Part shown: piece by piece, positions 1 through 64,000 of the stretch
Layout of the letters: every line of letters begins with the position of its first letter
Numbering within the stretch: position 1 is the first letter of the stretch
Source: Phoronis australis
Lineage: Eukaryota > Animalia > Phoronida
DNA length: 64,000 nt
Reading direction: 5' to 3'
NCBI GenBank assembly: GCA_002633005.1
Contig: NMRA01000739.1
Location: forward strand, 62,001-126,000
Translations under genes and position numbers: made by a program
The notes under the pieces: model-generated
Seen by the model: only the letters and a program-made list of their open reading frames with translations
The model's database searches: none
Told to the model about the DNA's origin: nothing

Positions 1-1168
1 AAAAATGCAGTTTTGGGATCATTGTTGAATGAGATGAATTTGTTGAAGCTATTGGCTTTGAGAGGAGCTATCAAAACTAATCCAGTCTGGTGTCCTCTTT
101 CCCTAAAACTGCTACATAACAGGAAATCTGGCTCAAGAGCATTTCGCTGCACTTATACCTTATTTCTGTAAAATTTCTTTTTTCTCAGAGAATTTCACTT
201 AAAACAACAACTGGTCTTAATTCCACCGGCCCTTTTCTTGAACAGTTTATTGTTTTTTTCTTTTGAACTTCGGCTAAACATCAGTGTATGGATGGCTAGG
301 CTCGTTTCACGAAAACAGGCTAAAACTGAAACAGTTCTGAGGTGGGAATGGGTAACATTCAGTTCAGAGATAAATGAATTAGAGAACGTGCCAGTGTGGT
401 ATCCCATGCACCAAAGACGCAAGCAAATCAAACCTACGGACGATCTCTGAAAGAGCCCCCTCCACAGAAAGAGTCGCCACAGGGTCCTCTTGGAAACAAA
501 GTTCAAAAAAGATACCAAGGCAGATCTTTCAAGATCAATCTTCATGTCTGCCGCATGCGTAAAATGCAATTTTTGGCCCTAGAAATATTTCACAATCATC
601 ACTTGCTAATTGATTAGTCATGCTGACTTATAATAGCAAAGCTGCCAACACAGTGAAAACTTTTTAAATAAAATACACGGCAATTCTCCAATTAATTTCC
701 ACAACACTAATTGTCAAAACTGCCACTGGTTGCCTCAAATAATTGAAATTTTGCTCAATGTTGCTTTATAACATCTACACAGTACAAAGAATTTTTCCTC
801 AAATTTTATGTTTGTGGAGAAATTTCACTTGTCACCATATTGTGTGCTAAATAAGTGAAAATTTACCCATACTTTCAAAGCACACGGGATTGGCTGAATT
901 TTTTAAATAACACACTCGTAGGAGTCTGTAGCTCAGACCACTGAGCTTCAGTGTCTACTCTGTGGCTGTATGAGGGCGCTGCAGTCTGCAAAAATTCCTG
1001 GAAGCTGTACAATATCAGGTGTTCTAAGAAGTTGAAAAGATAACTCACTGGATTCACAATTCGTTAGTCTCTGAATTAAATTTGCTACAAATGCACTTCC
1101 ACACTGATAACCAGTATAAACAGTTTCAAAGTGCTTGACCAATGTCCAGTGCCGCAGATCATCCAAAC

Positions 1169-1287
1169 TCAGGCAGCTGTATTCTCCCTGTACACGTTTT
1201 GCAGCACCTTGTTCTGCTTCAGGTCTTTCTGTCTGGCCTCCAGTGCCCTGTACACCAGCTCAGGGCGGTCGGGGTGGGTGAAGTAGC
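1169..1287 (-). CDS. RIIAD1: RIIa domain-containing protein 1-like, coding exon 4 of 4 ((S)YFTHPDRPELVYRALEARQKDLKQNKVLQNVYRENTAA*)
   Basis: Acceptor ttcttttcag at 1288-1297 (minus strand). Phase 1 joins exon 3 (A|GC = Ser). 'FAAxYFTxP' continues the RIIAD1 motif; TGA at 1169-1171. Confidence 0.88.
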
Positions 1288-2552
1288 CTGAAAAGAAGAA
1301 CTGAAGAAGGTGAAATCCAGACAGACATTGGGACCAATCATTGCACCATTCGCTATTGACAATAGAAAAACAATAGTCAGGGAGGGATTCATTACTTGGC
1401 ATATAATCTCCAACAAAACAGTTTAAGGAAAAACATATTATGACGCCTGGGGCATGTGAAGTAGCAAAGCATTTAAAACGATACGCAATGTCACTTTGAA
1501 AGTTTCAATATGCAATGTTAGAATACCTGTGAAATACACCAACTACACGCACAGGGCTTAATATTTTTGTTCCAAACAGCCACTTGCGAGCAGAATCTGC
1601 ACAAAATTGCATACAAAAAGGCTCATTTTACAGTATTGATGCAATGCTGCAGGATCATTAAAAAAATTTTTACAAAATCATTGCGTAAAACTGAGCCTTT
1701 CACACTGGCAGGCTTCCCAATTGTCATTTACTTTCAAATGGGAGACAGACACTGGTCCATGTATCTTGTAGCACAATGCCCCATTGGTGACAAAGAAAGA
1801 ACCAAAACCATCAAATAGGGAATCATCCAAACGAATTTCAAGTTCAAACATGTGTCGTACAATCATACGTCCACATACCACTAGGTGTGTATGACCAGTT
1901 ATCAGTGTTTTGTGAAAGTATCCATTTCAGTAACGAACAAAAAACAAAGTTTTAATAGTCTTTATTGATGCATACTTTAAGAACTTTTTTGTTGTGAGTT
2001 TTCCATGGAGCTAGGTGGGACCTGAATTGGGGATCCTTTGTGTGCCAGTTGATACACTGTATCTCTTACCACTAGACAACAGTCATCCAGTTACTATTAA
2101 AATGGAGCCAGTGCAAATCCTAGTCGTACCAGATGGAAAAATTAAAGTAGACCACTGACCACCATGAGTGAACCACATACCGGGTTAGTTATTTCAAGAA
2201 TGCTATGACACCTGAAGATGGTCAGATAGATGTCCAAAATGATGTTACATCATCAGTGTACAGATTTTTAGGAAGGCATGGTCCAGAGGGCATGCACCAG
2301 AGTAAATTTCTTGCAAAAGGTATTAGGCAATTTAATTGAACATTTGTAACAATAAAATGGCATTTTGTCAAACTTGAGTCAGAATGTAATGCGTTCTTAT
2401 AGCGCCTAGCTTCAATTTATTTATACATTTAAATGGCAAGGCAAGTTTTCTTGTGTTGTAGTCGAAGGAAATGGAAATTTAGTTGTGGTTTTGTGCAGCT
2501 ACAAAACTGCAAAATTTCCAGACAGTCCAGCATATTTTGAAAACTACTAATA

Positions 2553-3394
2553 CTGTACATGTTGTCAAGTACTGCATGTGTCGTCAAGTACTGCACATGT
2601 CGTCAAGTACTGCACATGTCGTCAAGTAATGCACATGTCGTCAAGTACTGCACCTGCCATCGTGTACTGCACATGTCGTCAAGTACTGCACATGTCNNNN
2701 NNNNNNNNNNNNNNNNNNNNNNNNNNNNNNNNNNNNNNNNNNNNNNNNNNNNNNNNNNNNNNNNNNNNNNNNNNNNNNNNNNNNNNNNNNNNNNNNNNNN
2801 NNNNNNNNNNNNNNNNNNNNNNNNNNNNNNNNNNNNNNNNNNNNNNNNNNNNNNNNNNNNNNNNNNNNNNNNNNNNNNNNNNNNNNNNNNNNNNNNNNNN
2901 NNNNNNNNNNNNNNNNNNNNNNNNNNNNNNNNNNNNNNNNNNNNNNNNNNNNNNNNNNNNNNNNNNNNNNNNNNNNNNNNNNNNNNNNNNNNNNNTAATG
3001 CACATGTCATCAAGTACTGCACATGTCATCAAGTACTGAACAAGTCATCAAGTACTGCACAAGTCGTCAAGTACTGCACACGTTGTCAAGTACTGCACAT
3101 GTCGTCAATTACTGCACATGTCATCAAGTACTGCACATGTCGTCAAGTACTGCACAAGTCATCAAGTACTGCACATAACGTCGAGTACTGCACATGTCGT
3201 CAAGTACTGTACATGTCATCATGTACTGCACATGTTGTCAAGTACTGCACATGTCATCAAGTATTGCACATGTCGTTAAGTACTGCACATGCTGACAAGT
3301 ACTGTATATACTGTCAAGTACTGTATATATTGTCAAGTATATATTGTCAAGTACTGTATATGTATTTTCAAACACTGTATACATTGTCAAGTAC
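2553..3394. repeat. 19-bp tandem minisatellite (CACATGTCGTCAAGTACTG)n in RIIAD1 intron 3, interrupted by an assembly gap
   Basis: Unit visible on both sides of the N run; it degenerates toward 3394. Confidence 0.95.
2697..2995. other. Assembly gap (299 N) inside the minisatellite
   Basis: Run of N. Confidence 0.99.
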
Positions 3395-3398
3395 TCAC

Positions 3399-3445
3399 TT
3401 GCTGCAAACTCTCTGATATTATCTGGCCTTTTTGTAAGGATATCT
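3399..3445 (-). CDS. RIIAD1: RIIAD1-like, coding exon 3 of 4 ((R)DILTKRPDNIREFAA)
   Basis: Acceptor ttatttcag and donor gtgagt; 47 nt, phase 2 to phase 1. Matches the RIIa-type dimerisation/docking motif 'L.KRPDNI.EFAA'. Confidence 0.92.
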
Positions 3446-4896
3446 CTGAAATAAAGAAGACAAGTATATAATGAAACTGACAATATGGTATACTCAGGAG
3501 GCTGTTTAATGGAAGTGACTTAAGACGGAAATGATGCTCCCACTGAACAGTTAAGTGAAAAAAGGTTTAATCAAGTAACCATAACAACCTCACACTCGTG
3601 GCGTAATTTCTAGGAATTATATCAGTAGCCTGCAGATACCTGTAAATTCTCATAGACCATACACTTTTGCTCAAAAATCAGATTTTATCAGTTTTCCAAA
3701 ATAGTTGTGTGGAGCATAAGACCTAATTTCTGACTGGTTAAACATTGAAAAAGATAAAGTATATAAATATCTGAAAGAAATAACTTGCTTATCGAAACTG
3801 TATATATCCACTACAGTACAGTACCGGTAGGATAGAAAATTAGAATACTTGAAATCAATAAATTGTTAATGAATGAAAATATCTTTGCATTCCCAGTTCA
3901 AAAATATAGATAAGATAAAAGACCCAAAAAGCGTAATTTGTTCAGGTAATTGTTTTTTTTTTGAAAACTGAGTCTGTGGTGTGGTATTTTTTCAATTAAT
4001 TTTCAAGAAAATAAAAATCTCTCAAGACGAGTAGAAATTGAAGTGGGATCCGATTTGTTCACTATCGCTTGGTGAATCACATTTGAAACATTATGCAGCT
4101 TTTCAAACTTGATGCGAGCAAGCATATTCTTTTGATTGGTGACTGCAGCCTCAAAATAAGTCAGGGTAGGAACAGTACATTTGAACTCTCAAAGTGGACC
4201 TTTTACTGGAAATATTGTTGAAAAAAGCACTCTATCGTAGGAAAATTTGTCAGAAAGGCATCCTTGAAGAGGAAAATTGGTCGTGACAAATCACTCTTTT
4301 GGGTGGTATATCCTGTGTACCTCTTCTGTGGGAGTACCTCTCTTAAACTAAGACAATTTAATATTCTGATAAATCACTGTAACACTGCCGGTTGACCCTT
4401 AAGTAACACACGATACATGTAAGTCATAAGTCAACACTCCAACAATCAAAAATGTACTCTTATTGTCAGTGTTGCTAACAGATAGTGTTCAGAAGGGAAG
4501 GCACTCGGGTTTTATCTGACTTTCAAGTTGAAAGGTTAAGTCAGGTGGAATGTCAACAGAGGCTTTCAATTCTATACTACAATCACCCCCACCCCCCCCN
4601 TCCATGGAGTACCTGAGATGACAAGGACATAGATTAATCGTGAATTGTGTAGGAAGCCTAAACTAAAGCTCTACACCACTCACTAAGACTTCAGACTATG
4701 TTGAGATATATGCAATCAGGGCCCTAACTCACCTGAAGAGAAAGGTGCTCATGCCTTCCAAAAGGGTAAGTTTTGGTTTAAGGGAATTCGCCACCACTTT
4801 CAACCCCGGTTGCAACCCTCCACTGGCAATGCCTCAAGCACGCAACCCCAATGTTTTGCAGAAGTGATTCTAACCATGACAGGAATGACTGGGGAG

Positions 4897-5174
4897 CATG
4901 CTTGCACCCAGCCTAAAATATAAGGGGGCTTGAATTTTTCAGTATGTGGACCTTTCACTGAAAAAAATGGGAGCTAAGGAAAGGGGACTAAAAATGAAAA
5001 AAACGGGGTACTACATTTAGACCTATGGATTGTGCATTCACACCGAATTCCTGTGGACTTTTGTCTCGTTTTCTAGGACTTTTTGCTTTTCTGAGGCGGA
5101 CCTTTTTGTAGATTTCGCCAAATGGGGGGATAGTTCGAGCCCCCAAACCCCCCCCCTCCCCGGGTGCACGCATG
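4897..5174 (+). mobile_element. MITE family A copy (about 280 bp; CATGCGCGCACCC-type terminal inverted repeats)
   Basis: Ends catgcttgcacccag ... cgggtgcacgcatg. Interior is shared with copies at 17809, 22225, 24530 and 36298. Confidence 0.85.
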
Positions 5175-5344
5175 CTGGAGGGGAAATTTTGTGATCTGTT
5201 TCGGTAAATTTTGCATGATTTTGAAATATTTTTTGTAGGGGAATGAAGCCGATATTCTTCCTTAATCACTAACACCAATTAAAAACCAATCAAAGACTGA
5301 TTGCGTAGACGCAGCTTTAGTTTAAATGGCCCCTTAGGGCTCAC

Positions 5345-5421
5345 CTTAAGAATTCGTTGAGTAAGCATTCCACCTCGGGATGCTCACGTAGGTAAGCCTC
5401 ATTCTCAAGGCGGGTTTTTAT
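5345..5421 (-). CDS. RIIAD1: RIIAD1-like, coding exon 2 of 4 (IKTRLENEAYLREHPEVECLLNEFL)
   Basis: Acceptor tgtttgcag and donor gtgagc; 77 nt, phase 0 to phase 2. 'KI.TR..NE.YLR.HPEVE.L...FL' is the RIIAD1 signature. Confidence 0.92.
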
Positions 5422-6210
5422 CTGCAAACAAAAGATTGAAACATGTGATACGCATCAACACGTCATTGTATCCTCTTTAACAGTCATATAGCATTGCTAC
5501 TTACTATCACAAAAAATAATTAAGTCACAGGTAACATATAGAGCCTCTGCTCGCTAGCTACAGTAGGGGTTACAATACTCCCCATCTCGTTCTGTACTAA
5601 TCTCATCCCATGTACTTTATATGGGCGATAGTCCAAATACGGTCACCAAATTAGAGATTTGAAGTTCATCAAAAGTATGTTTTACACTAAAAAATGTTAC
5701 TTTAAAAAGCTCCTACTTTCTCCAGTGATCCCTTCTGGTTCTATACATATTATCAATGAAACATGTCTACAAGATGACTTTAGAAGAAGAATTTCAACTC
5801 CACTTTTTTATCACCATTAGCTTTTTTCACAATGTGCGATAACCACAAAGTATTTCAACTGGCATCAACTGAATTAGAAAGCAACAAGCGCTAAACTGAG
5901 TGAAGTGCGTGGCCTTGACAGTCATGTCAGTCATGACTCATTGTGTGTAAATATTATCCACTGCGTATATATGTTTCATTCAATGTTATTTGCATTTTGA
6001 ATGGAGGTAGACTATTGCCCATGTACGCTTGCAACGTACGGGTTGAAGCAGTTGCCAGTATAAGGACAGGTTCACTTGTTATCGTTTGAGTCGTTAAACG
6101 TTAGTATTCAATTCAATACAACAGTTGAAGACAATTGAGCTGGACATAACCCGCACCAGTTATCTGGTGCAGTGGATTATACTTGAGCCCTTCTAAGCTT
6201 TCACACTCAC

Positions 6211-6327
6211 TTTGAATTTGTTGAGTTTCTCTTGCTGCTCCTCACTCAAGGCACCGAGATTATTGTCACCTTTTAAATCATAGTTTTCCATCCCCGCTGG
6301 GGGATCTTGTTTTGGTATATCCGCCAT
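6211..6327 (-). CDS. RIIAD1: RIIAD1-like, coding exon 1 of 4 (MADIPKQDPPAGMENYDLKGDNNLGALSEEQQEKLNKFK); spliced product 119 aa
   Basis: ATG in good context (aatATGg) at 6327, 39 codons, donor gtgagt. 'GALS.EQQ.KL..FK' motif; all four exons splice in frame. Confidence 0.9.
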
Positions 6328-8345
6328 ATTGAATTCTCCAAGACGATACGGAGATAAACGAAAGTCTCCGAGTAATGTATGGTGCTGACGTCTATTGTTT
6401 AGGTACGAACTATTTTTGATTCAGTTGAATGCGGTACTGGAGCTCCAGTCGCTTGGGTCCAGGCTTGCCCTGCGTTGTGTTTCGGAGTGGCATAAACTGC
6501 GTTTGCTTGCGGAAATTCTCGTTTAAGACAGCGGTATTTTCTAAAAAAAAAAAACATTTACACTGACAAAGAATCCACAAAGAAAAACCAAGACTATGAG
6601 GTGGCCAAATCAATTTTCTTTCTTTATTATAATAACCTATTGCTGTCCATTTTGAGCTAAACTTGAGGCGACGTGGTTTAAGAGCGGAAAACATCGTTTT
6701 AGCCCCATCCATAAATTATCAGAGTCTATCATTCGACTGAGCCTCTCGCGATCTCGACAAGTACTAGTCCGACTCCGGTCAGTATTAGTAAGGGTCCACT
6801 CAAGCTACGGGGTGTGGAGTGAACGTGGCATGAACTGGGTCGAGTAAGCTCTACTATAGGCTACATGTTCCAGTGCTTCCCCGGTTGGGTTATCTCTAGT
6901 CACTGAGTGGCAGGTGCATTCAACTTGCCACAGCTCTCAGGGATCTTGCCATTTGCCATCGGACTGTTTCGATGATGTCAGTGGCATTCGGAATGACAAA
7001 ACTCTGAAGTAAAGAGAACTTTTTCTCCCGCAAGTCTACCGATTAATGGGTTTTTCTAGTTCGCTCGCTACCTAAACTTCCAATTGCCTGTTATGTTACA
7101 TGGTGATGAGAGCACGCGGCTTGAAACGCTGGACGTGACACCTATGGTCTACCCGCAGGTGGGTCCATTACACCACCTGTGGTGATCCCGCACTGCACTG
7201 TCCCTTTATTGTGCTGCAATAGATTTTACTCCGTGACTAGGTTGCACAACAGGTTTTGGAAGTATGTGCTGGATATGTTTGAAGGCAACACGACGCGTAA
7301 CACAACGGGTGTTATTTTGCTGTATAGAGTCACGAGTCAACATTTGGGCAGCGGGCATACCAGGCTCCTATTGAAAACGTAGGCCTACTAACTTTCACGA
7401 CTTGTTTTACATATGACTGAACTCTGAACGGAGACTTACGACCAGTCAAAAGTTTTGGCGACGGTAAGTCTCAACGGTTTCTGAGTCGTAAACAGATTGC
7501 AACCGGCCTAGCTGTGGCGCGTACACGCGTTTGCCCGTATAAATGCCGCTAGATCACTGAGAGTAAACGCACTCAGACACCGACCAAAACGTTTTAGTGC
7601 CTGTGCCCGGCGGATCTTCCGGTTTGCAAAGTAGGGGACCTATCACAATTTTGAAGGACAGATCTACGGTACCTGTCCACGAGTCAAACGGCATATGTCG
7701 GTGGCTTAGTAGTATTCGACGTTTCCATAATTTTTCGTAAACGTATAAACTACTTTGCACGTCTTTCAATCCGATGATTCCGCTGTTCCGGCAGTTTCAA
7801 CATGCAAAAGTACTCGGAAATCCAGTTTTATTAAAAATTCAATTTGCTCTGTGCAAAGCAAAAACTGAAAGTCCGAGTTTTGTTCAAAAGGCAATTTTCA
7901 ATATGCAGAACGAAAACTTGAAATCCAAATTTTGATTAGTAGTAATCTAAAATTTTCATATTAAAACTTCGACCGTAATAATTCTTGTTAATTTTTCGTT
8001 TTTTAGAGACTGTCTTCGGTTTCATGGAATATTCTGTCTTGAATCACTGGATTTCCTTCATTCAATACTATATGATATGCAAACGAAACCTGATTTGTGG
8101 TCCGTTTTTCCTTCGAACTTTTGTTTCCAATGTAAGAAAGGCCGAAATCCGATTTTCTTCTAAAACTCAGTATATCCATTACCCAAAATGCAACTCAACC
8201 ATTTTCAAAATCGATGTTGGTGATTACAATTCAATTTCAGTTCACTAGCTCTGTGTTCTCTAACCCAAATTTAAAATCCAATATTGGATTCATGGTCGTA
8301 AGGTGTGGTTTTATGGACGATAGACGGTCGAACATTTAGTGCTCC

Positions 8346-9345
8346 TTGTGACGGGAACATGAACCAACTTCGCAGAAAATGGTTTCACCCTTGGCGACGA
8401 TAACGAAACACAGGTCAGGAGGAGTTGCTGCCCCGAGATCGCTTGAATGTAAGCATTTTTGCGCAGTTGTAACACAAATTAGGCATTCACACAACGCCAT
8501 TAGGCCGGGGAGAATTAAAAAATTGACCATATCATCTTTGCATTCCAATGCATTGTCTAATACCAGGTCGATTGAATTTGTTGATCGTTGGGCATCAACG
8601 CTTTTAGTTCAAGACGCCCAAAGTATAACTAGCCGTTATTGAAACAGCGGTGGTCATGTTACTCAACGCCGAAAACAAAGGCAGGTAATTTTGCAATCAA
8701 GTCAACTACGACAGCACAAAAGAAAACGGGAGACAAACGTGGGAGACAAGAAAGTTGCCTTAATCAGCCACAGAAAATTAGCTGCAAACTATCGAATTCC
8801 GTAAAGACTCGTTGCCGCGACAAAAGAGAGACATAGGTAGGAAANTTGTGACGGGAACATGAACCAACTTTGCAGAAAATGGTTTCACCCTTGGCGACGA
8901 TAACGAAACACAGGTCAGGAGGAGTTGCTGCCCCGAGATCGCTTGAATGTAAGCATTTTTTGCGCAGTTGTAACACAAATTAGGCATTCACACAACGCCA
9001 TTAGGCCGGGGAGAATTAAAAAATTGACCATATCATCTTTGCATTCCAATGCATTGTCTAATACCAGGTTGATTGAATTTGTTGATCGTTGGGCATCAAC
9101 GCTTTTAGTTCAAGACGCCCAAAGTATAACTAGCCGTTATTGAAACAGCGGTGGTCATGTTACTCAACGCCGAAAACAAAGGCAGGTAATTTTGCAATCA
9201 AGTCAACTACGACAGCACAAAAGAAAACGGGAGACAAACGTGGGAGACAAGAAAGTTGCCTTAATCAGCCACAGAAAATTAGCTGCAAACTATCGAATTC
9301 CGTAAAGACTCGTTGCCGCGACAAAAGAGAGACATAGGTAGGAAA
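8346..9345. repeat. Near-identical 499/500-bp direct tandem duplication joined by a single N (probable allelic/assembly artefact)
   Basis: 8346-8844 versus 8846-9345 differ by about 2 substitutions and a 1-nt homopolymer indel; N at 8845 lies exactly at the junction. Confidence 0.9.
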
Positions 9346-9883
9346 ACATCGTCCCCGTTTTTCCATTGTTGAAAGCGGAGACGCAATGTCTGCTATATAG
9401 TGTAATTGCCGAGGTTGTTTGCGGGCACCATTTTCTATTGGATTGGAAGGAATACTTGTATACGGTGAACATTCTGTAAAATATATTTCATCGTCAAAAA
9501 TACATGTACTCGATTTGGCTACATCAGACTATGCACATCCGGCTGACTCTGATCCAATCACGAAAATAATTTATTGGGAAAAATAACTCTGCTTACCTCG
9601 GACAACTTATTTGAGCAGCTAGTTTCTCAGTTCAATCTTTAAATCCTTTTTGCCCTAGAAGCCATTTCGGTAATTCCAATTATTTAGCACAAAATATGCT
9701 GGACACTGGATATTTTATTTTCTTAACGTTAGCTTAGTTTGCACACTGTAGGGAGTGTATCAAAGTCCTCATTCAAAATCAGATCTCCGTGTCGGATTCT
9801 CAAGTGAAATTGCGAGTTTGTCGACATAATCACTCAGTGAGTGTTCCTTAGTACTCTCTCAGTAGAAGTGGGAGCATTTTGCA

Positions 9884-9897
9884 GTTGCCATGGAAAC
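9884..9897. promoter_or_regulatory. RFX X-box motif GTTGCCATGGAAAC
   Basis: 13/14 match to the palindromic X-box GTTGCCATGGCAAC, 3.6 kb upstream of the cilia-associated RIIAD1-like gene. Function is inferred. Confidence 0.55.
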
Positions 9898-10383
9898 ATT
9901 CGATTGAGCATGATGCGTGTGGCTTTATGTTGTCTTGGGTTCATAATTTGTCAGAAAAAACTTGTTGTTTGAGGTGAAGCATAATCTTATACAGTTACAT
10001 ATATGGAGAATTCTGTACCCGCCTATTTTAATCAGAGAAACATGTATGCAAACTTAAATTAGTTAACAGTTTCGTATTTTGGTGTTTTTAGAGTCATCGT
10101 TTTATCTCTTGTTCAATTCTAAATTTTCGAACTCGTCTGTAGTAACGCCTGCCTGTGGGCATATTTTTGACTATGTTATCCTAGTCTGCGTGTGTGCGCA
10201 AAGCGCTCCAAAAACGAACTTGTTAACCAATGACGCCTGTACTTATCTCATTAGAGTACATACTTATTTCCCGTTGGTTGATGGTAAAATCGGATGCTGC
10301 CCAATTCGGACATGCGCCTACCATAGACAACCCCTGTAGCATATGAACGAAGACGAGTGCACATCGAAAGACCGAAGGGTATT

Positions 10384-10830
10384 TAGGACCCTAGAAAAAT
10401 GTCCAATTTTGGACAGAAACGGATTTACGCGAAACTTTCAGGTACTGGCTTTATGCATTGTTCTTAAAATGCTGTTAGGAATTGTTCTTAAAATGTTCCA
10501 CGCTTGCGTTAGGGGCTTAAAAATAGGACTTACATGATTTTTAGGAAAAAATAAATTGCATAAAACGAAAACGAAACCATAATTTAGAAAATTGTAACAA
10601 GGTTTTTGAGATTTCATCTTGAACATTTATAGCATAAGAAATTTGCTTATGTTATGGATGCTGTTATTTTGCTAAATTTTACTTAAAAAACTGGTCCCGT
10701 GACCTAATTAATGGCAGATTGGTATAAAGTCCAAATCAAATTCAACGGAAATCATACTTTCAGAAAATATGCCCTGTTGCTGAGTTAAATTCTATGGTTT
10801 TGTAGATATTTGGCTAAGTATTGTACAGTC
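10384..10830 (+). repeat. Old dispersed repeat family C fragment
   Basis: Shares blocks (taggaccctagaaaaatgtc, gagatttcatcttgaa, gatatttggctaa) with 39080-39590, 56560-57030 (inverted), 57400-57550, 37190-37245 (inverted) and 60218-60250. Confidence 0.65.
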
Positions 10831-11160
10831 TTGTCGAACTGGCCACTGCAGCAATCACGTATACTAATTGCAAAGTAAACGTTATAACATCCGTTTACGA
10901 CCACACTGTGCTATTTGCGAGGAACTCATTATCACAAGTGAATAACAATGCATAGGTAAAACTATACAAACCTAACTTTCTACCGTCAAAATAGTTAGAC
11001 GCCTCCCATACATAACCGTCAATACTTCTTTCTAATTGGTCTGCTAAAACTACATGTATGTATTTTTGTAAATTTTCAGTTAAAAATGTCTGTATCATGC
11101 TTTTCGAAACACCAACGTGAGAGTGACTATGGTGACTGATATGAAAAAGGGTTATTACAT

Positions 11161-11183
11161 TATATATGTGTGTGTGCGCGCGC

Positions 11184-11244
<61 letters not shown>
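11161..11244. repeat. Compound microsatellite (TA)3(TG)5(CG)11(TG)23
   Basis: Read directly from sequence. Confidence 0.97.
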
Positions 11245-11245
<1 letters not shown>

Positions 11246-11336
11246 TATAATTACCCGCTCAGATGTTACTTTAACTGGATGTATTCAAATATTTATCTAT
11301 GAAGACAAAGTACGTTTTCAACAGCAGAGAAAATTG

Positions 11337-12680
11337 AGAGGTTTCACAAAGCGACGTGAACGTGAATTATCGAGCATTTTAATACCGCGTCATATATGCC
11401 ATTGTTGGCTGTGACGTAATCTCGGAAATGTTTGAGTATTTTACGCGAATACGAAGAGATTCGCGTCGCTTTAAACGCGAAACTTGTGACCCTTTTCAAT
11501 TGTTATTTTGTAAGACATCGAAATGTTTTTTTATTTTGATAGGGTTCTCAATCTTTCATTTTTGCTTCAATGTAAAATTAAATTCCTTGTCTATAAATGT
11601 TCTTAAATTAAGTTACAGGGAAGCACTTTTCCAAAGTCCTTATTCTGCCGCGGTTCTCTGGATATCATCGAACTAGAATGGATTTTTAAGAGATATATTT
11701 TATTTTGTAATTTTTTTACATGATTAGTTTATATGCATCTACTGTATTTATTTTCAATTGCAACTAATTTTGCAATCTAACAGTTGACCATATTTTGCAG
11801 AAGTTCGCAGAAACGATTGTCTTCCCATTCAACATATATATCTATCCTGCACATCTGTATCAGAACGTAATACACTAAAATGCATTAAATTAAATTTAAC
11901 ATGTTTCATTCAAGACTTTGTAAAACGTCACAATTCTCCATGTAAGCAATACAACCAATAAATCATAGCGTAGGTAACCGCTTCGCCATTTACTAACCTA
12001 AAAGCTAAAGAGTAGACTCTGGAAAAAATAAACAGCAATCGGAAGCTTTCATCCTTTCGTGTCAGGGTTTAGTTTTTGAGTTCGTCTTGGAAATTGGCTC
12101 AATATTCTTCAAGCGACTGTGCGGATAGACCAAGTTATCTAGATGTTTGATTTCCATATCTCTATACAAATGTGACAGTTCATATTTTAGTTGTGATGAG
12201 GGGTTAACATTATTTTTATATTCACAGACAGCAATTTCGCTCTAAACACGTGATGTGCGGTCCCAACTGACACACACCACTCTGCATATTAACTTTCACA
12301 AAAATATAACCTGACGCAGAGCTGAAAATACGAGAGCAAGAGATGAAACTGGAACCAAGAAGGAAAGAGAAGAGGGCTTGCTGTAGAACAGGCAAAAACT
12401 AACTAAAATTTAACTAAATTGAATTGACTGTTGTGTAAGATGTTATGAGAACAAAATAAGAGAAGTTGTACTGGCAGTGTGACTTAAATTTTATGTAAGC
12501 TAGCAGACATGTACCACGATAACTGGACACTCTGAGCTCAGTTATTCAGTTCACGTTTACTTTCACGTTCACGTAAACATTTAGCTGTTGCGAAACGCAT
12601 TTTTGTTACTGTGACGTGAATCGGCACGTGCAATTAAGTATATGTGATGATTCACGTTCACGTAGCTTTCCGAAACCTCT
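11337..12680. mobile_element. Non-autonomous TIR element, about 1.34 kb, PIF/Harbinger-like
   Basis: Left end agaggtttcacaaagcgacgtgaacgtgaattatc is an imperfect inverted repeat of right end gatgattcacgttcacgtagctttccgaaacctct. Flanks ttg / tta resemble a TTA target duplication. No ORF inside; superfamily is inference. Confidence 0.65.
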
Positions 12681-13864
12681 TTAATAGTCTTACTTCTTAT
12701 CTCTGACGTGACTTTTTGTCGAAAAAATATATTCACGTTTTGAAATAAGGCAGTACCGCCGCTGGATAATTATATCTGTAAGCGCGTTAGGGGGCGCGGC
12801 ATGATAGTTATCAGCTTTAACCTTTATAAGCAATGAAATTAAAAGGGTTTCTGTGAAAGATATTTAGTTCTATCACTGTTAGTTGTGGAAAATTTCGCTT
12901 TAACTATTAGTTGCAATCGATTTTCCGGACCTCGGCGTTGATTGGATGTGGTCCCATCGCACTACCGTATCCGGTTAGAGCGTTAAAGACCTTTCGACGT
13001 TAGCCGAGTGCGCTAACGAGCTACAGAAAACAATATCCCAATTAACGCTGTGATTGCGCTGTGTGGAACCCGTAATTGGTCTGTTTTATCAAATAAGGAA
13101 AATTACCTATATGTCGATTTGCGATTATGTATCTACTGCCTATTAATTAAAGGTGTATATATGGAGATAAAACCGCGTGCACCGTGGCGATCGTGCGCAG
13201 TCATGAAAGCTAATGGCAGTCTAATTGGAGAATAATTATAGTTTGAAGTTTCTAGAAGGAAACCAATATTTTCTCTTGTTCTTAATTCTTATAATTTTCA
13301 TTCGTCGGGCGTGGTCTTCATTTACTGACTTCACAGTGATTATATATATATTCTTTATGTGCCCACCTACTATATACTCTGAAAATTAGTAGCAAGTCGT
13401 CTTCGACTTGGCAACCACGTGACGATTATCGTGAGCATGTACTTTGCGCGCCATGGGTTTCAGTGTTTCAACAAGAAAATGCGCGTATAGTCATGGCGTT
13501 ATACATGACCCTTCTCTGAAAAGGGCTCGTGTGCTGGTATTGGACAGCTTTCCGTGTATCACTTAAATTGAAATGAGGGCAAATCGTGTCGACTCATACT
13601 TCGAAAACGTATTTTAGCTCATTTCCGGTGGCGAGAAGAGTTGGGTCGCATTCATTCAAATCTAAACTCGTCAAATATTTGGTCTGAGGCTCAGTAGTCA
13701 GCTGGCATTTTTAGAACACCGGGCAAAATCCTTCAGTCTTTCAATTTTGAAAAGTTTACGACGGAACTGGCGTGCATCGCGATGCGTTTAAGGGATTAGA
13801 AGTTTTAGCAAAAACAAAGGAAACATACATTACCATTCTAAGCGTGAATTGGGTTTCAGAACTA

Positions 13865-14021
13865 AAGGGGCGGATCCAGGATTTTGAGTTAGGGGGCTAG
13901 GACGGAGTATTAGCCAGGATTTTGCCCGTCAGACATTCGCACCCCCGAACGGCCAAATGCAATCTGGGAGAATTTTAGGGGGGTATGGCCACCAGCCCCC
14001 CCCCCTCTAAATCCGCCACTG
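13865..14021 (+). mobile_element. MITE family B copy (GGCGGATCC...AAATCCGCC ends)
   Basis: Short inverted ends; a reverse-complement copy lies at 38466-38624, with related ends at 29328-29620, 30751 and 57871-57916. Confidence 0.75.
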
Positions 14022-16604
14022 GAGTGCCCTGTAAAAAGGAAGTCACCGCTAAAAATACCAGCACGAATACACCGAACTGCACGAATTTCGATCAGAAATT
14101 CGTCGTGGAGGAAACCTTCATCACGTAACCGACGTGTAAAACAACCAATGAACAACCTAATACGGAAATGAACAAAATGGCGACAGGAAAGCTACAAAGT
14201 TGATAACGTGTTTTCCAGCACCTACAGTGTACATGTACCTTCGACTCGCGTGTCAAACACGTAATTACTACCCTCTTAACGTCGCCGGTTTTTAATAGAT
14301 GCTGCTCAAGCTCTTCGAGCAGACCGCTAACAAATATTTGTCAGAAACGAGAACAAATTAATATTACCGATTTCTTATTAAGGCTAGCATTCAATTCGGA
14401 CGTTGCCTCAACAGCTCTAGCGAATCATCAGTGTCATTTTCAAGGGCTAATATTGCGTGTCACTAAACGAACAAACAGTATTAATTTAAGTGATTTGGAA
14501 AACACTTTTCACTGACTAGTTTTATGGATTCGTGTATAATATAGATTCATTAGAACTTGGAGATTCGTAAGCGGGGCCTTGAGATAACCAAGTTTTAACT
14601 GGAAAATCAGCCAATCGCGTGACACGATTGATGTTAACTTTGAACTTTATGGCTATTCGGTTGGTCAATTTTGGTTTCAAGTTTGTTTTAAACGCAGGTT
14701 TGGGTTTGTAAATGGTATGGATAATTTTTCTCTTTTGAACAAAAACAGCGATGACGGTATGGGAACTTTTTACACCCCGCAGGTGTAAGTAATTACAAAG
14801 GAGAGAGTGGGGCTTTAAATTCTCTGTTAGCGCGTCAAAGAAACAAATAATTCTATTTTTATATTCAAAAACAAAAGTTTTGAACAAAAATTGAAATAAA
14901 CATATTTTTAAAAAGTCTATCACCGGGTAAGTGCGTTATCCTTTGAATGAATTAATAGACGGGTACCGGGCCCTGCGGGGACATGCTCCCCCCTCCTTCC
15001 CCTGCCACCCCCTGAAATCACATGAACCACTTTCCGATGTTCCCTCTGGGAGTATTATAGGTGACACACAAGATGTTTCCATTGCAAGTCAGCAGAGGAT
15101 TTTGCATCCTTTCGTTTTGATAAGTCTCTGCAATCGACCGGTATGACGCAAATCGACGCTTACAAAACTCTCCCTGTTGGGTTAGTAATATAACCGTTTT
15201 AATGTTTTACATTAGACAAATCTTACGCAAACAATATTTGCACGTAAGTGTACAAGAAAGCGTGCACCTTTTACCACCAAAGTATCCAGCGAAGTATTCG
15301 GCACATAAAGGCTGACACCGTCACGGATTGAAGCGATTTTAATTAGTATACAGCTCATTACTGTGACTCGTTAAGATGGTCGTTAAGTTTGGATAAGAAA
15401 GAAATAACATGCAATTTACGTCATTTGAAATGTTTTGCTCTTCTAAAAATCCATTGTCGCTTCACCAATAACGTGCCTACGGCCGTTTTACATGTAGCTG
15501 CGGCAGTACTGATAAATCGGGTCCCGCTTTCTTGTTTGTGTTTTCGAAATGAAAAACAGGCAGCGTTTGTTCAACAGCAAAAACTTTCATGTTCATTTAG
15601 TCTACCATTCACTTGTTTTCTTTTCGTTATTTTTGAAACGCATGTCCACCGCCCGTCATAATTTCCTGTCAACCGTAGGTGTACAGTACACTCACAAAGT
15701 CACCTCCATCTCAGGTACATGTACCTGAAGTATACAGCCCGAGGGCTTAGGGGGCACTAAACCGCCAGTAATCCAATTTCGATAATTTGTTTTATTTGAA
15801 TTGATAACAGTTTTGTCACATCGCGGTCACACGCTCATTGTACGGCAACTACCATTACTAGGTATCAGCCAGGATAAACGGGCTTATTATCTAGAACCAC
15901 CGCAAACATGTAAACTAATGTTTGACCAATCTATAACAAATAAGTGCTAAGAATGGTTGAGAAAATTAGCCCGAACTGCTGTTTTCTACCCATTTCTCGG
16001 CCCAGAAGTGATAGACAAATCACTGCGTTTCACGGGCAGGACAAATGACCAAATTGATCTGGTGACGCCGCGCCGACAATTACCCGGCAATTACCCAAGG
16101 TAGCATAGGAAAAACTGGCCAGAGGCTTCCTCCGTCGAGCTGACACGGGTGGAGGTGTGGGGGTCCGATAGACTGGCAGGCGCCCGAGTACATTAAGGAT
16201 GGACACGTGGTGGAATTAGGGGCGTTTGTGGAGAACATCGTTTTGTAGATTCGCTTTTTCTCAGGCAATTTCAAATGTCGTATCCAATAGAGGATTATCC
16301 TGTTCGGTGTTCATGTACTAATATCGCCCAGGATTTGTAAATCGTCCATTCCATCAAGACGCGTTGAATACATTATGAGACTTCGTCACCGTATGTCACC
16401 AGATTGGCCACTAAATTTGCTGACTATGCTAGTTGTTGTGTGACGTCACAAAGGAAAGATGAAACAACTGCTCGACTGCGAACGTTCATGGTTGATTGTT
16501 AAAACGAATTCAACGATGAATCCCAAATGCCAAAATGTGAATAAAAATCATTTTATAACCAACCATGGTACTAACAATTATATAAAAACACCACTATTGC
16601 ACCA

Positions 16605-16790
16605 CAGTAATAACACAAACAACAGCAAAAATAACAACAACAAAAACCTAAGTAACAACAAAAACCCCAATAACAACATCAACAGCAAACACAAGAGCAA
16701 AAACCAACAGCAATGAAAAAACAACAACAACAAAGACCCCCAAAAACCAAAACAAAACAAAAACAAAACAACAACGAAAACAGTACCACC
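16605..16790. repeat. Degenerate (AAC)/(AAAAC) low-complexity tract
   Basis: Read directly; source of spurious N/K-rich and L/F-rich ORFs. Confidence 0.85.
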
Positions 16791-17808
16791 AAAGGACACC
16801 AAGAAATAACTTTAAATTGAATATGTTATGTAGCAGATGCAATTCAGTGGATTAATAACTTGCAAGCTCTTCCACATAATTCGCGTGTCTTCCCAATGTT
16901 TAGAAATTTCTTAATCATCCTGAATTTGTATTTCTCACCCTGGTTTCTACTCACAGTGTTGAGCCACAATATAGCGTTTCTATTCATATAATTACTTGAC
17001 AAACAAAAACAAGAAAACTGTGTCCCCATAAAACTATTGATGTACGATGCAAAACAAAACCCCTAAAAAAATATACCCTAAGATGTAAACCAGAACCCCT
17101 ATAGAAATTGTCCTGCACGGTGTACATGTAACATGCCCTATATACTTTTTAACACGTAACCACGGGACTAACTAACGCAACACACAAACTGCATTGAAAG
17201 ACTGACGTGATTTTCTGAAATACATTGCCTTAGCCTGAAATACATTGCCTAAGCCTAATCTTTCATGGTAGTTAGTCCCAATTCCTCTTGACGTTCTAAG
17301 GACCTGTCGGTTTATAAAGTGTTGGCCAATTATCGCCATTTTCCTATTCGTGCGTCTTATCGTCGACAGCCCATCATTGTTCGTCTATTGTGCGACCATA
17401 TTTTTCACTATTTGTCGTACACTATTCAAGCTGGCACATCCCCTGTGTATAAATACAGTCGCTTGACAGCTTATATTATTCAGCAATTACTGCAATTCGC
17501 AATTACCAGATCGCGCGCACACAGCTTTTCAAATCTGTCGCAAAACCTGCCAGACGTCACTGGGATAATGTTTCGCCGCTGTCATTGGACGAGAAAATAT
17601 AGATGGTCAGTGCTTCGTCGGAATTACGTCACGAGTTTACAGGTGAAGTTGCAGACTGGCGGATAAGAAAAGAACGAGATATTACCCTAATCCTGAAACG
17701 AAATTTTTAAAAAAGTAAGTATTGTAACCATTTTGATAGAACTGTAGCTCTTACAAGTTAATGTCACATTGTCGCAGGGAAGAGTGACCATCTTAGATTG
17801 CCCCCAAC

Positions 17809-18040
17809 CATGCGCGCACCAAGCCTAAAATATAGGGGGACTCGAATTTTTAGCAATGTGGATCTTTAATTACAAAAAATGGGGACTAAAAAAACGAGGT
17901 ATCACGTTCGGAGCTATGAATTGTGCATTCTCGCCTTTTTAGTGGACCTTTGTCTCGTTTTCTCGGTCTTTTTGTTTCTCTGAGGCGGACCTTTTTGCCC
18001 ACTTTGCCAAATGGGGGGATCGTTCGAGCCGGCCCCCGAG
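17809..18040 (+). mobile_element. MITE family A copy, right end truncated
   Basis: Starts catgcgcgcaccaagcctaaaatatagg; shared interior (ggacctttttgcccactttgccaaatggggg); right TIR absent. Confidence 0.8.
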
Positions 18041-19164
18041 CCGGTGAAGTCGCTGATTTTGATTTCCGTGCGCGAATGGCGGACAACGGATAGAATTGGT
18101 GATTTTTGACCTAATCTCAAAAACACAATGGATTTCTATTCTTTTATAGCTTAGATCAAAGTTAATAACTTAATCGAATTCTTAATTAGGCCTCAAAAAA
18201 AGGAAGTCTACTATATCCAACAATATTTGCATTTTTTGTTCGTAAAATAGATTATGTTCCCGTAAACCGATAGCAGTGTAAAACTGTTTCATCAATGATG
18301 ACGTAGACAAGACACATGAAATAGAATGCGGCAAACTACTATACTAAAAATATGTGTACCTTATATTTTAGCTTCATTTCATTTTTAAAAAATCATAAAA
18401 CAAATACAGCCCAATTTACTGAATCTTAGAGCCTAATGATGCCTGTTTCACTTACAGAACATCACATTTCAGTGATAAAGCATTTTTAACTTCTCTGAAT
18501 TCAAACAAAAACATTTCATTTGGATATAGCGCAAACACAAACAGAAATGTACCATAGATGACAACTGTTCCTATTTAACAACGATCAGATAATAAATTCT
18601 CACATCATGGTCTGAATTGGTGAACACACAAACCAGAATTGAAACTGTGTCTGTGATCTAACATTTATTTTTAGGAAGTTTTCACGAATCGTTTGCTCCA
18701 AAACCGCTCCCTACAAAAACTAAATAATCATCATCAAATTAAATTGCTATGGTAACCGTGATAGTACTAAACCTGCATTTGCGCCCTGTTTAGCTGGATA
18801 AAATCGAATTCTTAATTAGGCCTCATTATGTTCCTTGTGGTGATGTCATTCTATTTTAGTTATACTGTACCTACCAACTCAAGTCAGGCATTGCGTCTTT
18901 GCCCCATTTCGTAATCGACAACCACGATAAACTTTCGTGAGTAGCTGATGATTTCAATGTTCGTGTTGGTAACGGAAATAGAATCCGATTTTATGAAAGA
19001 AAAAGTCTTATTCGATTTTCGTTTTAAACCAGCCAAGCATGGCCTTTTTAAATAGTCTATGACGATAGGTTGTGAATGTTATGAAGTTAAAAGAAGCATC
19101 AATAATAATTACAGTAATGATAGCATCTACACTATACTATCAACGTTGGTTATAATGACAATAA

Positions 19165-19325
19165 GAGAAATAATAATAATAATTGTCATTGTTATGACTA
19201 TTATTATGATTACTTTAATTATTATTATTATTACTGTTGTTGTTGTTGTTGTTTTTGTTGTTGTTGCTGTTTGTATTGTCATTGTCATTGTTACTTCTTC
19301 TTGTTGTTGTTCTTGTTGTTATTAA
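19165..19325. repeat. Compound trinucleotide low-complexity tract (AAT/ATT/GTT)
   Basis: Read directly. Confidence 0.85.
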
Positions 19326-20352
19326 CATTGATTATAATATTAACAGAGGTTATAACAGAATTCTTTGTGACTGATACTCAAAAATTTTTCGAAGGGTTGT
19401 TTTGCAAAAGGAGCTCTCAAATATACGACTTTCATGATTTTCTTGAAAGATCAAAAGTTTCTTAAAACAGAAACGATTTGATAACTTAGCAAACTGCGAC
19501 AGCGTTTCACCTTCAAAATTTATCTCAACGTTAGTTGATCATGTTGGCTTTGCCGTTGTTTTGCAATGACTGTACAATTCTTTTTTACTATTTTTTCTAA
19601 AATCAGAGCTGATTGGTATGAAGTAAATAATCAAATTCTACTTTTATAAAATATAAATTGTCACTCAGTTAAATTTGTCTGAATGCAGACACTTGTCGAT
19701 TACGTGTTAAATATCCTTAAAATAGCTTCTTCAGAAAGTTAAACGGTTTCTTGTCATATACGCAACTTATACGACAACTCGTTGCGAGTTACCAGGGCAA
19801 CGGTTTATCGTTGTTTAACAGTTACTTGTTACGTAATTTGCATTATTTGTACTTCCTACACAAATTCGTGTACTGCATTCTCTTTTGGAGTTTCTTTTTC
19901 CACATGTTCACGCATATGTTGAAAGCACACATTTCGAAAAGGAAAACGGTATTGGTACAAAATCTGTGCCATAAAGTCAGGAGTTTCTTTTTATGACGGG
20001 CCAGGAAAAATATCAGGTTGGGATCGCACAGCCATGCCCAATAGATCAAAATGACTAGTTAAATTCGAAGTCGGTAATAGTTTTTAAGCTGTGAATATTT
20101 TAAACGTTAAAAACGTGATAGATTAATTATACAAGGGGATCACGAACTCACGGTTGGCATAAGTCATTGATAGAAATAATAAGCACCACAATGTCTGCTT
20201 TTTGTGGGAAAAACTAAAAACGAATTCACGTTTCTATTACATCATCTTGCTGTCGAAGGATTTTGTTCGAAAACGAGAAAACTGGCAGTACAACAAGACA
20301 CTGCTGAGTAGCATCTTGGCGAATCAGAGATCAGCCAGACGATCCCTGCTGA

Positions 20353-20394
20353 CCAATGAGCAAGCTTCTAGGACTGGCGATAATTGCTATAAAA
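20353..20394 (+). promoter_or_regulatory. FoxQ2 core promoter: CCAAT box (20353-20357) and TATA box TATAAAA (20388-20394)
   Basis: Canonical motifs in typical order, about 135-175 nt upstream of the ATG at 20527. Confidence 0.65.
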
Positions 20395-20526
20395 TCCAGT
20401 GACACATAAGAAAACGTCACAAGAGGTTTTGACTGTGAAAACTACGGCAATCTGATTTTTGTGTAAAGCAGTACTTGGGTAAAAACTTGTAAGCGATTGA
20501 GTGCTTGAGAAGTAGTCACCACCAGA

Positions 20527-21633
20527 ATGTGCAGTACGTCTCCACAAGCTTTGTCTTTGGGTTTCACATATGGGTTGAACGTTCCCAACACCGGCCCACT
20601 GTTGCCATCTCAGCTCGGAAGCGGACGGGCCATTCCCCGTGGGCTCACGATAATGGACATCCAGCGAGCTCAACTATTCGACTATACCGCTCGGTTGCAG
20701 TATGCAGCGAGCTTGCGAGGCTTCCACCCGAGCTCCGCATTTCACCACCCTTACCAGCCCGATCCGTTTGCGTTTCTCTATGGAAAGCAAGATCCACGGG
20801 GACGTTTCGTTCACGAAGAGCCTAAACCAAGTCACAGCTACATTGGATTGATAGCTATGGCCATATTGAGCTCACCGGAGAGGAAATTGGTTCTGAGTGA
20901 CATTTACCAGTGGATTCTGGATAATTATCCATACTTCAGAAACCGTGGCCCTGGATGGCGTAACAGCATACGACACAATTTATCGCTGAACGATTGTTTT
21001 GTGAAGTCGGGGAGATCTGCCAATGGCAAGGGGCACTATTGGGCCATTCACCCAGCTAACGTGAACGATTTCAAAAAGGGGGATTTCCGTCGACGACGCG
21101 CCCAGCGCCGAGTTCGCAAACACATGGGCCTAGCCGTGCCGGATGAAGATGACAGCCCAAGTCCGTCACCTTCTCCTAGCATCCAGGAGTGGCAAGAACG
21201 CCAGCTGTCGGCGGATTTAGGGGACGACCACTCTGATAGCACGACTGTGTCGTCGCTCTCTTCAAGTTCCGACAGGAGCTTTAACAACAGCGTGCCAATA
21301 AAGAAACGAGCATTTGACATGGACACCCTGTTAGCACGCGACAGTGAGCGCACATGCGCGCGTGAACAGAAAGTTATGCGTGTGGAGTCCGTTCTCGACG
21401 TCAGTGTTTCGCCAACTGTTTTGGTATCAAACACTTCGCCAACACTGGATAGTCCTTGTAAACGCCCCGTTGATGGCTTCCGACGAAGTGCGTTCCACGT
21501 AACTGGCCACAAGATCTGCAACGTCAAACCCTCGGATCAACTGTCTCAGAACGCGCTTCTTTCACCTAAACCTGGGTACCTGGAAGCCAGCCGACAGTTT
21601 TGTGCCAGCTTGACATCATCAAATATTAAGTGA
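20527..21633 (+). CDS. FoxQ2: Forkhead transcription factor FoxQ2 (fd102C/FoxQD type, C-terminal eh1), single exon, 368 aa
   Basis: Forkhead domain [17 protein letters not shown]...[34 protein letters not shown]...[18 protein letters not shown] (about 20821-21132) is diagnostic of FoxQ2. eh1-like FDMDTLL at 21313-21333. An alternative start at M43 (20653) is possible. Confidence 0.96.
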
Positions 21634-21742
21634 ATAGAACATTGCTATCATGCGATGATCAGGTTCTGTGAGGGTTGATGTGTGATCAATCTAGCCACGT
21701 TGCGCCGTCACATTTATTGTTATGTAATGCGTAAATACGCAA

Positions 21743-21746
<4 letters not shown>

Positions 21747-21783
<37 letters not shown>

Positions 21784-21803
21784 GTATATATACATATATA
21801 TAT
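21747..21803. repeat. (CA)17 followed by a TA-rich tract in the FoxQ2 3' region
   Basis: Read directly. Confidence 0.95.
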
Positions 21804-22224
21804 AACTGTTATCATCTTCAACGTATTCTGTTTGATTATAAAGTAGTTGTTTTTGTTGTACACATTCTCAGACCGTTAATGTATTTTGTTGAAAGTATAA
21901 TATATGTTTATTTAATCTCAATGTGTTTGTTTGCAAGCTAGCTATGATCATCGCTGAACCCTGCGATGCCTTATCATGAGAGATACAAATAGTGTGGTTT
22001 GTGTTAAAATGAGATTGCACGCATCAAGTCATATAATGTTTCTATCATGAGCGCCCACATGTGTGGAATGGACGTGAAACAAACAACATGGTTTAATTTT
22101 AAAAAGACAAAAAGTTATTCACAGCAGGATTTTTAAGGAGCATTGTGTTTTCGACCGGTTGGATGGAATTGGCTTCTTGTGACCAGAACTACAAAACAAC
22201 AAAATCCGTTGTGTTATTATAATA

Positions 22225-22448
22225 CATGCATGCACCCATCCCTTAATATGGGGTGCTCGAATTTCTGACGATGTGCACCTTTTGCTGACAAAAAAGCGGT
22301 AGGACTAAAAAAACGGGGTACCTTTTTAGTGGACTTTTGTCTCGTTCTCTCGGACTTCTTGTTTCTCTGCGGCGGACCTTTTTGCCCACTTCGCCAAATG
22401 CGGGGGCTCGTTCGAGCACCCCGACCCCCCCCCTTGGGTGCGCGCATG
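22225..22448 (+). mobile_element. MITE family A copy with 5-bp TSD (TAATA)
   Basis: taata|catgcatgcaccc ... gggtgcgcgcatg|taata. Confidence 0.88.
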
Positions 22449-22999
22449 TAATATTATTATGAATCGACCGATGTCTGCCCGACGTTGGTTGAAATCCAAC
22501 TCTACAACTTACCGACTATATACATGTATTGTACGTTTACATCACTCTGTCGTTTATCGAGTGCGATTAAGCTCCAGTAACACAGCTGATCTCTGAAAAT
22601 CATTTCACTCTACCATGGTGTCCGTTAACTTTATCGTTTCGATCACACACTGCTGACCACCAATTTGCAAATCTCGTAAAAAACTCCGTGCATCGATTCC
22701 AATTTTCAGCTATTGATTGATTAAATTAAAACTATAGAAAAAAAGACATTTCGCCGAATCCCAACCATAATCACGCATTTACAACACACAACCACTCACT
22801 ACTTAAACGTTATTTAAAATGCGTTTTCATGGCCAATTTTATCATTTTTTAAAGGCATTAACCGTTGCTGTTTAGAATGCCATCATATTACGCATACACT
22901 GTACTTTGTTGTCTTCAACTATTGTATTGCCTCTTTATGTTATTGTAGCTTTACAAGTAAAGTTCTGTATAAATGCAGGAATAAAATTACTAGAATCAT

Positions 23000-23020
23000 A
23001 ATTAATAATGTATTAATTGA

Positions 23021-23055
<35 letters not shown>

Positions 23056-23162
23056 GAAGAAGAAGAATGACGATGGGGATGATAATAATGGTAATAATAA
23101 TAATGATGATGATAATGATGATGATGATGATGATGAAGATGATGATGATAATAATAATAATT

Positions 23163-23237
<75 letters not shown>

Positions 23238-23297
23238 CTGATGCTGATGATGATGATGGTTGTGGTGGTGGTGGTGGTGGTGGTGGTGATGATGATG
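23000..23297. repeat. Compound trinucleotide microsatellite (AAT)n(AAG)n(ATG)n(GTG)n
   Basis: Read directly; source of poly-I/M/S ORFs. Confidence 0.95.
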
Positions 23298-23439
23298 CCA
23301 GATTTAGGGGGCAGAGGACTCGGGGATCTTGAGGACACAGCCATCGGCATGCCATTTCAGGAGCCAGGTTGGACCCAATCTGGCGAGGTCTTAGATCCGT
23401 CAGAGTAATTGATAATTAGCATTATTATCAATATCACTA

Positions 23440-23552
23440 CTATATTATTATTATTAATATTATTAATATTATTATTGTTATTTTTGTTGTTATTGTTATT
23501 GTTATTGTTATCAATGTTATTATTATTATTGTCATTCTCATCATTATTATTA
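23440..23552. repeat. Degenerate (ATT/GTT)n tract
   Basis: Read directly. Confidence 0.85.
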
Positions 23553-24023
23553 GAATTTCCGGTCGTATAGCAAAAAGATGTAAAACGTATAAACAGTGAA
23601 TTATATGATTATAACCCCTAACCCACTGAAACAAATACAAAATGATACCCTTACAAGTTAGTGACCCTTTCAGTTGCGCAAACATATTGTACTGTTGAGA
23701 GTTACCTAATAGTAGCCAAACGCGGAGGCGTTCGTACTCGAGGACTGAACGGTAATTAACGGTATCCAGGAGCTTGCAACTAGCATAATTTAGCTGCAAT
23801 CTTTGTTACTGTAACTAGGATTGCGCAAATTGTCGATCTATTGGCGTGGCTTTTTAGAAACCTTTCTTGTAAAAATCTAAGTTACGAAGAGGCCAGTAAC
23901 TATGAACGGTGGTCATTAATGAAAACTTAGGGTAAGCACCGTTGTCGCAACCATCACCACCATCATCTTCGCCATTATCATCGTCACCACAATCGACATC
24001 ATATTCATCATAATAAGTTTTAA

Positions 24024-24066
<43 letters not shown>

Positions 24067-24067
24067 G
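24024..24067. repeat. (TGT/GTT)n microsatellite
   Basis: Read directly. Confidence 0.95.
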
Positions 24068-24529
24068 ATCGTGGTCGTTGTGGGGAGTAGTTCTACATTG
24101 TAACTGAACAGGCCGCGTGCGAATCCGTGGGAGCAGAATGCCAGTACACTACCCCTCCCCTTTTCAAGCAATTACAAAAGCAGTTTGAAATCCTTTTCAG
24201 TCTGTGAAGCTAGTAATCAAACCTGAGTGGTCACGACGCTTCGCAACGATGGAGGGGGCAAAATGATTTGTTTCATAGGGGGAATGATGGCTATCGAGAG
24301 ATAAAATTGGTATCTGGGAGATGAAGTTACACGAAGGGGGTAAAACTGCTGACACTGACCTCAGAAGACAAGAGAAGTAAGTTTTGCCATCGAATGTGAA
24401 GAAGACGGACTGCGCCGAATTTAGTTGTGAAGGAGAATTGAGAGGGGTGTTGTGAGGAGGACGAATGGGTCATATTGAGATGTCTGGATATTATTGTTGT
24501 GCAGGGCGTCTGGAATATCGGTCCTTTTA

Positions 24530-24773
24530 CCTGCGCGCACCCAGGGGGGGGGGCTCGCAGGGCGCAAACGAGTCCCCCCCCCATATGGCGAAGTGGGCAA
24601 AAACGTCGGCCTCAGAGGAACAAAAAGTCCGAGAAAACGAGAAAAAACGTCCACTGAAAAGTTCGCAGCTGTGAATGTGGTACCCCTTTTTAGTCCCCGT
24701 GTTTTTTGTTAGTAAAAGGTCCACCATCCAAAGGATTCGAGCCTGCCTATATTTTAGGCTGGGTGCGCGCATG
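24530..24773 (-). mobile_element. MITE family A copy (inverted) with 5-bp TSD (TTTTA)
   Basis: tttta|cctgcgcgcacccagg ... ctgggtgcgcgcatg|tttta. Confidence 0.88.
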
Positions 24774-25206
24774 TTTTACAATGAAGTTGTTAAGTTATAC
24801 AATGTATGCTAAAAACAGTAGAGTAACTGTTAAATTCAATAAAAAAGTAAATTGAGCTCCTGAAAACGTACATGTATAATTTAACCTTCATTCGACACAA
24901 ACGCTAGGTCAAGAAGGATGAGGAGCGAAAGTAGACTCGATTCTGTATTTTGTTACGCTAGAGTGTGGCTTTGTGACATACGCGAGTTTAAATCACATTG
25001 AGTGAGATGTTTTCGGTCATAAGCAGGTACAACAGAACTCCTGCACTAACGGGTGCAAACGTACCTTATCGAAAACAACACTGAAACACTGAGCTAGGGC
25101 TCCAACCTAACACGAACCAAAACAATATATATCAGGGTACATGTAGCTCAGTATTGGCTTTTATGCAAAGCCATGATTCAGAAATCCACAAAGGACAATC
25201 CACTCT

Positions 25207-25347
25207 CATGGGAGGCGAAGCACTGAAATAAGTGTGGGGTATAGCTCGTCAGCTCCCTATCCGGTGCGCCAGTACCCATATCCGTGGGGAGCGCAGCACT
25301 GAAATAAGTGGGGCAGCCCCCAGCCCTCTTATGGTGCAACGCCTATG
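25207..25347 (+). mobile_element. Mini-MITE family D copy (CATGGG.GG...CGCC.ATG ends, core CAGCACTGAAA.AAGTG), internally duplicated
   Basis: Core shared with 35257, 46931 and 47541; flanks actct / agtct. Confidence 0.65.
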
Positions 25348-26818
25348 AGTCTCTAGGTCATTCGCGCGTGCCGTTTGACCCTATGTCATGTGCAAAATAA
25401 TTTCGGTCAACTGACCCTGTCTGTATAGATTAAGTTCACGGTGAGTAGCTCGTGCACCGCTTTTTCCTTCACAGGCACTCGCAGCTTTAACAAATGTATC
25501 GTTTTGGTGTGTGAACTATTAGGCAGTTTGTGTTCTGCTAGGCGTAAGGTTCGCTAAATGGACACCTTAGGTTTCGCGTTTTACAAACGCATGTGTGGGA
25601 TTATTGTGGAGCGAGATAGCCTGGCTTCCTTTGAGCCTTGAACAGAGCTGTGTAACACGAAAATTCGTTATTTTTTGCCATTTCATTACAAATCGTAACG
25701 ATCGCCACTAAATGTCCTTACGTAAGGAGAGAGCTTTTTGAATTCAGGTACAGGCGCTCGAGAGGAATTGATATTTCTCATTTGAATACTCATTGGCTCG
25801 GTTTGATTTCTGTTTTATCCAGATTCTCAAATGCAGGGATGCAACGATTGATTGAAAAGTCATCGATCCGTAGGTGAAATCTTAAGCACCACATCCAAAA
25901 TCGTTGAATCGTCCATTCCAATTTGCCTCTGCGGGAAGTTGGAGTATTTTGAACATCTGGGCTGAGTTGCATAAAACTTCAAAGTCATCCGCTGGATAAA
26001 ATTATTTGATTGATACATGAGATGAGGTGCATTATTCAACGTGGCGCGTGCTAATGCGACGTCATTGTTTCTATACAGCGAATTTTTAGTCCGTGGTCCA
26101 TTATTTGTAGGGCCTCTAGAAAATGGTTTTTGTGAGTACTTTAGGGGGGCAATTTTATTTTGGTGTTGTTTAATTCATTTATTAGAGTGTTTTCAAAATC
26201 TAAAAAGTTCCCACATATAAAATGTTGCACATTTTTGAGAAATTTGAGTTTGAAGTTACCTAATAATCACCAAAGAGCTTAGTAAACTTATATTTGTAAA
26301 AACAACAGTTTTGGTGACTTTTTTGTAAAGCAAGTAATATGGTCCCATCAGTGCCATTGTATTGAACAATATTGCACTCACATTGCATGTTTGACTATTG
26401 TAGATTAATTGTAAATAGTGAAATTTAAAAAAATGTAAAGAGACATCTAGTGGCAAAAATGCAATCTAAGTATGAATGTTATTAGGAAGTTATTATGGCA
26501 TTGTCTGGCAACAAAAATAACACAAAACACTTGAGACTGGGCAAAATTTGTGCCTCAATGACTAAAACATTGATTAATGGTGTAAAATACAGCTTGTTTG
26601 CATAATACACCAGAAATACGTTATTGTACAAAAACAATACAGTTCTCTGTGAATGTGCACAAAGACTGTATGAAAATAATAGATTATTCTGACAGCGTTT
26701 ATCAAGCAGTATGAGACAAATACATGGCAATGATCAAAGTATGTACTTTCTATTACTTAATCAACAAATGAAATAACTTTTTAATACAAAAAAGGAAATA
26801 ACGTGGTTGGAGGTCTAT

Positions 26819-27480
26819 TTAGTGTTGACTTGTCAAAGAACTATCCAATGTTATGCAGTCAGTGTTGCTGATGTTACTACAGTTGCCACAGCTGCATATT
26901 TCTGTACAGTTTGACCCAGCATTGCAGCACAAACTCAGTTTCCCAGCACACATGTTCTTTCTGCACTTGCAGCGTTCATCGTTTAGTACTATCAATGGAG
27001 ATGCGGGCATTGCCATACATTTTAACTGCAAAGCTCCACCGCCAAGGAGCCAACTATGGTCGATTAGAGAGGGTACAGCACTGCACACTGGTGATTGGCC
27101 CGCAGGCAATGAAGGGTCACTAAGTCCTTGTTTGGAGGCGGGCAGGATTTGGGCAAACGTTTGATTAAAAATATGTTATAATAGGCTGTGTTAATTAGAG
27201 TCAGCAAGTGAATTATTGAACACTAGCCTCAATTCACTTTCGTATCACTTAGTCGGGCACAAACTACAACAGTGAGTAGCTTCAACAATATTTCTTAAGA
27301 TTTCCAGTCCAAATAACTTCACGCACACCAGCTTTCTGAAGAACAGCTTCAAAGTCTTGCTTTAGTTTTGAAAGGCAAATGACATCTCCATGTGCTAGAA
27401 GCTTCGATTCAATGAACTCCAAACAAAACTGTAGAAAAACATCTCTGAAAACTGTGAATTCGTCACTCTTCACAATCGTT
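26819..27480 (-). pseudogene. Decayed DNA-transposon ORF with C-terminal CXC (Tesmin/TSO1-like) cysteine cluster; remnant probably spans about 26100-29150
   Basis: Minus-strand fragments PPPNKDLVTLHCLRANHQCAV (LPPT...H..RANYQ..W motif), frameshifted into PSLIDHSW...PASP...CKCRKNMC...CCNAGSNCTEICSCGNCSN. An upstream fragment reads FLQFCLEFIESKLLAHGDVICLSKLKQDF...NLKKY. The large central part is missing; superfamily uncertain (CMC/Chapaev-like is a guess). Confidence 0.7.
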
Positions 27481-30400
27481 GTCTTTCTCTTTTTTATAGC
27501 ATGATGATCTGTGGTACTTGGCTTCTAAGACACAAGGTCTTTATCTTTGAATTTCATTTGCATATTCAGGGCTCTGGACTGAGCTGTTCCTTGCGATACA
27601 AGTCCAACTGAAAAATAACCGAACTGTTAACACTAATTTATCATTCAACTATGAGTGAGTTGGCATGCAACTTTTTCAGACGGACTTACCAGGAACTGAT
27701 CCACCACCAGCCTAACAAATTTACATGCCGTCGGATCTGTCGCCTAAAAACGTTGATCGTCTAATAATTAGATTAGTTGATGCAACTGAAAATAAATCAG
27801 CTGATATACCAGTGCAGTGATTGAAATTTAATTTTTTTAAATCAGATGCTCAAACCATAGTCAATCGATTTACACTTAAGGTAATCGACGTTTGACGAAA
27901 TGGACAGTGGCTTCCACTGTCCTCAAATTATATGACGAGGACCTTGGCCACTTAGGCACTTTTAATTTAATTATCATTGCAGCTACCTAAGTAATTAATG
28001 TTTACAAAAATTGACAAGAGGTTCCCCCTATCCCAGGACTACGGCAGGGGATGACGGCCACTTGGGCATGTTGTTTGCAACCATCTACTCCATTTAAACT
28101 TCTCAAAAATTTTTTACTTAAAGTGCTTTAAAATCACACCCACAGTATAACGCCATATGATTATCCCTTAGTGCAAGCAGTGTCGATGTGGCAACTGAAC
28201 AATGGAGTGTTCGAAAAACAGGATTGCAGGAGTATTTGTTTAAACTGGGAACAAATGAAAACATTAACGACCTCCTCAGAGGCTTCTCTCTACGCGGTAC
28301 TTCTAAACTTATTGGAACATAATTTGCCGTAAAGCATTCGGCATATGGAGTACCTATGGTATGAACACCGTCTCTACTGGATCGGTGGTATTGTCTAAGG
28401 CCTAGGCAGACAAGGGGCTGAACAAGTTAAAAAACAACTGGTGATAATACTGAAACACACATGGAAAACACCAAGATGTACCTTTCAAAAACACGTACCT
28501 GTTTTTCAAAGCTATACTTCTTTCTCTTTCTTGAAATACGGTCCATAATATACTTTTCCTGCTAACAAATGATGCACTCATGTTTCAGAATGTTCCTATC
28601 TTGTTCAGGTTAATTGGGTGTTTCAGATTTTGGAAGTATAATTGATTTTCTTGGGAAATCTTCGGTAACATCTGTATCACTTTCAGCAACTTCAGCTTTA
28701 GTACTACTGCTGGTGCCTTGAAACGTTGCTATGCTGGTCTAAGTCCTTTCAATTTTTTGGTCTGACACTTGGACAGCACTCAGCAGTATACTGTGTAGGC
28801 TATACCAGAACTAGGCCATGACCATCGCCTCTGTTGGCCCGAAGCAGAGGCGATGGAGAGGCTATAGGCGCTCTGTACGCCGGAAGCTTTTCGGCGAATT
28901 ATGCCTCGCACCGACTAAACCATCAAAGTCACGTTGTTATAAATACCTTTTGCGCATAGAGGAACACCTTAGGAGGTTGTCGATGTGTTTAAGTCCTTCC
29001 AACTCCAACAAATACTCCCGTTATGAAACTTTTTCTTCGATCAGTCCCTATTTCAGTTCCCAAAATCGTGAAATCAAAATTTTNTCCTCTATTTTTGTCC
29101 AAAAGTATCTTTCTCAACGTCTAATTGCACGAGCTAGACGCGCATAGTATTACGCAACCTTCAGTTGCATAATTATTATGTAGAGGATTGGGACTTTGAA
29201 ATCATAGTGAAAGGGCAAGAAATTAGATGCCTGCCGTTTTAACAAACTAATGACCGTTCAACAGGCGTTGTTCTTAACTAATTATCGACATACGCTTTTG
29301 CCGAGCTTCAAATGTATTATGATGATACAGTGGCGAACCTAGGATAACATAACGGAGTGCCCCGGCGTGGTCTCGGGGGGAATTGGGCAAACCGCGGTTG
29401 TACGCCCGCAGGCGGTCCGAAAGTTGTGGGGGGCCACGGATGTGGGCCTTTTATTCGGAAAATCTATGGGTGGACTAAAAAAAACGGGAACACGATTCCC
29501 TCCGAGGCCCCCGCCCCCCTGGTCCTCTACAGGTCTTGCTTGCTGAAACCTCACGCTTCACGCTGCTGTTGTATCGGTTTGCTTCCGGCAGCCAAGCCCC
29601 CCCCCCCAAATCCGCCTATGTGATACGTCTAATAGTTAAAGAGAGAACAACGAGGGTAAATAAACTTTTGGTTACAAATTATCGAAAGAGGTAATATGTC
29701 CTTTATTTATTCGTATCATCGCCTGTTTGTGCTGAAAGTCGCAACACTCCCGATCTTGATTACGCAGTAAAAGAACCACAACTGTTGATTAAGTCATAAG
29801 ATTAAAGACGTGGGCGTGCCAACGAACTTTTCTTTAGGAATTGTGACACATTACGGCGGCCGCCACATAATAAAATATTTTTTCTTCTCTTCAAAATGAC
29901 ACTACTGGGCCTCCGTAACGCATTACTAATGAATCCATTGTCAAAAATACCACGCGGCGTTAACCAGCATAAAACCTGTTTGAAAATCTCAACAAGGTCG
30001 CTGTGTACGAATCATCCTGATACGGCAAGTTGTGTGACATCGACCGTCACTGGGACGGTGAATATTTTGCCGGTCGGAAAATTGAATTTCTTGAATTGTT
30101 CTAGTACATATACAGCAGCCGATAAAAGATTAAACCCATTTTGACGAGACTTCCTGCGACGTCATTTCTGACTATGTTTAACCAAGCTAAAATAACTCTA
30201 TTTTACTAGTATAACAAACAAGACACGACATGGACTTTTTATACATAAAAAGTGAAATCCTATGCGCAATGGATTGTGTGAAATGGAAAATATTATCTTA
30301 AGTAATGGCTACGTCACCCAGGAAGCTTCTCGCGATAAAAGCAAAATCACGCGAGTGAAAGGGTTGCTCGAGCTTTAACTGGCACACAGACTGGTAGAAT

Positions 30401-30884
30401 TGGCGTCAGTGAAGTGTTTAATCAGTGAGGCTGGAATTTTGTTTTGGCTGTTTGCTAAAAAGAAGATTTTTGCCACAATTGTCTAGGGATTGCCTTGCGT
30501 TTACGACATACAGACCGTTGTTGCTACAGAAGGGATTTAAAGATCGTCATTCTCGCCATAAGCCAAAAGAAACGTACACATATAAGAGTTTCTCGCGAGA
30601 GATTTTTCTTGGTCTTGCGCGATCTTGCTTTTTCGTTGGCCAGGGATCTTTCCACGGAACGCATTCCAGACCTGATCAAATCATTCGAAATGCGTTTTCT
30701 GCTTTGCTTCGAGTGGGTCACGTCGTTCAAACCTATATTTTTATCATACGCATAGGCGGATTTAGGGGGGCAGCCCCCCCCCCCACTTGGCTGCCGCAAA
30801 AAAAATAAAACAGCAAAAGTGTGAGGAAACATTGAGTTTATGAATTAACAGAGGAAACGAACATGCAGCTGAAACAAGATTTAG

Positions 30885-31034
30885 CATTGTACGCGCGTGC
30901 GTGGGGGGACTCAGACCGCCGGCTCAATCGTTTTCTCGTTTGTTTTTTTAGTTCTCCGATTGGTTTTTAGCAAAAGGTTCAAATCCTAAGAAATTCGAGC
31001 CCCACCCCTACATCTTAGGCTGGTTGCGCGCATG
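30885..31034 (-). mobile_element. Degenerate, internally deleted MITE family A copy
   Basis: Ends gaaattcgagccc...ttaggctggttgcgcgcatg, like the 24773 and 36570 ends. Confidence 0.6.
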
Positions 31035-34000
31035 CAATCGTACTTTGCGCGTTTGCCCGAAGCAAAATTTTGGGACCCCTTTCCCTTCTTAAGGTTTCCT
31101 AGATCCGCCACTGATACGAAATTGTATCTAAACGATTTTGAAACTCATCACGTTCAAAAAGAATCGGTTGTTCCCAAACGAAGGCAACTGTCATAGAAGT
31201 TTCGGCTGAAACTGTGAAAATTACAAAGAGCACATGTAAGAGTATAAAATATATAAAATCAGCTCTGATTTTTGTCACATTTCTCAACTTTCGTTTAGTT
31301 CGGTTAAAACATATTCTTCATGCTTTCCAGTGCGACTTCAGTACACGACATTGATTATATAACCTACAGCTAGATCTCAGTCACGACGACTCGGACAAAC
31401 ATGCTCCGGAAAGGGGAAATGATATATCCAATCCGTTAATAACACGGTGACATTAATAACAAACATTCAAACTGACTTCACGCAGCCAACAAACTGTAGA
31501 CTTTTTTATCTCCGGAGTGTTACACCAATATATTACAGCGCCTTCGACGTGTTATATAACAAGTTTGAACTCGCTGTCAAAGCGGCACGACTTCGGGAAG
31601 AAAAGTCTTTTTTCTTTAATAGAAGATGTTAGTAAACAACCACTCCATGGTCAAAACAAAAATAGGATTTGGTTTTTAACTGTGATTGTCGAGCACCCAT
31701 GGAGTACCTAACTGTATCAAGGGCGGGGACCAACAATAAATCAGACTTCAAATGCCCGGACTTCAAAATCATAGGTCGGTTGGACTGCAATGCCAAATGG
31801 CCGGCAACAAACGTGCTGTACGAACTTCAACACACTATGATCTCACCCAAAAAACTAGTTGGCTGGACCCAAAACACGATGCCCGGTGCTATAACCAGTT
31901 GGACGGTGATCAAACAAGACGGTCGGATTCCTCTTGACTTGCTTTGAAGTATAGAGCGGCCATTGCGCACCAGCCGACCCATTTTAGACCACCTCAGTTA
32001 GTGTCCAGACAGCCGCGGAATGATTATTTACTGGCTATTATAAACAAAATCTGCATTTTATTGCCGTGTACCCACAGAGCAATATCTTACTAATACCGGG
32101 TTGTTCAACGACTTTACTTTGTTTTCTACCACCCGAGAGCGCATGCGCTACGCAAACACTTCCTAAAGGAGAAGGGAATAGACGATACTAATCTCTTCTA
32201 ACACTATGATTCTTCCCAAGTAACCTAACAACTTAAGGCTGGTTCTCACAATGGCTCGTGACTGTCGCCTCTAAAATTTAATTATCTGTTACTTTTAATG
32301 GCACCTTAATGTCGCTAGTGGCACCAATTCTCCCGCTTATACTGCCCTCTGGTGTTCTTATTTACATGTTGTGAATGAGCAGAGCTAATGCGAACCATAT
32401 CCTACAGCTGTCTTATCACGTCTTTGTTTCGACAAACAGCCCGCAGTGTTATTAATTTCATCGTTCCCGTACATTTGCACTAATCCCCAAAAATTCATTT
32501 TTTAACTTTGAAGAAGTTGTGCCGCTGATTTCTGTTATGGTTGTTTTTCACTCACTGTCCCACCCCTATCAGGAAGCAGCCCCGCCTGGACAAATAAGAA
32601 CATTTTGTATTTCTCCGTTACGTCGCCAAGTGGTAACTGTGGCGTGGAAAGGGCAATTTTTTTCAACTGCCGTTGATACTGCACTCCCCGGTTAGTCTGC
32701 TTTAGATACATGTACAGTTGTTTCAAAGGCTCGATGGATATGTCTGTTTTCTTGTAAACTGTGAAGTCGTTATGCTGGACGAAATAATCTTGATTGTTAG
32801 AGCGCTTACGTAATCATCAACGCCAGAGTTGTTATGCAATTGCGGCTTCTTACAGCACGCTGCTTGTACCTTAAAAAATCTGTTTGACGTCACAGTTACC
32901 CTGACCGCCAGCAATTACGTGTACGATAAATTACTGTAAGAAGGCTGTAAATTGCGTGCGTTTGTGAACGTTTTTAAACTGCTGACAAAACGTTGCCTCA
33001 CAAATATCTTTGAAGCTGAGTCGTTAATTTTCATGGGCATGACAGAAGGACATTATTTAAGCAATAGAACGTGAAACAAAGTTCACTAAGCAACCCACAG
33101 AGTAAGATTCGTATTGGAAGCCCATCGTGTTTTCAGTCCTCACAGTCGAGAATCATGCGTGTAGAGTATCTTGAAAACGATTCGGAGTGAACCAAAACAA
33201 AAATTTTGAGACATCACGAAAGAATGGCTAGTTTAACCGGAAGTGGTGGATCCTTATAATGGAGCTAGAGTGTTTCCGCACCAGTTCTTGCACACTGATA
33301 ACGGATACTTCCGTCAAACGGAGTTAAGCCACGCCCACTATTGTTACGGTTGTGAAGTCCCATAAGCGCAAAACAACTATGACGGAAGTCCCCAACATGC
33401 GTACTATTACAACATATTCTGGTCTATATGCTCCCAGTGATACTTGACTTAAATTTTTACCGGCCTATGAAGCCCATTCACAGATTACTGACCAATTTTT
33501 ATCAACTAATCTTCACATAGTTGGCATATCAATTAAAACTGTTAGGCACAGTAGGTGCATTCTGTTGCACTATAAAACTTCTACGACATGATTAGGAAGG
33601 TTGATAGGTGATTTCATAGCACACCTGACGATGAGAAAGAACTGTCTTCACGAGATTACATAGACAACGTGAAGTTTTGGTGGTTTTGACTGGTGACCTC
33701 CAGGTGCCTGAGTAGAGGCTGTGTTACACGAGTATTGTCCACGAGGCCACTTTTCCTTAAGTCTCGTGTGTTGTCAAACACATACACGGTAATGTTCGAC
33801 TTTATTTCGAGATCGATCCACGTCAGGTACTAGAAACCAAAGGAAAATATTTTTCGTTCTGCGTAAATTGTTGATTTCCACAGTGAGTATACTATGCTCA
33901 TCGAAATAGCATCTTTTTGGTTTTGTTAGCAACGAATACTTTTGGCTCATGGTGAAGAACAGTCGTTGTGTTTACATTTCCCCGCCACCATTGCTGGAAT

Positions 34001-34223
34001 TGACATTTTGACTAATGCGTCTACGTGTATCGATTGGGCAGACATAGCAGGTTACAAATGAATTACAGTGTTGCACCGGACCCCTTACTCGCCTTTCCTA
34101 CATTTTTGTGATATTGATCTGGTAAAATTCCCCGTTACTTCTACGTGTATGTCTTACCATTTCAATGATCATTAAATTCTCATTTTTTCGGTACAGGTGC
34201 TTCCTGAGAAAGTGCATGACGCG

Positions 34224-34292
34224 AGGACCAACGTCGGAACCAACGTCGGGACCAACAACGAGATCAACGACGGGACCAACGTCGGGACCAAC
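34224..34292. repeat. 12-bp tandem repeat (GGGACCAACGTC) x about 6
   Basis: Read directly. Confidence 0.85.
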
Positions 34293-35256
34293 GGTCTAGT
34301 AATCTTTGATCTCAGACTCCACTCATGCTTATTGGAACTCAAAACTTCAAGCTGTTTCAGGTTAAAATACAAAAAAGGAATTAGACATTTTGCTCTCAAA
34401 AATGGGTCTCATGCTGTGAGAGGAATTCATTTCTGTCGACACCTCAAGTCACCCGGCAACAAATACATATGCCATTTTCGATTTCGCAATATTAGGGTTG
34501 GTAGGCCCTAACCCCCCCCCCAAAAAAAACGTAAATAACTAAATCGTTTACTTGGTGTTTCTATGGTCTTGTTGGTGATGAAAGCATGTCCTGGTTAGGA
34601 ATATTATGAGACCAATTAAACAAGAGTGAACGGCTTAATTCAATTTTTCATTTTAGCGTTTTTAAAAGGGTGAACTGCAGCTTTAATCTACAATACCTCA
34701 ACGCATGCATCAAGTGCAGATTAATAAAGTTGACTTAAGCGTATCATGAAATTTTAGCGGTCAATTTTCTAGTCGAGTTTCAAGTACAGAAGCTCTTGAA
34801 ACACAGAATGCAAATACATGCATCATAAGCGAGATACTGTAGCTAACACTCAGAAGTGCGCTTCGGAACGTCCCACCNCCCCCCCCCCCCACGTATCTGA
34901 AACAAGCTCAACATAATGTGTCGTCTCCCCACAAGTTGTCAAGGTACCAACAAGGCCACATCCGGTCAGGATATATACCTACAGTGTGAGCCACAACCAT
35001 AATGTTTGTGTGCAAATATAGGTTAGACTTGTCTATACTGCGATTTGTTAATATGAAAGTTTGAGACTGCCAAAACATAGCAACACTTCCCTTTACAGCT
35101 TAGGTGTCAATGTGCTTTGAGTACCCATCCCTATATGTTATCCACGGTGCTGACTGTTGCGTTGCACTTAAGCCATACACCACGTGTTTTAGAAGTTATT
35201 TCGGCAACACGGTCTTTATGAGACATGGAGATGCTTAGGGTTCTGTTTCGTACATG

Positions 35257-35328
35257 CATGGGCGGAACAGCACTGAAAAAAGTGGGAGAACTATAGCCAC
35301 CAGCCCCCCTGTGGTGCACCGCCCATAG
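35257..35328 (+). mobile_element. Mini-MITE family D copy
   Basis: catgggcgg...cagcactgaaaaaagtggg...ggtgcaccgcccata. Confidence 0.65.
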
Positions 35329-36297
35329 GCCAAGGGCGGCACAGCATGATGCGCCGCCGATGCAGAACATGAAGACCCAAACCACTCATGACTAGAAAAG
35401 CGCGTATGGTAATTTGCTTCTCTTGTAACATGGGCATAGGTGGCTGGAGAGGGGGGGGGGTATAGCTCCATTTTTAAGTGTTGCGCAGCCCATGTGTCAT
35501 GCATGTTTGTATCTCGTGAAAACTTAAGTGATCTTGGGTGTTCACAAGTTTTTGAGCCTACGGAATGCAGGCCAAGACCTTGGTCTCGACAATTGGAAAA
35601 TTGACCACGAGAAGCGTGTACGTCAAAAACAGCTAGCACGTCATACATAACACAGAAATTAAACCTGTTTTCCACAACCCCCAGGTGATTGTCGTTCACG
35701 TAAACGAAAACTGTGTAATTATTACAGAAATTAAAAACCTTTCGCTCTTTCAAAGGCGACCGGAACTCGGAAGCTTTTAACCTAACTCGGTGGATTGTTT
35801 CCAATAAATCTTTTGTTTTATCCGGAATAACTGATAATTAAACAGAATTTAAGAAGCAATCACTATCACTAGAGATAACAAAGGCTTTAAGGTAATGTAT
35901 TTGTAATACATGAAGAAGTCACATGATGCACAGCACTGCGCATATATTACATGTATAGTGAACAACTACTCTCTGTAAAGTTGATTCATGCTGTACATGT
36001 ATGCCCACCTTCATTTTACCATTTTACCACAGCACGTCCAGTTTGGCATCAGCGATATAAGTAAATATGTCTGCAAATTTTCCACAGGACTTTATAAAGT
36101 TATATTTTCTATGCAATTAATTGTCTTGAACAATACTAAAATGTATTTGTAAAGTATGTATATTCTTTTGAATTGTTTCTTACGATACTTGCTGTTGCTT
36201 CCGGTCAGGCGAGTTTCAACGACTGACATTCCTGGATGTTTTTGACTGATACAACTGTATCAAATAAGAGATTGGCCCTGTTAGCCACCTGTTTTAG

Positions 36298-36570
36298 CAT
36301 GCCTGCACCCAGGGGGTCTCGGGGGGCTCGGGGGCTCGGGGGGCTCGAACGAGCCCTCCCATTTGGCGAAGTGGACAAAAAGGTCTGCACCAGAAAAACA
36401 AAATGTCCGAAAAAACGAGTCAAAGTCCATTAGTTGAAAAGGCGCAGGTCACAGTCCTGACGGCGATACCCCGTTTTTTCGTTTTTTAGTCCTGCTGCTT
36501 TTTTATCAGCAAAAGGTCTACATAGCCGGAAATTCGAGCCCTCCCATATTAAAGGCTGGGTGCGCGCATG
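36298..36570 (-). mobile_element. MITE family A copy (inverted) with 5-bp TSD (TTTAG)
   Basis: tttag|catgcctgcacccagg ... ctgggtgcgcgcatg|tttag. Confidence 0.88.
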
Positions 36571-38095
36571 TTTAGTGGTCTTACTCATCGTTCCATCAAT
36601 ACAACGCCTGTCTGTACATATACAGTGTATTGTGTTTCGTTGTTAATGAAGACTCCATCCTTGAATATTTCTCTTCCTTCCTTCCTCCCTAGCTTCTCTC
36701 GCCTCCCCTCCCTCCCTTGGCTGCCCTCTGTCCTTCCCTCTACCGCCATTCCCCAGATATCTCCTTCACTCCCTTCGTCCTTCCCTGCCGTTTCACTCCA
36801 ATAATGAAACTCATGTATTGAATACAGTGTACAAGTCTAACATGTGTGTATTTAGCCAAGTTTCTGCAAAACTATATGAAGTTCAACCCAATAAAGGTCA
36901 CAAGGTTCAAAGTTCAGCAAACATAAAATGTACTTTGATAGCAAAACAACGGTATCAAAAGCATGTCGCATGTCAAAATTTCGTTTCATATAAATATTCA
37001 AAATGAAATCTCACACTAGCTGTTACAGTTTGGTTTTGGTTGTGATTAATTTATTTATTTTCGGTGAAAATCATAACTTCTCTATTTTCGATACTCCCTG
37101 ATGCAAAAGTGAACTATTTTAAAATAACTCCTATCATGGGTTGGGTGAATCTGAACTGAAAGTTTAATGCGATCAGCCATTTCTGAGACACAGTGTTCCA
37201 AAGTGACCCAAATTTGGGTATTTTTCTAAGGTCTCACATAGGCTTAAAATGACCTGAAGAGCGGAAAGAAACATCTCAAATTATAGAACAGAAAAGAAAC
37301 AACACACATATGCACGCACGCACCCCTGTGATGACCATACAAGCTCCCTACTTCATAAACGAGACAAAAATGAAAATTTGATCAAGACGTCAAGTTATTG
37401 ACAAAATTTCAAAATACAATTCGACAGAAACCGGTCCTCGGACCTGAGTTTTCGATGCTCTTTGAAGTCGTGTTCTCAGAACGTGTGAGTCCGTCATAAC
37501 AGTTGATGAAACGGACTGAAGGCGATATAGGAAAACACGATCAACCTAGGCCGAAAATATGCCTTGATTGAAACACCGTCCAAATGAACATTACTCAGCC
37601 GTCCTGGCTTGTCCCTTATCCGAGGTCGTGGTCAGAACTACTTTAGAATTACACCGCTTTTACATAATTTGTATCGGCGTAATTAGGTTTACTATCGCTC
37701 AAACAGTTTGAAGAGCCCAGTGCCCAGCTGCATGAAACAGACCCAAATAAGGACTCAACTAAGGTGCCTAATATTACTGTGTGCCTGTGGACTTGTGAAA
37801 ACACTGAAAGTGTTCTTTGATGCCGTTTCAGTTTCATCAATAAGTCAATTTTTGGATTTGATAGAGAGCGAGAATTAATTCCACGGTGAATTCTCAATAT
37901 TATTGAAAATAAGTAGGGGTCTTTCATGCAATGCCCCTAATTTAAGTACTGTGCCCCTGTTTATTTTCAGTGAATTAAGAGCGAAGTTTTTAATTATATC
38001 ATTAGAAAATGTTACTAGTAAAAGGGAACCTCATAATGAAAATAAAATGGTGGAAAAGGATTTCATTTTGTGAGTAAAGAAGGACGCAAATACCC

Positions 38096-38396
38096 AAAAG
38101 ATTCAGGGAACGTAATTGAGTGCCTATTTCAGACTGTTTCATGCGACTGGGCGCTGGTCGTTTGCAAGCAAAAGATTTAGGGAACGTAACTGAGTGCCTA
38201 TTTCAGACTGTTTCATGCGACTGGGAGCTGGTCGTTTGCAAGCAAGAGATTTAGGGAACGTAATTGAGTGCCTATTTCAGACTGTTTCATGCGACTGGGC
38301 GCTGGTCGTTTGCAAGCAAAAGATTTAGGGAACGTAACTGAGTCCCTATTTCAGACTGTTTCATGCGACCGGACGCTGCTCGTTTGCAAGCAAAAG
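38096..38396. repeat. 74-bp tandem repeat x4
   Basis: agggaacgtaa recurs at 38105, 38179, 38253 and 38327. Confidence 0.95.
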
Positions 38397-38465
38397 TTAG
38401 AGAGGTAATAAAGTAAAATTCCAACGAAGAAACTAACTGTTGATTTAGAATGTCTGTCTATATTA

Positions 38466-38624
38466 AAATGGCGGATTTAGAGGGGGCAAGGGGGCCATGC
38501 CACCCTAAAACTCTCCCATATTCCATTTGGCAGTTCGGGAGGGCGAATGTCTGACTGGCAAATTCCGGGCTAAAACTCTGCCCTGCTCCCCCTCCCTTAA
38601 GTAAAAATACTGGATCCTCCCCTG
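38466..38624 (-). mobile_element. MITE family B copy (inverted relative to 13865-14021)
   Basis: Colinear reverse complement of 13865-14021. Confidence 0.75.
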
Positions 38625-39079
38625 AAGTTGTCCCCTATATAATCAGATGAGAAACAATTCTTGTTAAGGACTGACAATCTTTCATTTCTCGAGACATTAA
38701 TCGGCGAATAAAATGACACGCCGTGACAACTCGCCTGAGCCTGAAAACAATAATGAACAGCGACGCTTAATGTCTAGAAATGACACCTACCTTGGCTAAA
38801 AAGGAATGAAATTTGGAACCACTTTCTTAATGCTAAGTTAGGTTCATGTCGCTTTGATATCAAATGGATATCCGATTAAAAAACAGCTGACACTCTACCA
38901 AACAATTATGTTTATAAAGGGTAGTAAACGCCGATTAAACATATTATAAAACTGTCAATTATCATACTACACCAAGAAACTGCTCTGAATCTTCGTCAAC
39001 TCTCAAAATTTCAAAATCAGTTCGAACGTCTCACAAGGTATTCAAAATCGGAAAATATTAACACTTCGAATGAGTTAAA

Positions 39080-39590
39080 ATTTATCCTAGAAAATTTCCA
39101 AAATTGGCTAAGTTTGTTTCATATTTCAAAAATGACTGATGAAATTCCCATGAAATTTCGAATGCTAATTTCATGCACTTTTCTTTAAAACGTAATTGGA
39201 AATTGCTTTTAAAATGCTCTACCTTTTACATGAAGAGCTGTCAAAAATAAGAATTCATGACTTTCATGAGGAAACTCCCTAAGTCACGTGACAGGAAAAC
39301 AAAACGATTATTACAAAACTGTAACAGCGTTTCGGAGATTTCATCTTGAATATTTACATTTTATCAAATGAAATTAAATCGTGTTATTGAAACCGCTGTT
39401 TTGCTATTAAATGTACTTACTTTTTTCAGATTTTCCTACAAATGCATGGCCAGGTGCCCAATTTAATGGCAAATTGGCAAATAGTCAACTCTCAAATTCT
39501 AGTACAGGCTTTCTAGTTGCAGAAAAATATGTTTTTGAGGAGTTATAATCCATAGTGTTGCAGATATTTGGCTAAATACGCAAACTTGTC
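39080..39590 (+). repeat. Old dispersed repeat family C fragment
   Basis: Aligns by eye with 10560-10830 and, inverted, with 56560-56960. Confidence 0.6.
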
Positions 39591-42500
39591 GATTACACTA
39601 CATCGTTATTGACAAGGAAAGCCTTGAATCATGGAGTGGAGGCCTTATCTGTCGTACTAGAGTCTCAGGGGAACTGTTAAAAGGATGATTGAATAACACA
39701 AGAGACCAAGTTTTTGATGACCTCACTACAACGATCGGTAGGCCTAACCATCCAGTTTTAATGAAGTGTCTTTGGCAAAAGTGCACCCCTTGCTGCTCAG
39801 AATAGTAGAAAACATACCCTTACCCTAAACGCTTGTGCACATCACATGTCGAAATCCCGAAAAAGATCACGCTCACGGGCTTGCACAGATTTTGGGTGGT
39901 GCCCCCTTTGGATTTAAAACTGACTTAATTGTCTCCAATTCTCAAGTTGCATCTGCATTTCGCCATGTTTAGATGGATAACCCCAAAATCTTCTGAAAAT
40001 TTTTCTTGAGTAGTTGGTGGTTTCGATGCTCTTGTTTGTAATGGACACAACACCCTGAACACGGCAAGGAATATTACGAGACCGATTTTGTAAGTCTAAA
40101 AGGCGTCATAATCTGAAGGTTGTTGTTAGTCAGCTACATGAACAGAACGAAATGCAGTTTTAATTAAAAGAGGTATAATTTTGTTATTCAGCGACAACAT
40201 GTTCATGAGTACTATGTAATTGCAAAATTCGGAATATGATGTTATGCTCGATTATATATCAACTTTGCACGAATACATACACTTTGTCAACGAATTTCAT
40301 CTCCTATAATGAACTTGTTAATCATTTCTTCACAAAACACAAAGGTCGAGCCAGTTTTAAGATTACCGAATCAAAATCTCCAAATTTGTATTGAAACACC
40401 CTGCAACTAATAGCATGGGAAATATCAATTTTAGGTTACTAATCGAACGTAAATTCTTACCTGTATATGATGCCCGATCACTTGCGTTCTCTGACAAAAC
40501 TCGGTTAGGTAACGTTTGGGAGGTCATAGTTTCTTGAAAACGACATCACAAACATTGTTAGTTTACTCTTGGTAGGTTCACTAATTGACAGAATTTTTAA
40601 GGTTTTGAACGTACATGTATAGCTATGTACTGTGAAAATAAAAATGCAATACCAACGTGAAATACATGTAGGTAGAAATTATTAGATTGAAGTCATTCAT
40701 AATTTCTCATTGACGTTTACTGCAAAGAATGCTGGGCAATCGTGCTTGTAACTTAGGTAAAAATTACCTTTTTTTAAATATGCTGCGTCTATAACAGCAA
40801 CTTCTTTTCAAACAGACAAGAAAGCTTTATCGTAAACATACGCACTACAGCTTAAATCTGGCGTTAATTCAATAGAAGAGAAAATTGTCATCCAAAATTA
40901 CTTTCAAGATAATTACCGGGCGTTTTTGATTAGACACACAATTATTTATGTATACCCAATAGAGTCCTAATTCAATTGTTCACGTCTCTGGCGTTCCCTT
41001 GCAATTTTCCGTGCGTTTGGTAAAAGTTTAAAACTAATTTGGGTTCTTAATATTTAATGACCTTGACTGATTGCTAGCGAAAATGAGGAAATTGCGTTAA
41101 CTGTGCGCGAAAAATATTTCTCCTAAGAGCATATGTTTTCTGCTTTATAGGTTATACATGTATTTCTTTTTCATATTTTTGATAAATCTGAAGTGTTGTC
41201 AGAGTGTGTTCTGAAGCACGAATAGAAAATGGGCAGAATTTAAGTCAACACTTCCTTGTTGTTTATACCCATTGAACTTCAATTTGTGGTCGTTATTTTG
41301 CAGAAAAAGTCACTTCTTGAATTACTTAAAAATTTAATTACTGCCCGCCCCATCAATCCGCGACCATCTGTTTTGCAATGCCTTATTCAACTTCTCCCGC
41401 AACCTAATGAGTGGTTAATTGTCGTCAGAATTAAAAGCCTGATTATCCCCGATTAATTGTCTCAAAATACTTATGAGTAATCCCAAGCGATAGACACGTA
41501 CGAATACACTAAATAGATATGACGTCAACAATGCAATCAACTACCGGCAAAAAGGACAACTTAAAATAAATTCCCAAGTTCACCTAATATTTATGATTAC
41601 TCAAGTGCCTGTCGTACGATACTTTTGCATTAAATTTTCATTTTCGAACAAAAAATCTGAACTCCCAGGAAAACAACTCTGCTTAGAGTGGTGAATTATT
41701 GCTAATTGCTTATAATGGACAATTTTACAATGGCTTAAACAAAAAATTTCTTTTTATCATGAAAAAACCTGTTGTTTTTGCCAAATTTTGTGTACTATTT
41801 GTAGTTAATATCACTGCTCATTAGCTATACAACAATGATGATCGTGCGACTGCTTTTTTACGAAAATATTGAGATAAAATTGTTACGACTTTTCAAAGCT
41901 CACTATCGGGTGTTAAGCTGACAATTCATCAAAAACTAATATAATAATTGAATTAAACCAAAAAGAAATAGTTAGTCGTAAATTAATGTGGACCAACAGA
42001 CGACAGAATCTAATTAATTAATATCGAAATAGACACTTGCGTTAATCACTCGTGAATAAGCGAGCAAAACGACGGTGGTGCTGAAAAAAAACCCGCGTCC
42101 TTTAGTAAACGAGATGATCTAGGTGGTTTATGTACATACACTGTACGTACACGTGTAAGTTAACCCCGGAGATCCTTAGAAATGGACCGAACCATTGATT
42201 TCTTCCAATGAACGACGATGTTTGCTTCAACCCTAATAACTATTTCCCGTTTAGTTCGCATTCCAGACGATACCGATTTTCAGAGGCCTTGTTTCAATCA
42301 CTCTTTTGTTAATCGCCGGGCTCATTTTTGTCCGATGTCCCGACGTAAACGTCATTTATAAACGAGCTAACTGAATACATTATGTAAACACACATGGACT
42401 CAAAACTATTGCCAATACTTTACGGTAAACAAATAAAAACCCACTGCAGCCTTTGGGAAGATTTTTATCGTATTTTTCCTGCGAAAGAATGGTTCAACGC

Positions 42501-43178
42501 TAACTTGTCGCAAAGAATTCAATTTCAGAAGCCAAATACGTTAAAACTTACCAGTTTCTGTCCTTGATGTCTCAGTTTATTTCAGCCAGTATTTTACTGC
42601 AGTGAAGACATCGCTAATGCGATAATGGGCCTGTACAACACCACGGGAGTTTGGATCAACTGTCGAGACGTAAAGGGCGAACGGCGACAACGGTTCTCCT
42701 CGGTTGATGAAGCATTGTTCAGCTATAGGATACCACTGAACGGCCCGGTTTCCTAATGTAGCATTGTTTTACGGCTGTATCGGCAAAACTGCGAACCATA
42801 GGCAATAACATTGTGTTTCTGTAATTAAGACAGTGTCTTTTTTGTACAGCAGTTGTAAATAACATGATTATGATCTACATCAAGTATCTGTAATATTTTT
42901 CTCCTGTTTACAAGTTTAGTCTCCTCCTGCGAGTATTCGGTGTTTAGTTCGTAAAAAATGGTTTAGACAAGATTGAGTAGAATTCGTTACTAATTCTAAA
43001 CAACTTTATTCTCCGTGCAGAATGGCTGGTTCTGGTTTTAGGCCAAATAAAGACAACAAACCAAATAACACTTTCTAACTGTCATTCTCTCTTGTTTGAT
43101 TGTTCTCCAGTGTTCTCCTTTTAGATGTCAGGTTTCCTACTGACGAAGTTTGGAGCAAAGAAACTAAGCGTCTGAATT

Positions 43179-43472
43179 TTGTATAAAGTATACATTTGGC
43201 TAAGTGATGTTTACTTGTATAAAGTATACCTTTAGCTAAGTGATGTTTACTTGTATAAAATATACCTTTAGCTAAGTGATGTTTACTTGTATAAAGTATA
43301 CCTTTGGCAAAGTGATGTTTACTTGTATAAAGTATACCTTTGGCTAAGTGATGTTTACTTGTATAAAGTATACCTTTGGCTAAGTGATGTTTACTTGTAT
43401 AAAGTATACATGTACCTTTGTCTAAGTGATGTTTACTTGTATAAAGTATACCTTTGGCTAAGTGATGTTTAT
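43179..43472. repeat. 36-bp tandem repeat x8 (TTGTATAAAGTATACCTTTGGCTAAGTGATGTTTAC); one unit carries a 6-bp insertion
   Basis: TGTTTA recurs at 43208, 43244, 43280, 43316, 43352, 43388, 43430 and 43466. Confidence 0.96.
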
Positions 43473-46400
43473 TTGTTTTCTGTCTTAGAAATGAAATTAC
43501 TTTCTTCAGCGTGTATTATACACTTCGACATTCTATGATTTTGTTTGTAACCATGGTCGCATTAACGGTTACGTTTATAATGGTTTTGAGTGCTCAGTTG
43601 TGTCGGGTAAGAAAATCTTTAATATTACGATGTCTTGGAAATATTAAATGTATTGCGTTTTGGCTCCACTAATGCTTAGAACGTAGCCGATTTTACATTG
43701 TTTCTCTCCACGTAAGCTTGAATGAACAACTGAGTTCATTTAAGAAAGAATACACGAAAAAGACGTAATTTTAAACAAAATAATAATTTTATTTCTTGAT
43801 ATTTTTGAAAAATGGTAACGAGAGGTGGAGACGCTGATTGTTTTTCAGTATTTCTTTTTAAAATGGTCGTTTAAGGTTTTATTTTGTAGCTAATTTCAAG
43901 CATGAACGAAACTGGACAAAAAGCAAAGAAAATCACGTGAAGTCGATCATTTTTATAAAATGTTTTTCACTTTTCAATAAGTCATTTTTATGTTATTTTT
44001 CAAAACCTGATGCTGCTGTTCTCTGAAACGTCTGTATAGTGATAATTTTTACTAAATAAATTAACATTATAACTGTGATCCTTTTACTTTCGTTTTGAGA
44101 TTTGGTAAATAGGCGATATTCCGTCACAATTTCACAACCACATCAAAAAATAAAGCTAAATAAAATCCTTCGCACTCATTCGAAGTTGTATTAGATTTCA
44201 AATTTTGTAATTTCGTAAAATTTGACTGACTGGATACAAGGTTTACAAAGTCAAGCGCTCGTTTTGTCACCACCGTGACATTATGATTACAAGCGTCGAG
44301 TTGTGCAGAAAGCCTGCGTTATTTGTGGCAGGCCCGTAGCAAGGGTTTCCGGGGGGTGGGTCGATCGAACTCCCGCCCGCGAAAATGGTCCAGCCCAAGC
44401 ATACATGATATATTTGAACACTGACGACAACAAAAGTGTTGTAGCTTTTACTGGTATTACTAACTGCAATAATAATCAAGTTGGGACTAATTTCGAATTC
44501 GCTGCTGGTCCAAAGCGCTTTGCGTAATCACTTCGGCTTGCCACCCGGCAATTTCGCCAAATGGCCAGATATGTGCGCAGATGACAGAATTGGGCTGACG
44601 ATTAGAGGATATGCTGTGTGTTCTTGAGCCACCGACAATCACGTTGAACGTGCGTGGTGACTACACCATAGGGTAACAAGTACCTAGAACTAAATGTCTA
44701 TACGTTCATAGTAGCGAGAGCTCCCAAAAAGTATTATGCGAATGCCTTAAAATCGATTTATCAACAAAACAGTTGAAAATAGGTTTGTTATTTGCTATTT
44801 AGATTTAATGACGTGAAGTGCAGTTTTCTTAGAATTAAAAGTTATCATCGAGTATGTTGTCCATCCCTTGCACTCTTTGGTTGTGAATTGGTGGAATAAC
44901 ACGCATGTGTTGTGTGCTTTTTCATTTTTTTTTAATTCAGTTCACGTAACTTCAATAGGCAGTCCTCTGTCGTTCCTCCAAAAGCAGACATTTCACTACC
45001 GTGTGTATTAACACAGAGAGAATCCCGCCGACGAGCACATTCATTGTGGGTTTAATAAAAAACCTAATGGCGCACGGCCTCGCCGACTTAGACACTGTAC
45101 GAGCAGCAAACTTGACGCTAGAGATTTACAAGGTTACTTGCAACTACTCTACGTTTCAATACTCATAAGGTTTATTGCCCGAAGGTCCACTGATCCGAAT
45201 GTTATTATTCCGAAACCAGGTTCACAACTCCGACTGTTTACTATTCTGAGTGAGTGCTAATGAGACGGAAATAACGTGCATAAAATGTTGTATTTGTGAT
45301 CATTTAGTAACCATTTAAAGGGTGTGCAAAAGTTGAACGTTGATTGCTTTGTGTGCCTACATGTATAAGACGACCTATTCTCAAACAAGGGAAATCTGGG
45401 AGACGGGGAACTTTTTATTATCATTTCACAGCTGCGGCGACTAACGGACGGCTTTAAATTTGACAACACACGATGTGACTCTCTGACTTAGTAAAGACTG
45501 GCACGGATAGAGTACCCTACTGCTTTTACTTTGACACGGTCATACGCGTATGGTAGTTCCAGTGCGGTGGGTGAGGTAGCGGGTATACTTTTCAGCCGTG
45601 CTTGACATGGTTTTGTTAATGCATCGTGGTTGATAATTCATCAATATTCCTGTTCCATACTGTTTTGAAAATTCCAAGTACGTATCAGTTTCTTCGTATT
45701 CATAACACATGCTTTGTAGCCCAATTTTGCATGCCCAAGAAATCCAAACATTGTGTACTATTACCCGGGCGTTGTTTCGGTATACATGTGGGTACACCGG
45801 TTACTGAGTCCAACAGCCGAAATATTGTCTAGTTTTACAAATAGAAGTATAAAAATTACGCCTCAGTCCGAAATTCCATATGTTTTCGGAGATGTGAGCT
45901 TTCGGAGTAGTGAACTGTTCCCCCGCTAGAAGCAATTCAAACAACACTGCACAGAATTACATCTACATGTACCAGCCTGACAAAATTTTCATCAAGTTAT
46001 TCTCTGGTAGATTCAGTTTCATTTTTTCACAAAAGTACCGATGAAAAATCAGGAACCAAGACGAAAAAGAAATTGCAATATAGTCAACAATTCAAAAATT
46101 CAGTGTTAATTTCGCCGGGGCCATTTTTCTGTAAGTATTTTTTCCTTTTTAGATAGCATGGGTTTACATGTGGGCAAACATAATTCGATTTTGATATTTG
46201 ATCCTGTACGCGTTTTTTACGTAGGCCTACAATATGGACAAGAAAAGTGCAGACGGTAGTGGCTTAATCGAAGTCTCGTCATTCCTTAAGAGCCTGCGAG
46301 ACAACGACTACATACATGTAACGTGACTAATTTCAAACATTGCCTGTTACGAAAGTAAATAGGATATTGTTTTCCATATTCCAATTAGCTTTTTGGAAAT

Positions 46401-46930
46401 AATGGGATCGTTAGTAAGTCTGGTTTTACGGCATCTACAGTACTTAAATCATGCTTTTGAAATTGGCAAAGATGTCTTTAGTCTTCACATTTTGGAGATA
46501 TTTAGCAAAATAGTTCTGTGCCAAATAAGTGAGGATTTATGGTACGCAAATTCTATGATCAACATGTATTGTATTTACAAAGGATTCAAATTACAGAGCC
46601 ATCTTGACGTTTTTTTTGTCAGTCAGACCAGCAATTATGAATAATAGATGATTAGAAGCGCTCTTCGTCGAAAACATAATTGACCTGTTCAAGTTATTAA
46701 ACATGTTGCCTGTCATGCGTGAACTCTCTGAGCGCAATAACGAGAACCCTAATTGTCAGATTGTGTTCTGGGTCAGCAAAGACACCGTGTAAGTGGAAGA
46801 AAATCAATTTGATATGACTTTCAAACAGTTTGCTTTTATCGGAAATTCACTCCGATTGACACCGATGCGCACTGACTTACTGACATCTTTCGGCTGAATC
46901 ACAAACCTTTAGACAATGGCGCGCTATATA

Positions 46931-47005
46931 CATGGGTGGCGCACCATAGGGGGCTTGCGGGAAGGGCTATAGTCCCCACTTATTTCATGTGCTGGACCGC
47001 GCATG
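46931..47005 (-). mobile_element. Mini-MITE family D copy with 5-bp TSD (ATATA)
   Basis: atata|catgggtggcgcacc ... ccgcgcatg|atata. Confidence 0.7.
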
Positions 47006-47459
47006 ATATAGTATCATAGACTATAGTCTATAATCTATGTTAGCATCATACCATCCGCACAATCAACGAGACATCCTCGCCGCAAACCATTGAACCTGAA
47101 TCCTGCATACTTGTCACAGGATCATTTGCACATACATATATCAGATTGTTCAAGGCTAATTCGTGGGATTGGTAGATGTCATCTGATCATATAAGGGTTG
47201 CGGTACAACACTGAAAGTCGTACACTAAGAGGTGTAATTTAATTGACAACGCCTCCGTAAAAATGGCCTATTTAGGGCACGTATTGTTATAAATGAGGCC
47301 AAAGGGCATTTGCCGTTATAGTATACAGGACCTCACCTTGTTTCTTTACTCAGATTTGAGATGAGTCTGAGCTCGTACGTAAATAACTGACAGACTTGTA
47401 ATGGAAATTTATGCTACAATAAGTATTATAACCGTAATTTCTATTTTGATAGTTTATGT

Positions 47460-47640
47460 TATTACTAATACCATTATTATTATTGTTATTATTGTGATCA
47501 TCATCGTCGTCATCATCATCATCATCATCATCATCATCAACACTTTTTTCAGTGCTTTGCCGCCCATGGTCTATGAACGGTGCACCTCAGGGGTACTGGG
47601 GGCGTTAGCCCCCCCACTTTTTCAGTGCTGCGCCGCCCCT
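47460..47640. repeat. (ATT)/(ATC)n tract followed by inverted family D fragments (47541-47640)
   Basis: Read directly; cacttttt(t)cagtgct core occurs twice. Confidence 0.7.
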
Positions 47641-47743
47641 GCGAGTTCCCGTGGGTCGACAAGTGCGAACTGAATTGTTTGTCAATCTTTCAATAGATGT
47701 CTCTGGGCATACTATTTCTATTTCACCCAACAGATGCCGCTCA

Positions 47744-47984
47744 TATAAAAAGTAATGGCGGACTCAGGCGAAACTTTCAAGACTTTGTGTTGAACGGTTT
47801 GTGTTGAGTTTTGTGTGGCATGAACTGTGACCGAATCTCGAAATTAAAAACACGAGTTGCTTCCAGAGCAGACATTGATATTGAACTGTAGACGAGTTCG
47901 GTGTCGTGAGAGTGTGTTAACAGCTTAAAAAATCTGTGTAGTGCAAGTCAAGTGACTGTTTGTTTTGTTGACGTCTTGCGTACA
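47744..47984 (+). promoter_or_regulatory. Candidate TATA box and non-coding first exon of the FIP-like gene
   Basis: TATAAAA at 47744-47750 and donor gtaagt at 47985. The first coding exon is preceded by an acceptor (51835), so an upstream UTR exon is expected. The link is inferred. Confidence 0.35.
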
Positions 47985-49671
47985 GTAAGTTGGATAGGTG
48001 GTTCCCTCTAACTCCAAATCTACTCATCAGATATAACCAAAAGATACCTCATTTGATTCGTTTATCATTAATCTCCACCCATGCGAAGACAAATTTCAGG
48101 TGCAATGTCGTCTCCTCTTGATATTTAGACTCAAATACAAGATCCTAAAATGGACTGACAGCCATTATTTACTAGCCCATTAATTTCATCAACATTTTAT
48201 CCCTATTAGTCTCTTGTGTTTTTCAAATCCATATCCTCTCATTATCACCACATTTCATTGGAATAATTGAACGTGAAGACTGTGGCCTATAGTAGACAGT
48301 TATGTCCATCTCTAAGCTGACTCCAGGGGGAGCTTCATATGCTGGAAGCTTTTCTGTGAATTATGCTCATGCACTGATTAGAACATCAAATTATAGTGCT
48401 GTGAATTGAACCCGTAACTTGCTTTGTGCTTCATGTTGTGATAAATGAATGCAATTGTGCTTTGCTAACACTGTGAATTGTACCCAGTGACAATACTTTG
48501 TGAAGTTCGTGTGCCCTTGGACCACCTAATATTGTTGTCCAGGATATCAAAATTACAGTGCAGCTGTGGATTGAAACAGTACTTTGCTTTGTTCTTCATA
48601 TCATAAATACAATTGTGCTCACGCTGTGTATTATTACCAGTTACCCAGGTCCCAGACCTTAATCTTTAAGTTCTTGTGCTCTGCTATCTTTTGCATCTTT
48701 CATGCATTAATTGTCCCTGGACATAACTGCTAAATATTGATGCTTTTTGCCTACATTTGTGATCGTTCCCTATCATTACTGGAGATTTGATCGTGTACTT
48801 ACATGGACTTCTACCCATCCTGGCTGAATATTTAGACGTTCCAAGAATCCTTGCCAACATCACCAAATAAGATTACTAGTACTCTCAATCAAATGAATGG
48901 CATTAATGAGCACCTGATATTGTCATATCCGACCAATCCAAAGTATACTAGCCTGCATTCCCTCATGAAGAGTTTTATATGGTACTGTCTGAGAGAGGTA
49001 CCTGACTCTAATTCTCTAAAAGGCATGCTACCTATAGTACTCCAATAATGAAAGGCTATATCATTTAAAATGAGCTGGATAAGAGCGACCCTCTTTCAAT
49101 CATAGTGTCTACTTCTTTAAATAAAATTTTTCATGATTTCACAAAAATAGGAAAAGAGAGTCATCTGATTCCATCATTGGGGCGCCATCTGTGAGGGGTC
49201 ATGCAAGAAAAATGTTGCATCAGGGAGCTCCTTCCAAATATTAGGATTTATATCAAATGATATCCAGTTTGCCCAAAGCAGGAAATGAAAGATACCATCA
49301 CCCCTCACCTTAGCGAGTTCCCTGGAGAAATGGGACTTTGTATTTCCTTAAAAACTGTCTTCTGGAATTCAGAAATCTGAATCAATATGCCCTGGAATGT
49401 CTGTGCATAACAACTTGTGTCATGTTTTGTATGAACAAGAGCACATTTAAGGTGAGGTAGATGATCTATGCTGCAAGTTTTGTTTGTTTAGTGAGACACC
49501 CTAACTGAAAGTTCATGACTAGGCACCCCCTATCAGTAAATCCAGCATATATGCAAGTAATTCTTAAACCAGTGTAGAAATGTATATCGCAAACATTTTT
49601 AAGTCTGGTCTGCATGCCACCTGTTAGCCTCAACAAGTGACCTAATGAATAAAAGTGAGAAGATTTCTTCC

Positions 49672-49733
49672 GCAACCGGGACTCAACACGGGACTCGGAG
49701 ACGGTCTAGTCCACTGAGCCATTGGGACCACTG
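49672..49733 (-). mobile_element. Degenerate tRNA-derived SINE head
   Basis: Minus-strand A-box-like TGGCTCAGTGG and B-box-like GTGTTGAGTCCC; no complete cloverleaf. Confidence 0.3.
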
Positions 49734-51855
49734 GTCGAATGCAGAAATCCAATCACACTTAGTAGTGGGCATCTTGCCCTTGAATTCCTGATTGTATATA
49801 ATTAGGTAATTCTTAAACCAGTGTGGCAGTGTATATCGTAAACATAAAAATGTTGGCAATAAATCCAGCACACCTTCCTGTGCTCATCGCTCGAATGTTT
49901 CATCTTCATGCCTGCAAATGATTGAGGAAAACACTCACTCCTGATCATCTCCCTATATTTCCTACATGTTTGCACAATGAGAGACTGTCCCCAACCGCAT
50001 GAATGGGGGCCCTAAACTTCCACTCAGGCCTTTAAGCAGGGTATGTCCTAGCACTAATCTGGACGCTCTGACAAGAACGTCCATTGTATCATGTGTATGG
50101 CCCACAGTCAATCGGAACCTTTCAAGTTTGGACACACACACATTGTAATGATTAATAGGAAACCTAGGCGCATAGCTGTAGGGAGAAGTGAGCTCACAGT
50201 GGTGGCTCTTTTTTAAAGCAGGAAGAAATATTCAGTTGTATGCAAAGTACATATACAATGTTGCTGTGTTCAAACTAGGTTGAAAGCATTGAGTATCCAA
50301 CACCTTTCAAGTATTAGCACATGTTTGTTTGTCAAAGGTTCTTCCACTGCTGGCTATGCTCCCAGTGGTCTTAGCTCCACATGACAGTACTATATGTATA
50401 TAGGGTTCATACTTTAGTGTAACTCCAAACTGGTGTTTCAGAGATGTAATTTCTCAATTTTCATCTTTTGAAAAACACCAAAAGCGAAATAAATGTCATT
50501 ATTTTAATACAATATTGTGCCACAAAAATATGCCCAGTTAAATTTTTTGAGTTTGCGCCGGTTTCATGATTTTCAATGTATGTTTTAAGGTTTTAATATT
50601 GAACAAAAGTGCCACCTGTTGCCAAAATATAAATCACACATCATACATGTGCATTTTTCTTGTTTTCTAACTGCAGCTCTGATGACTCATTTTACAGAAT
50701 ATTAAAACTAATAAAAATGATATGACAAACTTTATAACATTGACTCCAGATCACTAAAAACATAGTGCACTCATTGTTTAACCAATATCTTTTTGTTTGG
50801 TAAGCTACTTGGCTGTTTGTGTAAATTTAGGTGTAAAAGTTTTGGTCAACAGAGTTTTTTAGTAAAAAAAGCTCACTACACTGTTTTGTAAACTTAGATG
50901 TAAAAAGTTTGATCTATGCATTTTTTTTGTAAAAAACCCTTAGTCTGTGTGTGGGGGGGACTGCTGGTGAGCAGTCGTGGGGGTGGGGAGGTTACACGTT
51001 ATTGAAATCATGGACGCCCTGGAATATTGGGAACCCCATTTTGGACACCCTATTTTCGAAATTCTGGATAAAGGCCTGCCTCCACCCCTCAAGTTTTCAA
51101 GTATTCAGGTTAGATAACCTGAATTCTCCATTGGTCAGTGACTCCATTTAGGTCAGGTATTAACCTTAATCCTTCAGTACCTGTGTACCTTGACCCTATA
51201 CCAGATTCAGGTGTTGGAGTTAATACCTGTTGCTTTGTTTGTTTTTGTATTATCTTGTTGGCCCATATCACTTGGTATAAATCACATTGGTGAGTTTTCT
51301 TGTTGTGTTAAAATTCTGGCACTTTTTGAATACCATTTATTTGACTCCAACAGCACAGTTTTCATGTACCTTACTGGTCTATGTTTGGCTTATTTCCCAC
51401 CCTTTGAAATTTCCATATTTTTACATTCAAATGCCCAATTTCTACAATTGAAAATGTCTGTGTCTCATTTTGAGCCAATTTTAGTTCCCAAATGTACAAA
51501 CCTTTCTTACTTTTGAGTCACGGTCAGCATCAACACCTTTTTGACGTACAGTAAGTAAGTACAGGGTCAGTCTCTACTTTTATTTGACTCTTGCATTTTT
51601 GCATGCGGTTCTCAAGAATGTAGTTCTGTGGCATTTATCCGAATTGGCCGTTGGAGTTAATGCGGGTCCCCAACTTCTCAAAAATTGAATTGCCTATTCA
51701 CGACGCCCACCTATCTGATTTTTAGTTTGGAAATTTAGCACTTAGCGTCCTGGGTATTTACTTAGTATTGGATGAGTATTATAAAAGTTTGAAACGAAGC
51801 TCATTTTGTTGTTTTCAGTTTACTTTCTCTGACAGGGCTTCAATGACGTACCATC

Positions 51856-51883
51856 ATGGAACCTGAGGAGATAACAGTTATTG
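51856..51883 (+). CDS. C2-IPT-FIP-RBD protein (class I Rab11-FIP-like), coding exon 1 of 6 (MEPEEITVI)
   Basis: Acceptor ttctctgacag at 51835, Kozak-like atcATGg, donor gtaaga at 51884. Phase 1; supplies the first C2 strand (compare P.HVQVTV of class I FIPs). Confidence 0.75.
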
Positions 51884-52077
51884 GTAAGAATGGGTGAATT
51901 TACTGATACTACATGTACATGTTGGTGTTGTCGAACCTCTCTGTTAAAGGTGCAGTAAGTCTGACTGAGGCCAGTTGCTTGTAGGTTTATAAGTCGAACA
52001 CACTATGTACTCAGATTAAGAATGGTTTCCAGATTCATAAAACCACTCGGCTGTTCAATTTATTCAGCCAGATATGC

Positions 52078-54768
52078 AGCACATATCACAAATTTTTGTT
52101 CGACCATTAGCCAATCGCAATGCCAATTCATAAGACAACCCCCCAGCCGATTCTTGATTGTCAACCAGCCGTCGACCGACTCCATTTTAAGGTGGTCAGC
52201 TGCTTCTGTTAGGCTAGAGTTTCAGTTGCGTAATAGGTTATCAGGCTATTGTCGCATTGCAAGCTGATCTGCATATTGCTCTCTGCACAGGGTGAAATAA
52301 ATTAACCTAGTTTTAAAGTGTGTCTCACTGGTACACAAGTTCACTCGGTAATTCGAAGGCTCAAAACAACCCATAACTGAACATTTTGGGATTATGGATT
52401 ATGGACAATGCAACCAGTTTTGAATAACAAGATGTGAAAGTTTTGAATCGTGACAGCAATGATTTCAGTTATAAATATTGATCGCGTCTCAATCAATTCA
52501 GCACTGTTTTCACTTTGAAAACACAGCTGTTTTTGCATTTGTAACTATACGACCATGACGACCATGACGTTAGCTTTTTTGCATGTTCACAAAAGTGCAA
52601 TAGAAAGCGCACGTGTGTAAAGAAATAAAATGTGGTCAGGGCCCTACGTAAATCAACTGTGAGGAACTACAAAACATACCTTCAAATTTAGATTATACAG
52701 TTTACAGCATACCACTTATAATGTAAGTTCTTAATGCACACAACTATTGTAATATCCCTTAAATTAAATGTAACCAACTGTGTATAGTACAAGAACGTTT
52801 GTGTACAGTAGAGTCATATGTTTTAATCTGGTTAACAATTCTTCACCCTGTATTGAAAGCAACAATTTCGGTGCTTAGTATTTCAAGCATTTATTTTCAA
52901 GAAACTTTTTGGAAAGAAGGCAAACTAAAATACTACAGAACACTTAGTAATAACCGCCTAGATTTGAAAAGTGTTCTCATTCAGAAATAATCACTCAACA
53001 TATGCTTGTAATGACATGATAACTTTTATTCACACTGAATATGTACATTTATGTACCTGAAATTTACAATACGTAGACACTGAACTGAACAACGGGCATT
53101 GTGGGCAGGTGATCTCCGAGTATTCCGTTATAACGCGCTTACATTTTGAGAACCAGTTGGATGCCCGATATTCAGAGGATAAAATTGGTTCTCAAAATGG
53201 TGGGCACAATATATCTGACTTTAGACCAACCACTTTTATTGTTTTTTAATGTTTTAGTGTTTGTAAATGCTTAGTGTAGATGGCTCAGTGCAGTAATACG
53301 TAGGGTTTATTGTGCTCTTTACCAACATTACAACCCCGTGCCTGTAATAAAGTAATTGTCATGAACATCAAGCAGTTGTATATGTTTAATTCTAATCGTC
53401 AAGTGTGTTTCGACTGTTCTGTTTGTAATTACACGTTTGCAGCTGTTAAAAAACTGACGAATTTCATCATGCTTTGACTTACGCCTCCCGATTCACGTAT
53501 TTTTGCAATTGGGCATTTGAATATTTTCGCATGCATATAACTTACCTCTTCAAAACATTAATTAAAAAACAAAACCTAAACTAGAGTTTCAACCCCGGTA
53601 CAAGAAATTTGCACCGCTGCTATAAGACATTGAAGAGAGCGATACTTTTTGTAAATTTTCGGGCTCTCTTGGGATAGTGAGTAACTGAACACTGTCTACC
53701 AATCACCCCATGACTCCCTAAATTTGCTTTGTAATTTTTGTTATAGATATGAATGATGTATGCGTTTATGTTTAGCATGGTATTCTTTTCTGAATCACTG
53801 CTTTATTTTTAACACCATCGTTGAAAACGCAATTATTAACACCTGGATTTTTTATAACACCGAAGGCCCGTTACTCCAAAGATTGTATTTTCAGAGTATT
53901 AAATCCTTGTAGTAACGACATACGCAACACACGCAGTATTGTGTTTATACCCTTAGGCTCGGAAGGCTGCAGTGGAAATAATATGGTTACGATTTTTACG
54001 AACTCGGAAAGTGACTTCAAACACAAAGTGAGGGTTCATGGTTGACGCTACAACCAATCCTAACTTTGCGCTCGCCGTTTCAATGTATCAGTGGCGTTAA
54101 AATCTGCGCTAGTGATCGCCCAGTTGTTGACGATTGGTGATGAAGTGTTAATCAAATTACTACCCTATGGGTACAATTGCGAGCTACTCATTGAATATTT
54201 CCCGGCTTGAAAACACCTGCGGTTGTAACATGTACAGTGTTGTTTTTGAATTGTCATTCAATTTCATTGTACAGTAACAGTTAAACGTTTCGTGATTGTT
54301 ATGCGTAAAAAATGCCTCATAGCTAGAGTTCGAACTTATGTTTTCCCGAGACCATTTAGTGTTTTAATTTTCCACGCCGTCGATAATTCCACAAGAACAT
54401 TTGCTTTGTTCTAATTTCATGCAATTTGTTCAGTTTTACTAATGTCAAATAGTCTAGAAACAGTTGATAAACTGCGGGTTTAAGACTAGAGTGGCCACTA
54501 GAGAACGAACAACAAACAGTCCGATGCCTGCTTGGCCAAAGTTCACTCGCTGATGCCAAGTCATAAAATGGTAATTGCTGACTGAGGATACGCATAATCC
54601 GAAATGGTCATCTAAGCTAGGCGACCAATTTTCCAACCCAATTGCCGACCGGAGAGGCGATTCAGATAAAGGCTCTTAGCCGACCTCTGTTGGTCGACTA
54701 CCGATCGGCTAGACGACTGGTCGTTGACCGATTTCCTACGGGTCAGACAAAAATTTGTGATATGTGCT
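52078..54768. mobile_element. About 2.7-kb non-autonomous TIR element in the first coding intron of the FIP-like gene
   Basis: Perfect 22-bp inverted repeat agcacatatcacaaatttttgt (52078-52099) / acaaaaatttgtgatatgtgct (54747-54768), extending imperfectly inward. No intact ORF. Confidence 0.7.
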
Positions 54769-56304
54769 ATAATGCATTCTAGCACTATCTTGGCTTAACT
54801 CCAATTCTAGTACATTACATTTTTGTGATAATCATTTCAAATAATAGTTGGGTTCCTCAAATGGTGTTTTGTTTTGTAATCGCACTACTTCTGCCCAGAA
54901 TTGGCGATGTTTCTGAATGGTGACGTGTTACAAAATATCAAAGGCAAATGTACTCTTGCGTCGTAATACACTAACTCCAGAGTTTTGGACGTTGTTTATT
55001 TTGTTGTCTTTCTGATGAGTCTTGAATGTGTTAGTCAGTGTTGACTGTTTGAAAAAATTTAGTACAAGTTCCGTCAATGATTCAGTCAGTCCATCAACTC
55101 ACAGTTCAATCAAAAGATTGCGTTTCCGTCAAACATTGCTTCAGATCTGACTGGGCTTGTTGTCATGGCATCTTAGTTTCTGCTGCCAAGGCAAAGCCCA
55201 GCATCAGGTGAACAAAGCCAAACACAGCAATGACAGTTTGGAGGAGGCCAAATGCCTGACTTGACGAATGTCATTTTTTGTCAACAGAACAAAATTTATA
55301 GCTGTTTTTATGAGTATCCCCACTAATATACTTTAAATTACTAGTTAAATTAGATAGCAACTTGTGCTGCGTTATCAACAAAGCTGAAATTATTGCAAAT
55401 GACAGCTTTACTGCGTAAGTGTCAAGGTGCTGTGTCAAAAACACGAATAAAAATGGCAATGCGTTTCTTTTGTCTCGTCACTAGAAACAAAATTTACAGG
55501 CAACATTACTTTCAAATAGAAAACTGGGCTTGTTTTTCATAATTGACAGTTCTCAAAGTTTCACTCACATGTCACAAGGAAATATGAATTTGCCATGTTA
55601 ATGCTGATTTGGTTAAAGGACTTTAAAGCTTAGGTTAGGTGTTATGTAAGATGAAATCATCCTTCAAGAAACCACTTTTCTCTTGATCTCAACACCTGGA
55701 CTGGATTTAGCTCAGGCGTGAGGCACTCACTCCGTTATACTACCAAAATATGGCTTTGTATGTTGAAATATCAACAATTTCAGATGAAATAATTGTCAAA
55801 ATTGGTCATTATCCATCGCTGCTAACATGAACACTTGCAATTTCTCAAAATATTGGCCAGTGGTATGGGGGTTTTCCGTAGATGAGCCCATGGGCGTGTA
55901 TTACCTTGCATTTCAGTAACATCGGCGTTTATTTGACGTAATTTTCTGAATAAAAACGGGTAGGCTTATCTACGGCAAATCTCGGTAGATGTGGAATGTA
56001 ATGAAGACTGATCAAATAGTATTTCATGCTGCTTATTTTATATGAAAAACCTGCAAAATAAAATCCCCTTTTCTACCATGTTGTGTCCTAAATTGGTGAG
56101 GTTTCACTGTGCACTCTTTTTTTTCCTTATCTGAAAATTGCGTCTGGTTTCCGGATCATTTGTGAACAACAACTGAATGAGGATGTATCACAGCCAGGCA
56201 TTTTTTTCGCGAGCCATTTTCTTGTCTTGCAATTACCAGTTTGGATCAAATAATTAAATACGTTTGTCATTAGTCATTATTATTTGTAATTATCTTTATT
56301 TTAG

Positions 56305-56446
56305 TTTATCATGGTTTGGATCTCCCTTGTAAGAAGAAAGGTCGGTCAAAGTTCTCCGTTATATTCGGCGTGGGGAGCAAAAAGTTTCGCACGGCAATGG
56401 TTGCAGACTTAGCGGGTCACCCCGTATGGAACGAGGAGTCTGCTAT
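56305..56446 (+). CDS. C2-IPT-FIP-RBD protein, coding exon 2 of 6 ((V)YHGLDLPCKKKGRSKFSVIFGVGSKKFRTAMVADLAGHPVWNEESA)
   Basis: Acceptor tctttattttag and donor gtaagg; phase 1 to phase 2. 'VG.KKF.T......G.PVWNEE' is a C2-domain signature. Confidence 0.88.
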
Positions 56447-56559
56447 GTAAGGGCGATGAACAGTTGGGCGAACGTTGCCAATGCTAAAATCTGCGAATTG
56501 GTTATAGAAGAGGATAGTCTGATGTTCCCTTTAAGTCTGTGTATTACCTTATTGACAGG

Positions 56560-57030
56560 TTTGCTTATTTAGCCAAATATTTAGCCAAGTATCCACATGA
56601 CTACAAATTGTAACTCAGTAAAGTAAAAAGCCTTGAGAATTTGACTTTTACCCAGTCTGTTATTAATTGGGTCACATGATCATGTCGTTTGAATTTGTAA
56701 AATTTACTAAACAGAAAGGTACATTGATAGCAAAACAACGACCTTGATAACAATGTTCAAGCTGAGATCTCAAACACGCTGCCATGGTTTTCTAAAGTAT
56801 CATTTTGTTTTCATTTTACGCTACTAAAGGCATTTCATGAAAATTTTAAGTTCTATTTTTGACAGCTCCTCATGGAAAAATGAAACAAATTAAAAATAAT
56901 TCCTATTGTTTTGGAGAACATTACTAAAGTATAGTACCTTAAAGTTTCACATGATTCCGATTGTCTGCTTCTGAGAAGCCATGTTCCAAAGATAACCAAC
57001 TTTAGACACTTTTCTATGGTCTTACATAAC
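56560..57030 (-). repeat. Old dispersed repeat family C fragment (inverted)
   Basis: Reverse complement of blocks at 10384-10830 and 39080-39590. Confidence 0.6.
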
Positions 57031-58793
57031 AAAAGCGCAAATTTATGGCAACGAGAACATGTCTGTCACATGTGGTTGTTCAATGAGGTTATGCCACATT
57101 GGTTTTCAAAAATGAAATTGACAAATTTTTGTTGAAGTTCATCTGGTTCCATTGAACTTAAGAAAAAAGGAAGGAAACAAGAAAAAATGAAAGTTTTGGC
57201 AAAAAAACTACATACATGAATCTTGGGTTTGGTTACTTTCACCAAATGCTTTTGAAGTCAGAAGTAAAACCAAAAGTTGCATTAGACAAAAACAAAATGT
57301 TATTTCGGAAATAAACCTGCATCAGCACTTTTGAATTCTCATTTTTACCAAATAAAATCTGGCCATGATTCTGATACCATTGTTTTGATTGACTGTACGA
57401 TTCTTTTTTGCTAAAATTTAGTCATGGTCATGTGACCTATGTAATGACATTGGTATACGCTAGTTAAAAATGAAAGTACAGGCTTTCTACTTTTGGAAAA
57501 TGTATATTTTGCTAATTTTGCTATAGTTCTGTAGATATTTGGCTTAACGCTCAGACTATCTTCAACCATCTAAATTGTTTGAGTTTATTAAAATGTTCTA
57601 TTAAAATTGTGTAATTATTATAACAGACGTTTGTCTCAGAATAGATGTCAGTAATTTGAATGAAACAGCCCTCACTTCTTGTTCTTCTTCTCCTCCTTCT
57701 TCGTCTTCTTCTTCTTTTTGTCATCTTTTGATTGGTGAAACTTCAACTAGTTGAAAACAGAGACCAAAAAATGTTGGTCACTTTCAAAAGACTTTTCTTG
57801 ACACTGACAAATGTAAGAAGTTGTAAGAGGTGGGGCCCAACCACAGTTTTAGAAGGAAAATTGCCATGCTAGTGGCGATAGGGGGAACGGCTGACTCCTT
57901 CCCCAAATCTGCCTATAATTGCTAGCCATGTGAGCAGCCTCTGACACAGATAATATAATTTATATTTATTGTGCTATGACTTTACACTGTTCTGAAGTTA
58001 ACGGCTAAACACGCCACTAGATTGTGTTTTTCGCCATGGAGACTAAAGTTGCATAATTTGTCATCTTGGAAAGGTCTTAGGTGAACGTTGACCTGTCATG
58101 CAATAAGGCTCAGCGCAAACTGTAAGAATTTAACGAACCAACCTGTCTGTTTCTCGTAGAGTGCGCGCCAAAAGTAGTCAGACCATTACACTTGTCATTT
58201 TATCTTCAGTGAAGGGAAATTCTACCTGCACTCAGATGTCACTATGCAAAATTCCAAGTTATTTTGTGTGATTACTTTTGCTATGTACTATAGTTTATCA
58301 TAATGGCTTTTAGGTTCTGCGGATGTTGTTGTTTTCGTGTTTCATCGTTGTTCATCTGCTATACAGATTGACATGTTTAGTCTCTAGGTGATAGAATCCT
58401 TGTCACTTGTAGCCTGTTTTCCACGAAGAAAGCCTCTGGTCTTTGTTTTTCTGGAAAAGGTTGCCAAAAGGTCATTCTAATTCAGTCTGTAACATTTTAA
58501 TTGACATATTTACCTTTCAAATAGTTGGCTTGTGAAAAGTGTCATAACAACAGAGGAAGTGAAAATGTTGCTTTAACCGTATCAAGACCAGGAATTCTGA
58601 GGCTAGGTTTTTATGTCCCATATTAGCAGCGAAAATATTAATTGTGAAAGTGAGGCTTAAACAGTGAAGCAATTTGCCATACTGGCAAGTTATTTTATCA
58701 TGTCATTGTTTCACAACAACTTTGTCGCACCCCTCTTCAGTTGTGCTGCCTCCTTTTGGACTCCACATTCAAAAGTGTCTGTTTGTTTTTCAG

Positions 58794-58953
58794 TCATATT
58801 GACAGCCCTGGCCATGACCTCAATTTCGTTGTTACTGATAAAGAGACCGTCTTGGGGCAGGTGTCGCTACCGGTCTCTAGCCTCCCTGGGGCGTTAGGGC
58901 GTAAGAAATCTCAAGCAAAGCTGATGCCGCACAAGAAATGTGCAGAGCCTCAG
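58794..58953 (+). CDS. C2-IPT-FIP-RBD protein, coding exon 3 of 6 ((I)HIDSPGHDLNFVVTDKETVLGQVSLPVSSL...KLMPHKKCAEPQ)
   Basis: Acceptor tgtttttcag and donor gtatac; phase 2 to phase 0. C2 strands 'L.FVV.D...LGQV.LPV..L'. Confidence 0.88.
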
Positions 58954-59324
58954 GTATACATTCAGGGAGAATGAATTGTCAATCTTTTCATGAAACTGAA
59001 GTTAACAGCTTCTAGTTTTCATGACATTCATTGCTGAGTACTGTAAACCTTCTAATGGAAGCCAAAGTTTCAAATAGAAGCTGGGGTTCAGGTCTACTGA
59101 AATTGATAAACGCGCGTCTCCTATACCAGCCGGTTCGGCCATATCTTGTGTTACATGATACTAGCTTGGAGCGTACGATTCGGTCTAGCAAGATTTTGTG
59201 TTTAGATTTTGGTTTCCCTAATAAGCTGATGTCTTGCTTGTATGGTTTATTAACTGTGTCCTTGACTATTTTTGCATATGTGTCTGTTTATTAAGTATGG
59301 CCTCAGCTTTCTTCTTATGCATAG

Positions 59325-59948
59325 GGTGAAATTATCTTTGATGCCTGGATCACTCGAAACAAGGCCTCCACCATCACGCCACGCCTTTCAATGACATCAC
59401 TTCAACAACACAAGTCAAGTCCGTTTCAGAAATTACGTAACATTCTGCCTCGATCACGCTCTCGTACCCAGACTGCTTCTCAGCCTGGCTGTCTGGAGAA
59501 GCACCACCAAAAACGGGAATTCATGTCCGTCAGCGACCTCCCTGGCGAGGTCACCAGGTCGCAGTCAGTGACCTCACTTCCTGTCATACTCCAGCTCAAG
59601 GCAAGCAGCTGCAGTCACATCGATAATGTGACCTTGGTGCCAGAGGTCACGGGAATCTCACCCAAAGAGGGTCCAGTAGGGGGCGGCACCAGGCTGGTCA
59701 TTAGGGGTCAGAATCTGGGACTGTCCAAGGAGGATGTAGTAGGACTCAACATATGTGGTGCTAACTGTCTGGCAAGTCTAGAGTACGAATCATCGCAGCG
59801 GCTCATCTGCACAACCAAACCATGGAATGCTACTACAGGACACGTGTTAGTTACTACTCAGTCGGGAGGACGAGGCCTGTCGGCTGTACAGTTCACGTTC
59901 ACTGAGGAGAACAAACCAGCAATGAAACTGACGGAAAAAGATCGAAGG
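59325..59948 (+). CDS. C2-IPT-FIP-RBD protein, coding exon 4 of 6: last C2 strand (GEIIFDAWI), Ser-rich linker, EXOC2/Sec5-like IPT/TIG domain (59640-59906)
   Basis: Acceptor ttcttcttatgcatag and donor gtacgt; 208 codons, phase 0 to phase 0. PEVTGISPKEG...IRGQNLG...ICG.NCL...VTTQSGGRG.S.VQF matches the Sec5 N-terminal Ral-binding IPT domain. Confidence 0.92.
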
Positions 59949-60946
59949 GTACGTAGAAAGGGTCTCCTGAAGGGACAAGAAACTGTTCCCAAAGGGATTT
60001 GGTGTGATTTCTCAAAATCAATGCTCAACAGTTTAGAAGATTGTGTATAGTTGATCTAAAAAAATGACGCAACCAAATTCATAGTTTCCAATTGCACTCC
60101 AGCGACAATTTGACATTGGCCAAGATTTGACATCTGGTCAGCAAATTTTCACTTGGATGTGCCCTTCATGAGGAATCTTGCTCTCTGTTGTTTGGAATCA
60201 TTATCTTTAAGGTTATGTAGGACCCTAGAAAAATGTCTAAATTTGGGTAAATTCGAAAATAATATCTCATAAATGGGTGATCAGACTCGTGGTAAAATTT
60301 ATCATGACGTGGGAATAGTGTTAATGTACAGACCTTGCAACACTAAGACTAGGCTAGACAAGGTGCATTACCCCGTGCGGTCTCTTGAGTTACCAAATGA
60401 ATTTGCCGACAGCAAGATATGCTTCAGCCGAGCAGTAAGTCAAGCCTATTCGAAAACACATGCCCCAGAATGTAAATCTAGGTTAGAAAGTACTGCGCCT
60501 CCAATTATTTCCACCAGATTAGGTTCACTGTGTTGGAAACACAATGGTTATGCTAATGCATTGTCTGCAGGTGATTGGAATGAGTGGGTTGTAATTTGTA
60601 GAGGCAACTTGGAAGTCATGGTGCACTATTCTCCAAAAGACTAGCAGGATTTGTTTTTGAAATGTTCCACATTTGCAAGACAGGTTATCAAAAATAGGGT
60701 TTGAACATGTTTTGTGGAAAAAATGAAACGTTCCATAAAAGAAAAATGAGATATCAATTTAGAAAACTATTACAGCATAAGATATCAATAACATTGTTTT
60801 AGATGGGCAAAACGTCTGTGAAGTTAGTTCATATTGTAGCACTAATACATTGTTTATAACTTCTTAAGAGGTGCACCTCTAGAAATTGATTATTTATTGT
60901 GGTTAAGTGTTTGAAAGCATTACCCGATGCTGATGTTTGATTTCAG

Positions 60947-61049
60947 AGTCTGTTCGGCATGATCACTGGGAACGACAACAAACACGCGAAAGACAAAGCC
61001 AAGCAAGACCTGACTGAAGAGTTGTATAAACTTCGCCGGGAAAATCAGT
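60947..61049 (+). CDS. C2-IPT-FIP-RBD protein, coding exon 5 of 6 (SLFGMITGNDNKHAKDKAKQDLTEELYKLRRENQ)
   Basis: Acceptor tttgatttcag and donor gtaagt; phase 0 to phase 1. Start of a coiled coil. Confidence 0.85.
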
Positions 61050-61414
61050 GTAAGTCTCGCATCTGAGCTAATTCTGTACCGTTATTCGCACAAAAATATT
61101 TGCTAAGAATCGTCATATTTGTATGTTTCAAAGGCTGACTTCATTCCTTGCTTGTAACAATAAATTGACTAACAGTTGTTTTATGATGAGAGGACATAGG
61201 GTACTTGGACTGGCCGACATTTTCAGAACTTCCTCATGCATCAGATTTCGTCTTGTTATCTTTATGCATTTAATTTTTATAAAAATCGATTAATTTTAAA
61301 AATTTCAAATTAGGAGTTATAATACTAAATAAAACGTGTCAATTGGAATCGGCATTCGTGAAAGTGACATGCCTGATTAAAGGGCCAGCAGACTGACTAG
61401 TTACATTCACAGAA

Positions 61415-61707
61415 CTACTGTAACCCATGCATAGCTATATTGCTACTGTAACCCATGCATAGCTATATTGCTACTGTAACCCATGCATAGCTATATTGCT
61501 ACTGCAACCCATGCATAGCTATATTGCTACTGCAACCCATGCATAGCTATATTGCTACTGCAACCCATGCATAGCTATATTGCTACTGCAACCCATGCAT
61601 AGCTATATTGCTACTGCAACCCATGCATAGCTATATTGCTACTGTAACCCATTTATAGCTATATTGCTACTGTAGCCCATGCATAGCTATATTGCTACTG
61701 TAACCAT
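61415..61707. repeat. 28-bp tandem repeat (CTACTGYAACCCATGCATAGCTATATTG) x about 10.5, in the last intron
   Basis: Read directly. Confidence 0.96.
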
Positions 61708-62318
61708 GTCTATCTAATATTGCTTTAGACACAAGAAGACTCACCCGTCATTTCCAACTTCACCAGTTCACCTTCATCATTAGTGATTTTTTAGTTCTTC
61801 CTGGACTGAGGTACAAGTTAAGTTGTCCAATTCAATTTTTTGACAATAAAAGTCTCTGAAGGTGACAGCACAGCAGTTTCCACTAAAGGTGCAATTTACC
61901 TCTTTCCTCCCAGAACAATGACTTTGTGTACGATTGAACTACAAACGTGATTATTTTGTGAGCTGAAAATAAACAATTTGCATGATTCAGTTGAGATGTT
62001 TTGCTAGTGCCTGTAGAGGTTACTAGGGTGTTAGCTTCTTAGTCGCATGTATAGTTTTCAAACTAAATTGAAGAGTGTCGAAACTCTCAGAAGACTTGAT
62101 GCTCAAAGCTCTGACTAAATATCCATTTCTGTGAGACTATTTTGAGGGTGCTACTGATGGTGCCTAGCCTCAAAGCCAAAACATTTTGGTGATGATTGCA
62201 TGCTAGTCATAGCAAATGAACAACATGGCCACGTGGTGGCATTGATCAGGTTGTTCTATTTTGTAGACAATGTACACCCACCTTTGCTTAGTGATGAATT
62301 TTAGGAATCTTTTTCTAG

Positions 62319-62416
62319 CTTTACGAGAAGAAAACCGTAATATGCGACTGTATGTTGACAAGTTGGTTGTCAAGGTGATGGACTCGTGCCCCCAGGTGTT
62401 GCAGTACCCCATTTGA
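62319..62416 (+). CDS. C2-IPT-FIP-RBD protein, coding exon 6 of 6 ((S)LREENRNMRLYVDKLVVKVMDSCPQVLQYPI*), Rab11-binding domain; spliced product 384 aa
   Basis: Acceptor tctttttctag; phase 1 fits exon 5. YVDKLVVKVMDSCPQVL matches the FIP-RBD motif YIDxLLVRVMExxPxIL; TGA at 62414-62416. Confidence 0.88.
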
Positions 62417-62970
62417 TAGTGGGATTTTCGCTAAGGTGTAGTGGTATTGTTTGGAGTGAGTTTTTACTGTGCGACTGGTACTGTGCCCTTGTTTGAAGAT
62501 TTGTGCCTGGAAAATCTCTATATGTTCTGAATCACGAATATTTTGTCAAATGTGCAGAAGCGAGAATGTGCCTAGACATCTGGAGGGTGATGAGGGAAGA
62601 CCATCCGCATTGCAAAGTCTATCGTAGTTGATCCAACAAACTCACAAAATTTTGTTTCAAATTCTGAATTCTAATTCAATGCCAACTGTTAAGTGTGGTT
62701 ACAAATTTGTCAACAGGTCATCCGTGGGCTGCATTCTCTTTAATTGAAATTTGCACCTGTTCATTTTTTGAATTGCCCTGTACATCTGCTGTTTTTATCC
62801 ATCCCTTATTGTCTTGCAGAGGTCTGATTGTCACACATTAGACAAAATATTCATAAACTGTACTCTGGTACATAAGTAAGAACCTACTTTTTGATTGATA
62901 TCGATTTTACTCAATTTTATATCATCTAGTTAAGGGTTTTAGCTTCAGTCCTTGTTGGTAGTCTGTCCAA

Positions 62971-62976
62971 AATAAA
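62971..62976 (+). terminator. Probable polyadenylation signal AATAAA of the FIP-like gene
   Basis: First AATAAA noticed after the stop (about 555 nt), followed by ATTAAA and a T-rich downstream region. Confidence 0.5.
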
Positions 62977-64000
62977 CATTAAAAAGTCTATTTGTAAAGT
63001 ACTCTGTTTTAACGTATTGTTAATATTGTACCCCAGTTTAAGTGCCTGCAATCAAATATTTCCTGGGACATTAAGACATTTTAACAAAAAACCTTTATTT
63101 CTAATTCCATACTTGGTGATGATTATGACTACACTTGAAAAGAACTGGCAATGTAGACTCTTAAATAGTTCTATGGACATAGCATTTCATTACTACCTGC
63201 ACTCGGTGAATTTTAGCATTTCATGTTATATAGTATTATAAGATTAGGTGATGCTTTCTTAAAAGTTTTTATCCATATTGTATGTGAGACATGGCTTTTA
63301 TTTGTTATCTAGGCCAACATTAGCACCTTTTGTCTGACTTATGTCACGCGCAGTTTGATTGTTAGAGCGTGCAGCCAATCATTTGTCTTGGGAGCCCGTC
63401 ACGTGTATTGTTGCAATCATTGTTTGTTTTAGCACGTAGGAGGAGACACTTGTAGCTAGAAGAGGTCATCACGTGTTAATGAGTAACCCAGGCTGACTAA
63501 TCAATGACTTCACTAACCTTAGAAAGTTCAGTAGCGAAATATTATATTTTTCTGATGAATTCAGTCAGTACTATTTAACGGCACTCTTTCAGTTTGTTTT
63601 TCAGTTGAAAACATCATGTGAAAGGAATTTGACTGCAAATGAATCTAGTTTAAAGTTATTCCCTAATGAGGCTCTTCATTGATGTAATCAAATGTTTTCA
63701 AAATAACCAGAATTGAATATGGAATTTTCAAAATAGTTTTTTGTGGTGCACCTACAAAGTGGCCGCCACAGTTGAATGCCATTGAGCATCACTTTTCGTG
63801 AAATGTCTGTAAAGAAACCAAATACATGCATGTTCTTAGTAATGTCTATCAATTTATGAAGCTTTTCATAAGTTTTTTAATTCATGAAAATGAAGGAAAG
63901 AGTGTGCACTTTAAGAGTCGAGCATTCTGCCTCTGTGTTGCAACACGTGTCTCGCTAGATCTGGGTGAATTATTCATTTTTATATGTTTCTTGGTTAATG

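Follow-up and report, generated by a model that had tools for sequence, protein, structure and literature searches.

A Phoronis australis member of an opisthokont protein family combining C2, Sec5-type IPT and Rab11-FIP-type domains, a candidate link between Ral and Rab11

The C2 domain of the class I Rab11-FIPs (RCP/Rab11-FIP1, Rab11-FIP2 and Rip11/Rab11-FIP5) binds acidic lipids such as PI(3,4,5)P3 or phosphatidic acid, and to our knowledge no characterised FIP carries an IPT domain. PMC3279423 gives the layout of these proteins as a C2 domain and a C-terminal Rab11-binding domain (RBD), and reports that mutation of the YID/YMD motif blocks Rab11a binding. For the exocyst subunit Sec5 (EXOC2), PMC12407918 describes a contact between Sec5 Thr11 and RalA Tyr36, with the T11A substitution lowering affinity, and PMC3130737 records that RalA E38R abolishes Sec5 binding and that Tyr36 lies against Sec5 Gly28.

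The locus described here lies in a window of 64,000 nucleotides from Phoronis australis (contig NMRA01000739.1, positions 62,001 to 126,000), and all features are given in window coordinates and are on the + strand. Six GT-AG exons between 51856 and 62416 were found to splice in frame to 384 codons. On balance we favour the view that the gene is intact and belongs to an ancient opisthokont family with the order C2, disordered linker, Sec5-type IPT, coiled coil and FIP-type RBD, and that its product is a predicted adaptor for Rab11-GTP and, likely, for Ral-GTP. The protein resembles the class I Rab11-FIPs in its N-terminal C2 domain and its helical C-terminal RBD with a Y(I/M/V)D motif, whereas the FIP clusters that were matched have C2 and RBD-FIP only in their Pfam make-up, against one IPT in the window protein and one to three in its relatives. 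No feature tested marks it as an exocyst subunit, and the Sec5 core domain (PF15469), present in the true EXOC2 of Lottia (P0007, TIG plus Sec5 domain), was absent from the window exons and from 69 relatives. The first-pass annotation had expected C2, TIG/IPT and RBD-FIP domains, and a domain scan recovered all three, C2 as a fragment.

The IPT/TIG domain of Sec5 (EXOC2) type (59640..59900) is encoded by exon 4 (59325..59948), together with the last C2 strand and a Ser/Arg-rich disordered linker, all within a single ORF (59325-60050). Because the end of the C2 domain and the IPT share this exon, the C2-IPT fusion requires no splicing assumption. Pfam TIG matched the domain with an E value of 2.7e-14, and Pfam and an AF2 model of exon 4 (pLDDT <50 over residues 1-100, rising to 76-96 over residues 101-190) located a globular IPT between C2 and RBD at exon-4 residues 106-192. 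A sequence search of the PDB returned Sec5 as 1uad_C (E 2e-19) and 1hk6_A (5e-19), at 73 bits, whereas the top-scoring single IPT of a plexin (plexin-A1) reached 31 bits. Foldseek with the window model gave 1uad_C at E 1.7e-7 (target-normalised TM 0.79, 44% identity) and a third match at 8.8e-4, while the model of the relative P0064, built on a deeper alignment, gave 1uad_C at E 1.1e-10 (target-normalised TM 0.90, rmsd 1.6 A, 41% identity) with the following matches at ~1e-6. The IPT is most like the Sec5 Ral-binding domain, by sequence and by fold, its nearest solved relatives being 1UAD and 1HK6, with which it shares the VTGISP and (I/V)RG.NLG motifs at 41-44% identity. The Sec5/EXOC2 domain is N-terminal, whereas the window IPT is internal and has two extra residues following the first strand.

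In a comparison of best single-domain scores, Lottia EXOC2 reached 80.3 bits, while no IPT from 82 multi-IPT proteins exceeded 55.2 bits. An IPT-only tree, in which one EXOC2 sequence was included, gave no supported clade of the family with EXOC2: a split with 77/91 support, its base unresolved, grouped EXOC2 with the family but also took in 3 of the 22 multi-IPT rows. The plexin/MET-type repeats and giant multi-IPT proteins belong to the same Pfam TIG family and fold and are much less similar. Most IPT arrays are extracellular, and those of plexin and MET are found in the receptor ectodomains, whereas the window IPT stands beside domains with cytosolic partners; no signal peptide-like start was seen when the translation was judged by eye. 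The PDB search, Foldseek and the single-domain scores bear out the earlier proposal of a Sec5-type IPT between C2 and RBD, and tblastn with two homologues detected this as the single IPT in the whole window.

The residues that contact Ral were then compared. The Thr11 equivalent lies in VTGISP (59649-59651, exon-4 residue 109) and the Arg27 equivalent in IRGQNLG (59703-59705, exon-4 residue 127), the codons being exactly as first quoted, and alignment with Sec5 upheld the claim that both are retained; the Gly12 and Ser14 equivalents are likewise kept. A role for Arg27 in Sec5 was reportedly described by Fukai et al. in 2003. Outside the mollusc clade, 62 of the 78 family-like IPT domains have Arg at this position, among them the three IPTs each of P0001 and Paralvinella P0002 and those of rotosphaerid, ichthyosporean, cnidarian and hemichordate members. 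None of the 53 domains within the clade does, the position being occupied there by E (39), V (8), D (3), I (2) or S (1). Since the mollusc branch lost the Arg27 equivalent, Ral binding is probably not general to the family, and the mollusc members, with Arg now Glu, Val or Asp, are predicted to have lost or altered Sec5-like Ral binding.

A possible, if doubtful, reading of these data is that the architecture is real and the IPT does not bind Ral at all, serving instead as a spacer, a dimerisation domain or another dock (for a small GTPase or a motor), with its likeness to Sec5 due to common descent. The domain is kept and conserved in the mollusc clade although all 53 copies lack the Arg, which is also missing from 16 of the 78 other domains; Plectus, with Thr at this position, keeps the IPT too. 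As both the mollusc clade and Plectus retain the domain without the Arg, it must have, or have gained, an Arg-independent role, and IPT domains have varied, unrelated binding roles, as in plexins, MET, EBF and Rel proteins, all of which occur among the fold matches. Against this, non-mollusc members ranging from unicellular opisthokonts to hemichordates have kept equivalents of the Thr/Ser, Gly, Ser and Arg, as has each IPT of the three-IPT proteins. Five columns are common to EXOC2 and the non-mollusc members and lost in molluscs; three of them are Sec5 Gly12, Ser14 and Arg27, and the altered columns cluster on the Sec5 beta-1 strand and Arg27. The window IPT is 47% identical to that of Lottia EXOC2, against a mean of only 40% for the family's mollusc members.

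The C-terminus is encoded by exon 6 (62319..62416), which contains the RBD-FIP domain and the TGA stop. Pfam RBD-FIP (PF09457) exceeded its cut-off of 23.3 bits with a score of 29.5 (E 6.7e-7), and the YVD motif was located at 62351-62359, confirming the C-terminal Rab11-binding domain that had been proposed. When exon 6 was searched against the PDB, all eight matches at E values up to 10 were RBDs of Rab11-FIP1, 2 or 3. The motif Tyr and the P..L residues are invariant across 57 aligned members, and the AF2 model of P0064 has a long helix at residues 354-402. The RBD score of the window protein exceeds that of most relatives, many of which fall under the Pfam cut-off.

The C2 domain was seen in fragments, as the Pfam scan was made exon by exon. 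Exon 2 (56305..56446), encoding the first C2 half with a polybasic loop (CKKKGRSK), gave a Pfam C2 match of E 0.0068; as the match covers profile positions 11-53 alone, its score stays at 17 bits, short of the cut-off of 22. The alignment of this exon with the relative P0003 showed 57% identity. Exon 3 (58794..58953), scanned alone against Pfam, gave no match and was assigned to the middle of the C2 domain by alignment with homologues. Exons 2 and 3 both align with the C2 domains of relatives, 61 of 69 of which have a Pfam C2, and the AF2 model of P0064 contains a confident beta-sandwich (residues 1-110) matching Munc13, NEDD4 and other C2 structures. The acidic calcium loop is absent from exon 2 of this polybasic C2. 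A C2-profile search retrieved 68 proteins with no canonical class I FIP among them, and a comparison with the PDB matched generic C2 domains, none named Rab11-FIP. The partial Pfam match and the homologues therefore support the N-terminal C2 domain of the first-pass annotation, but the sequence search gave no specific tie to the C2 of class I FIPs. The exon 4 linker carries an SPFQKLR motif (59418-59438), which presumably resembles a basic class I FIP motif found after the C2 domain.

The search for this architecture in other genomes found the combination of C2, one to three IPT domains and a FIP-type C-terminus in many phyla, repeated in ~70 proteins. The named sources were molluscs, annelids and a nemertean, and a broader search brought in a hemichordate, cnidarians, a nematode and three unicellular opisthokonts; tri-domain proteins were found in Ptychodera, Nematostella, Lithocolla and Amoebidium. 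Among 69 members, Pfam detected TIG in 68 and RBD-FIP in 35, and AF2 models P0064 as three confidently folded modules on disordered linkers. The gene tree matches the species tree, and the family is therefore older than animals. Judged from these sequences, the architecture is that of an old and widespread family, extending beyond this genome from unicellular opisthokonts to hemichordates. The novelty suggested at first holds in part: a search of the literature for a C2, IPT and RBD-FIP architecture found no published description, but the family is already in sequence databases, in records either 'uncharacterized' or mislabelled 'exocyst complex component 2'.

It is likely, from the sequence features above, that the window protein links Ral and Rab11 GTPases in membrane recycling. 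In such a scheme the C-terminus would bind Rab11-GTP on recycling endosomes, with the helix ending YVD...CPQVL forming a parallel dimer that could hold two Rab11-GTP molecules, as FIP RBDs do. The polybasic C2 may bind acidic lipids, possibly PI(3,4,5)P3 or phosphatidic acid. The edge strand of the IPT would bind Ral-GTP by pairing of beta-1 with Ral switch I, the IPT Thr contacting Ral Tyr36 and the IPT Arg contacting Ral Glu38. One option is that the protein jointly detects Rab11 and Ral on recycling carriers, with the exocyst not involved; another is that it competes with Sec5 for Ral-GTP.

The predicted six-exon gene is intact as judged from its sequence. The exons total 1155 nt in phases 1,2,0,0,1, every internal exon edge reads AG-exon-GT, and the translation is 384 aa plus TGA with 0 internal stops, so that coordinates, splice edges and translation all agree with the six-exon, 384-aa model first put forward. 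Exon 1 (51856..51883) supplies the start codon and first 9 codons (MEPEEITVI) and ends in a phase-1 donor, G/GTAAG. The 26 kb preceding exon 2 contain 15,515 stop-free 9-mers, and this peptide had the highest score of them against the N-terminus of a homologue (39 versus 19 for the next best); an in-frame stop lies 12 nt upstream of the start, and the motif MEP.EV.V.V is common to the Ptychodera, Nematostella and Liolophura proteins. With two homologues, tblastn mapped the C2 halves to exons 2 (E 2e-8) and 3 (1e-6), the IPT to exon 4 (E 5e-32) and the C-terminus to exon 6 (E 0.007). Exon 5 (60947..61049; acceptor TTTCAG/A) begins the C-terminal coiled-coil region, and its alignment with Owenia P0006 starts at the first residues of the exon. 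Candidate polyadenylation signals, AATAAA and ATTAAA, lie at 62971..62983, ~555 nt past the stop, as a pattern match only.

It is unlikely that the model is partly wrong, with too few or too many exons placed between exons 4 and 6, or that the copy is unexpressed or decaying, so that the real product is not of 384 aa. The spliced protein is colinear with Owenia P0006 over junctions 1/2, 2/3, 3/4 and 5/6, while junction 4/5 falls outside homology coverage; relatives have a further 100-400 residues separating IPT and coiled coil, and among the tri-domain forms seen only P0190 (338 aa) is shorter than the window protein. However, the splice sites are canonical, in phase and free of stops, and of three phase-0 GT sites 3' of the IPT only 59949 (AGG/GTACGT) is donor-like. 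Exons 1, 2, 3, 5 and 6 each match homologues where expected, the RBD outscores that of most relatives, and compact relatives have the same layout (P0064, 405 aa; P0199, 407 aa; P0112, 409 aa).

It is hardly credible that gene prediction fused a FIP gene with an adjacent EXOC2 fragment to give this combination: several family records bear the name 'exocyst complex component 2' or 'EXOC2-like', but the reading is contradicted because the end of the C2, the linker and the IPT sit in one unbroken exon, and it is further opposed by the absence of PF15469 from all 142 window ORFs of at least 70 codons, by the separate true EXOC2 that Lottia has beside its family member P0024, by the same domain order in ~70 proteins from independent assemblies, and by transcript-style names on records P0063, P0190 and P0206. 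In a language-model look-alike search, to be read as a lead only, P0020, an IPT-less oyster record of the family, lay nearest to the arthropod Rab11-FIP1 (0.91) and RFIP5 (0.90) clusters.

Splicing and translation of six forward-strand exons (51856-51883, 56305-56446, 58794-58953, 59325-59948, 60947-61049 and 62319-62416), each with the expected AG and GT at its flanks, gave 1155 nt in phases 1,2,0,0,1 that encode 384 residues and end in TGA; the coordinates, flanks, phases and reading frame reported in the first-pass annotation were thus all reproduced. When two relatives of the encoded protein were compared with the window by tblastn, exon 2 (E 2e-8) and exon 3 (E 1e-6) matched their C2 halves, exon 4 (E 5e-32) their IPT domains and exon 6 (E 0.007) their C-terminus. 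The three IPT repeats of the relatives all landed on one site in exon 4, and the window gene therefore has a single IPT domain. A second IPT exon within the introns was ruled out by tblastn of the relatives and by a Pfam scan of the window ORFs. The Owenia relative (P0006) was colinear with the predicted spliced window protein over four of the five junctions, the exon 4/5 junction lying outside the alignment; three phase-0 GT sites follow the IPT domain, and only the one at 59949 (AGG/GTACGT) resembles a donor. The choice of the short exon 1 is not due to chance; its peptide, MEPEEITVI, scored 39 against the N terminus of the relative P0013, where the runner-up among 15,515 stop-free upstream 9-mers scored 19, and it has an in-frame stop 12 nt upstream of the ATG and a GT donor of the right phase downstream. 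Intron 5 contains a 28-bp minisatellite (61415-61724; 11 copies, 95% matches).

The C2, TIG/IPT and RBD-FIP domains anticipated for this protein were all found by Pfam when the exons were scanned one by one. The C2 domain was recovered as a half domain under the cut-off in exon 2 (E 0.0068), TIG/IPT was detected in exon 4 (E 2.7e-14), and RBD-FIP was detected in exon 6 at 29.5 bits, against a cut-off of 23.3. Exon 4 encodes the final strand of the C2 domain, a linker disordered in the AF2 model, and the IPT domain, and because these three share one exon the C2-IPT fusion is independent of any splice. At an E threshold of 10 the exon-6 peptide had eight distinct PDB matches, each of them a Rab11-binding domain (RBD) of FIP1, FIP2 or FIP3, which, together with the Pfam score, upholds the earlier reading of the C-terminus as an RBD of Rab11-FIP type. 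The peptide carries YVD where FIPs have the YID/YMD motif, mutation of which blocks Rab11a binding (PMC3279423).

The IPT domain had been likened to the domain through which Sec5 (EXOC2) binds Ral, and the nearest relatives by both sequence and fold were indeed the two PDB entries for that domain. Searches of PDB sequences placed 1UAD_C (E 2e-19) and 1HK6_A (5e-19) on top at 73 bits, compared with 31 bits for the best single plexin IPT domain. The AF2 model of exon 4 was confident for residues 101-195, and Foldseek ranked 1UAD_C first (E 1.7e-7, target-normalised TM 0.79, 44% identity) and 1HK6 as the other of the top two, the third match being at 8.8e-4. A model of the relative P0064, built on a deeper alignment, matched the Sec5 fold at E 1.1e-10 (TM 0.90, rmsd 1.6 A) and plexins at ~1e-6. 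The window IPT is identical to Sec5 at Thr11, Gly12, Ser14, Arg27 and Gly28 (Sec5 numbering; motifs VTGISP and IRGQNLG), and equivalents of both Ral-contacting residues, Thr11 and Arg27, are thus present.

Among 209 proteins matched by phmmer, best single-domain scores were 84-124 bits for the family of C2-IPT-FIP proteins, 80.3 bits for EXOC2 of Lottia (P0007) and, at most, 55.2 bits for any single IPT of the multi-IPT proteins (n = 82). The window IPT was 47% identical to Lottia EXOC2, versus a mean of 40% to the mollusc members of the family. An IPT-only tree of 96 columns placed EXOC2 on the family side of a split supported at 77/91, with the base of that side showing no resolution, and 3 of 22 multi-IPT rows fell on the same side. 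One EXOC2, that of Lottia, entered this tree, because family members and giant repeat proteins with additive scores occupied the 150 matches listed from the representative search. The best IPT domains of three multi-IPT proteins (P0115, P0116 and P0154) sat on long branches on the family/EXOC2 side, and the other 19 multi-IPT proteins were on the opposite side.

The first searches returned proteins with a C2 domain, one to three IPT domains and a FIP-like C-terminus from annelids (Owenia, Paralvinella), a nemertean (Tubulanus) and ~35 named molluscs. Pfam identified TIG in 68, C2 in 61 and RBD-FIP (at E up to 0.1) in 35 of 69 family members. The C-terminal pattern Y(I/M/V/L)(D/E)...CP..L was matched in 46 of the 69 and recognized by eye in 12 more; the other 11 have different C-terminal ends and are seemingly incomplete. 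With exon 4 as query, an exhaustive search recovered 2,914 proteins at E up to 0.001, and members of the wider family were then recognized by combining source names with Pfam scans of the 65 listed matches no longer than 1000 residues. Among the matches listed, tri-domain members came from the hemichordate Ptychodera flava, from Nematostella vectensis, from Lithocolla globosa (Rotosphaerida) and from Amoebidium parasiticum (Ichthyosporea), while forms with TIG and RBD came from Acropora and the nematode Plectus, and a form with C2 and two IPT domains from Pigoraptor (Filasterea). The architecture search called for in the first-pass annotation therefore found it recurring from unicellular opisthokonts to hemichordates. 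The closest relatives among the matches listed were 42% identical over the full length and 62% over the IPT domain.

A tree built from the C2, IPT and C-terminal regions and rooted on three protists branched in agreement with the species tree. The P0063/P0064 pair came off first after the root, followed by Nematostella, then Ptychodera, and then a clade supported at 97/94 that held the window protein, the nemertean, the annelids and a mollusc clade supported at 100/98. Since the family tree follows the species tree, the family is old and vertically inherited. By the place of the window protein in this gene tree, its source is most likely a spiralian outside the molluscs. An origin as a lophotrochozoan innovation was ruled out by this rooted tree and by the non-lophotrochozoan members found through a representative search and source names. 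P0063 and P0064 are a compact tri-domain pair lying between the unicellular opisthokonts and Nematostella, and their RBDs end in NP..LL, as in FIP3, rather than CP..L.

The first-search members were recorded as uncharacterized or as 'C2 domain-containing', or else carried the erroneous labels 'EXOC2-like' or 'exocyst complex component 2'. Six family members (P0002 from Paralvinella, P0006 from Owenia, P0038, P0056, P0062 and P0212) bore an EXOC2 title, for example 'Exocyst complex component 2' or 'EXOC2-like protein'. No Sec5 core domain was detected by Pfam in P0002 or P0006, nor was it among the 25 commonest Pfam families of the 69 scanned members. It appears that the EXOC2 names were carried over on the strength of the IPT match alone, a recurrent annotation error that the present family exposes. 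In agreement with the earlier remark that no description was known, no Rab11-FIP with an IPT/TIG domain was described in the full-text literature searched, although most subscription journals lie outside that literature and absence is not proven. The architecture is thus absent from the literature searched, yet its member proteins are already in public databases, unannotated or mislabeled.

Arg27 of Sec5 was reportedly described by Fukai et al. in 2003 as the partner of RalA Glu38. In two other reports, Sec5 Thr11 bonds RalA Tyr36 and the T11A substitution reduces affinity (PMC12407918), while RalA Tyr36 packs against Sec5 Gly28 and RalA E38R destroys Sec5 binding (PMC3130737). Outside the mollusc clade, the Arg27 position was Arg in 62 and Lys in 3, and the Thr11 position Thr or Ser in 64, of 78 family-like IPT domains, a class defined as proteins with fewer than four IPT domains that may include a few unrelated ones. 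Arg together with Thr or Ser at these positions was found in all three IPT domains of P0001 and in all three of Paralvinella P0002, and both features were retained in the rotosphaerid, ichthyosporean, cnidarian and hemichordate members; the Plectus IPT has Thr at the Arg27 position. In the mollusc clade, Arg was present in 0 of 53 domains (Glu in 39, Val in 8, Asp in 3, Ile in 2 and Ser in 1). Five columns were shared by the non-mollusc members and EXOC2 and lost in molluscs, three of them being Sec5 Gly12, Ser14 and Arg27. The IPT domain is still conserved among molluscs, despite replacement of the Arg27 equivalent in every mollusc member. On evidence that is circumstantial and sequence-based, this distribution is consistent with a binding surface like that of Sec5, which most lineages would have conserved and which would have been rewired a single time, in molluscs. 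The mollusc replacement is Glu in most gastropods and bivalves; cephalopods, scallops and a chiton have Val or Ile.

Class I Rab11-FIPs are defined in PMC3279423 by an N-terminal C2 domain and a C-terminal RBD, and the layout and RBD of the window protein fit that definition. A C2 profile was uninformative on class I affinity when run against the PDB, where its 36 matches were to generic C2 domains and none of the chains was named Rab11-FIP; against a set of 5.8 billion proteins it returned the family plus a single extended synaptotagmin, with canonical FIPs absent from the matches. An oyster protein of 266 residues, P0020, has a C2 domain and a FIP-type C-terminus and lacks residues 191-371 (181 residues, IPT included) of the family member P0035; on the two sides of the missing stretch it shares 89% and 97% identity with P0035, and both records are labeled Magallana gigas. 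P0020 may be an isoform, a paralogue, an allele or a gene-model artefact. When TIG clusters were skipped, its atlas neighbors were arthropod clusters of Rab11-FIP1 (0.91) and RFIP5 (0.90) and a cluster of rotifer proteins with C2 + RBD-FIP (0.90), and 15 of 30 atlas matches had C2 and RBD-FIP; this likeness to class I FIPs is a lead only.

That the architecture itself is real is nearly certain. Binding of Rab11 is a probable property of the protein, and the prospects for Ral binding are evenly balanced. In the proposed mechanism, which as a whole is somewhat favored, the C-terminal helix would dimerize and hold two Rab11-GTP, the C2 domain would engage acidic lipids through its polybasic character and the IPT edge strand would bind Ral-GTP in the manner of Sec5; the protein would then either detect the coincidence of the two GTPases on recycling carriers or compete with Sec5. 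Ral and Rab11 both direct exocytic and recycling carriers, and the Rab11 link to the exocyst is Sec15. To our knowledge the two GTPases meet only via the exocyst, with Ral on Sec5 and Exo84, so a single polypeptide of this kind would be a direct, exocyst-independent bridge between them, or a Sec5 competitor for Ral. A broader reading, offered tentatively and with the balance somewhat against it, is that the family represents an ancient, pre-metazoan Ral effector acting independently of the exocyst, a C2-IPT-RBD adaptor bringing Ral-GTP directly to Rab11 recycling carriers and perhaps the ancestor of class I Rab11-FIPs, which may have arisen from it through loss of the IPT domain. The family would have persisted in lineages ranging from rotosphaerid amoebae and filastereans through cnidarians and hemichordates to annelids and nemerteans, with the Ral contact rewired in molluscs, and would have escaped description because it is absent from standard model organisms. 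The spread from unicellular opisthokonts to hemichordates would then make Ral-Rab11 coupling ancestral and not a lineage oddity. We know of no IPT domain in human or fly Rab11-FIPs, and the coupling would therefore be lost in the classical models. Nematostella has a family member, and the idea is therefore testable in a tractable animal, while the natural Arg-to-Glu swap of the mollusc clade would serve as a built-in negative control.

Around the gene, no GTPase and no Sec5 core domain were found by Pfam in the 142 window ORFs of at least 70 codons. The only other match above a curated cut-off in this set was a forkhead domain (E 1.8e-34), belonging to a Fox transcription-factor gene ~30 kb upstream of the FIP-like gene. 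This Fox gene has a single exon, a forward-strand ORF of 374 codons (20509-21633), and its nearest solved domains are those of FOXC2, HNF-3/FOXA and FOXD3 (Genesis). A 19-bp tandem repeat (2551-3339) occurs on either side of an assembly gap (N run 2697-2995), and the window also contains an (ATG)77 microsatellite (23067-23297), a 74-bp tandem array of four copies (38095-38396) and a 36-bp tandem array of eight copies (43179-43476).
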